Assembly (NCBI GenBank): GCA_020891255.1
Contig: BQFW01000003.1
Coordinates: 248,001 to 312,000 of the forward strand
Direction of reading: 5' to 3'
Length of the DNA: 64,000 nucleotides
Source: Entomortierella parvispora E1425
Lineage: Eukaryota > Fungi > Mortierellomycota
This document shows, in pieces, positions 1-64,000 of this stretch (the first letter of the stretch is position 1; every line of letters starts with the position of its first letter). The position numbers were made by a program, and so were the translations under genes. The notes below the pieces were generated by a model that made no database searches, was not told the DNA's origin, and worked only from the letters and a program-made list of their open reading frames with translations.

Positions 1-403
1 ATGCAGTTGGCAAGGCTCCCACGTTCTAGGAAGCCACCAATGTGAAGCAGCGTCTCTGGCGGCAATTCCAGCTTGTCCATTGGATGTAAGGATGAGGAGA
101 TGGGAAGGGAGGGACGTGATGAATTTGCATGTGCATGTGGTCAAAGGATTTTGGGAAGGATCAGGTCACAAAACAGACGCCACCAAATTATTTTTTTGCA
201 GCATGGCGAACCCCTTGCGCGACCCAAAAAGACGTTGTATGCACTGATCCGCGAGGTTCATTGAGGTTTTGGCCACAAGGGATCATCTTCCATATAGCAC
301 ACAATGGTCATAGGCTAGCTACGAACAGTCAGGTTACGTTGGTTGGCACATATGAAAGAAATGAAGCAGAGCTCCAAATGGAATTGCAGGCATTTTTAAT
401 GAT

Positions 404-1663
404 CTACTTCTGCTTGCGAGTCAAGACAAAAAGTTGCATCGCATCCTGCTCATGAACAATTTCGATATTGAAGAACTCTTTGGCTTTGACAAAGAACTGC
501 TGCTCAGAGTCGTGACGGAACTTGTATCCCAGCAACACCTTTGTCTTCTCATCACTGTAATCCAACACAGTCTGGAGCAACCAATCGTGCGACAAGTCGT
601 TGTAGACCACATCCGCCAACAACAAAATCTCGACTGGCTCCACGTTGCGATCCTTCTCGGCCCAGTCCAGGAAGCCAACTTTCATGTTATGATGGGGCAA
701 CAAAGCCTGGTTGGCATCCACGTTCTGTTGCATCAATGCCAAAGCCTCGTCCAAATCCGTAGACAATACAGAGAGTTCAGGGAAGGCAACCGCACAAGCG
801 ATACCGACCAATCCTGTTCCGGCTCCCAGTTCCAAGCAGACTCTTTGCTTTTTAACGGGTATTGAGGTCTGCTTCTCGTCTGAGGATCCTTCTGAGGTTG
901 AAAGGGCTGCCATGGAGGACTCTAATGATCCATCGTCCTGCTTTTGTTGTGACTCTCCTCCTGCTTCTTTCTTTGGTGTTGTCTCGGCCATGTACTTGCT
1001 CAGCCAAGAATCGGGAAGCATCAAATATTTCGTCATGAACACACCAGAGTCCCAGATATGACGAGCCATAAATCCTTCGTTTGCGTCCTCGCGGACCAAC
1101 AATGACCTTCCTCGTCCATGGCTTCCACTGAGATGTGCTGGCAACTTGAAATAACGCTCGACCAGATCCTGACGCGTGTCCACCAAGTATTTCCTGTTCA
1201 CCTTGCGATGTTTGGTCTTCTTCGAAAAGTTCAAAGGTGCGGGTTTGATGTGGATGGGCAAGGACCAGGCGGGCAAAATTTCGTACTCTGGAGGTTCGAT
1301 CAATGTCTTGGAGCCCTGGGCGGTGTAAGGGGCAGGGTCCAAACTGAGGACCAACTGACATTCTTCGTAGACGGTCATACAAGGCGCCAGGCGAATGTCG
1401 ACAGAGCAGTAGCCAATCTTGGGGTCGAACTCCAATGAGAATCCCTGAGAGAGTCCCTGTGGCATGATGGTCATAACAGTCTCGTCCTCAGAGGCTCCAG
1501 GCATGGTCGAGGGAGTCCTGACCACTGTTTGACAGCGAAGTCTGCAGGGTTTGTCGTAAAACTTTTCAGTGAGATCTGTGGTGATGGTGAAGACCATCTT
1601 GAAAGGCTCCTGGATAACAGCCTCAAGAGGTGTGTTCTTGAGCAGGCGAATATAATAATACAT
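404..1663 (-). CDS. Class I SAM-dependent protein lysine methyltransferase-like (METTL21/family 16 type), single exon
   Basis: ORF 404-1834 with a likely start at MYYYIRLLK (ATG at 1663). Motifs: ARHIWDSG, CLELGAGTGLVGI (motif I), LSTDL, FLDW, LLADVVY. Confidence 0.85.
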   Translation of the reverse strand: MYYYIRLLKNTPLEAVIQEPFKMVFTITTDLTEKFYDKPCRLRCQTVVRTPSTMPGASEDETVMTIMPQGLSQGFSLEFDPKIGYCSVDIRLAPCMTVYEECQLVLSLDPAPYTAQGSKTLIEPPEYEILPAWSLPIHIKPAPLNFSKKTKHRKVNRKYLVDTRQDLVERYFKLPAHLSGSHGRGRSLLVREDANEGFMARHIWDSGVFMTKYLMLPDSWLSKYMAETTPKKEAGGESQQKQDDGSLESSMAALSTSEGSSDEKQTSIPVKKQRVCLELGAGTGLVGIACAVAFPELSVLSTDLDEALALMQQNVDANQALLPHHNMKVGFLDWAEKDRNVEPVEILLLADVVYNDLSHDWLLQTVLDYSDEKTKVLLGYKFRHDSEQQFFVKAKEFFNIEIVHEQDAMQLFVLTRKQK

Positions 1664-1978
1664 GACTGACGTTCCACGGAAAGGTATCTGAGGATGGTGG
1701 GAGTGTGGGGAGAGGGTGAAGAACGAGAGCAAAAAAAGAAAAGGAAAGGCTTGTTTACAATCGTGACCGTCTTGCCTCGAGTGCACGTGCGCGGAAATTG
1801 GTGGCGCTGCGCTTTGGACAAAGGCGATGCGCATGCACGCAGAGCAGCATGTCCTCCCTCACTGTTCCCTATCACATTCGTCAGTTTACCCATCTCCTCA
1901 AGGACAGGAATCCCATCGCTCATTAAGAGGCAAGCAAAGGACCATAAAACTGGAACAGGGAATCAGACGGCTACAGAC

Positions 1979-3592
1979 ATGAATAATGAAACAATGAAGC
2001 AGCTCTTCAAGGCTGGCGCCATTTTGCTTGTTCTTGATGCACCTCATAACCAGCTTGAGTTTGGCATCGATGTCAATTGCTGGAATACTGGACCACGCTT
2101 CAAGGGTATCAAGATTATACCTCCAGGACCCCACTTTGTCTACTACTCACTCCACAACACCAAGAAGGTTACGGAACAACAACCGGATCAGGATACGCCT
2201 GGAAGTGAGCATGGTACTGTCGAGGTTGCGGAGGCTGGCACGACTGGTGGTGAGGTCCGTATCGGGTTCTGGCACCAGTTTGAGAGTGGTGAGGTATTGG
2301 TGATGAAGTGGAACGCCTACAACGAAGAAATGGAGCTGGAGAAGGATCAAGAGCAAGTCGCACGTTATAAAGCAGGTAAGGTGCACATATTATGGCAATG
2401 ATTCGCTAACTATCATAATACTTACGGTGAACTTACGGTTCTTAATTTGCTCGACATGTAGGCATTCAAGAATTCGATCCGTTCCTAGGTGCCTATCCAC
2501 TGTTACCACCTACCTCGACCTATCCCGCATGGCTCAAACTCGCCAATCATATCAAAAGACCGACATTGGAGTCGATTTTTGTATCTGGAGGATTTGTCGA
2601 CTCGCACGACGACCAGCTCCAGGATGAACTTTCTAGGGCTACAAAGATTATTGACCGAAAGCAAAAAGACGATAAGGAAAAGTCAGATGCGGAAGAGCGC
2701 GCCAAGAACCCAACACCGTCCCAGAACACGAGGACCACGACCACGATTGAAGAGGAAGAGGATGATACGGAAGACGCGGCAATGGAAACAGAGAGCATAT
2801 CAGAAACCTATAAGAGTGAAACTCCGAGCACCACCACCGACCCAAAAACAAACAATACAGTTGTGAAGTTCACGCCCATCAACCTCAGATCCTCGTTCAG
2901 GAAAGGCGCCGTCGGAGAAGAGGTGACGCGGTATAGCTTGGACAAGAGCTGGCTCTTGAACAACCTGTTTACAACTGTGTACAAGTCAGGTAATACACAG
3001 GAAACTTTTGAAATCTGGGAAATGTCAGTCTTTTTGCCCTTTTTCAACTAATTTCAATTACTCCACGTCTATGTGTTACTTAGATGTCTCATCTTTTTTG
3101 GGAGAATACCAGGCCGCGTTCGTAACCATGCTGCTGAGTTATCATTTGGGGGCTTTTCGGCAGTGGAAATCCATGACCATTTTGGTCTGCCAAGCTACGG
3201 AAGCAGTGTCATCACCCAACTACTCGCGCTTATACTCCGAGTTCCTTCAAACCTTACACCACCAGCTCACATCAATTCCATCCAGTTTCTTTATGGACTT
3301 GCTCTTTGCCTCGCCAGACGAGGATGACATGACGGCCAACTTTTTGGAGTTGGCGCTCAAGGGCCTAGGCCGGAGTGTTCAATCAGGACTAAAGCGAGGA
3401 CATTGCACAGAGCTCCGGAAGCCAATGCGTGCTTTGCAACAGGCCGTGCTTGAGTCCTTTGAGTGGAAGATCCCAGGGGACTTCAAGACCTCTCAAAAGG
3501 TGGTAGAGATTTCAGATGTGCCAATGGTCAGCGACGATGATGATGACTATCAAGAAGAAGGCGAATACGCGCCCGTCATTGTAGAAACGTAA
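1979..3592 (+). CDS. AAR2: AAR2 (U5 snRNP assembly/A1 cistron splicing factor), 3 exons: 1979-2375, 2462-2989, 3084-3592
   Basis: Motifs [48 protein letters not shown] and LGEYQAAFV. The GT-AG introns join the exons in frame. Confidence 0.9.
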
Positions 3593-5275
3593 TAAATCGA
3601 CTTTTTTCTCTCCTGAACTTACTTTCTGCGAAAAAGCAAAATGAAACCGGGGGGCTCTGACAGGATTATCTCTTGGAAAGATGCGCCCATGGTTCCCAGG
3701 GTACTCTTGCTTTCATAACACCTTGGCCCTGCTGTCCGTCGTCCTTTTGGTTTCGCTTTCTGTCGATAGTTCTTCCACTTTCTCCTTTGGGCAAGCCGCC
3801 TTGTAGTGCCAACATGGTCTCTTTGCGATTGCCCATCTTTAGCTGCAAGGGGGGGATGGATCTGGCGAGTGGGTTTCTCTCTGGAACTGTGGGGTTCCAT
3901 GCGTTCATTACAACAGACGCGCCGCAATTATGATTCATGCAAAAACCCTGTCCTCTGGGATGCAGGCCAAGCCCTTGTTTTGCAATGGCACCCAAAAAAA
4001 AGTACATATGCAATGAATGCACACGGGTGCCGCTACGCGAAATGCAGGTGGCCCAGGCACGGGTACCTCGGCGTCGTTGAGCATGGAGAAAGGAGTGGGG
4101 AAGGAGGCGTGAATGACACGTTGCGTTGCGTAATACCCGCACTTTTTGCATTGCCTGCATTTTCATACTGCGAACCGGCAAACGCAAATGCCGACATTTA
4201 GACAAAGAGAAAGGACGGTCGGTGACACACGAGCTTCGTGAGGACAATTGATCAATGCACATGCACAGCTCCCAAATGGGAAGGGGGGATTTGGAGAGTG
4301 AGGGTGTATTGCTACGCCCAGTCATATTTTTTTTTCTGATTGTGCAACCCAATGCGGTGCCCCTGACTCCTTGATCTGGAATGGCAAGAAGGACAGAAAA
4401 AATCGCACGACATTGTTCTTGGGTTACGGACAAAAGACCGTTGGAAAGAGAGAAAAGTATGAAGGAATAAGGTCAACTACCAACGACATCATAAGCTTTT
4501 TTTTCTCTTCTTTGTCTCCGAACTGAGGTACTCCCATGAGGATGGAATGTAAACATGGTGGGCGAGCCAGGATAGAGAACGATGGTGAGAACAAAAAAAA
4601 AAAAAAAAAAAAAAAAAAGAGAGCACTTTTCTTATCTTGCGGCAGGGCTTTGTCTTCCAAGAATGAAGTCCGTCCCATGCAGGCAGCGCCCATTAGTCTT
4701 GCTCCCTGTCGGGCTGCCTGCAAACCAAGGCCCTTACCTCTGACCTTACATGGATGGCACCCTGAAGATGAGAGCCAACAAAAAGAAAAAAAAGAAAGGT
4801 GCAGGAGGATGGTAGTGTAACGCCATTTGAATCACCAAAAGAAAGTCTTTACAATATCGTGCGCATGCCTTGGACTCGTTTGCAATGAACCGGGCGGTAC
4901 AGTACTGCGGCCGACGACTCTCTGACCACCCTTGGACGCTGGGTATAAAAGGAAGGGGTGAAGGGCAGGGGCGGAGAGAGAAAGAACGATCAACGACCAC
5001 TCGGCCATTTTTATCTCTCTCTCCCTTTTCACGACAACCACCTGTTGCCTGTCCAGAAGAATCACCATCGCCATCAACATCAACCACCACTGCCGCCGCC
5101 ACTCCAATCCCCGTCTTTCCTCTTCCCTTCTCTCCACTCTGCAATCACACCTTCATTGCCTCTTTCTCCCTCTGCTTTCTCCTTTCTCGTTCTGTCTCCT
5201 CTTTTCTCTTCTTTAGCTCTCATCAAGTGAATCCAACAGCGGTCTATCCACCCGTCTACGACATAACATATCACC

Positions 5276-8079
5276 ATGGCGCCTTGTTCACAGCTTAATG
5301 TCATCATCGTCGGTGCTGGCCTTGGTGGACTGACTCTGGGGATCCTTCTTGACCAAGCCGGTATCCCATTCCAGATCTTGGAGAAACACCCTGGCGAGTT
5401 GATCCCCTTGGGTAGCAGCATCAGTCTGAACCAGACCATCCAACCCCTGATGGAGCAACTGGGCCTCATGCCTGAGCTGGAAGCCATCTCAAAACCGATT
5501 AGCTCCATGACTTTTCTAAAAGAGCACAATATGAGCAAGATTGGGGCCTTGGATCTAAGCACGGACTCTGTGCGGTAAGTTTGCTTTCTCGATCATTCCA
5601 AGTACATGGTTCAGGGGACAACAACTTGGTTGAGGTGTTTTTTTTTTTTTTTGGTTCTGTCAATTATACAATGAAGGCTGACATTGAAGATCGCACCTCT
5701 TTTTTTTTCTCCTGCTTTTCGATCTGCAAGTAGATATGGATATCACAACAGGCAAGTGTCTAGCGGCGATCACAAAGGAGGGGAAAGAAACGAGTTCTCT
5801 GTGAAAATGCCTCAAAAAAAAAAAAAAAAAATAGAGCATGCAAGCGCAAACTACTTCGAGTGCTTACCAACAGATCTGATCTGACCAAAAAGTTTTCTTT
5901 TTTTTTACCCATTCATCCATCATCTATATCATTCAAAAAACCACCTCGCCTCACCACTCACACGACCTCAATGGGCTGGGTGGACCGCAGGATCATGGAC
6001 CGACCCTCATTATACCGCCTCCTTTTGTCTCGGATCCCGCGTGAGAACATTATTACCGGGAAGCATGTTTGTGATATCGAGGAATCCAAGGACGGGATCT
6101 TGGTTCGTTGCTCAGATGGATCTTCTTTCAAATCTTCCATCTTGATCGGCGTGAGTAGTTTCTTCTGTCGTACCTTCCTCTCGAGATATTGCTTTTTAAG
6201 ATGTTTTTGTATTTGTATGGTATCGTCCATTGCACTCACTAAAGCCCCTTTCGTTTGTTGAAAACAGGCGGATGGTGCCTATTCCTGCGTCCGTAGATGT
6301 CTATATAGAGAGTTGAGGATGAAGGATCTGTTGCCGAAGGCTGATATGGCCCCCTTGGCGTTCGATCATCATTGTCTAGTTGGTAAGAAAGAGATACATG
6401 GCGCGCGAACCAGTGGCGGCGATAGTGCTTGTTCAAAACGTTTGGGGCTCACATCCTTTGCCTTCATTCTGTAATCAACGCGACTCTTTTTGCGTCATTG
6501 CGGTTCAAACAACAATAGGGATTACAAATCCAATCGACCCAATTTACTTCCCAGACCTTACCAAGAGTACATGTGAGATGCTCGTGGTCATTGGCAAGGA
6601 CAAACCCTACTCGGTAAATATCTTCCTGTTGTCCTGTTATTTGTGTTCCTGATCTCCTGACGCGTCCTGACGCGAAAATCTGACAGAGGTGCTTGCGTCT
6701 GATGTTAACAAGTTTTCCTCCTTCTCTTCTCTTTATCCAAGTAGTGGTGGTTGATCCCTCTATCGGACAACAGGGTAGCATGGCGTGTAACATACAACTT
6801 ACCAACGACACAGATCCGTCAGGAGCAACATATTCGCTCCTCAGACTGGGGCCCGGCTCAAGTCGAAGAGATGCTGGAAGCCTGTCGAGACTTTGCCTGT
6901 CCTTATCAAAGCACTCTGGCTGATTTGATTGATCATACACCACGGGAGAGGATATCTAAAGTCTTGCTAGAAGAGAAGGTGCGAGAACATGAGAAGGAAC
7001 GAGGCCTGCTCGATAGAGAGGTGGCAACGATAGGATTTCAATTGACAGATTCTGTGAGACGCGTCTGATTTAACTTGTGTTCTATGCTGTAATAGTTTTT
7101 CACAACATGGTATCATGGTAGGACGGTTCTAATTGGTGATGGTAAGTACCCATAGAGGCAAGATTAGAAGAATGCGACAGGCGACCAGTTCATCAGACCA
7201 CAGAGTTGACCCTGCCGATTTTTTTTTGTGTTCAATCTTAGCCTGCCACAAGGTAAAACCTAGTAGACTGGAAGACCTTATCACGGGAGAACTTTTTTTT
7301 ATGTCGCATTGGACTGAATGTTTGTTTTACCCGGGCAGACTCATCATCTTGCTCTGATGTCTTCATGAGCTGATCGCCTTTCTTTCTTCTTATTGTTGAC
7401 GCTTAAACCAATCGTTACCTCGTGGACCATGCAGGTTGTTCCACACGCCGGGTATGTCCGGTTTGCTCCTAACTTGGACTCCGCTGAGGATTGGTTGACC
7501 TTATGAAAGAAAACCAAGCTAACAAAGATCCACTCTTTTTGTTGCCCTTGCCTCTTGATCAAATACACTACAGTCAGGTAAAAAGAAAAAAAAGTGAAAC
7601 CAACTGCAGCAATGCGAACAATGAAAAAAAAGTCTTCGTCAATTTGGAAGTTGATCCGATCCTTCTTTTCGTTCGATTAGGGTGCGGCACAAGCAATGTT
7701 GGATGCCGTCAGTCTCGCCAATGTCCTCTATGAGCTCCCATCTCTTTCGTCATCCTCTCTCCAAACCACATTTGAATCTTACTACCAAGAGCGAGTCGCC
7801 CATGGGAAGGCGGCCGTACAAGGAAGCCGTCATATGGGACGACTCAGTGGAGGTCACAAATGGAGCGAGTCCATGGTTCGGAGCATGTTTTTGAATATCT
7901 TGCCTAGCAAGGTGCAGCAGACTATCCTGGACAAGATGTTGCACGTGCGGCCACAAGCTACTTTCTTACCCTTTGTGAAAGACAGAGGAGAGTTCAAGGC
8001 AAAGATCCAAGAGCCGTCATCGAGGCCGAGATCGCTCTCGGGATTGTGCCTTCGGCTGTTTCAACCACACCATCCATGA
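5276..8079 (+). CDS. FAD-dependent monooxygenase (FAD_binding_3), 11 exons: 5276-5574, 5734-5751, 5991-6150, 6268-6382, 6519-6613, 6745-6978, 7096-7141, 7242-7252, 7435-7451, 7574-7577, 7681-8079
   Basis: Motifs IIVGAGLGGL (GxGxxG), LIGADGAYSCVR (DG) and the spliced GRTVLIGDACHKVVPHAGQGAAQAMLDAVSLAN (GD). The frame stays continuous only with four micro-exons and one GC donor. Confidence 0.85.
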
Positions 8080-9984
8080 AAAAACGATACATTTGTACCT
8101 AGTGAAAGAGAGAGAGATGAGAGGTCGACTTCATTTTGAATCGACAATGCAATAAAGATAAAAAAACAAAACAAGAAAGAACACATATCATCGTTTAGTG
8201 ATTCGACAAGCGAGAGGGATTAAGGATGTTCATTTCCTCATCAAAATCGCGCCACCATCCAGCCTTCTTTTCGCTGACCCAACGGACAGTGCTCCTGTGC
8301 AACAATGACCTGTGACCTTTGTGAGAATTGGATTGGGTTGCTCTTTTCCCCGATCATTGCAAAATAAACAACAACAACAACCCTTCTCCCTGGCTGTCGC
8401 GTGGATGCGGACATTTTTCTCTCTTTCTTTGAACAGGATAGGCTGTTTAAGATGTGGGAAATATATTGTTAGTTTATCCGACAACAGAAGTCCTGAAGGG
8501 CCCTTTGACCCTTCCCTGCTGGTTTTGAGGACAAAGAAAACTTTTTGGCAAGGCTGAAAAAAAACATCGAGCACGCGCTTGGTTTCAACAACAGACATCG
8601 TCCTGGGAAAAACTTGCATGGCCTAAGCCCTAGCGCTCTTGTTCTGATGATTCCTTTTTTTTTTTTTTTTTTTTTTTTTTGAATGGGCGTTTTGGGTTCT
8701 TTTTCTTCAACGTGGGCATGTTGCACGAAATAATAAAAGAGAAACGCGGCGGAAGAGAGAACATCAACAAGCTGGGTGAGACCAAAGAAAGAAAAAATGG
8801 ACGCGTTCCAGTCCTCCTTCATACGAGCAGCATCAGCAAGGGGAAAGGGGGGCAAAAAAAAAAGAGAGAAAGCGCAGACGGCTGTCTCGTCCTTCATCAT
8901 GACCCTGGTGACCAGCGGGGTGGAAGGAAAGAAACGAAACAATCCGCAATCTCTGTTTTGTGGCCATGGAACGCATTAAGATTTCGGAACTTGTCCCGGA
9001 CGTGCAGCGGAAAGGCCGCGAGAGGCTGCTCCAGCCGTCAAAATTGGGTTCCTTTATTTGCGGTTTCTTTTTTCTAAATAGAGCTACAGTATTGGGTTCC
9101 AGGGTACATGTAGCGTGGATTCTGCAGTGCGTCTGGCTCCTCATAGGCTGTGGAGATCAAGGGGGCCATGTGCTTGTTAGTAGCTGAGATGAAAAAAAAA
9201 TGTACTTGTGTGTCGTGAATGAATGAAATTACGAAGAAGCAAAGGAAGGGTCGACCATGGCCCAAGCTAGAGAGTCGACTGCAGATGAGCTCTTTGCAGC
9301 CCGGGAGACGAGACGAGAACGGGTCACAGAAGAGAAGGAAGGCCCGGAAGAAGGATCCTTGAAGGCAAAAAAGACAAGGGCGAAGAATCGTCGCAATCAT
9401 CGTCCGCATGCCACACGGACCGTCCTTCCGCCATCCGCGATGCCCCAATCGCAGCTCCCAGCTTGCCGCTCTTTTTTTATGTTTTTCCCCCTGTTCTGTT
9501 ATCTGGGTGGATCTCTTTCTTTCTTTCCTCTCTTTCCCCTCTTTCTTTTTCTTCGTTCCTTCCTTTGTTCCTTTGTTGATATCTTGCTTCATCCTTCATC
9601 CCGTTATCCCTCTCCCTGTCCTACGTAATCTCCCTTTGCTTAACTCGCTCTCTCTCGCTCGCTCAGGTACAAGTCAAGATGAAGATGGAGATGATCGTGG
9701 ACACGCTGCGGCTCAGTCTCACCTGTGCGACTGAATGATGATTGCAATGATGACAAAGGGACTCAGAACCTTTGCAGGATGTGGGGAGATGGACACACAA
9801 CGTAACCGACATGGCACACAACAGAGTTGGCAGGCAGGTGGACAAGTTGATAAAAAGGAGACAAGAAGAGGGGAACGACGATCGATTGACTTGATCTGTC
9901 AGTTCAAACAGAACCCGTTTATCTCTCTCTCTCTCTATGACCTCTTCATTGGCAATTTGACGATGGGCTATGACGTGCAGGAAC

Positions 9985-10065
9985 AAAGAGACAAGACGAA
10001 AGAGACAAGAGTAGAGACAAGAGTAGACAAGAGTGGAGACAAGGGTAGAGACAAGTGTGGAGAGA
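9985..10065. repeat. Degenerate ~11-bp tandem repeat (GAGACAAGAGT-like)
   Basis: gagacaagacgaaa gagacaagagta gagacaagagta gacaagagtg gagacaagggta gagacaagtgt read directly. Confidence 0.7.
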
Positions 10066-10425
10066 ACAACCATGGATGCAACAGACAGACACGAACAGCA
10101 ATAAGACATGCATACATCCACCCTCCACCTTTCCATCCATCCATCCTCTCATCCCGAAGAGATGAATCCCGTGTCCGGATGAGCCTGCGGGGCTCCTTCC
10201 CTTTGCAGACAAGAAAGAAGGACCCTACCGACCCTGCCCTCCCTTTGGCCGTTTTCTGCTCATCTTGCATTTCTTCCACTTTTGCATTAACATTCTCTCT
10301 TCTCTCTCCTCTTTTTTTTCTTTTATCCTTCTTCTCCACTCTTGTTCACTTTTCTTCTCCCACGCCAGTCCACTCCCTTCTCCTTCTCCTTCCCACTCTC
10401 CTTCTTCCCCTCAACTTGCCTTGCC

Positions 10426-11571
10426 ATGTTTGACAGCCACAGCAACCCAAACTCGACCAACAGCTCCTCGCACTCGGTCTCCCGCAACGGCCATTCGACA
10501 ACCGTGGCCGAGGGTCAACTTATCGACCTTGGTGACCAGAACCAGCCCCTCGTCTCCGACTCTGGGTCGGGCGACGACGACGACGATGGCGATAACATCT
10601 CTCTTGGCTCTGTGGACTCTGACCGTGGCCCCAACACCTTGCCACCAACCTACGATCTCGCTGACATCCTTGGCTCTCACGCCGCTGCCACCGCTGCCAA
10701 CAACGGCGAGGCAGCTCTCAGCTCCAGTCCTCCCCGCAATGGCACCGTGACCAACAGCGCAGCGACTGCTACCACCAACGGGCGCTCAGGTACCACGCCC
10801 ACTATCGGACGAGTGCCCGTCAACATCCCCTCGACAGCAGAGATGGAGAACTTGCCCAATGATGTCGTTGCTCTGATTCTTGAGACCCTGACCGTCTTGG
10901 AGCTCTTTGACTTGCACACGCTTTCGGAGCGCTGGCGCCAGCTCACAACCCGTGCGTTGTTGGACAAGTTCACAATGAGCCATGTGGTCCTCTGGATGGA
11001 CCAGGAGGGTCATCGGTCGTTCCGCCCCATCTTCATGTTTGACTCTTTTGACGAAGCAACAAATCGCATCCGCTGGTTGCCCAAGGCCACTTCCAAACCT
11101 GAGAACCGTGGACAGGTCTATAGCAAGACATTTGGCATCACCAAGCCTGCGATTCGTATCATTTCCGTGGGCGATGTCGATAAGTACGATTATCTGGACA
11201 AGGAGGCACCCATGTCGATCCTCAAGCCCGGCACACGCACACTCTTGGGATCCGATAAGGGTTGCCCTTGGGCCTTCATCTACAAGGTCTCTTCGTTCAC
11301 ACGCAAGGGCAAGAAGATTGATGGTGAGCGATGGATCGAGCCCGTCTCGTTTGAGTGTCACTTGAACTTTTTGAATCCTCGCCGAGCCCACAAGCTGCGT
11401 CTGCTCTGGTACCTCCAAAAGTCATACTCGGGTGTCCCCTTGGTCGGAGGCAACGCTATCAAGAATGTGAACCGGTCCAAGGTGGAGGGCTTGGTGCCTA
11501 CACAACAGATGACCGAGTTCTTTACCGGTCATTTCCATCAGACCATGTCGACTATTCCTACACACCGCTGA
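10426..11571 (+). CDS. F-box-like protein with a low-complexity N-terminus, single exon
   Basis: ORF 10342-11571, likely start MFDSHS. F-box-like segment LPNDVVALILETLTVLELFDLHTLSERWRQL. Confidence 0.65.
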   Translation: MFDSHSNPNSTNSSSHSVSRNGHSTTVAEGQLIDLGDQNQPLVSDSGSGDDDDDGDNISLGSVDSDRGPNTLPPTYDLADILGSHAAATAANNGEAALSSSPPRNGTVTNSAATATTNGRSGTTPTIGRVPVNIPSTAEMENLPNDVVALILETLTVLELFDLHTLSERWRQLTTRALLDKFTMSHVVLWMDQEGHRSFRPIFMFDSFDEATNRIRWLPKATSKPENRGQVYSKTFGITKPAIRIISVGDVDKYDYLDKEAPMSILKPGTRTLLGSDKGCPWAFIYKVSSFTRKGKKIDGERWIEPVSFECHLNFLNPRRAHKLRLLWYLQKSYSGVPLVGGNAIKNVNRSKVEGLVPTQQMTEFFTGHFHQTMSTIPTHR

Positions 11572-12084
11572 GCGGGGTTGGAGACCGAACGACACACATC
11601 ATTGACCATCCCTCTCAACGCGCAACGGCCGACAACTTCAACAACCCAACAAAAAAACAACAACAACAACAAAAAAAATTGACTTGTCCTTCTGGAGGAC
11701 GTATGATACCCCACCAAAAGTGTTTCTGCCTGTATGTTTCCTTTTTTTTCCTAGGCTGCTTGACCCTGTCTTTGTCATAGCAACGGAGGAAAAAAAGTTG
11801 CTTTTTTCTTGAGGTAGAGGCAAAGCAGTGGAGGGTTTCTTACCTCCCAATATGTATATTTTCTTCCTTCTCTCTCTTTTCTCTTTTGTACAAATTTCCT
11901 CTCCAACACTTCTTTTTCTCGTCTACAGTTTGCTTGAATAAAAGACTTTGACCAACACTTCATATCTGTCCTTCGAGGACAACAAAAGATCCGTTGAGGA
12001 TAGGTCTTTTATTTTGATGGTTCCTGAGGTGGCTATCGAGAGACCGCCCAGTGAGATCAAAAAAGAGGGTATAGACCTGCCTGT

Positions 12085-13758
12085 TTAGAGGCCGCGCAAA
12101 ATCTTGCCGTGGTGATCAATATGATCCTTGGTAAAAGTGCTGATAAAGAAGTATCCGTGGTCATACCCATCGTGGTAGCGAATGTCAAACTGGCTCTCCA
12201 AACCCATCTCCTTGGTCAACTTGACCAGCGCGTCAGTGTGGAGGTTGTTGGTGAGGAATTGGTCTCCGGTACCCTAGAAAAGTGAGTGTTTTTAGTCAGT
12301 ATCTTTCAAAGGCAATCAGCTTTTCTTGTGTTTCCTTCTATCCATCGATCCTGACTATCCCTCCATCATTCCTTCTTTTGCTTTACCTGATCAATCAGGA
12401 CCTTCACATCCTTGCGGAAGCTGTTCTCGGCAACATGCTTCTGGAGGAGTTCCAAGACGTCATACTGCTTCCAGGTCGATTCGTCGTTGCCCAAGTATTG
12501 AGGGAGGGCATACTTGCCCCAGTTAGACTTGGAGAGATGAAGGATGGGGGCAAATGCAGAGACAGACTAAAAAAGATGCGAAGAAAGGTAGCCATATCAG
12601 TAATGACGTCGAGAACAAAGAAAAAAAAATAGAATGACAAGATCCTTACCTTGTAGGCGTGCTGGTTCTTCAAGAAGATAGACAAAGCTCCGTGGCCACC
12701 CTGTTCATGAGGAAAATTCCAATTGCACCAGAAAATAAATGTTAAAGGTTGGGTCCCTTGTTTGGTCAAGTGTGCTTCGCACAAGTAGTCAGGGTGAGTA
12801 TTGATCCAACAATATCCTACCATGGAGTGTCCAGTGATGGAGGATCTGGAGATATCCTACAGAACAAAAGAACGAAAGAGTGCCGTCAGTAGGTTGTATG
12901 CACCCAAAGGGATTAGGAGATCCGTCTGCCTCTCTTTGAACCATTCAACACAAAGGATCTTGAAGGATCTTACGATAGGCAAGTTCTCGGAAATGACTTG
13001 AGGGAGCTCCTTGGAGACATAGTCGTACATCTTCCAGTTCTTGTCCCATGGTGCCTGAGTAGCATTGAGGTAGAATCCGGCACCTTTGAAAGAGCAATTA
13101 AGAAAAGGGAAAAAAATTAGCTCTCCCAGATCGACTGCGGAACAAAATATCATCCCCTAGAAAAGGTACAATTCCCATCCTTTTGGCCAAAACCATCCCG
13201 CCGATCAATCCATCTGTCTAGAGGGTCAGTCCGACGTAGACATCACTTACTGTAGCCAATGCTCTCGTCAGCTCCCGCGTTGAAATCGACATTACCTAGA
13301 AATTAATATTAGAAACGACTCGATCAATTGACTGCGTAAACTGAGGGTAAAAAGAGAACAAAAAGCGAAGAGGGTGCATTTACGAGGAGAGGTATCAGGG
13401 AAGACCAAGGCGATCTCGTAGTTGGCAGCGTGCTGGGCAGCGCCGGCCTTTTGCGCAAAGTTGTCCTCGGTGGAGGTCAATCCACCAAGGCAATAGAGAA
13501 CCTAGTACGCAAATATAGAATCAGAGTAGGGTCAGAGAGAGTTGTTTAGTGAGTTGTTTGACCTGAAATTCCATGTCCTTGCCATTCAAGCAGTAGGACA
13601 CGCTTTCTACTTACTGGAACCTTGACCTTGTCCTCGACGGCGGTCTTTGGCAAAAAGACATTGAAGACCATGGTGCAATGGGTGGTGGTCGAGACATGAG
13701 AGTACTTGGAGAGCGTTCCGGCAAAGTGCTTGCTGGCGGAGAGAAGGGTGAGGGCCAT
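12085..13758 (-). CDS. ESD: S-formylglutathione hydrolase (esterase D), multi-exon
   Basis: [21 protein letters not shown]; [13 protein letters not shown]; [22 protein letters not shown]; the GHSMGG nucleophile elbow spans an intron; [13 protein letters not shown] at the C-terminus. Confidence 0.92.
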
Positions 13759-14737
13759 GTTTTGAATGTTGCTTCTGTTGTTGGTAATGTGAAGAGTGGA
13801 GGATGCAAGAATGGTTGGACTAGAAGAAAGAGGAATGACATTCAGACGCGATTGCGTCGATTTTTTTCCCCACCCAGGACGAACATGATTCGACCCCCGC
13901 AGCGGTCACAGGGAAGCGACGACGCGCCGTTCCTGCATTGCGGCGGCTAGTTTACAGTTCTTCTTTCTAGGCTCGCTCTGTGTCTCTTTCTCTTCAGTTT
14001 CGCTCTCTCTTTCCTTGCTATCGCTCCTAGAGTTAGGAAAATCCTGAGACTAATTGCTCAGAAGCATGTAAATATACGTTGTTGATCACGGTAGGAAAGG
14101 GGTCCGTTAGCCGACTCGCCGTTGGAGTGCTCGAGCGCTTGCGTACTAGAACTTTCTATCTTTCTTTCACTCACTCACCCGGGCACATTGTGAAAAAGAT
14201 CGCGGAGATCGTCGAAACAACCTAGTTCAGATCTTCTGACAACATCTGCAAAGAATACGGATTGCGTCCCCTTGCATTCCTTCTCCTGGGCAAAGGGGTC
14301 GAGGCTGTTTCGCTGCAGCTGAATACTTTGGCGTTGTGATGTGGTCTTTCACTCTCCATCTGCTCAGCGATCGGCTTTGAAGGCTCTTTTTGTTCCTGGA
14401 GCGAGGTGCCAACAACTGGGTCTAAGGCGTTTTTTTTGGGCACTATCCCTGACTCCTTTCTCTCCTTCTTTGACTCCCTCTAACATACGCCTTTCTTTGC
14501 CGTCATCCATACCACCGACTCCATGTCCATGTCCCATCTTTTGATAACGGAAATCCACCCCATTCGAGAATAAAGTGTCTCCTCTTGCAAGTTTTTCCAC
14601 CTGCTACACCCTACATCTCTTTCATCCTCTTTTGTTCCTCTTTGCTTACTTGCATTCTTTTCTTGCCACTCTTTTTGCCCTCCATACACATATCCTATTA
14701 CGTTTAATTCAAGAAAGAACAACCAAAAAGAAAGAAT

Positions 14738-15620
14738 ATGACAACAACGCCAACCCTTTATCGACATGCCTCGGCAGTTCTTCTGATGCTCGGCCTGATC
14801 TGGATGCTGCCATCGACAACACAGGCCCATATGGCTCTGATCTTCCCTCCTTGTCGTGGATCTCCTATAGACAAGCCCCAATACGATAGCAAAGTCCATT
14901 GCTTCATTGGCTACGAGAAGGAGCGGACTTTACCTTGTAACGGTTACAACAAACCCGGCCCTGTCACGGCTCTCCGGGCAGGACAACAAGTTGATGTAAA
15001 GGATAAATCTCAAAAGTTGTGGTGCATCGCTATTTTTTCGCCTTGTGCGGCTGCTCATTTTTTAATTCAACCTTTTTTTTCTATCTTCTTTTTTTTATTC
15101 CAACTCTCTGATCCAAAAAATACACTTCTAGGTTCGCTTCTGGGGGCCAGCCATGTCAAAAGAAGACCAGGACAGGCTACCACCACGACCGAGCAATAGT
15201 GTATTCGAGATAAACCAGGCACGTCATGGAGGGGGTACCTGCCAGTTCTCGCTGAGTTATGATGGTGGCAAGACATTTCATCTCATTGGCAAATACCACC
15301 GATCCTGTCCTGATTTCTATTACAGTTGGCCAGTCAAAATCCCGGACAATGTGCCTTCCTGTACCGAGAAGGGTCAATGTCTCTTTGTCTGGTCCTGGAC
15401 AGCCCATTTCGTTGATCAATATTACCAAAACTGCGCCGATGTGACGATCGAAGGTCAAGTTGCAGGAGTGCTTCCCGAGAAGGGTATCATGGTCCAGAAT
15501 GTAGTCGATGAAGGGTACATGAATGGTTTCACAGCCGCTGGAGACGAGGCCAGGGACAAGATGGGGAAGGGACCGAGAAAGGAAGACTATGAAATGAACA
15601 TGAAGGGTGTCTGGAACTAA
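14738..15620 (+). CDS. Secreted AA11-like lytic polysaccharide monooxygenase, exons 14738-14995 and 15132-15620
   Basis: Signal peptide ending ...TTQA followed by His1 (HMALIFPP); motifs LPCNGY, ARHGGGTCQFSLSYDGGKTF, FVWSW and YYQNCAD. Confidence 0.7.
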
Positions 15621-16564
15621 GAAGGGGAAGGAAGGAGGGTGTAGAACAGTGGAAACTTCAAAAGAATTTCCATCAAGGTTGATGTAGTCGCGAACCATAG
15701 GAAAAAAAAAGCCATAAAAATAGACCACCCACGCAAGGCAACCGAAGGACTTTGTCATGCAAAAGGGATACAAATCAACAAATCAACAATTGAACGGAAG
15801 GCAAACATTCCAGTTGGGTGTGGCATGGGTAAGCTGCGAAACTGCGCTATCTCCGTAGAGGGCGAGGGGAGAAAGACTGGGAAGGAAGAGATCAACAGCA
15901 GTTGACCGACCAGGGCCCATCCGACGCACTCCGCAGAGTCTGCTGAATGATAACAATGACGACAACAGCAGCGATGCACTGGCAAGCAATTGAAGTAGCG
16001 GAGAAGTATGAAAGAGGCAGAGTTGGATGAGATCGGATATGGACATGGATCAACAAAAAAAAGAGGTATGAAACCCACGGGCGGGTGTACAATTTGCCAG
16101 AAAGCGAGCACTTTTTTCCCCTTACGACTGGCAGAGTCTTTAGGCGGAGCGAAAAAAATGACAGACGGATGACAGACCAGAGTAAGGATGAGGTACATGG
16201 TCCTCTTCTCCCTGGCAAGGATGAAAGAGATGAAGAATGAGGATGAGATGGATGATGATCCCTTTCTCTGGCCGCAGGCAAGGGCATGCCAGCGGCAGGG
16301 CAGGACAGGGCATGCAAAAAGCAATGTCCGCCTCCTTGTTCCTCGTGCAAGAGATGAGAGTCCGACGGACGGACGGACAAGAGCGGGAAGGGATTTTTTT
16401 TTTGTCCTCTTTGTCAGTCACAGAGTCTTGCTGGAGCCATCATCTTTTTTTCATCCTCTCTCTTCCCTTTCATCATCTTATCACCTTCTTTGCCTCCCTC
16501 CTCTTCCTCCCTCCGTCTCATTCACCTTCCCGCCATCCCTTCCTCTCTCTCACCAACTCTAGCC

Positions 16565-18772
16565 ATGGGTAAAGGATCCCGCTCTGCTGTGGCCCTCTCG
16601 CCCGCAGCCCTCAAGGCCACCCCTTTGTCTTCACAGCACCACGCAAAGTTCCAAGAAGGCCTCTCCGTCAAGGACCCCAAGGAAAAGTTGCACTGGAAAG
16701 GCTTTTCGTCCTCATCAAAGAACCGGGCCCTTTTCAAGACCTCGTATGACGACATCATGGAGGAGCCCCCTTACTTTTACCTGATCACCACCTATCTCTC
16801 CTACATCATCCTCTCTTTCTTTGGTCATGTCCGCGACTTTTACGGATTCCGCTGGAACAAGAAGGCCTTTGCCCATCTCATGCCATCCAACGTATGTCAT
16901 CTTTATGCATTCTTTTTCAATGGTGTGCTTGCTCGCTTGTTGGCCTCGACTGGTTGTGATTCAGGCCAAAGAGAGAAAAAAGTGTCCAAAAAAAACCTTG
17001 CAGGATGAGGACAACGCACACCATACAACGGACCTGCAGGAGACAACCGCCGCCCAGACATGCAGACGAGAAACGACTCATTTCGAATCCGGTGGGGGTG
17101 CTGGACTACTGATCGGATCGATCGGATAGAGTCTGACCCACCCATCCACCTCGCTGCCTTGCATCTCAGACTTGCAGGGCCCGACTGACCGAGATGACAA
17201 CGCCGCATGTTTCAAATAGAAACAATATTCCCCACTTTCTGGGTTTTCTATCGACCTGTAGACTGACCCACCTTCTCTTTCTTATCTTTGCTTTGACGTG
17301 CGCACAACAGGGCTATGCCGCGCTTACCTCGGACTGGGACTCGTTCTGGACAAGAAACTTGAAAATGCGCATTGAGGATTGCTTCTCTGTGCCCACCACC
17401 CTCGTTCCAGGCAGGACTATCAACATGTTGGAGCGCGTGACAAAGGACTACTGCCGCTCCTTCCAGTTCACAGGAAAGCTCAAGGAGGCCGTCAACTTGT
17501 CCTCTTACAACTACCTTGGATTTGCTCAGTCCACTGGCCCTTGCGCTGATGCTGTGGAGGAGGTTGTACATACCTACGGTCTGTCCGCCTGCGGTACCCG
17601 CATGGAGGCTGGTTCGCTTGATTTGCACACAAAGACGGAGGAGCTTGTTGCCGAGTTCATGGGCAAGGAGTCTGCTCTCCTGGTTTCGATGGGCTATGCT
17701 ACCAACAGTACCACCATTGCCGGTTTGGCCTCCAAGGGCTCTTTGATTATCTCGGATGAACTGAACCACAACTCGCTTGTCTTTGGATCTCGTCTCTCTG
17801 GTGCCTATATCCGTGTCTTCAAGCATAACGATGTCGAGGATCTCGAGGCCGTTCTCCGTGATGCCATCTCCCAGGGTCAGCCCAGAACTCACCGCCCCTG
17901 GAAGAACATTCTCTTGATTGTTGAGGGACTTTACTCCATGGAGGGATCTATTGTCAAGTTGCCCGAGATCATTGAGCTCAAGAAGAAGTACAAGGTAAAA
18001 AGTCAAAATAAGTTTGTCATACTTGATCTCCCGCTTGATCTTGCACTCGATCTGTGTTTATCTTGCTGCGATAAACAAACCAGAAACTGTTACTTAAACA
18101 CGGCATCTCCCCTGCTTTGTCTATGTTTAGTTCTACTTGTATGTTGATGAGGCTCACTCTGTCGGTGCCATTGGACCCCGAGGACGTGGTGTGTGCGATT
18201 ACTATGGAATCGACCCCAAGGAGGTCGATATCTTGATGGGAACCTTCACAAAGTCTTTTGGAGCCGCTGGAGGATATATTTGCTCTTCCAAGGCCATTAT
18301 TGATCACTTGCGTCTTGTCAACCACTCATCTGTCTATGCAGAGTCCATGTCGCCTATTGTTCTCCAGCAGATCTATACCAGTATGTGGTCCATCATGGGC
18401 CGCGATGGCACCGGAGCAGGACAGGAGCGTTTGAGCCGCTTGGCCTGGAACGCACGTTACCTCGGTAGCAACTTGCGCAAGATGGGCTTCATCATTTACG
18501 GAGACCGTGATTCTCCCGTCATTCCCCTTTTGCTTTTCAACCCCGCCAAGATCCCAGCCTTCTCTCGTGAGTGCCGCAAGCGTGATCTCGCCGTGGTGGT
18601 GGTGGGCTTTCCTGCCACCTCCATTGTGGCTTCGCGTGCCCGTTTCTGTGTGTCGGCATCGCACACCAAGGAGGATCTTGACTTTGTGCTCCGTGTGGTG
18701 TCGGAGGTCGGCGATATCCTGGGATTGAAGATGAGCAGTCGCAAGGCCTTGGAGATGGGTATGGACGTGTAA
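16565..18772 (+). CDS. LCB2: Serine palmitoyltransferase subunit 2, exons 16565-16891, 17311-17994, 18131-18772
   Basis: [50 protein letters not shown] (PLP lysine), [10 protein letters not shown]. Confidence 0.95.
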
Positions 18773-19630
18773 GAAGAAAACGTAGATTCTTTTTCACCAA
18801 TTCCTTGTTTACTTTTTTCTATTCCACCACCCAGTACTATCATATTTACAGTAATAATATTTTGCCCATTGCATCCTATATCTTGATCGTTTTCTGACAA
18901 TGTTTGTTTTGCTATGGAGGTGTCTTGTCGTTGCTCTCCCAACCATGGATCGAGGTTGGCAACACGGAGGGGTCAATTGATCAATTGAGTAAGAGAGAGT
19001 GTTTTCTTTTTTTTTTTTTTTTGGCCAAATTGCTGATGATGTGGCTTCCATGTCTATTTGCCTTTGCACCTTCACCAGCAGCAGTGAATACACCACAGGA
19101 GGACAGTCAATGGGATCAGTTATCAAACGAAGGAGAAGGAGCATTTTTTTTCTTTAGAAAGTAAGGAATAAAAAGTAAGGAATATAGAAGCCACCGACCC
19201 TCATCATGAATAGCGCATGATGAATGGGTACTAAGACACTTCAAAGCCTGGCAAGGCCCTTGCTCTTGACTGCGAAACGACGCTCAAACAAAGCGATAGA
19301 ATGGGAGACAAAGCCCAGTCACGCGAGGCGAGCAACACGGTAATTCGAGACGTAAATGCCGCACGAAGGGAAAATGTGGATCACGGGAGTGAAGCCCTTT
19401 TATAAGGCCAGGACAGGTCTTTCCGTTGAGGGGAGCCCAGGATGACGGGGTCTGAACAAGAAGTATAGAACTGGGAGCAATTGAAGACAGAGACATTTGT
19501 GTTTACACCAGTATGATTTGGATCGGACTGGGAAGAGGAGAAGGAAAAAAAAAGAGGGTGGCTGGCGATGAACTGAGATTAGGTGTGGCCCCTTAAATCA
19601 ACAAACATTCACAAATTAAACCGCCTCTGG

Positions 19631-19636
19631 ACGCGT
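19631..19636. promoter_or_regulatory. Candidate MCB element (ACGCGT) upstream of MCM4
   Basis: ACGCGT lies 242 bp upstream of the MCM4 ATG, and ACGCGA is at 19321. MCB boxes are typical of G1/S genes, but a 6-mer is weak evidence. Confidence 0.35.
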
Positions 19637-19778
19637 CGAGAGGAGAGAGAGTGTCCAAACAAAAACAGACCTGGCAGTCCTCGAGCAGAGTGTTCAGGGA
19701 CCTGTTCTCATCCTTTTCCTTTGTTCTCGTTCATTCATTCACTCATTCACTCATTCATTCATCAGGACCGCCCTTCAT

Positions 19779-19814
19779 CCGACTGACCGACTGACCGACT
19801 GACCGACTGACCGA
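19779..19814. repeat. (CCGACTGA)4.5 tandem repeat, preceded by TCAT/TCAC repeats
   Basis: Read directly upstream of MCM4. Confidence 0.9.
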
Positions 19815-19872
19815 AGCGAGTGAGAGCGAATCAACACCCACAGGAACACGACCCACCTCCATCCACACAATC

Positions 19873-22800
19873 ATGTCGCAGCCCACCACCCCGCGCACCC
19901 CGCGCACCCCTCGTACTCCTCGCAACAGAGCGAGTCAAACACCCAGGGACAACCTCTCGTCTGCATTCCCTTCCTCGCCAGGTCTTCACTATCCTTCCTC
20001 GCCCTTGCCCTTTGCCACCGGACCTGGCTTTCAGATGCCAGGTACAAATACCTCTTTGCTTTTTGTTTTCAGCTCGTCAAAGTGTAAGAAGGAAATGGAC
20101 GTTCTAACCCTCCGGTCTTCACCTGCAATACTATCAGATGTCTCGTCTCCTGTCGATATGGCCCTGCCTTCCTCGCCTCCATCACGCAGACACTTTGCTT
20201 CTTCCCAGCTCCGTTCTGATCTTCTCTATGGAACTCCCCGCGACAGAGGGTAAAAATTATGCTAAATTTGTCCAGGATGAGCATGGCGCTATTCCCTTGC
20301 ATATGCCCCATGATTCTTAACACCCACCCTTATCTCATATGAATGCCTACAGTAGCTCGGCCGCTCCCGAGACCCCCAGGAGAAGCAGAGGAGATGTCGT
20401 GACAAGCCCACAGGTGGCTCGTTATATGCAGTCCAGAACTGAGCCCCACACGGATGCAGCTCATTCGATGACACCTTTTTCGCAACAGGACCCTGCTGAG
20501 CCCGTGAAGGTCGTTTGGGGAACAGCCGTGGAGATTCAGGCAGTCATTGCGGATTTCAAGGAATTCTTGTTGAACTTTAAGCAAAAGTACAGGATTGCAG
20601 CAGAGAACCCAAGCGCTACAGAGTTCACAGAGAGTCAGAACCAGCCCTTTTATCCTCAACTTTTGGAGCAGGTAGGATCAATGGAGAAAGAAAATCACCA
20701 TGGATTCGACTCAAAATCTGAAGAGAGATTGACAGGTTTATCTTGCGTTTTCTATAGATGGCCGCCAGAGATCACCGCCAGCTGAACTTGGACTGCAGGA
20801 ATATTTTGGCTTACCCTTCCAGACGCAGCAAGATGCTCCACAACAGCTTGGTGGATTATCCTGCTGAAGTTCTGCCTCTTTTGGATTTCACTTTGAACGA
20901 ACTCTTCACCGAGACTTATCCTGATATTGACCTTCGTGGCGACAGTTTGATGGTACAGTTACTGGATTTACAACCGAGATGGGAAAAAAAAGACAGCAAC
21001 AACCAAAGGACTATTTGTATTTACATATCGGACCTTTGTTTGATAGATTCGTCCTTTCAACCTTGGCAGCTCCATCAACACCCGCGATCTCGGACCTGAA
21101 GATATTGACCGTTTGGTCACTGTGAAGGGTTTGATGCTCCGTACTTCGAGCGTCATCCCCAACGTGAAGAAAGGTACACTACAGTGAAATGCAGGGGGGT
21201 GCCATCAGCCGGAATACTCTGTTTGATTTTACTAATGTCGCCATTTCTTACAGCCTTTTTCCAATGTTTGGTGTGCGACCAGACTGTGACCGAGGAGGCC
21301 GATCGTGGTCGTATTACGGAACCAACAAAGTGCCCTCGCCAGGAGTGTGGAGCTTTGAACTCGATGTCCTTGATCCACAACAGAGGAGAGTATGCCAACA
21401 AGCAGATCTGCAGAATGCAAGAGATGCCAGAGTCCATTCCCGACGGCCAGACACCCCAGAGCATTTCGTTGGTTGTGCACGATGATCTGGTGGATGTTTG
21501 CAAGCCCGGTGACCGTTTGGAGATTACAGCCGTGTTCAGAGGTGTCCCTGTCAGAGTCAACCCCAGACAACGTACAGTCAAGAGTTTGTACCGTACCTAC
21601 CTGGATGTTGTTCATATCAAAAAGTCAGACAAGAAGCGTATGGCGATCGACAACGACATTGCTGTTGAGGGCGGAAGGGGAGCTGCGACACAACAGAAGC
21701 AGGTGTACGAGGGAGGCGATGAGATCGAGGTTCAGACTGAGGATATGGTTGCCAAGATTAAGGAGATTGCACAGCGTCCTAACCTGTACGAGATCTTGGC
21801 CCGCTCAGTGGCGCCCAGCATCTTTGAGCACGACGACATCAAGAAGGGAGTGTTGCTTCAGATGTTTGGCGGAACCAACAAGACCTTCAAGAAGTCTGGC
21901 TCGCCCAGATACCGTGGCGATATCAACGTGCTCTTGGTGGGAGACCCAGGAACTTCCAAGTCTCAGATCCTCACCTATGTTCACAAGATTGCACCTCGCG
22001 GTGTGTACACTTCTGGCAAGGGATCTTCGGCCGTGGGTTTGACTGCCTATGTGACCCGCGATCCCGACACTCGTCAGCTGGTTTTGGAGAGTGGTGCTTT
22101 GGTACTGAGTGACGGAGGTATCTGCTGTATCGATGAGTTTGACAAGATGTCGGATGCGACTCGCTCCGTTTTGCACGAAGTCATGGAACAGCAGACAGTG
22201 TCCGTCGCCAAGGCTGGTATTATTACGACATTGAACGCTAGAACATCTCTTTTGGCCGCCGCCAACCCTGTGCATTCTCGTTATGATCATACTCGCCCCA
22301 TGGTGGAGAACATTGATCTTCCCCCAACCCTGATCTCCAGGTAAGGACAGAGATCAATCCGATGCCAAGGCCGATATCTCCTTTTTGCCCAATTCTAATT
22401 TTTTTTTTTTTGAACCGTGTAACACTCACTCTCTCTCAAACACTAGATTCGACCTGTTGTATCTTGTTTTGGATGTTGTCAATGAGCAGAATGACAGACG
22501 TCTGGCGCGCCATATTCTCTCGTTGTACCTCGAGGATGCTCCTGAGACAGCTGGCAGCCAGATTATTCCCGTGGATATGTTGACTGCTTATATCAGCTAC
22601 GCTCGTAACCACTGCAGACCAGCCCTGAGCGAGGAAGCTGGCACGACATTGGCAGATTGCTATTTGGATCTTCGAAGACTTGGAGGTGGCAAGCAGATCA
22701 CAGCCACGACCCGTCAGTTGGAGTCGATGATTCGTTTGGCAGAAGCCAGAGCCAAGCTTCGCTTGTCGGATGTGGTAGAAAAGTCGGATGTGGAGGAGGC

Positions 22801-23218
22801 ATCACGATTGATCCGCGAGGGTTTGAAGGAGTCGGCCATGGATCCTCGTACAGGATTGTTGGATATGGATTTGTTAACGACAGGTCAAGGATCCTTCGAT
22901 CGTGGTCATATGGAGGATTTGCGCAAGGAGTTGTTGAACCTGTTGAGTGCTAAGAACAAGTCTACACTCCGGTGGACAGATGTGCTTACAGATTTGAACG
23001 CCCAGAGCACAGTGGTGAGTCCTTTTTTGTTTTCAAGAGGGTTGCAATGTCCTGAAGAGCGATTGACTGACGAATACATTTTTTTCTTTTTGTAGGAGGT
23101 GACTGAGGACATGTTTGCACGCGTGATGTCCGAGCTGGAGCAACAGCAGCATGTCAAAGTAACGGGCAAGCGTGGTCAGCGCACGATCAAGATGCTGTCG
23201 ACAGGCCAGCGCGAGTAA
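19873..23218 (+). CDS. MCM4: DNA replication licensing factor MCM4, multi-exon
   Basis: S/TP-rich N-terminus, VVWGT, zinc finger (C..C/CPRQEC), Walker A GDPGTSKSQ, CCIDEFDKM, TTRQLESMIRL; final exon 23096-23218. Confidence 0.95.
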
Positions 23219-23693
23219 AGGCTGGATAGGGTGTGTTTTTTTGAGTCCACGACGTTCTCTTTAATATAAATAGTCATTTTTCTACAAACCAGCCAGGGTC
23301 GAGAAGAAGAGGAGGCCACACTCGCATCCCACTGTCGAGAGGAGAGAGGAGAGAGAGGAGCGAAGAGAAAATATGGGCGCCAATCGACGTCACGGGACCT
23401 GCAGCAAATCTGAGTGGGGTCGAGTCGAGAGCGGTCCACGACGACAAAGCACCAGAGTCATTCATGCAGTCATTCATTCATTTCATTCATTCTCTTTCGC
23501 TGTGCCCATTCTTTCTTTCTTTCTCTGCACTCCTCTGTCTCCTCTCCTTTTCACTTGTCTGTGCTCTCATTCTTCCTTCTCTCCCACCTTCATTCCTCTC
23601 TGCATCCAGACAAGACCAAGAGAACGCGTGCATTTATCACCCAGTCCTTATCATACCCATTCGCGCCTCTCCTTCCTTTCTCTCCTTCACTCA

Positions 23694-26130
23694 ATGGACC
23701 GGCTGTACTCCAACTGGGGCAGAAAGACCACAAACGACGACCAAAGCCAACGGGAGCCGTAAGTGTGCTTGACTGGACTCTAATCCGCTGCAGATATCCT
23801 GCAACTGGCGCAGTGCTGCCTCTCCCTCTCTTCTCTTGCCCCTTCCCTCGGGCAAGCTGGCAGACTGACACAAAAACGACCACCCACAAGAGAGCCCTTT
23901 TAAGGTTTCGTCCCTCTGCGACCAACGGGGAACAGGAGAGGGAGAGGAGGAATGCACGTCGATTGCGTTTCTTGGCAAGCATCGATGGATGGATGGACAT
24001 GGACATGGACATGGAGCATGAGACCGCAGAAGGAGTGGCGTTTGTGGATACAGTGGACACAGGAACACGGACAGACTGGCTACTCTTTCAGCTCGTTTTG
24101 TCGTCATGCCATGAGCAAAGGAGCAGTGACGAAGACACACAGAGGATGGAGGCCATGCAAAAAGGGACCAAGCAAACACGGATGGACGCGATGAGTCAGT
24201 CTCCTCTTCCTGTCAGCACTGCGCTGGATGGTCTCTATGGAGCAATGCCAAGAGCAAGAGAGGACTGATTGACTGCTGACTGGATGACTGACCTCTTTTT
24301 ACTTGTTCTCTCCTTTTGGTATCTGTCTACAGGCGGAAGAAACAGGTCGACTCACTCTTCACCGAGCTGCCGGCCCTTCGAGCGGTCCCCAATGACGACA
24401 GCCGCTTCCAACTGACACTTACGCTGTCCAGCGGCCCCGACACACCCCATCTCACCCGGACTACATCCTCTCCATCTATCAACAGCAAGGCACAGGAAGC
24501 AGGCATTGGATCAAATGCAAACAACGCCACCGCCACCGCCACCCTCACAGTCTACTTGCCGCCGAGCTTCCCAGAGGATGAACCCAAGATCACGATCCAA
24601 CCCACCGTGAGGCATCTCTGGGTCGACGGCACCGTACAACCTTGTGCAGTCACTGGACACGAACGGCTCATGCCTGGAGGATGGTCTACCCACGCGAACC
24701 TGGGCAGAATTGTCAAGGAGATTGCCACCAACATCCAACGGACAGGCGTTCTTGTAGGAGAACCCTCGGATCCATCTGGAGCCAACAATAACAACAACTC
24801 GAGCAGCAGCGCCTACGACGAATACTCTCATAAACCACCACCACCCGTCCCTAATGCCCGCTCAAAGAGCCTCGGACTCAACAACGATCGTTCAACACCC
24901 TCCTATAATAGCAAAACAAATGGGTCGCAATTCCAAGGACAGGCAGCAGGAAACCGTTTTAATCAGCCGCAGCACATGACATCATCTTCAGCATCATTAG
25001 GATCCTCACCAGCAGGCGATATTGCATACGGGAGCAGTCTGTCGGAAGAGACCCGGATCGTGCTGGAACTTCCCGCGGAGAAAGTGGACGAGCTACTGGA
25101 GAATCCAATCGCTTTCGAACATTTTGTGGATCATTTGGATGTTGTGGTCAACAGCCGAACCCTGCAAGCAGAATGGTGGGGAGGCAACAACAATGTGGCC
25201 CGTAAGTGCTCAACTTTGCCACACATGCATGCCTTTCTTGGCTGTGGGCATGGGAGGGCTGTCGACTGCTCTCAAGATTTTTGTCTTTTTGGATTATCGG
25301 AGGAGAGGCGGTCTGCCGGATGGTGTCATTGACATCACTCTTTTTTTTCTGTTTCTCGCTCTCGGTGTCTGTCTCTGTATTACTAGGTCGAAATCTTGCA
25401 CTTGAGGCTGAAATGAGAGACCTGCAGGGAAGGACGGCTGAAGGTCACAAGATGGCTTCACAACTACAAAAGACATTGGAAGAAAAACTTCAACAACAAC
25501 AAGATGCACTATGGGTAAATTTTCATATACACGGATCACTTTCCCGAGAGGTTCATTTTTTACAATCTCCTCTCTTGTCGTGTGATATTAACATGTTTCT
25601 CCTTCTCTATGTCTTTTCAGCGCTTCAAACCAGAATCACTCCAGTCCAAGTTGAAGGCGGCAGTGGCAGAATCAGAAGACTTGTCAGAATCAGTGGCACA
25701 GTTGTTTCTGGAGGGCAAGCTGGATCAGGACGGCTTTATTAAACAATATCGTGAGCTGCGCAAGGTGTATCATTTACGGGAGATGAAGAATGAGCGAATC
25801 GGAGCCATTCTTCGAAGCCAATCCAACCTCCCAGCCTCATCTTCTGGTAGCAGCGGTAGCGGCAGCGGCAACAATCTCGTGGGAGGACTCGGGTCAACAT
25901 CAGGCATGGATTCAATATCCTCAAGGCCAGGCATGGGAGGCGTTACAGGGTCGAGCAGCGCGATGATGAGTCCTGGGATTCTCTCTAGTCTAGGGGGGCT
26001 CTCGTTGTCAACCAACTCTGTCTCTGGCATTGGATCAGGGTCCATCTCTAGTGGAGGCTTGGGATCAGCAGGCGTGGGCAATGGCGGTACAGGAAGTGCA
26101 AGTCCTAAAGAAGCATGGGAAGTGCTGTGA
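23694..26130 (+). CDS. VPS37: ESCRT-I subunit VPS37-like (N-terminal UEV-like domain, C-terminal Mod(r) domain), exons 23694-23758, 24332-25201, 25387-25514, 25621-26130
   Basis: LTVYLPPSFPEDEPKI (UEV-like) and LKAAVAESEDLSESVAQLFLEGKLDQDGFIKQYRELRKVYHLR (Mod_r). Splice phases are consistent. Confidence 0.8.
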
Positions 26131-26385
26131 AAACATTTACTTTCTACTGATCTCGCCCTCACCTTCAACAATTCACCCATTCCACCAGCAGACATGTCTT
26201 CTAGGCAGGAGCACCAAGATACTCGATACAATAAATAAAAGTCGAGAAACAGATCGTTTGCACTTTGTACGCGTCATGGAGCGTAGCTTTTGTTTATATG
26301 GCAGACAAGAATGGAGGGAGTGACCCAATGGTGCGCAATGACACATTAGCTTTGGAATCCGACGCTTTACTTCTGTTGGGTGTGG

Positions 26386-26420
<35 letters not shown>

Positions 26421-28642
26421 TGCCAACATGAAACGCCGTCGACCAAACACGAGAGTCATAGTAGTCAATGGGCAGCCAACTAGGACAACTATCGCACCGA
26501 ATTGACCACAGGTCTCTTTTCAATTGTCCATGCAAAAATCGACCAGAAGAGGCCAATCGTTTTTTTTGTTCATGAGTGGATCTGTTTAATTACCATGGAT
26601 ATTGATCGATCCAATGTTTGACAAATACAACACAGATTCCTTTGATTCTTGAAAACAAATCCTTTTGGCACGAGTGGTCCTTCAGCAAAACAAGGGTTTC
26701 GAAATGTACGCCTGGGCATGGAGGATCTAGTTCGGACTACAAAAGATATTGAAAATACCAGCGGCGAAGAGTCGATGAAACTGTTAGCTTCTATCTCGCA
26801 GCTCCTATTGCGTTTGACCCTTGAGGACAAGAACTAAATACAACTTACTCGCTGAATGGATGAATGGAAAGAAACCACCGGCAGCAAAACAAAAAACTCA
26901 AACTTACTTGCTGAAATTGTAAAACGAAAATACCAGCGGAAGGTATATCCTATTGTTAGTTGGTGTTCGGGACTATTGCATGTTTTTCCTTGAGTGTATG
27001 TTCATGGACTCGACTCCGTATGAGATGGAATAGAACACCGCAAAATGGAAAAAAGAGACATCAGAAATAGTACTCATAGGTCTCATCAATTCCTGCACTG
27101 ATTTGGTCATAGTGTATCCGGTCTTCTTGCTGCAGTGATAGGAATATCATCCTCATTTCTCCTTCAAGATACTGGGGGGGGGCGGGGGAGGGGTCTTTTG
27201 AAAGTGAGAAGACTATCCAACTTGCTCGCTGATAGATTAGAATGAGAGATCCGGATATGATCATGGCATTACTGATGATATCCTTGACAGCCAGTACAAG
27301 ATCCAACTTACAGGCTAATTGAGAGGAGCGGATAGGTGCTCCCTAATCCGTGTGCAGGTCTCGGTTCTCGGTGGCAGTCATGGCAGTCGTGGCTGCAAAA
27401 CTAGGTAATGAATGAAAAGGATAAAAGGATTGAAAGACGAGAGAAAAAAAGAGAGAGGTTGTGTCTGCTTTGTGCGAACAGTTCCTTTCTTGGTTTTTGC
27501 GTGGCCCAAGCTTTGATATCGAGGCACGGACGTGATGCGGGGAAGAAGAACTAGACGCGTGCGTCTGGCAAGAGAAGGACACGACTTTTTCTTTGATTTC
27601 CTCTTCCCTACGCCCTCCCTCTCTTTTCTTTCGTCTTCAGTTTAATTCAGGCAAATGACCTCCTCCTTCTCCTCCCGTGGACAGCTATGAACGAGATCGG
27701 TATCCTGAGGTAGGTCACTGTCAACATAAGATGTGTACATTCTCGCTTGAGTCTCATATCCTCAGCCATAAAGTGCTCCCAAGGACCTCGTCAACTTCGG
27801 TTTCTAGCAAGGCACTGGAATCACAAGCTGGAGAAAGGTGAAGGACATGCTCCTCTAGACTCCTCCATGACATCAATGGCACTGGCGATAAAGACGATGT
27901 CTGAGGATACAACTGGTGTGAAGCAGGCTTCTTCTCTGGCGAAAGATAGGCCCAGAGTTTGCAGCGGGGAAAATCAGTGCGAAAGAAATCTAGGATAAAA
28001 ATAAAGAATAGCTAATAATAAAAAAAGGGGCCTGGGCACAAAAGTTGATCCCCACGTCTGGTGTCTCTCTGCGCACCAAAAAGAGAATCTTGGTCAATGG
28101 CAAACCGATTGCTGCAGAGGAGGACGCGTCTTGCTTCTCTGCCTCGACTGGAGATGAGCATGTCTCTACTGCGTCGCACCAGAGGGTATGATAAAAATAA
28201 GAAAGCAAAGGGACAGGATGTCGCCATGTGCAGCGGGCAAGGTGCGACACAAGGAAGCGAGGCTGTGGAACAACACGTTGACAACACAACACATCAGGGA
28301 AAACAGGAAGAGAGGGAAAAAAGGAGACAACGGCTCCCGGCTGTCCGTCGTCTGTCTCCAACGCCAAGAGATTTGTGGTCAGGGTCCGACTGCGTGGGGA
28401 AGAAAGACGGATCTGCTCCGTCCGAAAAGGAAATAGGCGCAGGTCGACTTTCTCTTTTTTTTTTTTCCTTTCTTCCTTGGCTTGCCTCTTCTCATTCATT
28501 CATTCCTTTGCTCGAGCCATTCTTTCCTTCTTTCCTTCCTTCCCTCCTTCCCTCTCTTTACTCCCTCTCTTGCATTCGACTCTTCATTCAGCCCTACCTC
28601 AACTCAACCTCAACTTAAACAGCCCCCCTTCTTTCTTTCCCT

Positions 28643-31217
28643 ATGGATAACCATGGGTACCCCGAGGACCGCAAGGATCCTGCGGTCGTTGTCGATATGA
28701 ACGACCAGGAGGATGTGCCCCCTCCTCCTTTCCAGGACGAGGCCACCGAACCTCTTCTCAGCCAAGAGGAAAAGGCTCCTGTCAAGAGTGACCAGGACCC
28801 CCTTTCCCAAGAGGAACAGGCTGACCAGCCCCGCCGACTTGGACGGTGCTTGTTCAGACACCTGCGTGCCCGCCGTGAGGAACGCCGCTGCACCAGCGAA
28901 CAGCGGGCTCAGTGTAAATGGAAGAATGCAATATGAACGATATGAATGAAGGATATGAAAGCAAAAAGCGACAGCCGCAGGGATAGGGCCTTAGATTGGG
29001 TGATCATCGTTCTTCCTTGCTCGCTCCTCGTTCCGTCTTCCGGAACAAATCTCGACTGGACTCTTTTTTATCTGAGCCAAACACCTTTCTCTGTCATTCC
29101 TTCCCGCACAGCGACGCTGCAACGTGGAGGTGCTTTGTTCGTTTGTAGGAGACAAAGCACCCTGCTGGTCGCATCATCATAGGACTTTTCTCGACTTTCT
29201 CTACCGCTACGCCTTGACATCATGCACTAACGCGAAATGATCTGCATCTGTCCATATCCATCTAGGCAAGAGCAAGGCGAAAAAGTTCTTCCGAGGCTTC
29301 TTCAGACGTCTCTTTGCCGTCCTCCTCATCGCCTGGGTCTACCTCAACTTCTTTGCCGAGAACGAGGAAGAGAACAGCTACGACCTCGATTTCGACACTG
29401 AAGCCTATTCTGACTTCCCCAACAAATGGAACAAAGGTCCCATTCCCGGCTACGATGCTGCAACTGGACTCTACTATGGAGCGCCCGTCGAAGACTTTAC
29501 CCTGAACGCCGACGATGAATGCCGAAAGGAGCAGGTCCCCTGGGATGGCCCCTCCGAGATTCTGGCCAACAGTGAGCTCTTCAACCTGAACATTGGCGTT
29601 GGAAAGGGCAACATCGTCTCCAACTTTGTCCTCAAGACCAGTCACCATGTTCAGCTGCCCACCATCTTTATTCGTGCCAACGTGACCAAGATCCGTACTG
29701 GTGACGATGACGGTGATGAGGATGAGGATGAGGGCGATGTCAAGGAGTTCAAGCGCTTTTTCCGCCGTGCCGTCCGTAGCCGTAGAGGAGATAACGGTGA
29801 CGATGAAGATGACGATGATGATGATGATGATGATGACGAGGACAAGACCCAAGGTCTTCACCTCAAATTGACCGAGTCTGGTGACAAGTTGGACCTCCAG
29901 TTCTGGGCCGATGCTTATATCCGTCCTGACAACGGCGATGACACCCCTCCTAAGGGACCTGGACACAAGCACCCTCACAGACACCATCGCAAACACCACC
30001 GTAAGCACCACCGCAAGCATCATCGCAAGCACGGAAAACACGGAAACCACGGCAGACGCCATCACCGTAAGCACCACGACCGCGATGAGGGCGAGGAAGA
30101 AGAGCTGGAGCGTATGATGAGCATGATGATGAGAAAGAAACGTGACGACGGTTACTATGCCATGGACGACGATGCCGAATCCGAGGAGCGTGGCCAAAAG
30201 TTCTGCGCCAGTCTCGATGTCGAGGTTGTGTTCCCCGCTCATACCAAAACTTTTGGTACTGTCACCATTGGAGGCGTCATTGCGTCTATCAAGACAGAGG
30301 ACTCCCTGGGCCACTTGGTCTTTGAAAATCTGGAACTGCACTCTGTGGTCGGAGGTCTGGAGACTGTTGGTGCCTTGAGGGCCAATGTCTTTAACGCCGG
30401 CGTTGTTGCTGGTGCTGTGACAATCGAGTCCATTGAGGCCGGTACTGGTCAGCCCCTAAATGCCCGCATCCAGTCCACTGGTGGAAATATCGAGGTGAAG
30501 GCCAAGACCGGATTTGTCTATGTGGAGGACCCCGAAGATGATGACGGCGAGGACGATGGCGAGGACGATGGCGAGGACGATGAAGGATACGTGGCTCCCG
30601 CTCATTCTTTGGTTGTGAGCTCGCTTGCAGGAACAATTGACGCCAATGTGGCCATCATTGAAGATGAAACCCTGTCCTCAGAGAAACGTTCAGTCCCAGG
30701 AGAACTGAGTGTTCGCACTGGCTCGTCCGTAGGACGAGTCTTTACCCGCGTTGATCTGGTGAAGGGTCGAAACCTGTATCTTAACTCTGGTAGCGCCAGT
30801 GGCGATGTTGCCGCCATTATCGTAAGTGATTCTTCCTTTACCCCTGCTTATCTGTCATTCCATTTGTTCATCTGTGTCAATCCATATCTAACTCTGGTTC
30901 TGTCCACTTTTTCCTCTCTCTCTTCCCCTTTTTTTTCTTTTTTTACACCGTAGGCTGACAACTTCCTCGGCGAGTTTGATGTCAAGGCTCTGTTGGGCTC
31001 GACTAGCGTCGAGGAGGCAGGATCGAGCCCAAGTGTCATCGAGTACGAGAAATCAACGACTCACATCAAGAAGGGTCGCAAGGTGATTCGCAATGAGGAC
31101 GACGACGACACCCCTGGACCTTTGGGTGGTCGAATTGAGGTTGGAACGACCTTTGGTCAAGCTGCGCTCCAGTTCATTGACGGCGAGGATGACATGTGGA
31201 AGGCTGACAAGATTTAA
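28643..31217 (+). CDS. Type II membrane protein with an adhesin/DUF4097-like beta-repeat ectodomain, exons 28643-28913, 29266-30821, 30954-31217
   Basis: Cytosolic N-terminus with PPPF, one TM segment (LFAVLLIAWVYLNFF), repeated short strand motifs (SVVGGL, VVAGAV, STGGNI, SLAGTI, SSVGRV, SASGDV), acidic and His-rich blocks. Confidence 0.6.
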
Positions 31218-31427
31218 AAAAAAAGATAGCAACAATTTACGACATATGTAACGACCCCACTGCGTGCAGGATTCTCCCTTTCATTTGAACCTGCAAAGCC
31301 CTCTTTGCAAGGGATCATGAGAAGTCACGCCATTTTTGATTCAGAAAAAATAAAATAAAAAAAAATCCAAAGCCATCTTTGGTTCTTTCATTCTTTTGCT
31401 CCGCATTCATTTTTCATTTCATTTACC

Positions 31428-32826
31428 ATGGCTTCGTACTTGGCAAGTGCCTCTCCCTCCGCCTCCCACTCATTAACCTCTTCTTTTGCTAATGCCCTTG
31501 GCTTTTGCTGTCGTTTGATCAACTGCTCCCCCTGCTTTTGACATTTACACAAAGTCCCTTCCCCCCCCCCCCACCAAAAAAAAAAAAAAAAAAAAAACTG
31601 AAAACTGACCAGGAACCATCCTTCTACTGCCTTTCTCTCCCTTGTTGCCGCTTCTTTTCTTCTCCCTCTTGAACAGCCCGTCAAGATTGCCGTTATCGGC
31701 GGTAGTGGACTCTACAACCTCGAGGGTATCGAGTTTGTTGCCGAGGTCAACCCTGACACTGTAAGGAAAAACCCAACCCAAACTCCACTCACCCCGCTCT
31801 CCTCCCGCTTGTCCATAGACAATGAAACCTCATGAACACGAGCCAATTGAACTACTGCGCTCTTGTGCATGGGCGCCGTTCCTTGTGTTTGTCCGTTCTC
31901 GTTCATCCCTTCCTCTGACCGATCATTCCCTCCAAAAGCCGATCCTCATTCTTTTGATTTATTTATGATCTATAATCTTGACGCACCTTTTCTTCTGGAT
32001 ACCTCTTCTTCTTCTCTCAAAAAAGCCTTGGGGCAAGCCTAGCGATGCCATCACCATTGCCCGCACTGCTGACGGTACCCACGTTGCCTTCTTGGCCCGC
32101 CACGGCCGTGGCCACTACCTCACCCCTACCGAGGTCCCCTCCCGCGCCAACATGGCCGCCTTGAAGTCCCTCGGTGTCGAGGCCATCCTCGCCTTCTCGG
32201 CCGTCGGTTCCCTTCGTGAGGAGCTCGCCCCTCGCGATTTCATCCTCCCCTCCCAGATCATTGACCGCACCAAGGGAATCCGTCCCAGCACCTTCTTTGA
32301 GGACGGTATCGTCGCCCACGCCATGTTTGCCGATCCCTTCTCCAAGGTCTTGGAGCAGGTCATCTGGGACCAGCGTGATGTCCTCGAGGGCGGAAAGTTC
32401 CACAAGGACAAGACCTTGATCTGCATGGAGGGCCCCCAGTTCTCGACCCGTGCCGAGTCAAACATGTACCGTTCCTTTGGCGCCGACGTGATCAACATGT
32501 CGGCCTTGCCCGAGGCCAAGTTGGCCCGTGAGGCCGAGATGGCCTACCAGATGATTTGCATGTCGACCGATTACGACTGCTGGAAAGAGCATGAGGTCGC
32601 CGTCACCGTCGAGGCCGTCGTCGCCAACTTGAACGCCAACTCGGCCAATGCCCAAAGAGTCCTCAAGGCCATCTTGCCCGGTGTCCGCAAGGTCGTCGAG
32701 GACGGCTCCGTCCTCGAGGGCTTGAAGGGAAGCATGCGCTTCGCCTGCATGACCGCGCCTGCTAAACGCTCCAAGGCCGCTGTGGAGAAGCTGGAGTTTT
32801 TGTTGCCCGGCTACTATACCGTTTAG
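31428..32826 (+). CDS. MEU1: S-methyl-5'-thioadenosine phosphorylase, exons 31428-31442 (tentative, GC donor), 31677-31760, 32026-32826
   Basis: IAVIGGSGLY, TPWGKPSD, FLARHGRGH, QIIDRT, EGPQFSTRAES, MSTDYDCW. The start exon is less certain than the rest. Confidence 0.92.
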
Positions 32827-33440
32827 AAGAAGAGGATGAAAAAAAAAAATTACCACGTACATGTAGAAGAATAAATGAAAGATGAATAGACATCATTCCC
32901 AAATGGCTCAAGAGCTACTGTATCTTTGATTGAGGACTTTATTTGTTGATTTTCCCGCTTTGACAAAAAGAGAGAATGTGTCAAGGGCAAGAAAAAAAAC
33001 CTGGAGAGATTGCTTAACCAGTAGGCCCTTCAGTCCAGTTTACAACAGGGGTCCTCAAATATCGGACTTATTAGTTTGGTAGAGAAAAGAAACAGAGGAA
33101 GGAATATATAAAGAACGAAAGGCAGACGAGACTCATTCTAACATGGAGTGGAGACCCAAGTCCTGGAAGAAGAAAAGAGGGAAAGAGGTTGAAGATGAAG
33201 GGTGTTGAGAAGGCCGGTTTGTTTGGTATCATGGGGGTGGAGCTTTAAAAAAAAAAAAAAAAAGGGGTCGAGAAACGCCTCCATATTGTCCCTGCCTGCG
33301 GTCTCTACTTTTTTTTTCTTTGTTTTCTGGTATTTTCTGGTTGTTATTGGTTGGGTTGCCTGCTTATCGAGCCGTGGAAAGAAAAACGACGCACAAGTGG
33401 GGAAGGAAAGGGAGGCAGAATACTGGAAACTACCTGGTCT

Positions 33441-35805
33441 CTAGTGGTGCGGCTGTTGCTGCTGCTGGGATCCACTCTCCTTCAAGGCGAGCAACTGTTT
33501 GGAGCGGAAAGACTCGTAGTGGATCATGGCGGTGGTTTCGATCAAATCCTGGAGGTGAGTGCGCGTCAGGAAGTTGCGGAGGTGGATGAACTCGCAGTGG
33601 TTCTCGTTCTCGACTATGTCGTTGCCACCAAATTCGAGTTAGTTTTTCTGACCCAAAATGAATCTCGATCAAACACAAAAAGAAAAAGGTCGAGCCATAC
33701 CATTAATAACTCCCCAGCGGTTCTGGCGACCACGGACAGTCTTTCCATCAACGACGATGGTCTTTTCTGATCCAACAACGGCAAAGGGAATCAAGTCCTG
33801 AATGCTCTCGTTCAAGGCGTTGTCCTGCTCGTCATCCTCGTCAGATCCGTAAGGGTATAAGTTGATGTTGTGGAAGGCCATCTCTTCCTTGATCTAATTA
33901 CACAGAGCACATTTAGGAATGTATTAAGAACAGAAATTCAGACATAAATAGAACCACCGTGCTCACGCCATGCTGTGCATGCAGTATACTTACGCGGTGC
34001 TTGAAAGCAATGCGCTCCTCGATCGTCAAAGAGTCCGACTTGGCAATGACGGGGACGACATTGACAACCTCGGTCAGCTTCTTGAGGACGACAATGTCAA
34101 TGGGCTTCAATCTGCAAAAAATTAACGTGTCAGAACAAACGTTAGTGCTGATACCCCTCATTTTCCAACCACAAAAGGGGTTATTCCATCCAATTGCACA
34201 TACGAGTGGCCGGTGGGGGAGATGAAGAACAGGCAGCAGTGGATACGAGTATCCTGGATGAAGCGATCACGCATGGCGGTCAACTCCTTGCGAAGGAAGG
34301 ACGAGTGCTGGTCCTTGATGTACTTGATGATGGGCTCCCAGCTGAAACAAAAAACACGGTGTCAGTCCTCGGATTCAAAACCATGGGTGATCCAAACCAC
34401 TTCAAGATTCTGCATGCATGACGGCTCAGTGCTCCAGTGCTTACCAGTTCTCGTTGTTAACCTGGTCACCATATCCAGGGGTATCGACAATGTTGAGTCT
34501 CAGCTTGACACCGTTCTCAACGACGGCTAGAATCAGTAAAGTGCAAATTCGGTTAGGCCATTGTGAGCATCAAAAGTCCACCCAAAAAAAGAAAAAGAAA
34601 AAGTTCAAGTGAACAGGGGTGGACCGCCACTGTCTGGTCCCATTCCATCAATGGCCATCGTGGAACGGACGATCACAACCACGGTAACGCTTCTATCTCT
34701 GCAAGGACAAGGCAGACCAGGATGCGAGAGTGAAAGAAAAGGAAGGGCGAGCCCCGCGGCTCTCAATCTCCCTATCCCAAAATTGTCTCTTGTCTGAAAA
34801 GAGGCTCCTTGCTCTTGTTTTCCTTCTCATTTTTTTGGATCCTGTTAGAGTGGGTCGAACTGTTCCCTCCTGAATCCTGTCTCCTGCAAGGTGGCTACGG
34901 CTGCCTTTGTCCCTTTTCCCTTTTTTTTGGTGTTGATGTTGATTCCAGGCAGGCTGGGAACTCTTTTTGCATCGCTCAGTCTTTGCTCTGCTTTGCCTGG
35001 CTCAAAGTTCCCGCCTTACAGGGCAGAGGACAACTCACAGAGCCAACAAGCGTCAAATTTGGGATAAAATAAAGGCGAGAGCCCAGTCGGAAATAAAGCG
35101 AGAGTGCATCAATCAAGAACATAAAGTGAAAGAATTCGAGAGAAAAAGATGAACATATCCACGCGCGCGCGCGCGCCATGGGCCGTTGTCCGTGTCGAAA
35201 AGAGTCGTCGCAAAGAGCCGTTCGGCATTACACCGGATCAAAACAAAACGAGAACCAGGTGGAAGAGCGATCTTTTTGGAAGACAGCAACAGAAAATTGG
35301 AAAATTGGATTCCAACACTTACTCTCGGTGAAGGAGTGGATCTCGACGGTCTGACGAGTAGGCTCGTCAGGCTGGGTACGTCCCTTGGAGTCGATAAGGT
35401 GCGAGGCAAAGATGGTGTTGACAAGGGTGGACTTGCCCAAGCCAGATTGACCTGAAACGTTATCGTTGCAAAGGAGTGAAGGCAATAGGGTCAGAAAAAG
35501 GGCGTTGCCAGGTGGAAACCAAAAAAAGAAAAAGAACATGTACTCACCGACAACCATGACATTGAACTGGAAACCGCGCTTGAGCAACTTCTTCTCAATC
35601 TGGGATGTGATTGAGTCAAAGCCGACATAGCTCTGGAGGATGGGCTATAGAGGAGAGGGAGAGACAGTTAGGGAAGCTGCCCATGTCTGTGCGTTTCAGG
35701 GTGGATGCACAAGAGGCATGTCCTGAATGGTGGCGAGTTGAAAGACAGACAAGGGTTGGGCGGAGGACGAGCAAGTACCTGGGTGGATTCGGCGTCGAGG
35801 CTCAT
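33441..35805 (-). CDS. CDC10: Septin, Cdc10 group, multi-exon
   Basis: YVGFDSITSQIEKKLLKRGFQFNVMVVGQSGLGKSTLVNTIF, DTPGYGD, IPFAVVGSE, RTHLQDLIETT; no C-terminal coiled coil. Confidence 0.9.
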
Positions 35806-36310
35806 TATGTGCTGGTGGGATGAAGGGCGAGTGGAAGAGAAGGATGGAGAAGGGAACGTAGGAGGAAAAGAGAAAGGGAAGGGATGGATGGATGGATGGA
35901 AGAGGGAGGAAAGAAGTCAAGGGAGGAGAACAGAAAAGAGATGATGATGCGTGGAGATGATGATGGCCAAAAATGAAATGCAGTGAGAGGGAGAGGAGGA
36001 GAGGAAGACTGTCGGGTCGCATGTGCTGCGTGTGAGCACACTCTCTTTTCCAGCCTCTGCTTGCTGCTACGCGATTCTTTTTTTTTCTGGTTCATTTTAT
36101 TCATGTGCCTGTTGGCTTATGGACAGCTATTGTTGATACAGATGCTACGACCAGCAGTGCCGGCGGTGTGTGTGTGTGCGTATGAGCGAGGTTTAAATAT
36201 ACAAGGAGTGTGGAGAGTTGAAGTAGAAAGAAAGGGAAATTGGTATGGTATAACATGCGAAACGAGCGAGAAAGATCAAATGCGAAAGAAAAGACAACCG
36301 GGAACGAGAT

Positions 36311-37654
36311 TTAAGAAACCAGCTTGGCTCGAGCCCGTGCCTCGGAAAGTCGGTTCTTCTCGTCTGCTGTGGGATGGATACCATCCTTGCGCTGAGACTT
36401 GACTGAATAGTGGCGCAAAAGCGCGTCTCGACGAACAAAGGGCCGACGGCAAAAATCGCAGGGCCAGTTCGTATCGTTGTGCTTGGAGACCTGATGTCGC
36501 TTCAAGTCGTGAATCCGTCCGAAACGCTCGCGTGGGCATAATTCACAACGATAGCCGTCGTCGGGCACAGGCAAAATCTCACTGGGAATGGGCACTCTCT
36601 CATCCAAAGAACCAGACTCGCGAGGCTTTCGCTTTGGGTATACTTTGGGAGTCTTGGCCGTGGCAGACTTTTTGGCGTGACGGGTAGGCCCTTTACTGGA
36701 ACGACGAGTAGCTCGTTTGACAGGAGTAACAGAGGCTGACTCGTCTTCAAACTCCATGTCCGAAAAGTCATTGCCATCGCCAGAGAGATCATAGTCACCG
36801 TCATCGTCCCGGATAGTCTCTTGCGAACAACTGGAACCAACGCTGGATAGGGTCGAGGAAGAGTCATACCCAGATGCAGCCATGGCCATAAGGTTCGTTT
36901 CCTTCACTTGGCTTGCCTCTGGAGTATCGACACTGTCCAGCATTTCGAAATCGTGGTCACTCAACATCTGCTGCATCTCTGAAGTGATCTCCAAAGGGTC
37001 TGCTGAAAGGATCTCGTCGATCGACACGTTGTACAAGTCTGCTGGGGCCGCAGTCTCGGAGAACTCGGCACCGGGGATCTTGGATCTAGCTACCGTACGG
37101 ACTGCTAGTGCGACTGAGGCTGCACCTTGCCGATGAACAGGGAAGGACTGGGCTCGTTGCTGATCAAACACTTGCTGAAGATCCAAAGTCGAGAAGGTAT
37201 TCCCTTCAAGTCCATAGCTGATTTGACTTTTTGAGTGTTTCGGAGAAAGGCATCCTGCGACCGAGCCGCTATCATCAGATCCGTTCACGATGTTGCAGAG
37301 GCTCATGTAGTTGACGCCAAGTTCGGGGGTGACCTTCCCCTCTCCAAAAGCCGAGGCTAAATCAGAGGCTGGGACGGCAGTATCGACATCCAAAACAGTG
37401 GGCATCCAAGGCGAGGGTGGAGGACTGAGCACCTCATCGAGATCAAGCGAATAGTCGTCAAAGTCAGAGCAGGGGGTGCTTCCGGGAGTATACGCCGTTG
37501 TTGTTGGTGAGGGTAGAGCGGTTTCGTCGCCAACGGAGAGAGTCTGACTTTGGCTTGCCTTGAGGAGGGTCTCTTGGTCAAAGATGGTGGTGTATACATC
37601 GCACAAGGCTCGGGTTGTCTCCCTTTTCAAAGAAGGAACCATGGCCGCGGACAT
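36311..37654 (-). CDS. C2H2 zinc-finger transcription factor-like protein
   Basis: Long ORF with two C-terminal fingers, CELCPRERFGRIHDLKRHQVSKH and CDFCRRPFVRRDALLRH, after an acidic Ser-rich region. Start MSAAMV is assumed. Confidence 0.8.
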   Translation of the reverse strand: MSAAMVPSLKRETTRALCDVYTTIFDQETLLKASQSQTLSVGDETALPSPTTTAYTPGSTPCSDFDDYSLDLDEVLSPPPSPWMPTVLDVDTAVPASDLASAFGEGKVTPELGVNYMSLCNIVNGSDDSGSVAGCLSPKHSKSQISYGLEGNTFSTLDLQQVFDQQRAQSFPVHRQGAASVALAVRTVARSKIPGAEFSETAAPADLYNVSIDEILSADPLEITSEMQQMLSDHDFEMLDSVDTPEASQVKETNLMAMAASGYDSSSTLSSVGSSCSQETIRDDDGDYDLSGDGNDFSDMEFEDESASVTPVKRATRRSSKGPTRHAKKSATAKTPKVYPKRKPRESGSLDERVPIPSEILPVPDDGYRCELCPRERFGRIHDLKRHQVSKHNDTNWPCDFCRRPFVRRDALLRHYSVKSQRKDGIHPTADEKNRLSEARARAKLVS

Positions 37655-38208
37655 TTTTGTCGTTGTCTTGAGAGAGGAGAGGTAGAAACAAGGCGAGAGT
37701 ACGACTAGGTTGATGTTGGGCGTGTTGTCAAGCTTGAAGTTGAGAAGCGAGCAAAGCGTGCGGTGCTGAGAGGATGGGCAGAGCAACGAGAAGAGTGGAG
37801 TGAAAGAAAGAGTGAAGAGAGGATGAAAGGAGAAAAGCGCTCTGCCCTCGCTTTTAAAATGCGGCGAACGTCAAATGAAGTCAAAGCTCCCTTTCCCGAA
37901 ATGGAAACCAAAGCCACCGAACCCGCGGTGCGTTGGTTGGCTGCGAGCACAACAACTGAGCACTTTGGGCCAAATGAACGCCGCCCGATGTCCGACATGT
38001 CAACAGGGACTGGCGCAAAAGGGAACAGAGCCTGTTTGACATCGTCAGCCTCGATTGATCACCGTCGAGACGTCTCGTCTCGTCTCACCGCCGTCACTTT
38101 TTTTTTTTTTTTTTTTTTTTTGCTTTTCAGCGCACTCGGCGCTGGGTCTCGCCCCTTTTCCCCAACCTTCTTCACTCCACCTTCTCGACTTTCCCAACTC
38201 ACCTCCAA

Positions 38209-39089
38209 ATGGCTGCAATCAAAGGCAAAGGACGCAGGACAACACTGACCACAGCGGCAGAGAAGGCTGGGATCACTCCAGACTATTACCAGGAGCTGCA
38301 AGACACCTTCAAGCTCTACGACACAGACTCCACTGGCACACTCTCTGTCAAGAAGCTTCGTCTCGCCATGCGCACTCTTGGCTTTGAGGCTACCACCAAA
38401 GACATTGACCAAATAGTCCAAGCAACATCCATGCTGAGCGTTCATTCTCGGCGGAGGAGACAAACTGAACAACATTCCAAACGGGAAAAGAGCCATGCTA
38501 GCGGTCAGGATCCATCAAAAGCAAAAAGTCGACCCCAAAGGAAAAGCACAAGAGCGGCTGCCATTGCTGCAGCGTTGGATTCTCAGTCAAAATATGCGGA
38601 ACCTGACAGTGAGGATGAAGAACAAGAGAGACAGAGCGGTGATGACTCGGATCCCAATGACGATTTTTACAAGGACACTCGCGATCGGGATCGACGACAA
38701 AGTGGCTCTGCTCTTCCACCAGACGATGACCTCTATTTCACGTTTGATGACTTTGTTCTGATTATGGCACCCAACGAGGCAAGTTTAAAAGCCCTGGCCC
38801 AAACTATTCCCAATGCCTCTCCACAAAAATCTGGCTTGTTTTTTTTATTGATCCTTTGTACAATTTCTAGAGCCAGTATGCGTCGGATGAAGCAGCGCGT
38901 GTGTTCAGTCTCTTTGACACGCAGAACAGAGGAGTCATAGGTATCGAGGATTTACGGCGAGTAGCAGGCGAACTTGGGATACAGATGAAGGATCAGGAAC
39001 TACGCGAGATGATAGAGGAGGCTTCCAAGGACGGTGATGGTGTTACTCAACAGGCGTTTAGCAAGATTATGAAAAAGTGTGGACTATGA
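38209..39089 (+). CDS. Centrin/caltractin-like EF-hand protein with a long charged insertion, exons 38209-38778 and 38871-39089 (GC-AG intron)
   Basis: QELQDTFKLYDTDSTGTLSVKKLRLAMRTLGFE, FTFDDFVLIM, FSLFDTQNRGVIGIEDLRRVAGELG, ELREMIEEA..DGDG. Confidence 0.75.
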
Positions 39090-39725
39090 TACCCGGACTC
39101 TGGGCACTACCATTCAATTAAAGCCCAATCCCACAGCTAGCGTACAGTTATATGTTCTCATGGAGAGGGACAGTTATATGTTCTCATGGAGAGGGACAGT
39201 TGGTCATTGTGCACATGCACATGCACATGCACTTGTACATACAAGCGACTGTGGGAAACATGTACCAATTTTTTTGATCGGCTCTACCTCCATTTTTCCC
39301 CGAACTCGTCGTTTGTGGTAAGGATTGCAGCCCCCTATATTGATGGGAACAGTATCCATGTGGTGGTCACGACGCGCTGATTGAAACGAAGAGGGTGTTG
39401 GCTCCCTTACCAATATCAGAGAGGTTGATGAATTATGATCAGCTTAGAAGAGAGGAAAGAAGAGCAAGAGGTGCCAGAAAAAGAGAAGGGAGGGAGAGCA
39501 AGGGAGGAGATATCAAGAAAAGGGTATGAATGAGGTGATTCAGGTCAGGCACCACAGCGCGCCTGGTTCCTTCAAGTCCAGCCAGGTCAGGGCACAAAGG
39601 CAAAGGTGACCACAATGCCACAAGGTGCCACAGCGCTTTTTCATTTTTCTTTCATTCACTTTCTCTTTGTTACATTACTTCTCTCAACATCCCCCATCCT
39701 CAGTCTTTCTGCTCCCTCCACCATC

Positions 39726-42700
39726 ATGAGCTCCAGTTCGAGTTCATCTTCAAGACCAACCTTGACCCAAAACGCCCGTCGCCCTGACGCGGGCGGTAAA
39801 GTTGGCGATAAGTGCAACGTCCGCAGCAACTTTTATGCAATCAAAAAGGTTTGTCATGTCCCGCGCATGAAGATTCTCAAGGAATGGACATTGCATCTAA
39901 CATGCATTATTATTCTTCATGTAGCTCAAAGTCGATACTATTTGGCATTACGATGTCTCCATCACCCCCGAAATCCCGGCGGAAAAGGCGCGCAAAGTAT
40001 ATGCTCTTTTGTTTGAAGTACTATAGTCTTTCATATCCCTGCATAGTATATATGCCTGCCCTGACGCCTTTTTTTTTCTTTCCGCGATTTAAAGCTCTGG
40101 AGAATCATTGAAAGGATCCCCGAGTTGGACTCCCAGCGAGTCGTTTTCGACGGCAAATGCAACGCGTATGCTGCCCAGGAGCTCAGTTTCGATAGACTTA
40201 CTCGAACAGTCGAGCTTCCAGACGGAGTTCCGTCCAGGGCTGCCTTTGGTGCATCGAAGGCTGCACCTGGTACATCTGGAAAAGGTGGCGCCGGCGCTAC
40301 AGGAAAAGCCGGTCCTGGCGCCGCAGGAAAGGGTGGTCCGGGTGCAAAGACTGCACCGCGACCTGAGCGAAAAAAGAACGAGTTCACGGTGAAGTTCAAT
40401 CGGGTTGCGAAAATCGAGCTGGAGGAACTCCATCGATTTTTGCGTCGCGAGGGACCTATCACCCCTTCTTGCCTCACCGCTATCCAAGGTATGCGCACGA
40501 TGAAGAATGTGTATGCCTTCTGGGGGTTCTTTAATGAAAAGAGCCTCATTTTTTGTTATATTGTAGCTTTGAACATTGTGTTGAGTCACAGGTTGTCGGG
40601 TCAAATGGCGACTTATGGTCGCTCTGTTTACCATTCTGAGAACGCCCAAGAACTTGGTGGCGGTATCCAGCGATGGGATGGTATTTTCCAATCCGTCCGA
40701 CCTGGGCAGGGTCAGCTCTTTGCCAACATTGACATTGCGAACTCGGCCTTTGTCAAAGGTGGAAAGGTGGAGAGCTTGATGGCAGAGATCAAGCGTGTCC
40801 GCGGTCCAGATGACCTCCGAGGTCGGTTGAATGCATCTGATTTTAACCATTTCCGTCGACACTTCAAGGGTCTGTCGTTCACCGTGTCGCATCGAGGCCC
40901 CGAATTCAAGAAGAGGTTTAAGATTGCCGAGATCAGTCTCAAGTCGGCGGATCAGATTACATTTTCTCAAGAGCTCAACAACGGTTCCAAGAAGCAGGTG
41001 TCGATCCCTCAGTACTACCAGGCGGCATATTCATTGAGGCTTCGTTACCCTTTTCTGCCTTGCGTCGGAGTCAAAGGAAAGGACGGCCATATGATGTACT
41101 ACCCAGCAGAGGTCTGTGAGATTGTCCACGGTAGACGCTACATGAAGAAGGTAAGTTCTTATTGCACCTCTACTTCAAGAGCCATGTGGATTCTTTAGCA
41201 TTTCTCTTCCTCATCCTGTGTTCACTCTTCCACTGATAGCTGAACGAAGAGCAAACTGCCGAGATGATCAAAGGCACTTGCCTCCGTCCAAGCGATCGTG
41301 CTGCGAAGATTCAACAGCTTTTCCCAATTTTGGATCATGAGCACGACGATTACGTGAAGACCTTCAAGTTGGAAGTTTCCAAGGAAATGACAGTGGTTCC
41401 GGCTCGAGTTCTGCCCGCCCCCAGGATCGAATTCAGGGGAGCACAATTTGTAGCGCCACAGCAAGGCGGATGGCAGGTAATGAAGCGGGTAGTATTAGGT
41501 TGTGTGTTCAAAAAGGGTACCAATCTAACGTTATAAGTTTGCAGCTGAACCCCTCTCGCAAGATGTACAGAGGTTCGACTCTCTCCTCCTACGGAGTCCT
41601 TGTGTTTGACAACGAACGGTATGTAGAGATGGGATCAGTCATCCTTTTTACTTTGAAGACTCAAGGGTAATGGTAGTATCGTATTTATATCTTTGCTTGA
41701 TCCACCTGCAATTAGATATGTAGCTCGACCAATGGTGGAGAATTTCATCCGTGAACTGACAGCTACATTGGCCGAGAATGGTAAGGATCAAGCATACGTG
41801 GAATATGTCGACAATACGACAACAGCACCCATGCTGACAGCTTGGCGTCTCTTTAGGAATGGAGGTTCCCTTCCGTACACCGCCAATTGTGTATGCACAA
41901 ATCGGAAATGTTGAGAAAAGTGTCGATGCCATGCGCACCTTGATCTCTGAGAAATGCGGATCTCCTCCTCAACGTAAGTTCCAGTCCATGGTATCCACAG
42001 CTATCAAAATCACAGCAACATGCCTTGGAATGAAGGATTAACCCATAAACCCATTTTCTAGTTATTTTGGTTGTCTTACCTTCCGTCTGTCAGACTTACT
42101 CTACAGTCAAAACCTACTGTGAGACCAATGGCACTGGCATCATGACTCAGTGTGTCCTTTCTCAAAAGATCAGAGGCGTCAAGAAGCAATACTGTGGGAT
42201 GCTGGGACTGAAGATCAATTCAAAGGTAAGCCCTCGTAACCCCTTCTGCAAACTATTGGTACAATATTAAATCGCATCATCTTTGTCACAATAGCTCGGG
42301 GGATGCAATGCAGTGTTGAAAGATGGCATCCGATTCTTGAAAGAAAAGCCTACGATCATTCTTGGAGCGGACGTTACTCACCCTGCCCCAGGAGAGAATC
42401 GCCCATCAGTTGTGGCGGTTGTGGGCTCCATGGACATTTATGGCTTCAAATATTCCGGCAGAATCAGAGTACAGGAGAGTGGTCAGGAAGTCATTGACGG
42501 TCTCAAGTATCTCGTCCACGACCTCTTGACGACGTTTTACAACCAGCACAGGGTCTGGCCTGGCAGAATTCTGTTTTATCGCGATGGTGTCTCTGAGGGT
42601 CAGTACGCCGAGGTCCTCAATGTAGAGCTTGCAGCGGTCAAGGAAGCCTGCCATCGGATCAATGGTAAATACGCTTGACCTTGCTTCTGATGTCTACCAG

Positions 42701-43406
42701 TCTAAGAACTGGCAACTGAATAAGTTTTTGAACCCCCATGGTTGATCACAGAAAAGTACAACCCGCCGACAACGTTTTGTGTGGTCAAGAAGCGCCATCA
42801 CGCTCGATTTTTCCCCACGCAACCCAACTTTACCGACCGTTCAGGCAACTGCGTGGCTGGCACAGTCGTTGATACTGTCATTACCCATCCGACCGAGTTT
42901 GACTTTTGTAAGTGACAATCTTGTTGGAGATCCATGGTGGAGAGGTGAAGTGGTCTTTGTTGGTCTTGTTCATCATTATTGGCCTTCGTACCAACGCAAT
43001 ATTTCGTTCACAGATCTTCAGAGTCATGGAGGACTTCAAGGCACATCTCGTCCAACTCTGTATCATGTCCTCCTGGATGAGAACAAGTTTACATCGGATT
43101 CACTGCAGACATTGACCTACCAACTTTGTCACGTCTACTCGCGCTGTCCCAAGTCTGTCAGCATTGTGCCAGCTGTGTACTACGCGCACTTGCTAGCCTT
43201 CCGTGCCCGCCATTACCAAGGAAGTGACTTTTCCGACACGGCCAGTTCTGCTAGTGGTGGGCACTCCACCGCCGAGACTTTCCAGACTTCGGTAAGATGG
43301 ATTGCCATTGAGACCGAGTTGATGATGACTGAGAGGGATGTGCTTTCTAACATTTGTTTTGTATGATGAATAGGCTGGCATTGTGAACAACATGTACTTT
43401 GTGTAA
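39726..43406 (+). CDS. AGO: Argonaute protein (copy A), multi-exon, apparently intact
   Basis: [23 protein letters not shown] ([14 protein letters not shown]), MID (YSTVK..TQC..QK), [29 protein letters not shown]-terminal MYFV. All introns checked are GT-AG and in phase. Confidence 0.95.
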
Positions 43407-44419
43407 AGTCGACGATGTGTGTTCCCAAATCCATGTGACGAGAACCCAGCAGAGGTCATGGTAAAGAAAGGAGCAACAACAGAAGTAGCAGCAAACAAAC
43501 AACAACAGGAATCTCAGTGTATGGACCATGACCGTTTGAAGACCAAATAAAAAAGAAAAAGAAAAAAAGCCCAAAAGAGCGAAAGCGACAGAGAAGTCGG
43601 AAGCATGCGGCGCAGATTGGAAGATCTGTGCCATGAAGACAGACACGGACGGACCATTTTGATGATCTGGGTGGCTGTGCCTCCTCTGGTCTGATCTGTC
43701 AGAACAGGTCAGGTACATGCAATTTTGTACTGCACTATAAAGTTGGAGTGGTGGCGAGGCCACTAGAAATAGAACATGAAGGCAAAGAGGGAAAAGAGGG
43801 AAGAGAAAGGTTGCCTGCGGGAGGGAGAGACAAAGATACCAAGGTAAGATGAAGAGAGACGACACACACAAACAAGAAAAACAAAAAAAAAAAAAAAAAA
43901 AAAAAAAAGATAACTGCTGATCGAGTCTGACAGTTCGGGATGATCTACCTGTTGTGGACAGGACGATGGATAGACAAACTGGCAAAACAATGACGATGAG
44001 ACTGGATGACGAAGAGAGATGAAAGAGGAAGGAAGGGAAGGAAGTTTTTGCTATAGCATTTATTAGATTGATAGTCATATGTACTTGGAGCTCCAAACGT
44101 TTCCGGGATGGAAGAGGAGAGGAGAGGAGTGAGGAGAGTGCTCTCGCACTGCAGCCCAGCAGATAGCAGAGAGGCAGAAAGACAGAGACCCGACGGACGG
44201 GTCAATAGAAGGGCCATGTATGAGGGTGAGCTTTTTGCGATATAATTACATTTGCACTATGCCATGAGAGACAGAGACAGAGCGGCAGAGGAAGCAAGAA
44301 AAGAAAAAGGGAAGAAAAAGGGAAGAGAAAGGGAAGAAAGGTACATGCAATACAACAAGAAGGAACGGAAAAGACAGAAGGATAGAAGGAAGAAGGCACC
44401 AGGATGAACCTTGTATGAT

Positions 44420-44497
44420 TGTCATTGTTGTCGGTCTTGTTGTTATTGTCGCTCTGTCTGTCGCTCTGTCTGTCTGTCTGTCTGTCTGTCTTGTTCC

Positions 44498-44533
<36 letters not shown>

Positions 44534-44700
44534 CGTCCTTCTTCCCTTTCTCTCCCTTTCTCCCTCTTCCCCTTTCCCCTTTCCTTTGTCTGATCATCAA
44601 ATCACCTTCATTCGTTCCTTTTCTCTCTTCTCTCTTCTCTCTCTTCTCTTCTCTTCTCTTCTCTTCTCTTCTCTTCTCATCATCCCCATTCACCGCTGCA
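44420..44700. repeat. Microsatellite cluster: (TCTG)n, (GT)n, (TCTCT/TCTTC)n
   Basis: Read directly upstream of the PIP5K gene. Confidence 0.9.
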
Positions 44701-44977
44701 ACGACTTGCAACCTGGACTGGATTGAATCATCATCTCTTTTCACTCACTCACTCTCCCTTCTCTTTTCTCATTCTCCCTTCACTCTCTCCCCCCACCCTC
44801 CTCCCGCATATATACACACACACATTCGTTGACTCTCTTCTTCTCTCTCCCCTCTCGTCATTGACACCATCCTAGAGAGAAACGCACATACACAGACAGA
44901 CAGACACATTCACATCCTCGAGTGATCCCCCTTCCTCCCGCCTCCCTCCTCCTTCCTCCCCTCGATACTCGCCCCCC

Positions 44978-47900
44978 ATGGACACGGCCACGCTCTCGGC
45001 CTCTGCCTCAGTCTCCGTCCCTGACTCTGCACAGCACACCGCCAGCTCCCCTTCCCTCTCCGCATCCTCCTCGACCTCCAAACTGTCCAACAACGCCAAT
45101 GGCTTCTACAACGACCTTCTCCTGGCTGCACCTGCCCAGAATGGACATAGGTCTAATGGCTTCCATCCAGAACGTGAGTTAGACCAGGACCAGGACCAGG
45201 ACTCTTTTGCGCCCACTCCCATCATGGCCCGGCCCCGCAAGGCCGGTCTGCAGCTCATCTCTGAAGGCACCCAGACCAACCACGGCAACGTCAACATGAA
45301 CAACAGCAATAGCAACACCTTCATCGGCAGCAATCCCCCCACCTGGCCATCAGGCACCATTGCCCGCTTCCACACATCGCCGGCTCCCTCGCCCTCGCCC
45401 TCTCCTGAACACGTTCAAGCCTTCCAGGATCAGCAACAGCAACAACAGCAACAGTTTTCATCGCCATCAGCGACGCGGCAAGGTGCTGCCGCCGCAACTA
45501 GCCCAACTGCCTCTGCGCCGTCGACTTTTGCTACCGTCACCTCTGTTACTGCACAGCCCACATCATCATCCTTGCATACCCCAATGACCCCGCCAAGGAT
45601 ATCCTCCCTTTCGCCCAAGAATCACGCCTCACAGCTGCAGTCGGGCCATGCCTTTCAGGACGGACCTGCCTCACCCCCACCCTCTCCTCCACAACTTGCT
45701 GCAGTCCCTGATTCTAGTCCCGGTAACTCTCCTGGCCAAGCCTATCCTTCTCGCTTCTCCTCGCTAATGCCCAATGGCCCCGTCAACGGACAATACTATT
45801 CTCAGCAGCAACAGCCACCGGAACAACACGCACAGGTGCAACAGGCACAGAGTCAGCAAGGTCAGGCACCACTGGATTACACCCGACCAACGACATTTGC
45901 CCTTGAGCCCTCACCCACTTTGAGCGCGACAGAAACCTCGACCGCCACTGCCGCCTCCTCCAAGCCCACTTCGTCAGCCATTTCCTCGCCAGCCTCTTCC
46001 ATCTCCATGGTCCCGACTTCTGCCACAGTTCCACCGACGCCGATTGAATATGCCCTTGCTGCTCTATCGGCTTCTCCACGGCCGTCCACCTCCACCACGT
46101 CTTCGATGATGAGCACCCCTGTGAATCGTCCTCGTCCCTCCAGCTACGCGCCTACAAAGATCACTGATGTCTCGTCCACACTGGCCACCATGACAACGCT
46201 TGCAGCTTTGCCAATACCCTCGCAATCCACCACGCCCTCTGGAGCTCTGTCCCAAGGGTTTGCTCAGGACCTCAATGCTCTCCCTCCTTTGGAGCAACAG
46301 CAACAGCAACAACAACAGCAGCGACAGCAACAACAACAGCCTCCCTCGACAGAGCCATCGACACCACAACAGCAGCAACGTCAGTACAGTCCACGACCCA
46401 ACGCGTCTGTCCTGACTGCATCCGGTGTAGAAGGCGCCTCTGGAGCTGGCGGTGGATACCAACTGTCCAGACACAACTCGCCCACGGCCTACAGCCCACC
46501 AACACGCGCCTCTACGATGGACATCCGTAGGACCCACACTGGATCGCTCTTGCTTGGTGACTCTCCTGCCTCGTCCTCTTCAGCCCGGCAACAACCAGCA
46601 CAGGCTCAGGATGCACATGGAGAGAGTTCAAGTCGCGTACGAAGAAAGCAGATCTACCGCCGTAACACATACTCTGCCGACCTGGCTTCGACTTCGTTCC
46701 AACGGTCCGATGACGAGATGGAGATGGACGAGCTGGAAGAGGCCTATCGAAGTAGGATGGATGCATTAAAGAAGAACAGCAGTAGACGCATGTCATCCAA
46801 GCGGAAAAAAGACGATGACAACGACAGAGTCCTCATCGGCACCCGTATCGGCGAGGATCATGTCAACTACGTGCTGATGTACAACATGTTGACGGGTATC
46901 CGTGTCAGTGTAAGTTCCTACACTTGTCTCTCTCCTTCTCTCCCCTTTTGTTGTCGCAGCTATTTCTTGATGATGGGATGATGGTTTGGACTCCTTATCT
47001 ACTGAGCTGACACGATACTCCTTTGTTTTTCCAGGTGTCTCGATGCAACGCCAAACCTCAACGTGCCTTGGTGGACGAGGATTTTACTTCGGCCCACAAG
47101 CTGGCTTTTGATATGTAAGGGCGAAAGGGTGATTGATGATTGACGATTTTAAGGGCCGAATGACGCGAGCAATCCGTTTAATTATTTTTTTCTGTCGCTC
47201 TTTTCGTCTGTAGTACTGGTAACGAGTTGACGCCGTCTTCAAAGTACGACTTCAAGTTCAAGGACTACGCCCCCTGGGTCTTCCGCCATCTTCGGGAAGA
47301 CTTTCATATCGATGCTTCGGATTACTTGGTAAGGCACATGATCACGATCACCATCACGGACGCAGTGGATCCACCAGGATTATTTTTCGGGGTTAGATCG
47401 AGGGACTGGGGATAGGCGAGAGAGAGAGAGCATGTTTTGGATCAGACGCTGTTTAGGTTGGACAAAAAGGAATGATGATGAGCCCACACCCAGCCCAGCC
47501 CAGGATCCAACAATCATACATACTCGGCAAAGCGGCACGGGAACAGCCTTGCAGATGTTGGCTGTGGTGGCGCCCAACTCTCTCTGCTATGAAGAATCGA
47601 CCCTTACATCTGCTTGTCGAGTCATGGAGAAACAGGGTCATGATGAGGGCGCTATTTTTATGATTTGGGCATGAATATCTATTTCGACGGGAGGGGGGTG
47701 ACTTGAAAATTTAATTTCCCAGACAAAGAGTGGGGTCGTGCATGCAAGAGAAAAGAGCAGGAGTCTGGCCTTTGGGGAGAGAGCCACGACTTTTCTCCTT
47801 TACTGGAGGCACATTCATATACCTGAGCACAGCCGCATCAAACCTTGACATTGGAGGAGAATAATAGCGTCACTCACCTTTATATTTTGTTCCATTGTTC

Positions 47901-49224
47901 TTGTGTTTTAGGTGTCACTGACAAGCAAGTACATTCTCTCGGAACTGGGATCCCCTGGAAAAAGTGGAAGTTTCTTTTACTTTTCACAGGATTACCGCTT
48001 CATTATCAAGACAATACACCATGCTGAGCACAAGTTTATGAGAAAGATCCTCAAGGATTACTTCAACGTACGTATCAACCTATTTTTTTTTTTTTTTTTT
48101 TTTTGGGTTAGTCTACAAATGAAATGAAATGATATGAAATGATACTTAGTCAACTCATTCTTGGATGTCCTCTATCTCTCATAGCATGTCAAACAAAATC
48201 CTCATACGCTGCTGTGTCGCTTCTTTGGATTGCATCGTGTGAAACTGCCACATGGCCGCAAGATCCACTTTGTGGTCATGGGCAATGTTTTCCCTCCCAA
48301 CAGGGATATTCACGAGACATACGATTTGAAGGGCTCAACCTTGGGTCGAGCCATCAGTGATGAGGAGCTGAACAACAACCCCAGGGCAACCCAAAAGGAT
48401 CTTAACTGGGTCAACCGTAACCGTAAACTGGAGCTAGGACCAGAGAAGCGACATTTGTTCGTGGAGCAGATCAAACGGGATGTCGAGCTCTTGGCGCGAC
48501 TCAACATCATGGACTATAGTCTTTTGATCGGTATCCATGACATCGAACGTGGAAACAGAGATAATATTCGAGATAACACCCTCAAGGTGTTCCACGTACG
48601 TATCCTCCCTTCTCCTCAGGCGTGGCGCGCTGAATGGAAGAGCTGAAAAGAATATATGAAGGATATTGGTATTAATTACATGTTTTTTTTATAGCCGGAT
48701 ACATCCAAACAACTGGTACGGGAACCGTCAAGAAGAGACAAGCGGGAAAGCAAAGTGAACGCACTCAGGATGGCCGTAAAGGTGTCTGATCCCCAGGCAC
48801 TAGGACCTTCAACACTACCCTCGGATTCCTTCTCAGAACGTCGGCACTGCATCTTTTACGCGGATGATGGAGGACTATTGTCGACCAATGAGCAGAATGA
48901 ACGCGGTGAGGATCTATACTACCTCGGCATTATCGACATCTTGACGCCTTACAACTACGTCAAGAAGATTGAGCACTACTGGAAGAGTATGAGTCAAGAC
49001 AAGGTAAAGAGAGCCGAAATATGTTTTGTGGAGATATCTAAATACTAGACCATCGCTCGAATTGAGACTCATTCGATTCTTTCCTTTTGACCTTTCTATA
49101 GCATGCGATTTCTTCTGTCAACCCAAGAGAGTACGCGTCTCGATTCTTGAGCTTCATGATCCATGCTCTTCGGGTGAATTATGATGTGCTCCCTACTCTG
49201 CAGGCTCATCCTCACCAGGAGTAA
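44978..49224 (+). CDS. MSS4: Phosphatidylinositol-4-phosphate 5-kinase (Mss4/Its3 type) with a ~600-aa S/P/Q-rich N-terminus, multi-exon
   Basis: [85 protein letters not shown]. Confidence 0.93.
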
Positions 49225-50044
49225 CGAGCTCTCCCATGGAAATGACCCGAAATCACAAAGCGAGCACAGGACAACGATGGCATGGCATGGCATCAAAGGA
49301 ACAGCAACACAGAGCAAAAAACAAACACACCCATTCAGCGGCCAAAACCACACACACACACACGCAAATACCCATCATTTTCAACGATTTCATCTGCACG
49401 ATCTTCAGAAATCCTTTTTTTAACGATTCATGACATACCACTTGCCCATGCCGGGAAGGAACATGTCACGCAATACCCCTCTTCTTGTTTTCCATCCCGG
49501 TTGTGCCCCCTCCCTTTCGCACCAACGCGAGTGCATCCCTCCCTCGACTCTACTGTTCCTTTCAGGACCATACGATGCGACACTCATCATCTTAGACTGC
49601 GTTGTTTTGATATCCTTTTTTGTTTGTCCTATCTCCTTTTTTTTTCTTGACAAAACCTCGACCATGCCATGACCCTCTGATGTGCTCATGCTTTTCCTTT
49701 CATTCCCAGCCTCAGACTCACGACACTCACCCAAAAAATAAAAATAAGGGGGCGACAATGATCGACCAAAAAGACTTTTTTGAAGCTGTCCATGATTCTC
49801 CAAAAACAAATGATGCCAACAATGGCCCCAGGATGGGATTCTTTCTACATCTTGACCACCTCAATCATTTCCTCCGATCGCTGTTGTGTCAAGGTATCAG
49901 TCCACCCAATGTAAAATCTTGAGGCTTTCAGAACAAGGAACAACACCTCAACCGCCCCGCAAAGCAATTCCAAACCACTTGTTGCCTCATAGCCAACGGT
50001 TCCTTTCAACAATGGAAAAAAAAAATGTCCGGAGGACATAAGGG

Positions 50045-51071
50045 GTAAGGCAATTGTGTGGACAGTTTTCAACTGGGTGCTTCCTTTGCCAGCAGGCAAC
50101 TCGCTTCATGGAGAACGCCGAGGACAGTAACAAAAGAAACATGTTGCGAGAACCCCATCTCGGCTCCATGACTGGCCAAGGTAGACTGAAAAAAAAAGGT
50201 GGTGAGGAGGAGCAGTGTCAATCCCCACCTCCTTGTGGTGAAGTGCTGCCCCTTCCTTTCTTTTGTCTCGTCCCCTCAAATCATTTTCCCCTAGTCTACG
50301 GTCCTCCCACGGCAAGGATCATCACGGAATACGTCCCCCTCCCGGCTGTACTCCCTGTCGCACCAACCCCACCAACAAGAGTGCGTCCCTCTCCCCTTTT
50401 GACGTCTATTGTCCCTTGCGACATTCTACAGCCGCTTTTCCTTCGATTCTTTTTTCTTTTTTTTTTTTTTTTGCTTGTTCTCTTTTCTATTTTTGGTGAG
50501 AGTCGCGAGTCTGTGTCGAGAGGGTCAGAACATGGTCGAGGATTTTGTTGTGAAGAAAAGGAAAGAATAAAAATAAAGAGGACAAACAGCTATCCGTCGA
50601 ATCTGCAAGAGGAGGCACTTCCAGCCTCATCGTCACAAAAAAGATTTGCTCGGGGCCCATTCGTGATTCTTGCTAAAACTTGACAACTTCAAGTGCTCAC
50701 TGCCCTCACTTCCCCCCGTCGCTGCCCGTGCCAAGGTATCACTCCACTGTAAAATCTTGACGCTTTCAGGACAAGGAACTGCACAAAAACCGACTCCCAA
50801 AACACCTGCAGATCGCATGGAGCCACAGAATCAACGGATCCTTTCAACTAAGGAAAAAAGACACGTCCGTGGCCGTATTGTGTAAGGCAACTGTGCAAAC
50901 AGTTTTCAACCGGACACCTCCTTGCCGCAGGCAACTCGCATTATAGGGGATCCCATAGATAGTTTCAAAAAACTTTTGCGAGAACCCCATCTTGGCTCAA
51001 TGACTGGTCAAGGCAGACCAAAAAAAAAAAAGGAGGGGGGGGGAGAGGAGGAGCAGGGTCAACCCCACCTC
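50045..51071 (+). repeat. Dispersed direct repeat of ~190 bp: 50045-50231 and 50882-51071
   Basis: Shared blocks gtaaggcaa, acagttttcaac, gcaggcaactcgc, ttgcgagaaccccatct, ggctc-atgactgg-caagg-agac, gaggaggagcag and ccccacctc occur in the same order. Confidence 0.85.
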
Positions 51072-51219
51072 GTCAACAAAACTGCCCACAGATGGGTTTT
51101 TGTTCGGCCCCTGGACTGGACCCCCTTTCCCTTGATCCATAAAGATGGTTTGACCCACGACCATTGCCTTTTTTTTCTCATTCGCTTCCTCCCCTCTCCC
51201 TCGCCTTTTCTCACCTAAA

Positions 51220-53654
51220 ATGAAGTTCCAGTACATCCTTATCCTTGCCACTTTCATTGGCTTTGCCGTAGCCGCTCCTGTGTAAGCTGACAAGTTCGAG
51301 TCCAAGTGATGCGTGTTTCTAGATGCAAACTGACAACGGTATCGATTCTAAAATATCATTGTGTACTTTTCTACCTTTTTCTTTTTTTTTCTGGCGCTGT
51401 CAGCCCGTAAGCCCAGTCGACGTCTCGCATTCAATGGCCAAGATGCACCCAGATTGAAAGCTAACGGTATTACATGTCTCTTGCTCGTCCCGTGTCCTTT
51501 CCAATTCCGTCAGCGAGTAAGTTGAGTTTGCCTCTTGCGCTCAAGGACCAAGGTGCACTTTGATCAAAACTGAGGCTAACAGTACTGCATGCCTCTCATT
51601 ATTGGTGTGTCGCTTCCACTCCATCAGCACGTAAGTGGAATCTACGTCTTGCGCTCAAGTGCCAAGATGCGGTCCTTCGAGATTGAAACTAACGGCCCTA
51701 CATGTCTTTCGCTTTTGGTGTGTCGTCTTTTCCAATCTTCTAGCGAGTAAGTCGATCTTGCACCCAATGGCCAAGATGAGGTCTTGCGAGATTGAAACTA
51801 ACAGTGATATTTGTCCCTCGATCTTGGCGTATCCCTTTCCTCTTTATTAGCGCGTAAGTCGGGTCTACGTCTTGCACTCGAAGGCCAAGATGTACTTTCA
51901 ATCACCGTTGAAACTAACAGCACTTCATATCACTCATTCTTGTCGTACCCTCAATACATCTGCCAGTCAGTAAGTGGAGCCTCTTCCTTTCACCCGAGGG
52001 TCAAGATGTCTTCGATCACCATTGAAACTAACAGTACTACATGTCTCTCATTCCTGGCGCACCCTCAATATATCTGCCAGTGTGTAAGTAGAGCCAATGT
52101 CTTTAACTCGTGGGCCAAGATGCAGTTCGACGAGCAATGAAACTAACAACAGTACATGTCTCTCGCTTTTGGCCATGCGCTTTCTAATCTACTAGGAAGT
52201 AAGTCGAGTCTACGTCTTGAATTCAAGTACCAAGATACGTTTTCAATTGACATTGGAACTTACAACATTATCATATGACCACTTTTGATATGCCCCTTCG
52301 AATCTCCCAGCGCGTAGGTGGAATCTTTCTCTTGCGCTCAATGGCAAAGGTGCGATCCAATCGACTCGAAACTAACAGCATCAAATGACTACTTTCGGTT
52401 GTGCTCTTCCTAATCCACCAGGGAGTAAGTCCAGTCTACGCACTTGCACTCAAGGACCAAGATGCTTTTCGATTGAAACTAACAGTTCCACATGACCACT
52501 TTTGGCGTGTCCTTCCGACTACTAGAATGTAAGTGGAGTTTGTCGCCTGCACTCAAGGTCCATGATGCAGTCCGCGACAGTGAAACTAATAGTATTACTA
52601 ATATTGCCTTTGGCGTCTCCCTTCTTAATCCACCAGCCTGTAAGTCAAGTCTACGTCTTGCACTCAGGGGGCCTAAATGCGGTTTGATCGACATTGAGAC
52701 TAATCATATTTAAATGACCACTTTTGATGCTGTCCTTTCCAATCTATCCAGCGGGTAAGCTCAAGTCCTGGTCTGATCTGGGACTCAGGGGCCAAGGAGT
52801 GCGGCCTGATCGACATTGAGACTAACCATATTACATCACCCACTTTTGACATTTCCTTATCGAATATATCAGCCTGTAAGTGGAGTCTGCCTCTTGCACT
52901 CGAGGGCTACAATACAGTACGATCGATCTCGAAACTAACAATACTAAAATGACTACTTTGGGGCTTTGGGGCATATCCTTTCGAATCTACAGTGTGTAAG
53001 TGGAGTCTTCCTTGCACTCAAAGGTTAAACCTCGCCTCGATGGACATTGAAACTAACAGAATCGTACGTCTCCCGCGTTTGCCATTTCCTTTCTAATTCA
53101 ACAGTCAGTAAGTCAAGTCTACGTATTGCGCCCACGAGCCGAGGATGCGGCCCGATCGACATTGAAACTAACAATACTACATGACCCACTTTTGGAATTT
53201 CATTTACGATCCACTAGCGCGTAAGTCGCCTTGCACTCAAGGTCCAGGATTCATTTTGATCAACAATGAAACTAACAGAATCGCATGTCTCCCGCTTTTG
53301 CCATTTCCTTTCTAATAACATAGCGAGTAAGTAGAGTCTACGTCTCGTCCCCAAGAGCCGAGGATGCAGCCCGATCGACATTGAAACTAACAATATTACG
53401 TGACCTACTTTTGACCATTTCCTTCACGATCCACTAGCGTGTAAGTTGCGTCTTTCGCCTTGCACTCAAGGTCCGGGATTCAGTTTGATCAACAATGAAA
53501 TTAACAGCTTCACTTATCTTTCTGTTTCGCCATGTCCTTTCTAACCTACCAGCGTGTAAGTCGAATCTTGCACTCAACAGACAAGATGTGATCCGATCGA
53601 CGTTGAAACTAACAGTACTACATGACTCTGGTTCATAGTGCCGATATTCATTAA
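51220..53654 (+). CDS. Micro-exon gene encoding a 45-aa predicted secreted peptide (MKFQYILILATFIGFAVAAPVPDTDAHVNAEILGLVHADVVADIH); 22 exons, 20 of them 3 nt long
   Basis: Exon 1 is 51220-51281 (signal peptide). The 3-nt exons start at 51404, 51514, 51628, 51744, 51851, 51967, 52081, 52196, 52311, 52422, 52526, 52637, 52752, 52873, 52993, 53105, 53218, 53324, 53438 and 53553, each as YAG|NNN|GTA(A/G)G. The last exon is 53639-53654 (ends in TAA). Total 138 nt, open frame. No RNA evidence is available. Confidence 0.85.
51282..53638 (+). repeat. Tandem array of 21 mutually homologous introns (83-122 bp, mostly 101-118 bp)
   Basis: Unit consensus GTAAGT-(g/c)gagtctacgtcttgcactcaag-gccaagatgc-...-ttGAAACTAAC-a-tactacatg-c-cttttgg-...-YAG, recurring every ~104-121 bp. 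The first intron is the most divergent. Confidence 0.92.
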
Positions 53655-54307
53655 GGAAGTAAGCAGAGTACAAGGTGCAGCCCAAGAACAGGCCATATAA
53701 CGCTGAACCCCCTCGAGATGTCCTTGACAGAAGCTTGTAGCTTGTCCGAAAGAAGATCCGAGCTACTAAACTAACATACCCTCCTTTCTCTTTCCCCCAT
53801 CATCTTCAGTGAGCTGTAAGTTCTGGTTAACTGATATGTGTGGAATCTATGGTTCTCTTTTTTTTTTCTTGCCATTTCATTCTTATGATTGAAGCGGTAC
53901 TGACTCCATTCCATCTGGTGCTCCGTCCTCTTGGTAGTCCTTCGAGCTCGATATCCCGTAGCCGGAGCTATGGCCAATCATCTGAAATCCCAATTCGCCC
54001 AAGACGCCCCATCCTGTTGCAAGGATTTGTTTTCAAGAATCTCAAGTCAAGGACCCTGATTTAGTTGTATACCATCGGATCGAACCCCCCCCTCCTCCTC
54101 CTCCTCCTCCTCCTCCTCCAATGGAATTAAACAGATACATATATCCACAAATCTCCATGGGGGTGCAGCGCCAGAGCTGAAGCACCAATGCCCCCAATTG
54201 CAGTGTTGAACAACCGATTTCATTTGCAGGACTTATTTTTATTTTTATTTTTTATTCAAGCCGGGAACTCATGTTCTTCACAGTATTGCAGTCCTCTTGT
54301 TCAATCC

Positions 54308-56220
54308 TCAAACTGCCAAGGGGGCATCCACATTTCGGATCCGGATCCCGCTCTGCTTCAACGTATCCTTGACAGTCTCCAATGGAACTTCCCTTCTGTG
54401 GAAGATACCAGCGGCCAGCGCCGCCTCCACGCCTGTCTTCTCAAACACCTCGACAAAGTGCTGAGGTGATCCTGCTCCACTCGAGGCAATGACGGGGATT
54501 CGGATCGCGTCGCGCACATCCTGGATCAACGCCAGATCATATCCTTGCTTCATACCATCCTGATCCATCGAGTTGAGCAAGATCTCGCCAGCTCCCAAAG
54601 CCTGGCAAGCAATCACCAACTGCCGCACATCCATGTCTCTGCCCTCGCGTCCTCCACTGACTGTACACTGGTACCAGCAGAACCGCTCTCCGTTGGGTCC
54701 CAATTGAGCTGGCTCGATCACATGGTGAGTGGTGTCCGAGGGCGAGTTCACATAGACCTTCTTGGGATCGACCGAGATCACCACTGCCTGAGATCCATAT
54801 GCATGAGCAATCGTCTCAATAGCACTCGTGCCATCACCCTTGCCTCCCAAGGCGTAGAACTTTTCGGCCGCATAGACAGCATCCGATCCAATAGAGACCT
54901 TGTCAGCTCCGTTCCTGAAGTACTCTCCTGCAACCTCCAAGGCCGGGTGCAACTTGCCATCGGGATCGACCACATCCTTGATACCGCCTCCGATTGTCAA
55001 GGGCACAAAAACAGTCTCGGATGCACGACGCAATACCTCCAGCATGGGCATGTCCAACAAGGGGCAGTTCCTGAATGAGGTAATGTTCAAGAATGTGATT
55101 TCGTCTGCTCCCTCCTCAAAGTACCGTCTTGCCAACTCGACAGGCTTTCCCAGATTGCGGACATCTCCCTTGGAGTTCTCATCCTCACTTTGCTCACGTA
55201 CATCGTACTGGTCTCCCTTGGTCACCACCAAATCTCCTTGATCGTTCGCACGAACATCCAAGCACGCCACAACTCTCTTGGTGAATCCATCTGCTGAGGC
55301 TTCGGGCACAAAAGTTGGGTTGAGAATCGACAATGCTCCTGGGACCAGTCCCTGTGATGGGTTTTGCTGGAGAAGAGCCAGATCAGCCTCAGCGCCCTTG
55401 GCAGCTCCACCGTCCAAGAAAGCCTTCAAAACGTTCACTCCGGCAAATCCTGACTTTTCGGGGTGGAACTGTGTGCAAAAGATGTTGCCTCTGCGAACTG
55501 AAGAGATAAAGACCTGGTCACCATACTGGGTCGAGGTTAAGCACCACTCCTTGGCCTCCACAGATCCCTCCACGAATGGCACTGCAAACGAATGAACAAA
55601 GTAGTAGGCACGGTCGGCTTCCAATCCACAGTCCAGTGCTCTTTGAGGTCCTTGGATCGATCGTGCTGTGTTCCAGCCCATGTGAGGGACAGCCTTCGTC
55701 GTCGATTCAAACAAAGTGACCTTTCCGGGGATGATGCCCAGACCAGGGACAGAAGGACTCTCGTCTGATCCCTCAAAGAGGGTCTGCATGCCCACACAGA
55801 TACCCATGAAGGGCTTGTTGAGAGCCAAGTACTCCTTCAAGGGCTCTGCGTATCCTTTTGTGTGGAGCGACGTCATGGCACTGCCAAAGGCTCCCACTCC
55901 TGGAAAGATGAGTTTCTATTCAATTGCAAAGAGGAACCAAAAGTCAGGAAATCAAGATGGATAACTTTTTTTTTTCATTTCGTGAAATAAATCTCCGAAG
56001 ATCAGCCAGCGTCGAGAGCCAAAAAAAATAAGGGTTCGACGGGATAACAAACAACAAAGAACAGCTTTTTGGAGGCTGCGTGGATCGTTTTGCTTACATC
56101 GGCCTTGAGGATATCGGAGGGGTCCTTGACGTATGTGATGTCGTGGCCAAGCTTCTTGACAGCGTTGACTAAACTACGGACGTTGCCAGCGCCATAGTCG
56201 AGGAGATATGTTCCAGGCAT
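54308..56220 (-). CDS. HIS7: Imidazole glycerol phosphate synthase HisHF (bifunctional), 2 exons
   Basis: LDYGAGNVRSL, PGVGAFG, GICVGMQ, QFHPEKSG, VVACLDVR, PLTIGGGI, EILLNSMDQDG, ALAAGIFHR. Confidence 0.96.
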
Positions 56221-56722
56221 GACTGAGGTGAATGAATGAAGGGAATGAAAGAATTAGGGTGCAAGAGAATGAGAGGAAGGAAGTGGCTGCCGTGTGATGA
56301 GGAATGAGCACGCTGTCGAGGTCGCAGGGTGAAAGCGGGATGCAAATGTAATGAAGAAAGAAGAGGAAAGAGAACAGAAGCTGGTCTGTGGAGACCCCTT
56401 TCTATTTTTCTTTTATCTTGTCCACTCAGCTTGAGTCACCAAATAATTTCCGATCCCCGCACAAAAGCAATGAATGACTGGTTGGCTTCCTTTCTGGCCC
56501 CCCGGTCCACAGGACCCTCTTTTTCGCCCATCGGCCGGCCCCCTCCATTCTCTTCAACAAACACACAGCAGTCAACACATCCCTTGTAGCGTCTTTCTTT
56601 ATTCTGTAGAGGACGGATCTGGCTGGTGCCACTGAGGTGCAAAGTGCTGGAGGGAAAAAACCGATCGAAATGTCTCTCTGTCGATGTATTGACACAGTCG
56701 CGTGAACTTAGACGGAGACATC

Positions 56723-59700
56723 TTATACAAAGTACATGTTGTCCAAGATCCCGCTCTACAACATAAACACACGCATGGTCAGTAAAAGTAGCTACATGGA
56801 ACAGATACCAAGTCGAGTAATAGAGCAACGGACTTACCGACGTCTGGAATGTTGGTCCAGATCCACTGGAAGAACTGGCCGAGTCTGAGAGCTCATTCCC
56901 CTGGTAATATCGAGCACGGTACGCCAACAAGTGTGCGTAGTACACAGCAGGCACAATACTGACGGACTTGGGGCAGCGCGAATAGGTGTGGCAAAGCTGA
57001 TAAGTCAATTCCTGAAATCCATCCGATGAAAACTTGTTTTCATCCAAGAGAATGTGGTAGAGGGTTGGTCGAGACGTTCCCTGTATACCACCGTGACTCT
57101 GAAGATCTATAGGTGGATTTGCAAAGGCACCAATATGAGAAAAGGATATATGGATCTCATAAGACTCAGTTCAATGACAACAACTTACAGAAATCAAATT
57201 CGGTCGGATGAGTGATGACAGTGTCAACAATCGTTCCTGCAACGCAATTGCCAGATCGATCGACAGTAGCATCGTTTTGCTGGGAATGACCCTGCTGGAT
57301 AGGGGGACGGCCTTGTTGGAAGGGGGGGCGACTTTGCTGGTAAGGAGGGCGGCCCTGCTGGTAATGAGGACGGCCTTGTTGGTAAGGAGGACGGCCTTGT
57401 TGGTAAGGAGGACGGCCTTGTTGGTAAGAAGGACGGCCTTGCTGAAAGGAAGGACTATATTGCTGCTCTGACCCGGCCTGCTGCTGTTGACCAGGGCTGT
57501 TCTTCGCCGTGGGGAAAAATCGAGCATGGTGGCGCTTTTTGACCACGCAGAAGGTCGTTGGAGGATCATAGTTTTCTAATATTATCCAAAAGGAACGAGC
57601 TCTGTCTTATTAATTTACTTCCAAAGAACAGAATGACACATGACTATGAGCATGCATACCGTTGATCTGATGACATGCTTCCTTGACCGCCTTGAACTCC
57701 TTGTCAAGAATATCAGCATACTGTCCCTCCGAGACGCCATCGCGATAGAACAAGATTCTAGCAGGTAGACTCTTGACTTGGCGTTCGAAAGCTAGCAAGA
57801 GCTGGAGCACAAGATCCTTCAGTCCATCGATCACTTCCTGGCCACCTTCCTGCACTTTGATTCTGCCAGAAAACTGAAATCCAAAGATATCCATGGAAGC
57901 CACCACAGCCACGATAGACGGACGATCCTCCCCACGTGCGGGATGTGTTACATCAGCTCCAAAGATGATGGTTGGCTGCTCAGTCATGAACTTGGAACCA
58001 TTTTTCAAGACTGAGTTGCATCCACCGAGCTATATTGACAGATATTAAAAAACTCTTGTTAGTATATTACGATCTTGCGGGCAATAATGTCAACAAACCA
58101 CGATAATAGTATACCTTCGAGTTTATCTTCAACGTGAGCATGCCACAATAAGCCTTCATCTTGAAGTTGTCCTGCGTAGCTTTTTCGGAGAGCACGCACT
58201 GAGTCATGATACCAGCTCCTGTAGTCTCGCAGTAGGTTTTGAGGTTTGGGTACACGCCGCCATCACCCGGTAGAATAACCAAAATGACTGAAATTTGAAA
58301 ATATTGGTTAGATCAGGTTGTAACATTCTCCTTATCTAACTTGGAGCCAAGGGGCTAGCCTGTGAATCAACTTACGTTGTGGGGGCTTGCGGCAGTGAGT
58401 GGTGATCAAGGAGCGCATGGTGTTCACGCTACCCTCAATATTACCCGCTTGGCCGTACATGATTGGAGGATCATTAATGGGCACAGACATTCCTGAGAAA
58501 AAAAAATGGATCGTCAGCTCAGGTACTGGAGAACATGACCATGCGACAGTCATCATCATATCACTACCTTTCTCTACCAAAGTCTGAGTGAGCACTCGGA
58601 CGAAATTTCTGACTTGGGCTTCAGCAAGGCTCCTATGATGCACCACAATAATCCCCATGTCAAAAGCTGTACGCGTTATCTGTCCGTCGGCAATTGGAGG
58701 CAAGCACTTACGATTCATGGTCGAGAACGAGAATGCCATAGGAAGAAAGAGTTGCACCTTTGTACAGCTTGCCCAGCTAACATTTGCAGAACCGCAGGTA
58801 AGTCTCTGCCTTCAAAATAGCTGATGCAGACATGGATTAATAAAGTGTGTATCAATACCTTCCAGCTGCCCTGAAATGGTTTCTCGGACCTTCCTCCGAA
58901 TCCGATCTCGGGCGCAGACAAGATTCGAGCAGGAATCACCTCCATATCTTTGGAAACCTCCAACTTGAAGCTCTTCAAGTACTCGTCGCGATCATGATCC
59001 AAGAGTGGAAAGAGTTGCTCAATTCTCTTTGCACGATCTGATGGCCTAAGTGTGGTGCCCCTGATCATCTGTGCAGTCTGGTCCGGACCCAACTGAAATG
59101 CTCAAAAAGTAAAACAAATATCAGGGTGTGCAACATTAGAACTGACCACGGGCTCATTGGAACTCGCTTTACCTTCTTCTGGTAACGTCTACCGGGAACG
59201 ACTTCGCAGACCTCGGCAGGGTAGTAAATCATCTTGGAATCCTTGCCCTTCACACCGATACAAGGCAAAAATGGATAGCGAAGTCTCAGAGAGTAGGCGG
59301 CATCATAGTACTGGGGGATGGTGATCGCCTTCTTTGAGCCGTCGTTCAGCTCCTGATCGAAAGTTATGTCCTCTGCCCTCTTCATGCTTATCTCTGAGAT
59401 TTTTCGGACGCGTCTCTTGAAATCAGGACCGCGATGGGAGACAGTGAAGGGAAGACCTTTGAAGTGCCTGTTGAATCTCCTGAGATCGGTTGGACTCAAT
59501 CGATTGAGATCAGCGGGAGTGCGGGCGTTGCGCGCCATCAGGTCCACCATCAGGTGCTCTACTTTTCCTGCTTTGTAAAAGGCCGTACTTGCAATGTCAA
59601 TGTTGGCGTACAGCTTATCCTGCCCTGCTCGAACGGACTGGAATGCTCCATTCCAGCGCTGGACTCCGCCTCCGAGATCCTGTGCGCCCGTAGAATGGTA

Positions 59701-60626
59701 AACTGAGCGACCTTGTAACTCCATCGTTCCTGATAGTTTGTGTGTCAAAACAATATTGAAGGCTGGAGTGAACCGAAGAGCAAAGTGCTTTGGTTAGGGA
59801 AAGAAAAAATAGCTGCATGTTTGCCGCCCACACCCACCTTGGATGGCTTGGTAGCACGAGCGAGTGATTGGTCCTTCGCGTCGTAAAAAGCGATGAAGCT
59901 CTTCCAACTCGATGACCGCGACTCGACTGAACTTGACGGTGAACTCGTTTCTTCTCTGATCGCGTCCAGGAACCGACTTTGCTCCACCTGTGACAGGCTT
60001 TGCAACTCCAGAGTCAGACTTTGGCGCACCAGGGATGGCGTTGGGTGGCCGAGGAGTAGACTGGCTCGGATCAGCATCTGGAAGATCAATCTTACGCGTC
60101 AGCTTGTCGAAACTGAGCTCCTGGGCAGCGTAGGCGTTGCATTTACCATCAAACACGACCTTGTGCTTGGCCAACTCTGGGATCCTTTCGATCAACTTCC
60201 AAAGCTATGAAGCGGGGGAAAGCCAGCCGTGACGCGGTAGAACCACGTCAGCCCAATGCGCTTTGATGCAGATAACGATACTGGCAGATATCGTTTTGTA
60301 GTCCCCTGCTTACCCTTCGAATCTTAGTCTTGTCCTCAAGCAATGGGGTGATCGAGACATCGTAATGCCAGAGGGTGTCGACTTGAAGCTTCACATGAAC
60401 AAGACGATGGCCCATGGTTAACATGTCAGGCTCATTAGTGCACTCGGATGGGCAAACCGCGACACGCTTCAAACGTATAAAATAAAAAAAATAAAAAATG
60501 CGTCTACTGTACCTTCTTGAGAGCAAAGAAGTTGGCCTTCACATCGACCTTGCTGCCTAGGGTGCCCCCAGAGTCGGGGCGACGGGCGTTTTCAGTCAAG
60601 ACAGGCCCGGAAGAGGAACTGAACAT
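56723..60626 (-). CDS. AGO: Argonaute protein (copy B), multi-exon, with a heptad-repeat insertion in PIWI
   Basis: [55 protein letters not shown]-terminal MYFV. Exon layout parallels copy A. Confidence 0.94.
57280..57447 (-). repeat. 21-bp coding tandem repeat encoding (F/Y/I)QQGRP(P/S/H) x ~8
   Basis: The plus strand shows repeated ttggtaaggaggacggccttg units, in frame within the Argonaute B PIWI exon. Confidence 0.92.
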
Positions 60627-60969
60627 GGTAAGTGTGGTAAAATGGACGAGGAGATGATTGTGTGGAAACAGGGCAGAAGAGACAAGAGAGGAGAGAAGGA
60701 AGAACGGGAAAGAGAAAGAGGGGGGAGGGTATGAGAGCTTCTGGGATGACAGAAAATAAAAATAAAAAAAGGGAACACAGTCGACGCATGCACGCCTGTG
60801 GCGAAGAAAGCGTGTTTGGGGGCCACCTTCCCCTTCGTCCTTTTGTTCCAAGGTCGACCTGTCACGCGCAGCGTGGTCCAAGGACTACGTTCTTTGAAAG
60901 GGCATCTCATTATTGTATTAGGTCGTGACTATGGTATATCTATCTGGATCGTCCAGGCGCATGTAAACT

Positions 60970-63108
60970 CTACCATCCTTGCAGATGTCGCCGCACAAGC
61001 ACCATGAGGCTCGCAAACGCACCAAGGCCAAGGACCAAGAATCCCCATCTCAACATGTGGCCGGCAATGGTTGTCAACTTCTTGCCCATCCACTGCTTGC
61101 GCTTCCAAGTTGGGTCGATGCCGTAAGGGTTTGGTTCCTGAACAGTGGCCAAATTATGGGGCAGGAGCGTGAACAGCGCAGAGACCGGCTTGTGATCCGA
61201 GCTCTTGTAGTAAGGATGTGAAGTGTAATAATGAATCAGCAGCGGGCTGGCGCATTGAGACACCGATGTCGATGAAGCCGTCGCCATGACAGTCGACGCA
61301 GGCGACTGGGTGAAAGGCTGTTGTTGCTGTTGAGGACTCGCTCCATAGCTGTTCCTGGAAGACAGACTTGACAAAGAACTAGATGAAATTGCAGACGAAA
61401 TAACGGAGGGATCATACAGTGGCTCGGTCGTAAGTTGATTGGGGTGTCCAAGAGCAGTAGCCGGGGGTGGTTGGAACAAGCTCGCATTCACTGGCAGACG
61501 GGCGCCTTTCTTTGCCAGACTCGAGAATGTGCCTCTGGAGCGCGATCCTGTCCAGGAAGCGGACTTCGGGTTCATGATCCTCTCACGCAGCCTGTCGGCT
61601 GACTCTAACGGTAATGTGCCTCGTCCCAGTCCTTGCGAGTGTTCATCCCAAGCGTCAAGTTCGTCCTCTTTCTCTTCATTGGCACTGGCCGCATCTCTTG
61701 GATGGACAAACCACAGAACACGGTCTGTCCAGGCCGGAACACGTTTGGTGACATTATACTGACTAGAGCCCATCCTGAACTTGTAAGTTGGGGGGAAGGC
61801 CAAAGGTGCCTCGCGAAATCCTCGGAATACGTTCAGCGTCTTGCGTTGTGCCGAGAGCTGATCATGGCTGTAAAGTTGTCGAAGTTGCCCGGCCTGAATT
61901 GCCTGCACGATTTCCTTGGCTGTCAAATCGGGCATGGTTGACTGGGACAACAGATCTTCATCTGCGTGCTTGTTCTTTTTCTTCCTCTTGCCAAGAGATC
62001 CGTCGCACTGAGACAAGTCCAAGCGGTAATTAAGATCGCCCGTCCAAAAAATGTAATCGCACGAAAAGATGGACTCTTCCCTCAACGCGCCTTTCTTGTC
62101 CTGACCACCAGCAGCGCGACGCTGCCGAAGATATTCTTGGGTATATATGCTGCTCTTTGTGCTGTCCCTGCTGTCGGTTCGGAGTCTCTCCCGCCCGTTT
62201 CCTGTCGTCTTGTTGGGCAGTAACGGTCTTGAATCATTGTCCAATTGATACATAGAATCATCTTCAAACTGCCTCAAGTCCTCTGTTGAATCGAACGGAG
62301 AAGCAAACACGGATGGCGACGACGTTGCTGAGGATGCAGCAGAGAGCCTGTCATGGTGCTCGTACAGCATACCTTCGACATGGTTCAAGCGGTCGTCCAA
62401 AAATACCATCCTTCGACAAATCGCCAAGTAGTCGTCATTTCTTCGCTTGATTTTGTTCAGATGTGCACTCAGATGAGCATTGATGAAGCAAATATCGAAA
62501 CAAGGCCGACTGGCTGTGGGTCCCAGACGAATGGTCATTTTTGTGGCTATGGCTCCCTTGTTGCCCATAAACGCTGGTCCTGTTCCCACAGAGGCGTTCG
62601 AGATGTTTTCCACATGTTCTGTCATGGATCCATCTCTAGTCAGGATAAAGAGGGTCATCCCCACTTGAGCCGTTTGAGAGACAAGACTAAACCTGTAGCC
62701 GGGAAAGGTTCGATGCAAGGTTCGAAGGATCAGCTTTGCAAGGTCGTCAATCTTTTGTTTGATGCGATAGGTGCCGTGAATGAACGCGTCGGGGTAGGGC
62801 ACAAACTCCTGGAGAGCCACGGCAACGATATCAGGCATAATGGGCATTGTTGAAGATGACGACGGCTCGGGGGCGCGGCTGCTGCCCTCGATGTTATTTG
62901 GGTTTGTGAAGGGGTCTGCTCTCGAGAACGTTGGGGCTGTGGTAGCCGAGGCAGGGGAGGGGACTGGGCTGTTGGGGGCCGAGTCTGCTGTGTGGGAGGA
63001 GAGCGAGGGATGGGTTGCCAGCCAGTCCGAAAGGTCCTGCTCAATGGCTCGCTGGTTCATGTTGAATGTGCCGATGAGCACGACGGGGGCATGGTTCGGG
63101 GATGCCAT
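60970..63108 (-). CDS. Inositol polyphosphate 5-phosphatase with a C-terminal membrane anchor (Inp54-like architecture), single exon
   Basis: GTFNMN, VALQE, GNKGAI, FINAHLSAH, FWTGDLNYRL, PAWTDRVLW, SSDHKPV; hydrophobic tail WGFLVLGLGAFASLMVLV. Confidence 0.88.
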   Translation of the reverse strand: MASPNHAPVVLIGTFNMNQRAIEQDLSDWLATHPSLSSHTADSAPNSPVPSPASATTAPTFSRADPFTNPNNIEGSSRAPEPSSSSTMPIMPDIVAVALQEFVPYPDAFIHGTYRIKQKIDDLAKLILRTLHRTFPGYRFSLVSQTAQVGMTLFILTRDGSMTEHVENISNASVGTGPAFMGNKGAIATKMTIRLGPTASRPCFDICFINAHLSAHLNKIKRRNDDYLAICRRMVFLDDRLNHVEGMLYEHHDRLSAASSATSSPSVFASPFDSTEDLRQFEDDSMYQLDNDSRPLLPNKTTGNGRERLRTDSRDSTKSSIYTQEYLRQRRAAGGQDKKGALREESIFSCDYIFWTGDLNYRLDLSQCDGSLGKRKKKNKHADEDLLSQSTMPDLTAKEIVQAIQAGQLRQLYSHDQLSAQRKTLNVFRGFREAPLAFPPTYKFRMGSSQYNVTKRVPAWTDRVLWFVHPRDAASANEEKEDELDAWDEHSQGLGRGTLPLESADRLRERIMNPKSASWTGSRSRGTFSSLAKKGARLPVNASLFQPPPATALGHPNQLTTEPLYDPSVISSAISSSSLSSLSSRNSYGASPQQQQQPFTQSPASTVMATASSTSVSQCASPLLIHYYTSHPYYKSSDHKPVSALFTLLPHNLATVQEPNPYGIDPTWKRKQWMGKKLTTIAGHMLRWGFLVLGLGAFASLMVLVRRHLQGW

Positions 63109-64000
63109 GGTGGCGACGGAGGGAGAGAGGAAGGAAGCGACGGTTGGAGGGAGGATGAGAAAGGGGGGACGGGGGGACTATATAGAAGGGAATGAGAGGG
63201 AAAGGACAATATGAAGGAAAGAAGGAAGGGAGGAAAAGGGGGCAGGTGGGAAATTGAATTGGTGCAGAGTGCAGTGTGCAGTGTCGCGGTGTGTCCAACG
63301 TGCTGAGCAAAGGCGGAAGGGACCACACCATTTCCTGGGCGTCTGGGATATGACAGGGCGGATATGACATCAGGTCACGTGCACCCACAGCCTCTCTCTG
63401 CTTGCTTGTTTGTTTGTCGTGTAGAGAGAGGTGTGTCGTTTTTGTTGCCTCTCTTCTGCTTCCTTGCTGCTCGTCCTTCGCATGGCACAATGGCACAGAG
63501 GGGAAAACACGAAATCAACACGAAGTGGACGCGCTGCTTGCCCATCCAACGGTTATGTACGACCGCCCTGACTTTCGATCCACGTTGTCGTTCGCAACTC
63601 TCCAACACGAGATCACGGTTGGACGGCCTCTTGTCACTGAATGGGAATAAACGTCTTTTGCACTTCCTCTTCACTCTTTTTCACTTTCTACCCAATAACT
63701 ACGTACTAGCGCCGTGGGGATAGGAATATACCCAAGAGGAAGGCGTCATCGTTCCCCCTTCTCGGTCAGGATATCAAACAAACGGCAACATTTGTACGAA
63801 ATTCTCGTTTTTGATTCATGCACAGCAAGTGATGCTCCAAGTCTGGACCTGTTGCTTTTTTTTTTTTTTGGTTTCTGTGTGCCATGTACCTACTTCTTCA
63901 CCAAGCACTCCAATTACTCTTTCTTTGACATCTATCTCTCACACCTATCCCTACGCTTTCTAATACGTTCCTCTATGTTCCACTGCGTTTTGTGATCGAT

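Follow-up and report, generated by a model that had tools for sequence, protein, structure and literature searches.

Micro-exon genes (MEGs) of Schistosoma encode secreted, fast-evolving products. In these genes the first exon carries the signal peptide, and tiny symmetric exons, each a multiple of 3 in length so that skipping leaves the frame intact, make up most of the coding sequence (CDS). A MEG exon typically measures 6-36 nt, and MEG introns are not tandem copies of each other. Here we describe a locus in the fungus Entomortierella parvispora E1425, located in a 64-kb stretch of contig BQFW01000003.1 (referred to below as the window; position 1 is its first letter). The locus resembles MEGs in its first-exon signal peptide, in its symmetric multiple-of-3 exons and, by prediction, in frame-safe skipping. 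In contrast to MEGs, all of its internal exons are 3 nt long, its introns are paralogous tandem repeats and the host is a fungus. The array peptide has no sequence homology with Schistosoma MEG families; the likeness is one of architecture only, for an array known from DNA.

Closely spaced acceptors and donors are also typical of ratchet points, which leave a 0-nt exon, and of stwintrons, in which one intron interrupts a splice signal of another. The array is similar to both in that acceptor and donor nearly overlap, implying consecutive splicing on one transcript. However, AG and GT are not juxtaposed as they are at ratchet points: a 3-nt spacer is present at 20/20 array junctions and would stay in the mRNA. 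Isolated 3-nt micro-exons are found in animals, plants and fungi, for example in RPS24. Single 3-nt exons have been reported for Drosophila homothorax (PMC7392893) and inferred for the fungal lipS gene of Dactylellina haptotyla (PMC5639578). These three cases show that the spliceosome can include a 3-nt exon, as the array requires, but such exons are isolated among unrelated introns in ordinary genes, whereas the array has 20 in a row.

Tandem repetition of introns has precedents as well. SNORD115 and SNORD116 in SNHG14 comprise tens of tandem intron-plus-exon units subject to birth-and-death evolution and unequal exchange (PMC11608373). The SNHG14 introns each house a box C/D snoRNA, between non-coding exons of much greater length, whereas the array exons are exactly one codon long and lie behind a signal peptide. 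Nor do the array introns look like snoRNA carriers: the region 49000-54400 has no Rfam match at E<=1 on either strand, RNAalifold predicts 0 consensus pairs (energy 0) for 19 units, and no C/D or H/ACA boxes were seen in the units. The introner-like elements of fungi are sequence-similar spliceosomal introns of ~100 nt present at several loci (PMC3609843, PMC4457414). They occur as scattered single copies in genes unrelated to one another, with a stable predicted secondary structure, while the array copies are arranged head to tail with 3-nt spacers and lack a consensus fold. All copies of the unit family that we observed belong to tandem arrays of one locus type, none occurring singly in an unrelated gene, and the array changes length by a 2-unit step typical of unequal crossing-over, unlike introner-like elements. 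A literature search returned no study showing twenty 3-nt exons in succession at the transcript level, and a full-text search of 8.4 million papers and preprints returned no description of such tandem one-codon-exon arrays.

Exon-intron architecture and reading frame

All features of the locus are on the + strand. Exon 1 (51220-51281) is 62 nt long, corresponding to the start ATG at 51220, 20 codons and 2 nt, and ends before the first donor, GTAAGC at 51282. Its translation, MKFQYILILATFIGFAVAAP, has a signal-peptide-like N-terminus. Judged by rule, it contains a basic K, a 15-residue hydrophobic core and A-V-A ahead of the likely cleavage point, with small residues at positions -3 and -1; the signal peptide is thus confined to the first exon. 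The upstream ATGs at 51092 and 51145 run into stops ahead of the donor. The ATG at 51220 is the only one with a frame open up to this donor, and it sets phase 2. We also considered an overlapping donor, GTGTAA at 51280, that would turn the micro-exons into whole CGN (Arg) codons. This donor is weak, and strain X3 (a related strain, represented by a second sample from a different study) has lost it; the reading was therefore rejected. Exon 1 of the two strains differs by one synonymous change, one I>L replacement and T>C at 51281. The last of these changes destroys the only competing donor while GTAAGC is kept, thereby fixing phase 2.

Exon 1 is followed, head to tail, by 21 U2-type intron units of 83-122 nt each, the coordinates of which were obtained by a regex junction scan and a unit list. 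Intron 1 (51282-51403; 122 nt, GTAAGC...CTGAC...CAG) is diverged from the other units and precedes micro-exon 1, CCC (51404-51406). Next come intron 2 (51407-51513; 107 nt) with micro-exon 2, CGA (51514-51516; CCT in strain X3), intron 3 (51517-51627; 111 nt) with micro-exon 3, CAC (51628-51630; CGG in strain X3), intron 4 (51631-51743; 113 nt) with micro-exon 4, CGA (51744-51746), and intron 5 (51747-51850; 104 nt) with micro-exon 5, CGC (51851-51853). Intron 6 (51854-51966; 113 nt), which shares 80% identity with unit 7, precedes micro-exon 6, TCA (51967-51969); it is followed by intron 7 (51970-52080; 111 nt) and micro-exon 7, TGT (52081-52083), intron 8 (52084-52195; 112 nt) and micro-exon 8, GAA (52196-52198), intron 9 (52199-52310; 112 nt, branch motif CTTAC) and micro-exon 9, CGC (52311-52313), and intron 10 (52314-52421; 108 nt, donor GTAGGT) and micro-exon 10, GGA (52422-52424). 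The second half of the array continues with intron 11 (52425-52525; 101 nt) and micro-exon 11, AAT (52526-52528), intron 12 (52529-52636; 108 nt, branch motif CTAAT) and micro-exon 12, CCT (52637-52639), intron 13 (52640-52751; 112 nt, branch motif CTAAT) and micro-exon 13, CGG (52752-52754), intron 14 (52755-52872; 118 nt, donor GTAAGC) and micro-exon 14, CCT (52873-52875), intron 15 (52876-52992; 117 nt) and micro-exon 15, TGT (52993-52995), and intron 16 (52996-53104; 109 nt) and micro-exon 16, TCA (53105-53107). Intron 17 (53108-53217; 110 nt), 85% identical to unit 19, precedes micro-exon 17, CGC (53218-53220). The remaining units are intron 18 (53221-53323; 103 nt) with micro-exon 18, CGA (53324-53326), intron 19 (53327-53437; 111 nt) with micro-exon 19, CGT (53438-53440), intron 20 (53441-53552; 112 nt, branch motif TTAAC) with micro-exon 20, CGT (53553-53555), and intron 21 (53556-53638; 83 nt), in which the 3' part is shortened and the distance from branch motif to acceptor is 25 nt.

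The initial annotation had described these units as starting with GTAAG or GTAGG, carrying a branch motif, ending in CAG or TAG and being separated by exactly three bases. Base-by-base inspection bears this out. Twenty units start with GTAAG and one with GTAGG, 13 end in CAG and 8 in TAG, and the regex scan finds the form YAG-NNN-GTRRGY, with the same triplets, at 20/20 junctions. Donors of the GTRAGY type are present in 21/21 units (17 GTAAGT, 3 GTAAGC and 1 GTAGGT). So is a branch motif (CTAAC in 16 units; CTAAT, TTAAC, CTTAC or CTGAC in the rest), and in all 21 units CTAAC or a one-off variant of it is followed by a pyrimidine-rich tract with very few AG and a YAG acceptor. The branch-to-acceptor distance is ~47 nt in the units, with five ordinary introns of the window usable for comparison. 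On the + strand of the window the junction motif occurs 20 times, comprising 19 array junctions (the tighter regex of the window-wide scan misses the GTAGGT junction, hence 19 of 20) and a chance match in a coding exon at 45168. Of its 4 occurrences on the - strand, 3 belong to a further small array. An alternative reading, named at the outset as one that would overturn the gene model, places the acceptor at the AG right after CTAAC and yields ~50-nt exons. It is rejected on sequence: this AG is 2 nt from the branch motif and is present in 13/21 units only, and exons defined in this way would consist of pyrimidine tracts free of AG, in lengths that do not divide by 3.

Joining the exons reproduces the originally proposed 138-nt CDS (62 + 20x3 + 16) with all 21 introns in phase 2; it reads MKFQYILILATFIGFAVAAPVPDTDAHVNAEILGLVHADVVADIH-stop. 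The predicted secreted-peptide sequence from the array is APVPDTDAHVNAEILGLVHADVVADIH. As many as 60 of the 76 CDS nucleotides after exon 1 sit in 3-nt exons, and 20/20 internal exons are symmetric (multiples of 3). The coding signal of the array peptide is weak. By simple calculation, the frame would stay open over 20 codons with a chance of ~0.38, and the absence of stops under skipping is marginal (chance ~0.07). Protein searches gave no match to the longest ORF across the array, and none to the predicted 45-aa peptide among 5.8 billion proteins including ORFs from assembled RNA runs, a blank that is uninformative. A search for sequencing runs with the array returned no RNA run, and the neighbouring His7 exon matched DNA or unlabelled contig runs only.

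The stop codon lies 16 nt downstream of the last unit. The gene was initially taken to end there, at 53654, but two further probable introns with canonical signals and a terminal exon follow. The 20-nt exon TGCCGATATTCATTAAGGAA (53639-53658) completes ...V-A-D-I-H, includes the stop TAA (53652-53654) and ends at a GTAAGC donor. A probable intron (53659-53809; GTAAGC...CTAAC), whose acceptor is read from the sequence as the first AG past the branch motif, separates it from a 6-nt exon, TGAGCT (53810-53815). A probable second intron (53816-53937; GTAAGT...CTGAC...TAG) leads to the terminal exon (53938-54100, where 54100 is the nominal 3' end), which is probably the 3' UTR. Its start at 53938 is the position homologous to the terminal exon of a paralogous mini-locus in the window. 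Homologues of the terminal exon are the exon after the mini-array (running leftwards from 26737 on the - strand) and a metagenome locus, L166. An identical 21-mer, AAGGATTTGTTTTCAAGAATC, for which 0 matches are expected by chance, is located at 54021-54041 in the terminal exon. It falls in different reading frames at two loci, indicating conservation at the nucleotide level.

Divergence of units, strains and loci

The units are old paralogues with a mean pairwise identity of 64% (range 55-85%). This divergence is distributed unevenly. In the 14 splice-signal columns (donor 6, CTAAC 5, YAG 3) 14/264 cells (5%) are off consensus, compared with 449/1768 (25%) in non-signal columns (binomial P=5.5e-18). 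Between the branch motif and the acceptor there are 3 AG in 873 nt versus 21+/-3.8 in shuffles (lowest count 10; 0/5000 shuffles as low as 3). The 5' halves of the units contain 64 AG in 1047 nt. These data support the view that the units are individually maintained spliceosomal introns. The initial annotation had deduced selection on splicing from both the splice signals and the fixed 3-nt spacing. The former part holds, while the latter does not stand on its own. The intron bodies show 41 indels in 2092 nt, so that ~1.6 would be expected in the spacers and their absence has P~0.2; the spacing alone is a weak sign of selection.

The micro-exons behave differently from the signals. The divergence of the triplet column is 0.62 versus 0.36 for intron columns, and 0.9% of intron 3-column windows are equally variable. 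In each of the independent arrays examined, too, no 3-nt stretch varies more than the triplet (0.61 versus 0.12 for introns in L093, 0.59 versus 0.14 in L177 and 0.72 versus 0.22 in L087). Within the micro-exons the second codon position evolves fastest and the wobble position slowest, the opposite of what purifying selection on a protein produces.

The array is confirmed as real DNA and an assembly artefact is ruled out: an independent short-read contig of the source sample spans 51058-54079 with 0 differences. Strain X3 carries the array too, at ~92% identity. Where the strains were compared at the base level (51376-51700, covering 3 of 20 micro-exons), changes affect 0/42 signal bases, 21/274 other intron bases and 4/9 micro-exon bases (micro-exon versus other intron changes, Fisher p=0.0045). 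Strain X3 lacks 53228-53447, exactly 220 nt or two units in register. The missing stretch falls inside a 2-unit higher-order repeat of 219 nt, where units 17 and 19 are interleaved with 16, 18 and 20. The sequence supports the view that the array grew as intron-plus-codon units were duplicated in tandem: both the higher-order repeat and the exact length difference between the strains comprise two units.

Mortierella alpina, Dissophora and Gamsiella lack the array at the syntenic site; their His7-PIP5K spacer is ~0.85-1 kb versus 5.2 kb here. The contig of the closest relative (L081) and an Entomortierella contig (L082) stop at or just past His7. Judged from these comparisons, the array is lineage-specific. 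Junction motifs detected in L081 turned out to be antisense to a Piwi gene and were discarded.

The architecture itself is not unique to this array but recurs both in the same window and in metagenome contigs of other fungal lineages. The second array of the window is the paralogous mini-array on the - strand. It is decayed, with a GC donor and one unit devoid of a branch motif, and its locus has no signal-peptide ORF. Hence, members of this family can be non-coding or dead. The metagenome scan revealed the same architecture in unrelated unit families; of its at least 120 matches, many are simple AT-rich satellites with TAA spacers or, like L110, have no intron features, and these were not counted. 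A protein kinase ORF of Glomeromycotina type follows in frame downstream of the AT-rich arrays L087, L099 and L177. In L168, 32 micro-exons come one after another; their lengths (3, 6 or 12 nt) are without exception multiples of 3, and their GC content is 42%, against 21% for the contig. L166, a homologous array, has the same phase and an unrelated peptide. In L166, L087 and L176 decayed donors merge two units into one intron of ~200 nt, suggesting that the loss of single micro-exons is tolerated.

Interpretation of the array

On sequence grounds, the array locus is a real gene of a Mortierellaceae fungus, and we modestly favour the reading that it is spliced, with one codon per exon, and encodes a secreted peptide that evolves fast. 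According to this model, a short U2-type intron together with 3 exon bases was duplicated in tandem via unequal crossing-over, giving rise to 21 introns. By intron definition, each donor would pair with the branch site and acceptor ~110 nt downstream, and each unit would be excised separately, leaving one 3-nt exon behind; separate splicing of two neighbouring units would necessarily keep the 3 nt between them in the RNA. The mRNA would encode a 45-residue pre-peptide consisting of the signal peptide and an acidic, His-containing secreted peptide of ~25-27 residues, to which each unit would contribute one residue. Gain or loss of units would alter peptide length codon by codon with the frame intact. 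The faster evolution of micro-exon bases relative to intron bodies would fit a rapidly diversifying or weakly constrained secreted peptide. We infer transcription, junction use, translation, secretion and activity from the sequence. U1 binding 3 nt past an acceptor may pose a steric problem.

A gene of this kind might be expressed and yet have its micro-exons mostly or all skipped, with donors using farther acceptors up to the extreme of exon 1 joined to 53639. The main product would then be MKF...AAPVADIH, with 25 residues prior to cleavage, or else a set of peptides that differ in length, and the array would represent a tolerated, self-expanding intron satellite. Such behaviour would be compatible with the frame being kept and no stop being created under any skipping pattern, with the merged ~200-nt introns of L166, L087 and L176, and with the lack of peptide conservation between homologous arrays. 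Nevertheless, we consider it unlikely. Rarely used internal sites should decay, but every donor, branch motif and acceptor (21 of each) is kept at 64% identity, as are the AG-free zones. Moreover, a 2.3-kb intron would be very long next to the ~90-200 nt introns of the window, and fungal splicing proceeds by intron definition, which favours the nearest partner. The transcript could also be spliced and non-coding, with the introns (as stable lariats or small RNAs) or the terminal exon being what matters and the ORF a relic or coincidence. The micro-exons, as the sole unconstrained bases, would then be expected to evolve fastest and without a wobble-position pattern, as they do. Blocks conserved beyond the splice signals in the 5' half of the unit, the terminal-exon element conserved at the nucleotide level across loci, the paralogous mini-locus without a signal-peptide ORF and the tandem intron arrays of the non-coding SNORD115/116 hosts (PMC11608373) point in the same direction. 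On the other hand, neither an Rfam family, nor a consensus pair, nor snoRNA boxes were detected in the searches described above, and a clean signal peptide extends from the only usable ATG exactly up to the first donor. In addition, unrelated arrays have GC-rich, multiple-of-3 micro-exons in AT-rich genomes, in frame with a kinase ORF, which points to coding use of the architecture generally. On balance, a non-coding role appears improbable, a little more so than wholesale skipping.

Most remote of all is the idea of a dead satellite or pseudogene, that is, an intron-derived tandem repeat that has lost transcription and splicing. A lineage-specific locus in an expanded intergenic region (5.2 kb) and a decayed sister array in the same window would agree with it. 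However, signal-specific conservation (P~5e-18) and AG exclusion in units that have diverged by 36%, as well as 0/42 signal changes between strains, are hard to reconcile with a dead repeat, and the array contrasts with the truly decayed mini-array with its GC donor and unit without a branch motif. We therefore regard this idea as highly improbable.

Implications

If the junctions of the one-codon-per-exon gene are used, it would be the most extreme split gene we could trace, with most of its coding sequence past exon 1 in consecutive one-codon exons and ~5% of the locus coding, and each growth step of its array would copy an intron along with a codon. It would then set a practical lower bound on the size of constitutive exons in series, provide a test of how the spliceosome handles a donor 3 nt past an acceptor, and represent a clean natural case of intron gain via tandem duplication. 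More tentatively, and with greater doubt than for the locus itself, duplication of 'intron + one codon' with all units spliced could be a general, undescribed builder of coding sequence in early-diverging fungi. Mortierellomycotina, Glomeromycotina and others may remodel coding sequence residue by residue in this way. Should this be true, there would be genes with tens of consecutive 3-nt exons, whose individual codons could be under selection even as the introns remain alike. In-frame variants of secreted peptides and protein N-termini, in length and in sequence, would arise from unequal crossing-over and from combinatorial skipping. All such genes would be overlooked by standard annotation and RNA-seq aligners. 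Use of the junctions would in itself bring to light a class of secreted-peptide genes and kinase N-terminal extensions that is invisible to gene finders and spliced aligners.

Architecture of the array and of the downstream exons

The 62-nt first exon of the gene, on the forward strand, starts with the ATG at 51220, encodes MKFQYILILATFIGFAVAAP plus two further nucleotides and ends at a GTAAGC donor. It is followed by 21 intron units (83-122 nt each), all of which start with GTAAG or GTAGG, contain a CTAAC-type motif and end in either CAG (13 units) or TAG (8 units). As proposed in the initial annotation, adjacent units are separated by exactly 3 nt at 20/20 junctions and all introns are in phase 2. 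The spliced pieces make up a 138-nt CDS, which codes for a 45-residue product and is closed by TAA at 53652-53654. We regard the array as a solid observation. Within the window the junction motif is essentially confined to it: our regular expression, which misses the array's GTAGGT junction, has 20 matches on the forward strand, one of them a chance match in a coding exon, and four on the reverse strand, three of which fall within a second array.

Four bases past the TAA lies another GTAAGC donor. The intron that follows the stop (53659-53809) is separated by a 6-nt exon from a second one (53816-53937); both are canonical, on the forward strand, and use the first AG downstream of the branch motif as acceptor. 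The terminal exon, which begins at 53938, has a homologue in the exon downstream of the second array (~27317-26738, reverse strand). This second array is a decayed member of the same unit family, with the spacers cga, caa and cga, one GC donor (GCAAGT), one 56-nt unit devoid of a branch motif and an unrelated insert of ~260 nt. No signal-peptide ORF was found there, as the frame of the upstream ATG is closed by a stop ahead of the first donor. Both terminal exons directly follow an acceptor and have an identical 21-mer in common, AAGGATTTGTTTTCAAGAATC (54021-54041, forward; 26644-26664, reverse), which occurs twice in the window versus zero matches expected by chance. It is also present, with small changes, at ~1830-1850 of the metagenome contig L166, downstream of the array of that contig. 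Since its reading frame differs between the two loci of the window, the motif has the appearance of a UTR element belonging to a small family of loci, perhaps with a role in the 3' UTR or in processing. A perfect (CCT)x9.7 microsatellite is located at 54091-54119, between the terminal exon and the His7 3' end.

Constraint on the intron units

Units 2-20 align as paralogues, and because their mean pairwise identity is only 64% (range 55-85%), most of the unit duplications are old. The initial annotation held that splice signals had stayed fixed while intron bodies diverged, and the alignment bears this out. Departures from the consensus occupy 14/264 cells in the 14 splice-signal columns versus 449/1768 in the other columns (binomial P=5.5e-18, the exponent not to be taken literally, as the units are not fully independent). 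Nearly all of the departures in signal columns are T/C at donor +6, C/T at acceptor -3 or CTAAY variants. The same trend is seen between strains. In X3, a run from a different sample and study that represents a related strain carrying the array, 0/42 signal bases but 21/274 other intron bases are changed over 51376-51700, the stretch with listed differences.

Scanning choice of the 3' splice site requires a zone free of AG. Between branch motif and acceptor (~47 nt per unit) we counted only three AG dinucleotides in 873 nt, compared with 21+/-3.8 in composition-matched shuffles of this zone (minimum 10 in 5000) and 64 in the 1047 nt of the 5' halves of the units. Taken together, signal columns, AG exclusion and the strain comparison indicate that selection keeps every unit spliceable. 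The exact 3-nt spacing, which had also been put forward as a sign of selection, is weak evidence on its own, as ~1.6 spacer indels are expected and the probability of seeing none is ~0.2. With adjacent units each being spliced, the three bases between them would stay in the RNA.

Coding potential and related arrays in metagenomes

Within the unit, variation among 3-nt stretches peaks at the micro-exon triplet: its column divergence is 0.55/0.60/0.71, compared with a mean of 0.36 for the intron, in which only 0.9% of three-column windows vary as much. Between the window and X3, 4/9 micro-exon bases are changed (CGA>CCT, CAC>CGG) versus 7.7% of intron bases (Fisher p=0.0045). Such fast change implies that an encoded peptide is under diversifying selection or relaxed constraint, or else that the micro-exons are simply the only unconstrained bases of a non-coding RNA. 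Coding is favored by the sole ATG whose frame is open to the first donor, as the exon read from it specifies a textbook signal peptide; from the ATGs further upstream (51092 and 51145), translation would run into stops ahead of that donor. An alternative GTGTAA donor at 51280 (phase 0, Arg-rich product) was rejected, being destroyed in X3 by T>C at 51281. GTAAGC is kept despite this substitution, and therefore phase 2 holds in both strains. Several observations call for caution over a coding role. By chance, a frame would stay open over 20 codons in ~38% of cases, and TA or TG would be lacking at micro-exon positions 2-3, which makes the array 'stop-proof', in ~7%. The wobble position is the least variable within the micro-exon, a protein database search returned no homologue of the array peptide, and the homologous array of L166 would encode an unrelated peptide. 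It might also be argued that the function resides in the introns, as carriers of a functional RNA, but there is no Rfam match at E<=1 on either strand of 49000-54400, and RNAalifold finds 0 consensus base pairs in 19 units.

The initial annotation had suggested a pattern scan (YAG-NNN-GTAAG). A single metagenome scan with a generic pattern of this kind (GTAAGT, 88-115 nt and YAG-NNN-GTAAGT, twice; ~10 chance matches by a rough estimate) identified at least 120 loci. Among the matches listed, many are AT-rich satellites; the true analogues include L166, which has 12 micro-exons and belongs to the array's own unit family (nhmmer E=7e-12), and several arrays with unrelated unit sequences. The triplet varies more than any other part of the unit in all arrays tested. 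The sharpest contrast is offered by L093 (1209 nt), where ten homogeneous introns of ~129 nt (~88% alike, column divergence 0.12) accompany diverse spacers (0.61; CCT CGG GTG CTT CTG GTG CGA CCT CTC CCC). Two further arrays (L176 and L200) alternate two unit types.

Three AT-rich arrays (L087, L099 and L177) consist of 4-17 tandem introns of ~95-110 nt with 3-nt spacers and are in frame (phase 1) with the ORF directly downstream. Their spacers have ~47% GC, whereas the introns are, by inspection, strongly AT-rich. This ORF contains NFxxWxSxNxFIDKFIQ..., EWIPYNQF... and HCDFHxGNIL; from motif recognition only, we assign these to the conserved N-terminal and catalytic parts of TKL protein kinases of the Glomeromycotina type. 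Finally, L168 (3930 nt, 21% GC) carries, on its reverse strand, at least 32 consecutive micro-exons of 3 (27), 6 (three) and 12 nt (two), all multiples of 3, between non-repeated introns of 62-418 nt. These micro-exons have 42% GC; taken as whole codons, they form an open frame for a strongly hydrophobic peptide (TPYLFLPILLLWLF...). Thus, the one-codon-exon architecture is found in plainly coding contexts and can still be present long after intron divergence, both of which support the proposed reading of the window's array by analogy only.

Origin, growth and predicted expression of the array

Over 51058-54079 the window agrees at every base with contigs that others assembled from a short-read run of the probable source sample. 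The array is real DNA, present in more than one strain. X3 is ~5% diverged at His7 (imidazole glycerol phosphate synthase) and ~92% identical in the array (145 substitutions and 32 gap letters over 51376-53227), and it lacks exactly 220 nt (53228-53447), corresponding to two in-register units. The part of the array spanning the missing stretch has a 219-nt period (Tandem Repeats Finder, 84% matches), and there units 16/18/20 alternate with 17/19 (77-85% identity). Such a length difference of two whole units marks unequal crossing-over between units.

The array is flanked by two convergent genes, PIP5K and His7. The window stems from a member of the Mortierellaceae: its His7 exon shows 87-88% protein identity to Entomortierella chlamydospora, Mortierella alpina and Dissophora ornata, and 94% to a metagenome protein. 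The PIP5K-His7 spacer is 5.2 kb in the window and only ~0.85-1 kb, with nothing similar to the array, in M. alpina, D. ornata (two assemblies) and Gamsiella multidivaricata (the contigs of two other relatives end at His7); hence, the array is lineage-specific at this locus. Upstream of the gene, 49880-50230 and 50715-51066 form a direct duplication (~350 bp, ~80% identity, ~835 bp apart) that stops ~150 nt short of the ATG, leaving exon 1 out; X3 has rearranged joints in this region. On the other side, an Argonaute/Piwi gene contains a Gln/Pro-rich tandem peptide repeat (QQGRPPY-like; 57166-57569, reverse strand), also present in L081, the contig of the closest relative.

The closest known kind are the schistosome micro-exon genes, which likewise have a first exon for the signal peptide, symmetric micro-exons and a reading frame that tolerates skipping, but differ in exon size, tandem paralogous introns and lineage, with no homology. 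Introner-like elements, ratchet points and stwintrons each have a defining feature that the array lacks. Exons of 3 nt are known to occur singly in plants and in animals (e.g. PMC7392893), one was inferred in a fungus (PMC5639578), and tandem intron arrays are known in snoRNA host genes (PMC11608373). In a full-text literature search, we came across no account of one-codon exons in series or of arrays made of intron plus codon.

The data support an origin by tandem duplication of one intron together with three flanking exon bases, and growth and shrinkage by unequal exchange. In fungi with short introns, a donor pairs with the nearest branch site and acceptor. Judging from the sequence, the units would probably be removed successively during transcription, each splice adding three bases to the growing exon and leaving the next donor intact. 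The distance from branch site to acceptor is 42-53 nt in units 2-20, and 25 nt in the last unit, which precedes a 20-nt exon. This long, uniform distance, which would keep U2 of one unit ~50 nt from U1 of the next, may be an adaptation. The product would be a secreted peptide of ~25-27 residues, quickly changing in both length and sequence.

Follow-up and report, generated by a model that had tools for sequence, protein, structure and literature searches.

Analysis of a 64,000-nucleotide stretch of the genome of the soil fungus Entomortierella parvispora E1425 (the window; contig BQFW01000003.1, positions 248,001 to 312,000) revealed a gene model on the plus strand with 20 consecutive 3-nt exons, in which 20 of the 21 introns descend from a common source. 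The locus probably encodes a small secreted peptide with one codon per exon, its array having grown by unequal recombination of units made of one intron plus 3 nt, a reading to which a probability of about 0.8 was assigned. Past the signal-peptide exon, every codon would be interrupted by an intron of its own, about 110 nt long, and each 3-nt exon would contribute the last base of a codon together with positions one and two of the codon that follows. A one-codon-per-exon design is rare and has so far been in print only for immune-receptor genes of truffles; new here is a family-wide set of arrays of 5 to 48 units that share a 62-nt signal-peptide exon.

Gene model of the array locus

The features of the locus are given in Table 1. 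The signal peptide of exon 1 is putative and was called by eye from its hydrophobic core. The 21 introns range from 83 to 122 nt and exon length remains constant at 3 nt despite this variation. Array introns carried the donors GTAAGT (17 introns), GTAAGC (two), and GTAGGT (one), mostly ended in CAG or TAG, and contained a CTRAY branch motif in 18 of 20 cases (164 of 178 introns family-wide). The AG-free run upstream of the acceptor had a median of 44 nt in this array and 55 nt across the family, compared to 12 nt in shuffled sequences in both cases. Retention of the donor, branch motif, pyrimidine-rich AG-free zone, and YAG acceptor despite divergence is a sign of functional spliceosomal introns, and we infer that the introns are spliced and that the peptide is produced and secreted. 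The fully spliced product would carry about 138 nt of coding sequence in place of 2.4 kb, with a predicted peptide of 25-27 residues.

Table 1. Features of the micro-exon array locus, in coordinates of the window.
Feature	Position	Strand	Description	Basis
Exon 1	51220..51281	+	ATG, hydrophobic signal-peptide-like 20 codons + 2 bases; phase 2 end, followed by GTAAGC donor	sequence reading
Intron 1	51282..51403	+	122 nt; not detectable as a member of the repeated intron family	leave-one-out profile, model R2, pairwise identity
Array	51404..53555	+	20 exons of exactly 3 nt (first 51404-51406, last 53553-53555), interleaved with 19 full-length paralogous introns I2-I20 (101-118 nt)	
Introns 6 and 7 with exon TCA between	51854..52080	+	81% identity; tree support 100/99; Tandem Repeats Finder (TRF) period 114 at 51871-52164	
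Introns 13 and 14 with exon CGG between	52640..52872	+	similar neighbors, 79% identity; unpaired in tree	
Two-unit tandem duplication, 219 bp	53044..53507	+	TRF period 219, 2.1 copies, 84% matches; I17/I19 86% identity; mosaic I18	
Intron 18, chimeric junction intron	53221..53323	+	5' part I20-type, 3' part I16-type; switch within conserved core GAAACTAACAG	column-by-column comparison, half-intron identities
Intron 21, truncated paralogue	53556..53638	+	83 nt; stops at first YAG past branch site; 54 bits leave-one-out; R2 model positions 1-84 matched	
Terminal coding exon	53639..53654	+	16 nt; stop TAA at 53652-53654	translation of spliced model
Conserved 3' element of gene family	53960..54075	+	core AAGGATTTGTTTTCAA at 54021-54036	exact-match genome search, alignment of elements

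A possible other AAG acceptor at 53653-53655 would yield a 21st 3-nt exon, GAA (53656-53658), followed by a GTAAGC donor. No long open reading frame was present on either strand between 50684 and 54307, and an Rfam scan of 50500-54500 with E values up to 1 gave no match, thus the introns are not hosts of a known snoRNA or other RNA. The array locus is neighbored by the HIS7 gene. Gene callers and repeat maskers will see such loci as 113-bp satellites, and this class of predicted secreted peptides may therefore be missing from fungal proteomes.

Paralogous introns and probable tandem duplication of intron and codon units

The preliminary description of this locus had claimed motifs common to the introns along their whole length. 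Paralogy was assessed by scoring every intron against a profile built from the remaining introns (leave-one-out), with 100 shuffles per intron as a control in which donor, branch site, and acceptor were held fixed. Introns 2-21 (I2-I21) each scored 48-76 bits compared to at most 15 bits for the shuffles, a similarity beyond that produced by splice signals, while intron 1 scored 0 bits, was unmatched by the own-array profile (R2), and displayed 43-61% pairwise identity to the other introns. Consequently, paralogy is demonstrable for 20 of the 21 introns, and the claim stands for I2-I21 but not for intron 1. Raw pairwise identity within I2-I20 (mean 0.69, compared to 0.60-0.62 for shuffles) was a weak test, since lenient gap scoring lifts its baseline.

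Similarity among the array introns was strongest over short distances, the most similar intron lying a mean of 2.8 units away compared to 6.7 under permutation (P = 1e-4). The intron tree was star-like, with 11 of 16 inner branches unresolved, so that only the last few duplication events are readable. Among these, the especially close resemblance between introns 6 and 7 noted beforehand was borne out, and the I6/TCA/I7 segment has the appearance of a recent one-unit duplication. The resemblance proposed for introns 13 and 14 was present in the pairwise comparison, but the tree instead joined I13 to I15 (support 87/77). Near the 3' end, the anticipated match of I17 with I19 was recovered (tree support 97/95) and I16, I18, and I20 formed a single clade (85/94).

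The two-unit pattern suspected in this region corresponds to the 219-bp duplication, whose first copy comprises the 3' part of I16, exon 16, I17, exon 17, and the 5' part of I18, and whose second copy comprises the 3' part of I18, exon 18, I19, exon 19, and the 5' part of I20. The two-unit register was exact over 463 bp, both exons included. As had been noticed from the letters, I18 is composite: its 3' part is 89% identical to that of I16, compared to 65% for the 5' part, and it is a near base-for-base match to I20 up to the branch-site core. It is exactly the chimera that would result from unequal crossing-over with a misalignment of two units. The intron tree called for in the preliminary description, together with tandem-repeat analysis, yielded both adjacency and dimer structure.

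According to the proposed mechanism, one ancestral intron gave rise to 20 of the 21 introns as unequal homologous recombination between misaligned units enlarged the array, with crossovers falling within the branch-site core, the best-conserved part of the intron. Each event would copy whole blocks of intron plus 3 nt, one, two, or more units at a time, so that one, two, or more codons and as many introns would be gained with the reading frame never broken. The latest event in this gene would have been the 219-bp dimer, adding two residues and leaving I18 chimeric. Replication slippage is a possible alternative as the molecular route, although recombination is inferred here.

The 3-nt exons provided a further constraint. 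Divergence was compared for the subset of exons whose neighboring intron pairs were at least 85% alike on either side, and the introns of this subset differed at 6.5% of sites. The wobble position in the frame that exon 1 sets, exon base 1, differed in 12% of pairs and exon bases 2-3 in 37% (Fisher P about 1e-27), such that changes were about six times as frequent at the two codon-defining bases as in the flanking introns. This pattern of a conserved wobble base and variable coding bases is a sign of a real reading frame. Exon base 1 was C in 80% of exons compared to 29-35% at third codon positions of three neighboring open reading frames, and codon bias was rejected as its cause. Because the exons are far more diverged than the surrounding introns, plain duplication followed by neutral drift is insufficient, and selection on the peptide, homogenization of the introns, or both would have to be added. 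Duplication as the route of growth was supported, whereas its simplest form, with drift alone, did not fit the divergence values. After duplication, the two codon-defining bases would diverge or be kept different by selection and the introns and wobble base would stay alike.

A family of paralogous arrays and the distribution of its introns

The genome contains at least 13 such paralogous arrays, this gene among them, each of 5 to 48 units, and 218 three-base exons were counted across 12 of them. The array architecture was strongly enriched, with 48 pattern matches in the genome compared to three in the control. At least 11 paralogous arrays are headed by a 62-nt signal exon of the same phase 2, ending A-A-P plus two bases, and four paralogues have predicted peptides with K or KK as the last residues before the stop. 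The core of the 3' element, AAGGATTTGTTTTCAA, had 15 exact matches in the genome compared to none in the control, 11 of them immediately 3' of an array and oriented like it. A coding role for this element was rejected on the basis of the element alignment, in which reading frames were not kept between paralogues.

Block duplications were also found in the paralogues and included the exons. A 10-unit block in the array at C13:1.845 Mb was duplicated to give a repeated 10-residue peptide motif, a 3-unit block occurred three times over at C8:2.819 Mb, and blocks of about 4 units were duplicated at C1:2.310 Mb. Together with the I18 chimera and the 219-bp block carrying two 3-nt exons, these copies support the tandem growth of intron and codon units that had been proposed. 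Phylogenetic analysis of 178 introns from nine arrays placed I2-I21 in one clade (support 98), so that expansion or homogenization occurred in place.

A genome-wide search for the introns had been foreseen in the preliminary description, and matches were found only in arrays. A 457-bp piece of the array used as query in a BLAST-type search gave matches in such arrays only, as did the family profile (R1), whose best 150 candidates genome-wide were all inside arrays. Among the best 150 candidates for profile R2, the 20 introns of this array scored 52-81 bits, the next-best match (27 bits) lay elsewhere in this window, in a decayed paralogue on the minus strand (about 26.65-27.32 kb), and all remaining matches lay in other arrays. 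Neither profile search had a copy in an unrelated gene among its best 150 candidates.

Intron birth and length change in short peptides are usually hard to catch, and in this family the intermediates are legible as a chimeric junction intron, duplicated blocks of 1, 2, 3, and 10 units, and arrays of 5 to 48 units. A single recombination mechanism would make introns and codons jointly and never a frameshift.

Alternative explanations and comparison with known systems

An old array of stable unit number could have been shaped by concerted evolution, in which short-range gene conversion between neighboring introns creates similarity at adjacent and lag-2 positions and selection on the peptide shields the 3-nt exons from conversion. 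Such a history would account for the 6.5% intron against 37% exon divergence and for the distinct intron flavor of each array, where within-array identity reaches 0.86 (an array on C8) despite diverse exons. However, the I18 mosaic and the exact two-unit register, with its two exons, fit the same single reciprocal out-of-register exchange, the long block duplications in paralogues copied exons as well, and unit number varies from 5 to 48 among paralogues, making concerted evolution in place of growth unlikely. The two processes are not mutually exclusive and conversion probably contributes. The array might also be a non-genic satellite, either a 113-bp tandem repeat of intron origin or a dead gene, that has kept the look of introns but is never spliced to a coding mRNA, as suggested by the decayed copy in the window and by the C8:3.060 Mb array, in which a stop codon is met three units ahead of the array end. 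This was considered very unlikely, as units whose remaining sequence has fallen to about 60-70% identity still preserve GT, AG, and the branch motif, the exon stays at 3 nt despite gains and losses of bases in the introns, and the AG-exclusion zone is four to five times the shuffle length. The conserved wobble base beside two variable coding bases, in the frame of the ATG exon, likewise speaks against a satellite, as do the signal-peptide exon, K/KK-stop ends, and 3' element conserved across paralogues.

The preliminary description had raised an introner-like element inserting repeatedly, as in Dothideomycetes, which here would mean a mobile intron inserted once per codon. Many near-copies of a single intron per genome give the family an introner look, and introner-like elements are known in some fungi, including Dothideomycetes (PMC3609843; PMC4457414). 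In contrast, the copies occurred only in tandem arrays of one gene family (best 150 candidates per profile search) at a spacing of exactly 3 nt, and the multi-unit blocks and chimeric intron indicate units copied along with their exons. The RNAalifold consensus of the introns contained 0 pairs and 12 introns had ordinary folding z-scores (-1.73 to +1.42). Furthermore, the host belongs to the Mortierellaceae, whereas fungal introners were limited to Pezizomycotina in a survey covering thousands of genomes (PMC9860276). The introner origin was accordingly set aside as extremely improbable. Sequence-similar introns and sister stwintrons in Hypoxylaceae (PMC8469720; PMC9024468) also constitute a family of similar spliceosomal introns within one fungal genome. 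Both they and the introner-like elements are described as scattered through hundreds of unrelated genes, with a greater length than regular introns and stable predicted structures, unlike the present introns, which are strictly tandem, restricted to one gene family among the best 150 candidates, of ordinary length, and without special structure.

The present array displays the hallmarks of arrays formed by tandem duplication and unequal crossover, namely head-to-tail units, similarity decaying with distance, higher-order periods, and a chimeric junction unit, and the block duplications of the paralogues add to this pattern. New introns arising from tandem duplication without a mobile element are likewise a feature of the Rogers model of intron gain by tandem genomic duplication, exemplified by a potato RdRp gene (PMC4974935). 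In that model, duplication of an exonic segment with AGGT converts some of the earlier exon into a new intron, whereas here the repeat unit would be a complete existing intron plus 3 exon bases, amplified many times, such that each event adds introns and codons.

Literature searches for runs of 3-nt exons in fungi, or in Mortierella, returned nothing relevant; a precedent exists in the truffle nank genes. In Tuber melanosporum, this expanded gene group carries codon-sized 3-bp microexons that are alternatively spliced (Iotti et al., 2012, Fungal Biol 116:261, as relayed in PMC4986451 and PMC10197012), a design described as a diversification device via alternative splicing. The likeness lies in consecutive one-codon exons in a fungal gene family, 20 of them consecutive here. 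In contrast to the intracellular NACHT-ankyrin NLR receptors of this ascomycete, the present genes of a member of the Mortierellomycota would encode short predicted secreted peptides and consist of a signal exon, the array, and a 16-nt terminal exon.

A signal peptide in the first exon (here identified by eye) followed by a run of frame-symmetric tiny exons is an architecture shared with the micro-exon genes (MEGs) reportedly described from Schistosoma. The products of MEGs are secreted and protein variation is generated via exon skipping; their exons are about 6-36 nt and their host is an animal, as opposed to 3-nt exons and a fungal host here. To our knowledge, tandemly duplicated near-identical introns are not a defining feature of MEGs.

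A broader and more tentative reading, which we regard as possible but doubtful, is that of a Mortierellaceae "codon-cassette" gene family that serves evolvability by combining in-frame gain or loss of residues by crossover with combinatorial secreted peptides by exon skipping, under diversifying selection on peptides used against other microbes. The near-invariant C at exon base 1 would let an exon encode its own residue whatever exon comes next, so that any skipping pattern might give a valid stop-free peptide and one gene a combinatorial peptide set. The surplus of changes at the two coding bases, relative to the introns and the wobble base, would then be a mark of such selection. With introns conserved and exon bases hypervariable, it becomes testable whether the design was selected for diversification, as proposed for truffle NLR and schistosome micro-exon genes. 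Additionally, 3-nt exons between full-size introns offer a test case for neighboring spliceosomes with almost no exon between them.

A scan of metagenomes for the architecture gave, among the matches listed, mostly simple repeats of the (GTAA)n type, and profile R1 had no homologue among the 66 loci searched. Three contigs were analogues with the same architecture, L077 and the AT-rich metagenome contigs L050 and L105, where it is located in kinase genes, which would suggest a repeated origin of the architecture.

The array gene and the likeness of its introns

The gene at C3:299 kb opens with a 62-nt exon, 3' of which 20 successive sites of the form AG-three bases-GTRRGY follow at a spacing of 104-121 nt, so that the model has 21 introns, 83-122 nt long (I1-I21 in 5' to 3' order), and between them 20 exons that are all exactly 3 nt. 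In each 3-nt exon the first base completes a codon and the other two begin the next one. The predicted spliced model, joined by script, stays open until a TAA at 53652-53654 and encodes a predicted precursor of 45 residues, in whose mature part acidic or histidine residues alternate with small hydrophobic ones towards the C-terminal end ...ADIH. The YAG at 53636-53638, the first 3' of the last intron's branch site, was taken as the putative acceptor of that intron over the AAG at 53653-53655, use of which would give a 21st exon, GAA. Several features were indirect evidence for real introns. Exon length remained constant at 3 nt while the introns varied by indels, and donor, branch motif, and acceptor were kept in units (one intron plus one 3-nt exon) that have drifted apart to some 60-70% identity. 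Upstream of the acceptor, the stretch free of AG had a median length of 44 nt in this array and 55 nt in the wider family of arrays compared to 12 in shuffles.

The preliminary description held that the introns have motifs in common along their whole length. Mean pairwise identity within I2-I20 was 0.69 compared to 0.60-0.62 for shuffled introns under the same gap scoring, a baseline high enough to make pairwise identity alone a weak test. The decisive test was a leave-one-out profile, in which each intron was scored against a profile of the remaining introns and 100 shuffles per intron, with donor, branch site, and acceptor held in place, served as control. I2-I21 each scored 48-76 bits, I1 scored 0, and the shuffles reached at most 15 bits, so that splice signals alone did not produce the likeness. 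By these scores, all introns but I1 (20 of 21) are paralogues over their full length, and with that exception the claim stands.

Features of the array gene, its surroundings, and the related arrays (window coordinates for the first four rows; contig and position for the others)
Feature	Position	Strand	Description
Exon 1	ATG at 51220	plus	62 nt; hydrophobic signal-peptide-like start
Donor of intron 1	51282	plus	GTAAGC; exon 1 stops two bases into a codon
Conserved 3' element	53960-54075, core 54021-54036		about 100 nt; 14 other places in the genome
HIS7	650 nt downstream of the array gene	opposite to the array gene	identified by Pfam
Array gene of the window	C3:299 kb		20 three-base exons
Array	C1:2.289 Mb		10 three-base exons
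Array	C1:2.310 Mb		16 three-base exons
Array	C5:207 kb		12 three-base exons
Array	C8:2.819 Mb		17 three-base exons
Array	C8:3.060 Mb		28 three-base exons
Array	C11:1.530 Mb		15 three-base exons
Array	C13:253 kb		5 three-base exons
Array	C13:810 kb		27 three-base exons
Array	C13:853 kb		8 three-base exons
Array	C13:917 kb		11 three-base exons
Array	C13:1.845 Mb		48 three-base exons
Diverged family member	C15:2.454 Mb		exons 3-9 nt

Tandem duplication and the introner alternative

An adjacency and dimer structure was evident among the introns. The neighbours I6/I7 and I13/I14, noted earlier as especially alike, shared 81% and 79% identity, and I17 and I19, likewise described as close, shared 86%; together with I16/I18 (77%) these were the top pairs. 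The mean positional distance to the best-matching intron was 2.8 units compared to 6.7 when permuted (P = 1e-4), identity dropped with positional distance (r = -0.32), and Tandem Repeats Finder reported a 219-bp period at 53044-53507. The IQ-TREE phylogeny of the array introns supported the groups (I6,I7) at 100/99, (I17,I19) at 97/95, and (I16,I18,I20) at 85/94, and was star-like outside them. The suggestion that I18 joins an I20-like 5' part to an I16-like 3' part was borne out column by column, as I18 matched I20 as far as the branch-site core GAAACTAACAG and then I16 to the 3' end. The mosaic fits a single unequal exchange, offset by two units, in which an I20-type intron recombined with an I16-type one; such an event would have duplicated I17 with two exons, a gain of two residues. 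The exchange point lies in the most conserved segment of the unit, as would be expected for homologous recombination.

The preliminary description also offered, as the alternative, repeated insertion of an introner-like element as the source of the introns, a reading that the genome-wide searches did not support. The sole match of a 457-bp piece of the array in the 38.9-Mb genome was the array itself. Using a profile built from this array only, its 20 own introns scored 52-81 bits, the next match (27 bits) was a decayed paralogue in the window, and all further matches among the best 150 candidates scored sat in other arrays; with a profile built from the whole family, 150 of the 150 best-scored matches were inside arrays. 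No consensus RNA structure was found among the array introns, and their folding energies were ordinary. In a published survey, fungal introners turned up in Pezizomycotina only (PMC9860276). An introner origin was therefore not supported, since the copies among the best 150 candidates scored per search occur only in arrays, no structure was found, and the surveyed fungal introners belong to another group. The HIS7 gene beside the array had its closest named relatives exclusively in Mortierellaceae (85-88% identity, nearest Entomortierella chlamydospora), and the HIS7 on one ENA contig was 94% identical to it.

The decayed or short paralogue, at 26640-27320 on the minus strand, was the best non-self match of the array intron profile. 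Between its degenerate introns, one of which carries a GCAAGT donor, lie four 3-nt exons (cct at 27314-27312, followed by cga, caa, and cga); the family 3' motif falls at about 26664-26649, and no signal-peptide exon was recognisable upstream. A 21/42/63-bp tandem repeat with about 81-85% matches was reported at 57290-57455 by Tandem Repeats Finder only.

A family of arrays with divergent predicted peptides

Three donors spaced by 3-nt exons were found at 48 places in the genome compared to three for the reversed control pattern, and a looser pattern, the profiles, and the 3' motif added further places. Across the 12 arrays read there were 218 three-base exons; at C3:299 kb the chain parse gives 21, one of them being the alternative GAA exon. 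Common to the family were a 62-nt first exon, M-K-[I/F]-[Q/E]-...-A-A-P plus two bases and always phase 2, and a very short terminal exon after the last intron. The predicted peptides were wholly unlike between members, one being Cys- and Pro-rich with a 10-residue motif repeated twice and others having a P-S-G repeat, a Gly/Thr-rich, or an Asp/Leu-alternating composition; four end in K or KK before the stop. Introns from all arrays could be aligned with each other. When 178 of them were placed in one tree, the introns of C3:299 kb (support 98), C8:3.060 Mb (74), and C1:2.310 Mb (99) each formed one clade, and the C11 and C13 arrays had unit types in common. Blocks were duplicated with their exons at C13:1.845 Mb (10 units, 1128 bp), C8:2.819 Mb (3 units, three times), and C1:2.310 Mb (about 4 units). 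The C8:3.060 Mb array (C8:3058677-3061777, minus strand) has one unit with a GTAAAT donor and a stop formed across exons ATA and ATC three units before its end; its last units may belong to the 3' UTR, or part of the array may be in decay.

Exons were compared in 75 pairs whose introns on both sides were at least 85% alike. The flanking introns differed at 6.5% of sites, and the exons in 12% of pairs at base 1, which is the wobble position when the reading frame is taken from the ATG exon, and in 37% of pairs at each of bases 2 and 3 (odds ratio 8.6, P about 1e-27). Silent sites and introns are therefore conserved and coding sites hypervariable. Where the introns of an array are very uniform, it is ambiguous which duplicates belong together, and the safe statement is that the introns are much more alike than the exons; looser pairing gave the same picture. 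The contrast could reflect diversifying selection on the peptide, or homogenisation of the introns while selection keeps the residues different, and either would imply a translated product. Local codon usage does not account for the C found at base 1 of 80% of exons; this base may simply be inherited, or it may have a role in splicing or in robustness against skipped exons.

The conserved 3' element carries CGAAATCC and has AAGGATTTGTTT(T)CAA as its core. Eleven arrays, 10 of them intact and one the decayed copy in the window, are followed by it in the same orientation at a distance of 300-500 nt, and it is solitary at C2:3127795 and C15:2669768. The element is probably non-coding since reading frames are not conserved. 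A 19-nt exact match to its core was present in a DEAD-box helicase exon (Pfam DEAD; C4:1096346-1096361, minus strand), presumably of a HAS1-like gene; the flanks of the match had no similarity to the element. The match is too long for easy coincidence, and one idea is that the two share a small-RNA or protein binding site.

One-codon exons in other genes and organisms

Matches listed by a metagenome scan for the array architecture were mostly simple repeats, and at least three contigs had the same architecture with introns unrelated to those of the E. parvispora arrays. The first (L077; Ga0213864_10142092, 1209 bp) is made up over its whole length of ten units, each about 130 bp long. In every unit a complete intron (GTAAGT ... 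TACTAAC ... AACAG) is joined to one 3-nt exon, and the exons vary from unit to unit (CCT, CGG, GTG, CTT, CTG, GTG, CGA, CCT, CTC, and CCC). The AT-rich L050 (WNGF01082377.1) passes from a phase-1 ATG exon through 18 three-base exons to an exon in the correct frame, and one exon further on there is a match to the Pfam protein-kinase domain. The third, L105 (WNGF01149738.1), also AT-rich and from the same assembly, has at least four consecutive 3-nt exons that, as read from the DNA, apparently lead into a kinase N-terminal region like that of L050. L050 and L105 both carry the N-terminal part of a gene in 3-nt exons between paralogous introns of about 90-115 nt, and the kinase type may resemble the kinases that have expanded in arbuscular mycorrhizal fungi. 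Because these three contigs have the design with unrelated introns, it appears to arise in other genes and organisms too.

Initial literature searches for arrays of 3-nt exons in fungi found none; alternatively spliced, codon-sized 3-bp microexons were later found described for the nank genes of the truffle Tuber melanosporum (PMC4986451; PMC10197012, citing Iotti et al., 2012). Consecutive codon-sized exons in fungal genes are therefore already known as a kind. The present case differs in its phylum and in being a family of predicted secreted peptides that have a signal exon in common and, as far as the citing papers describe the nank genes, in its legible duplication history and the contrast between exon and intron divergence.

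A separate gene of the same genome, encoding a secreted Cys-containing product (C1:775145-775512, minus strand), continues after a long first exon with near-identical 120-nt introns that enclose three or four GGT exons, and appears to be an independent small case of intron-plus-codon duplication, with glycines added in phase 0.
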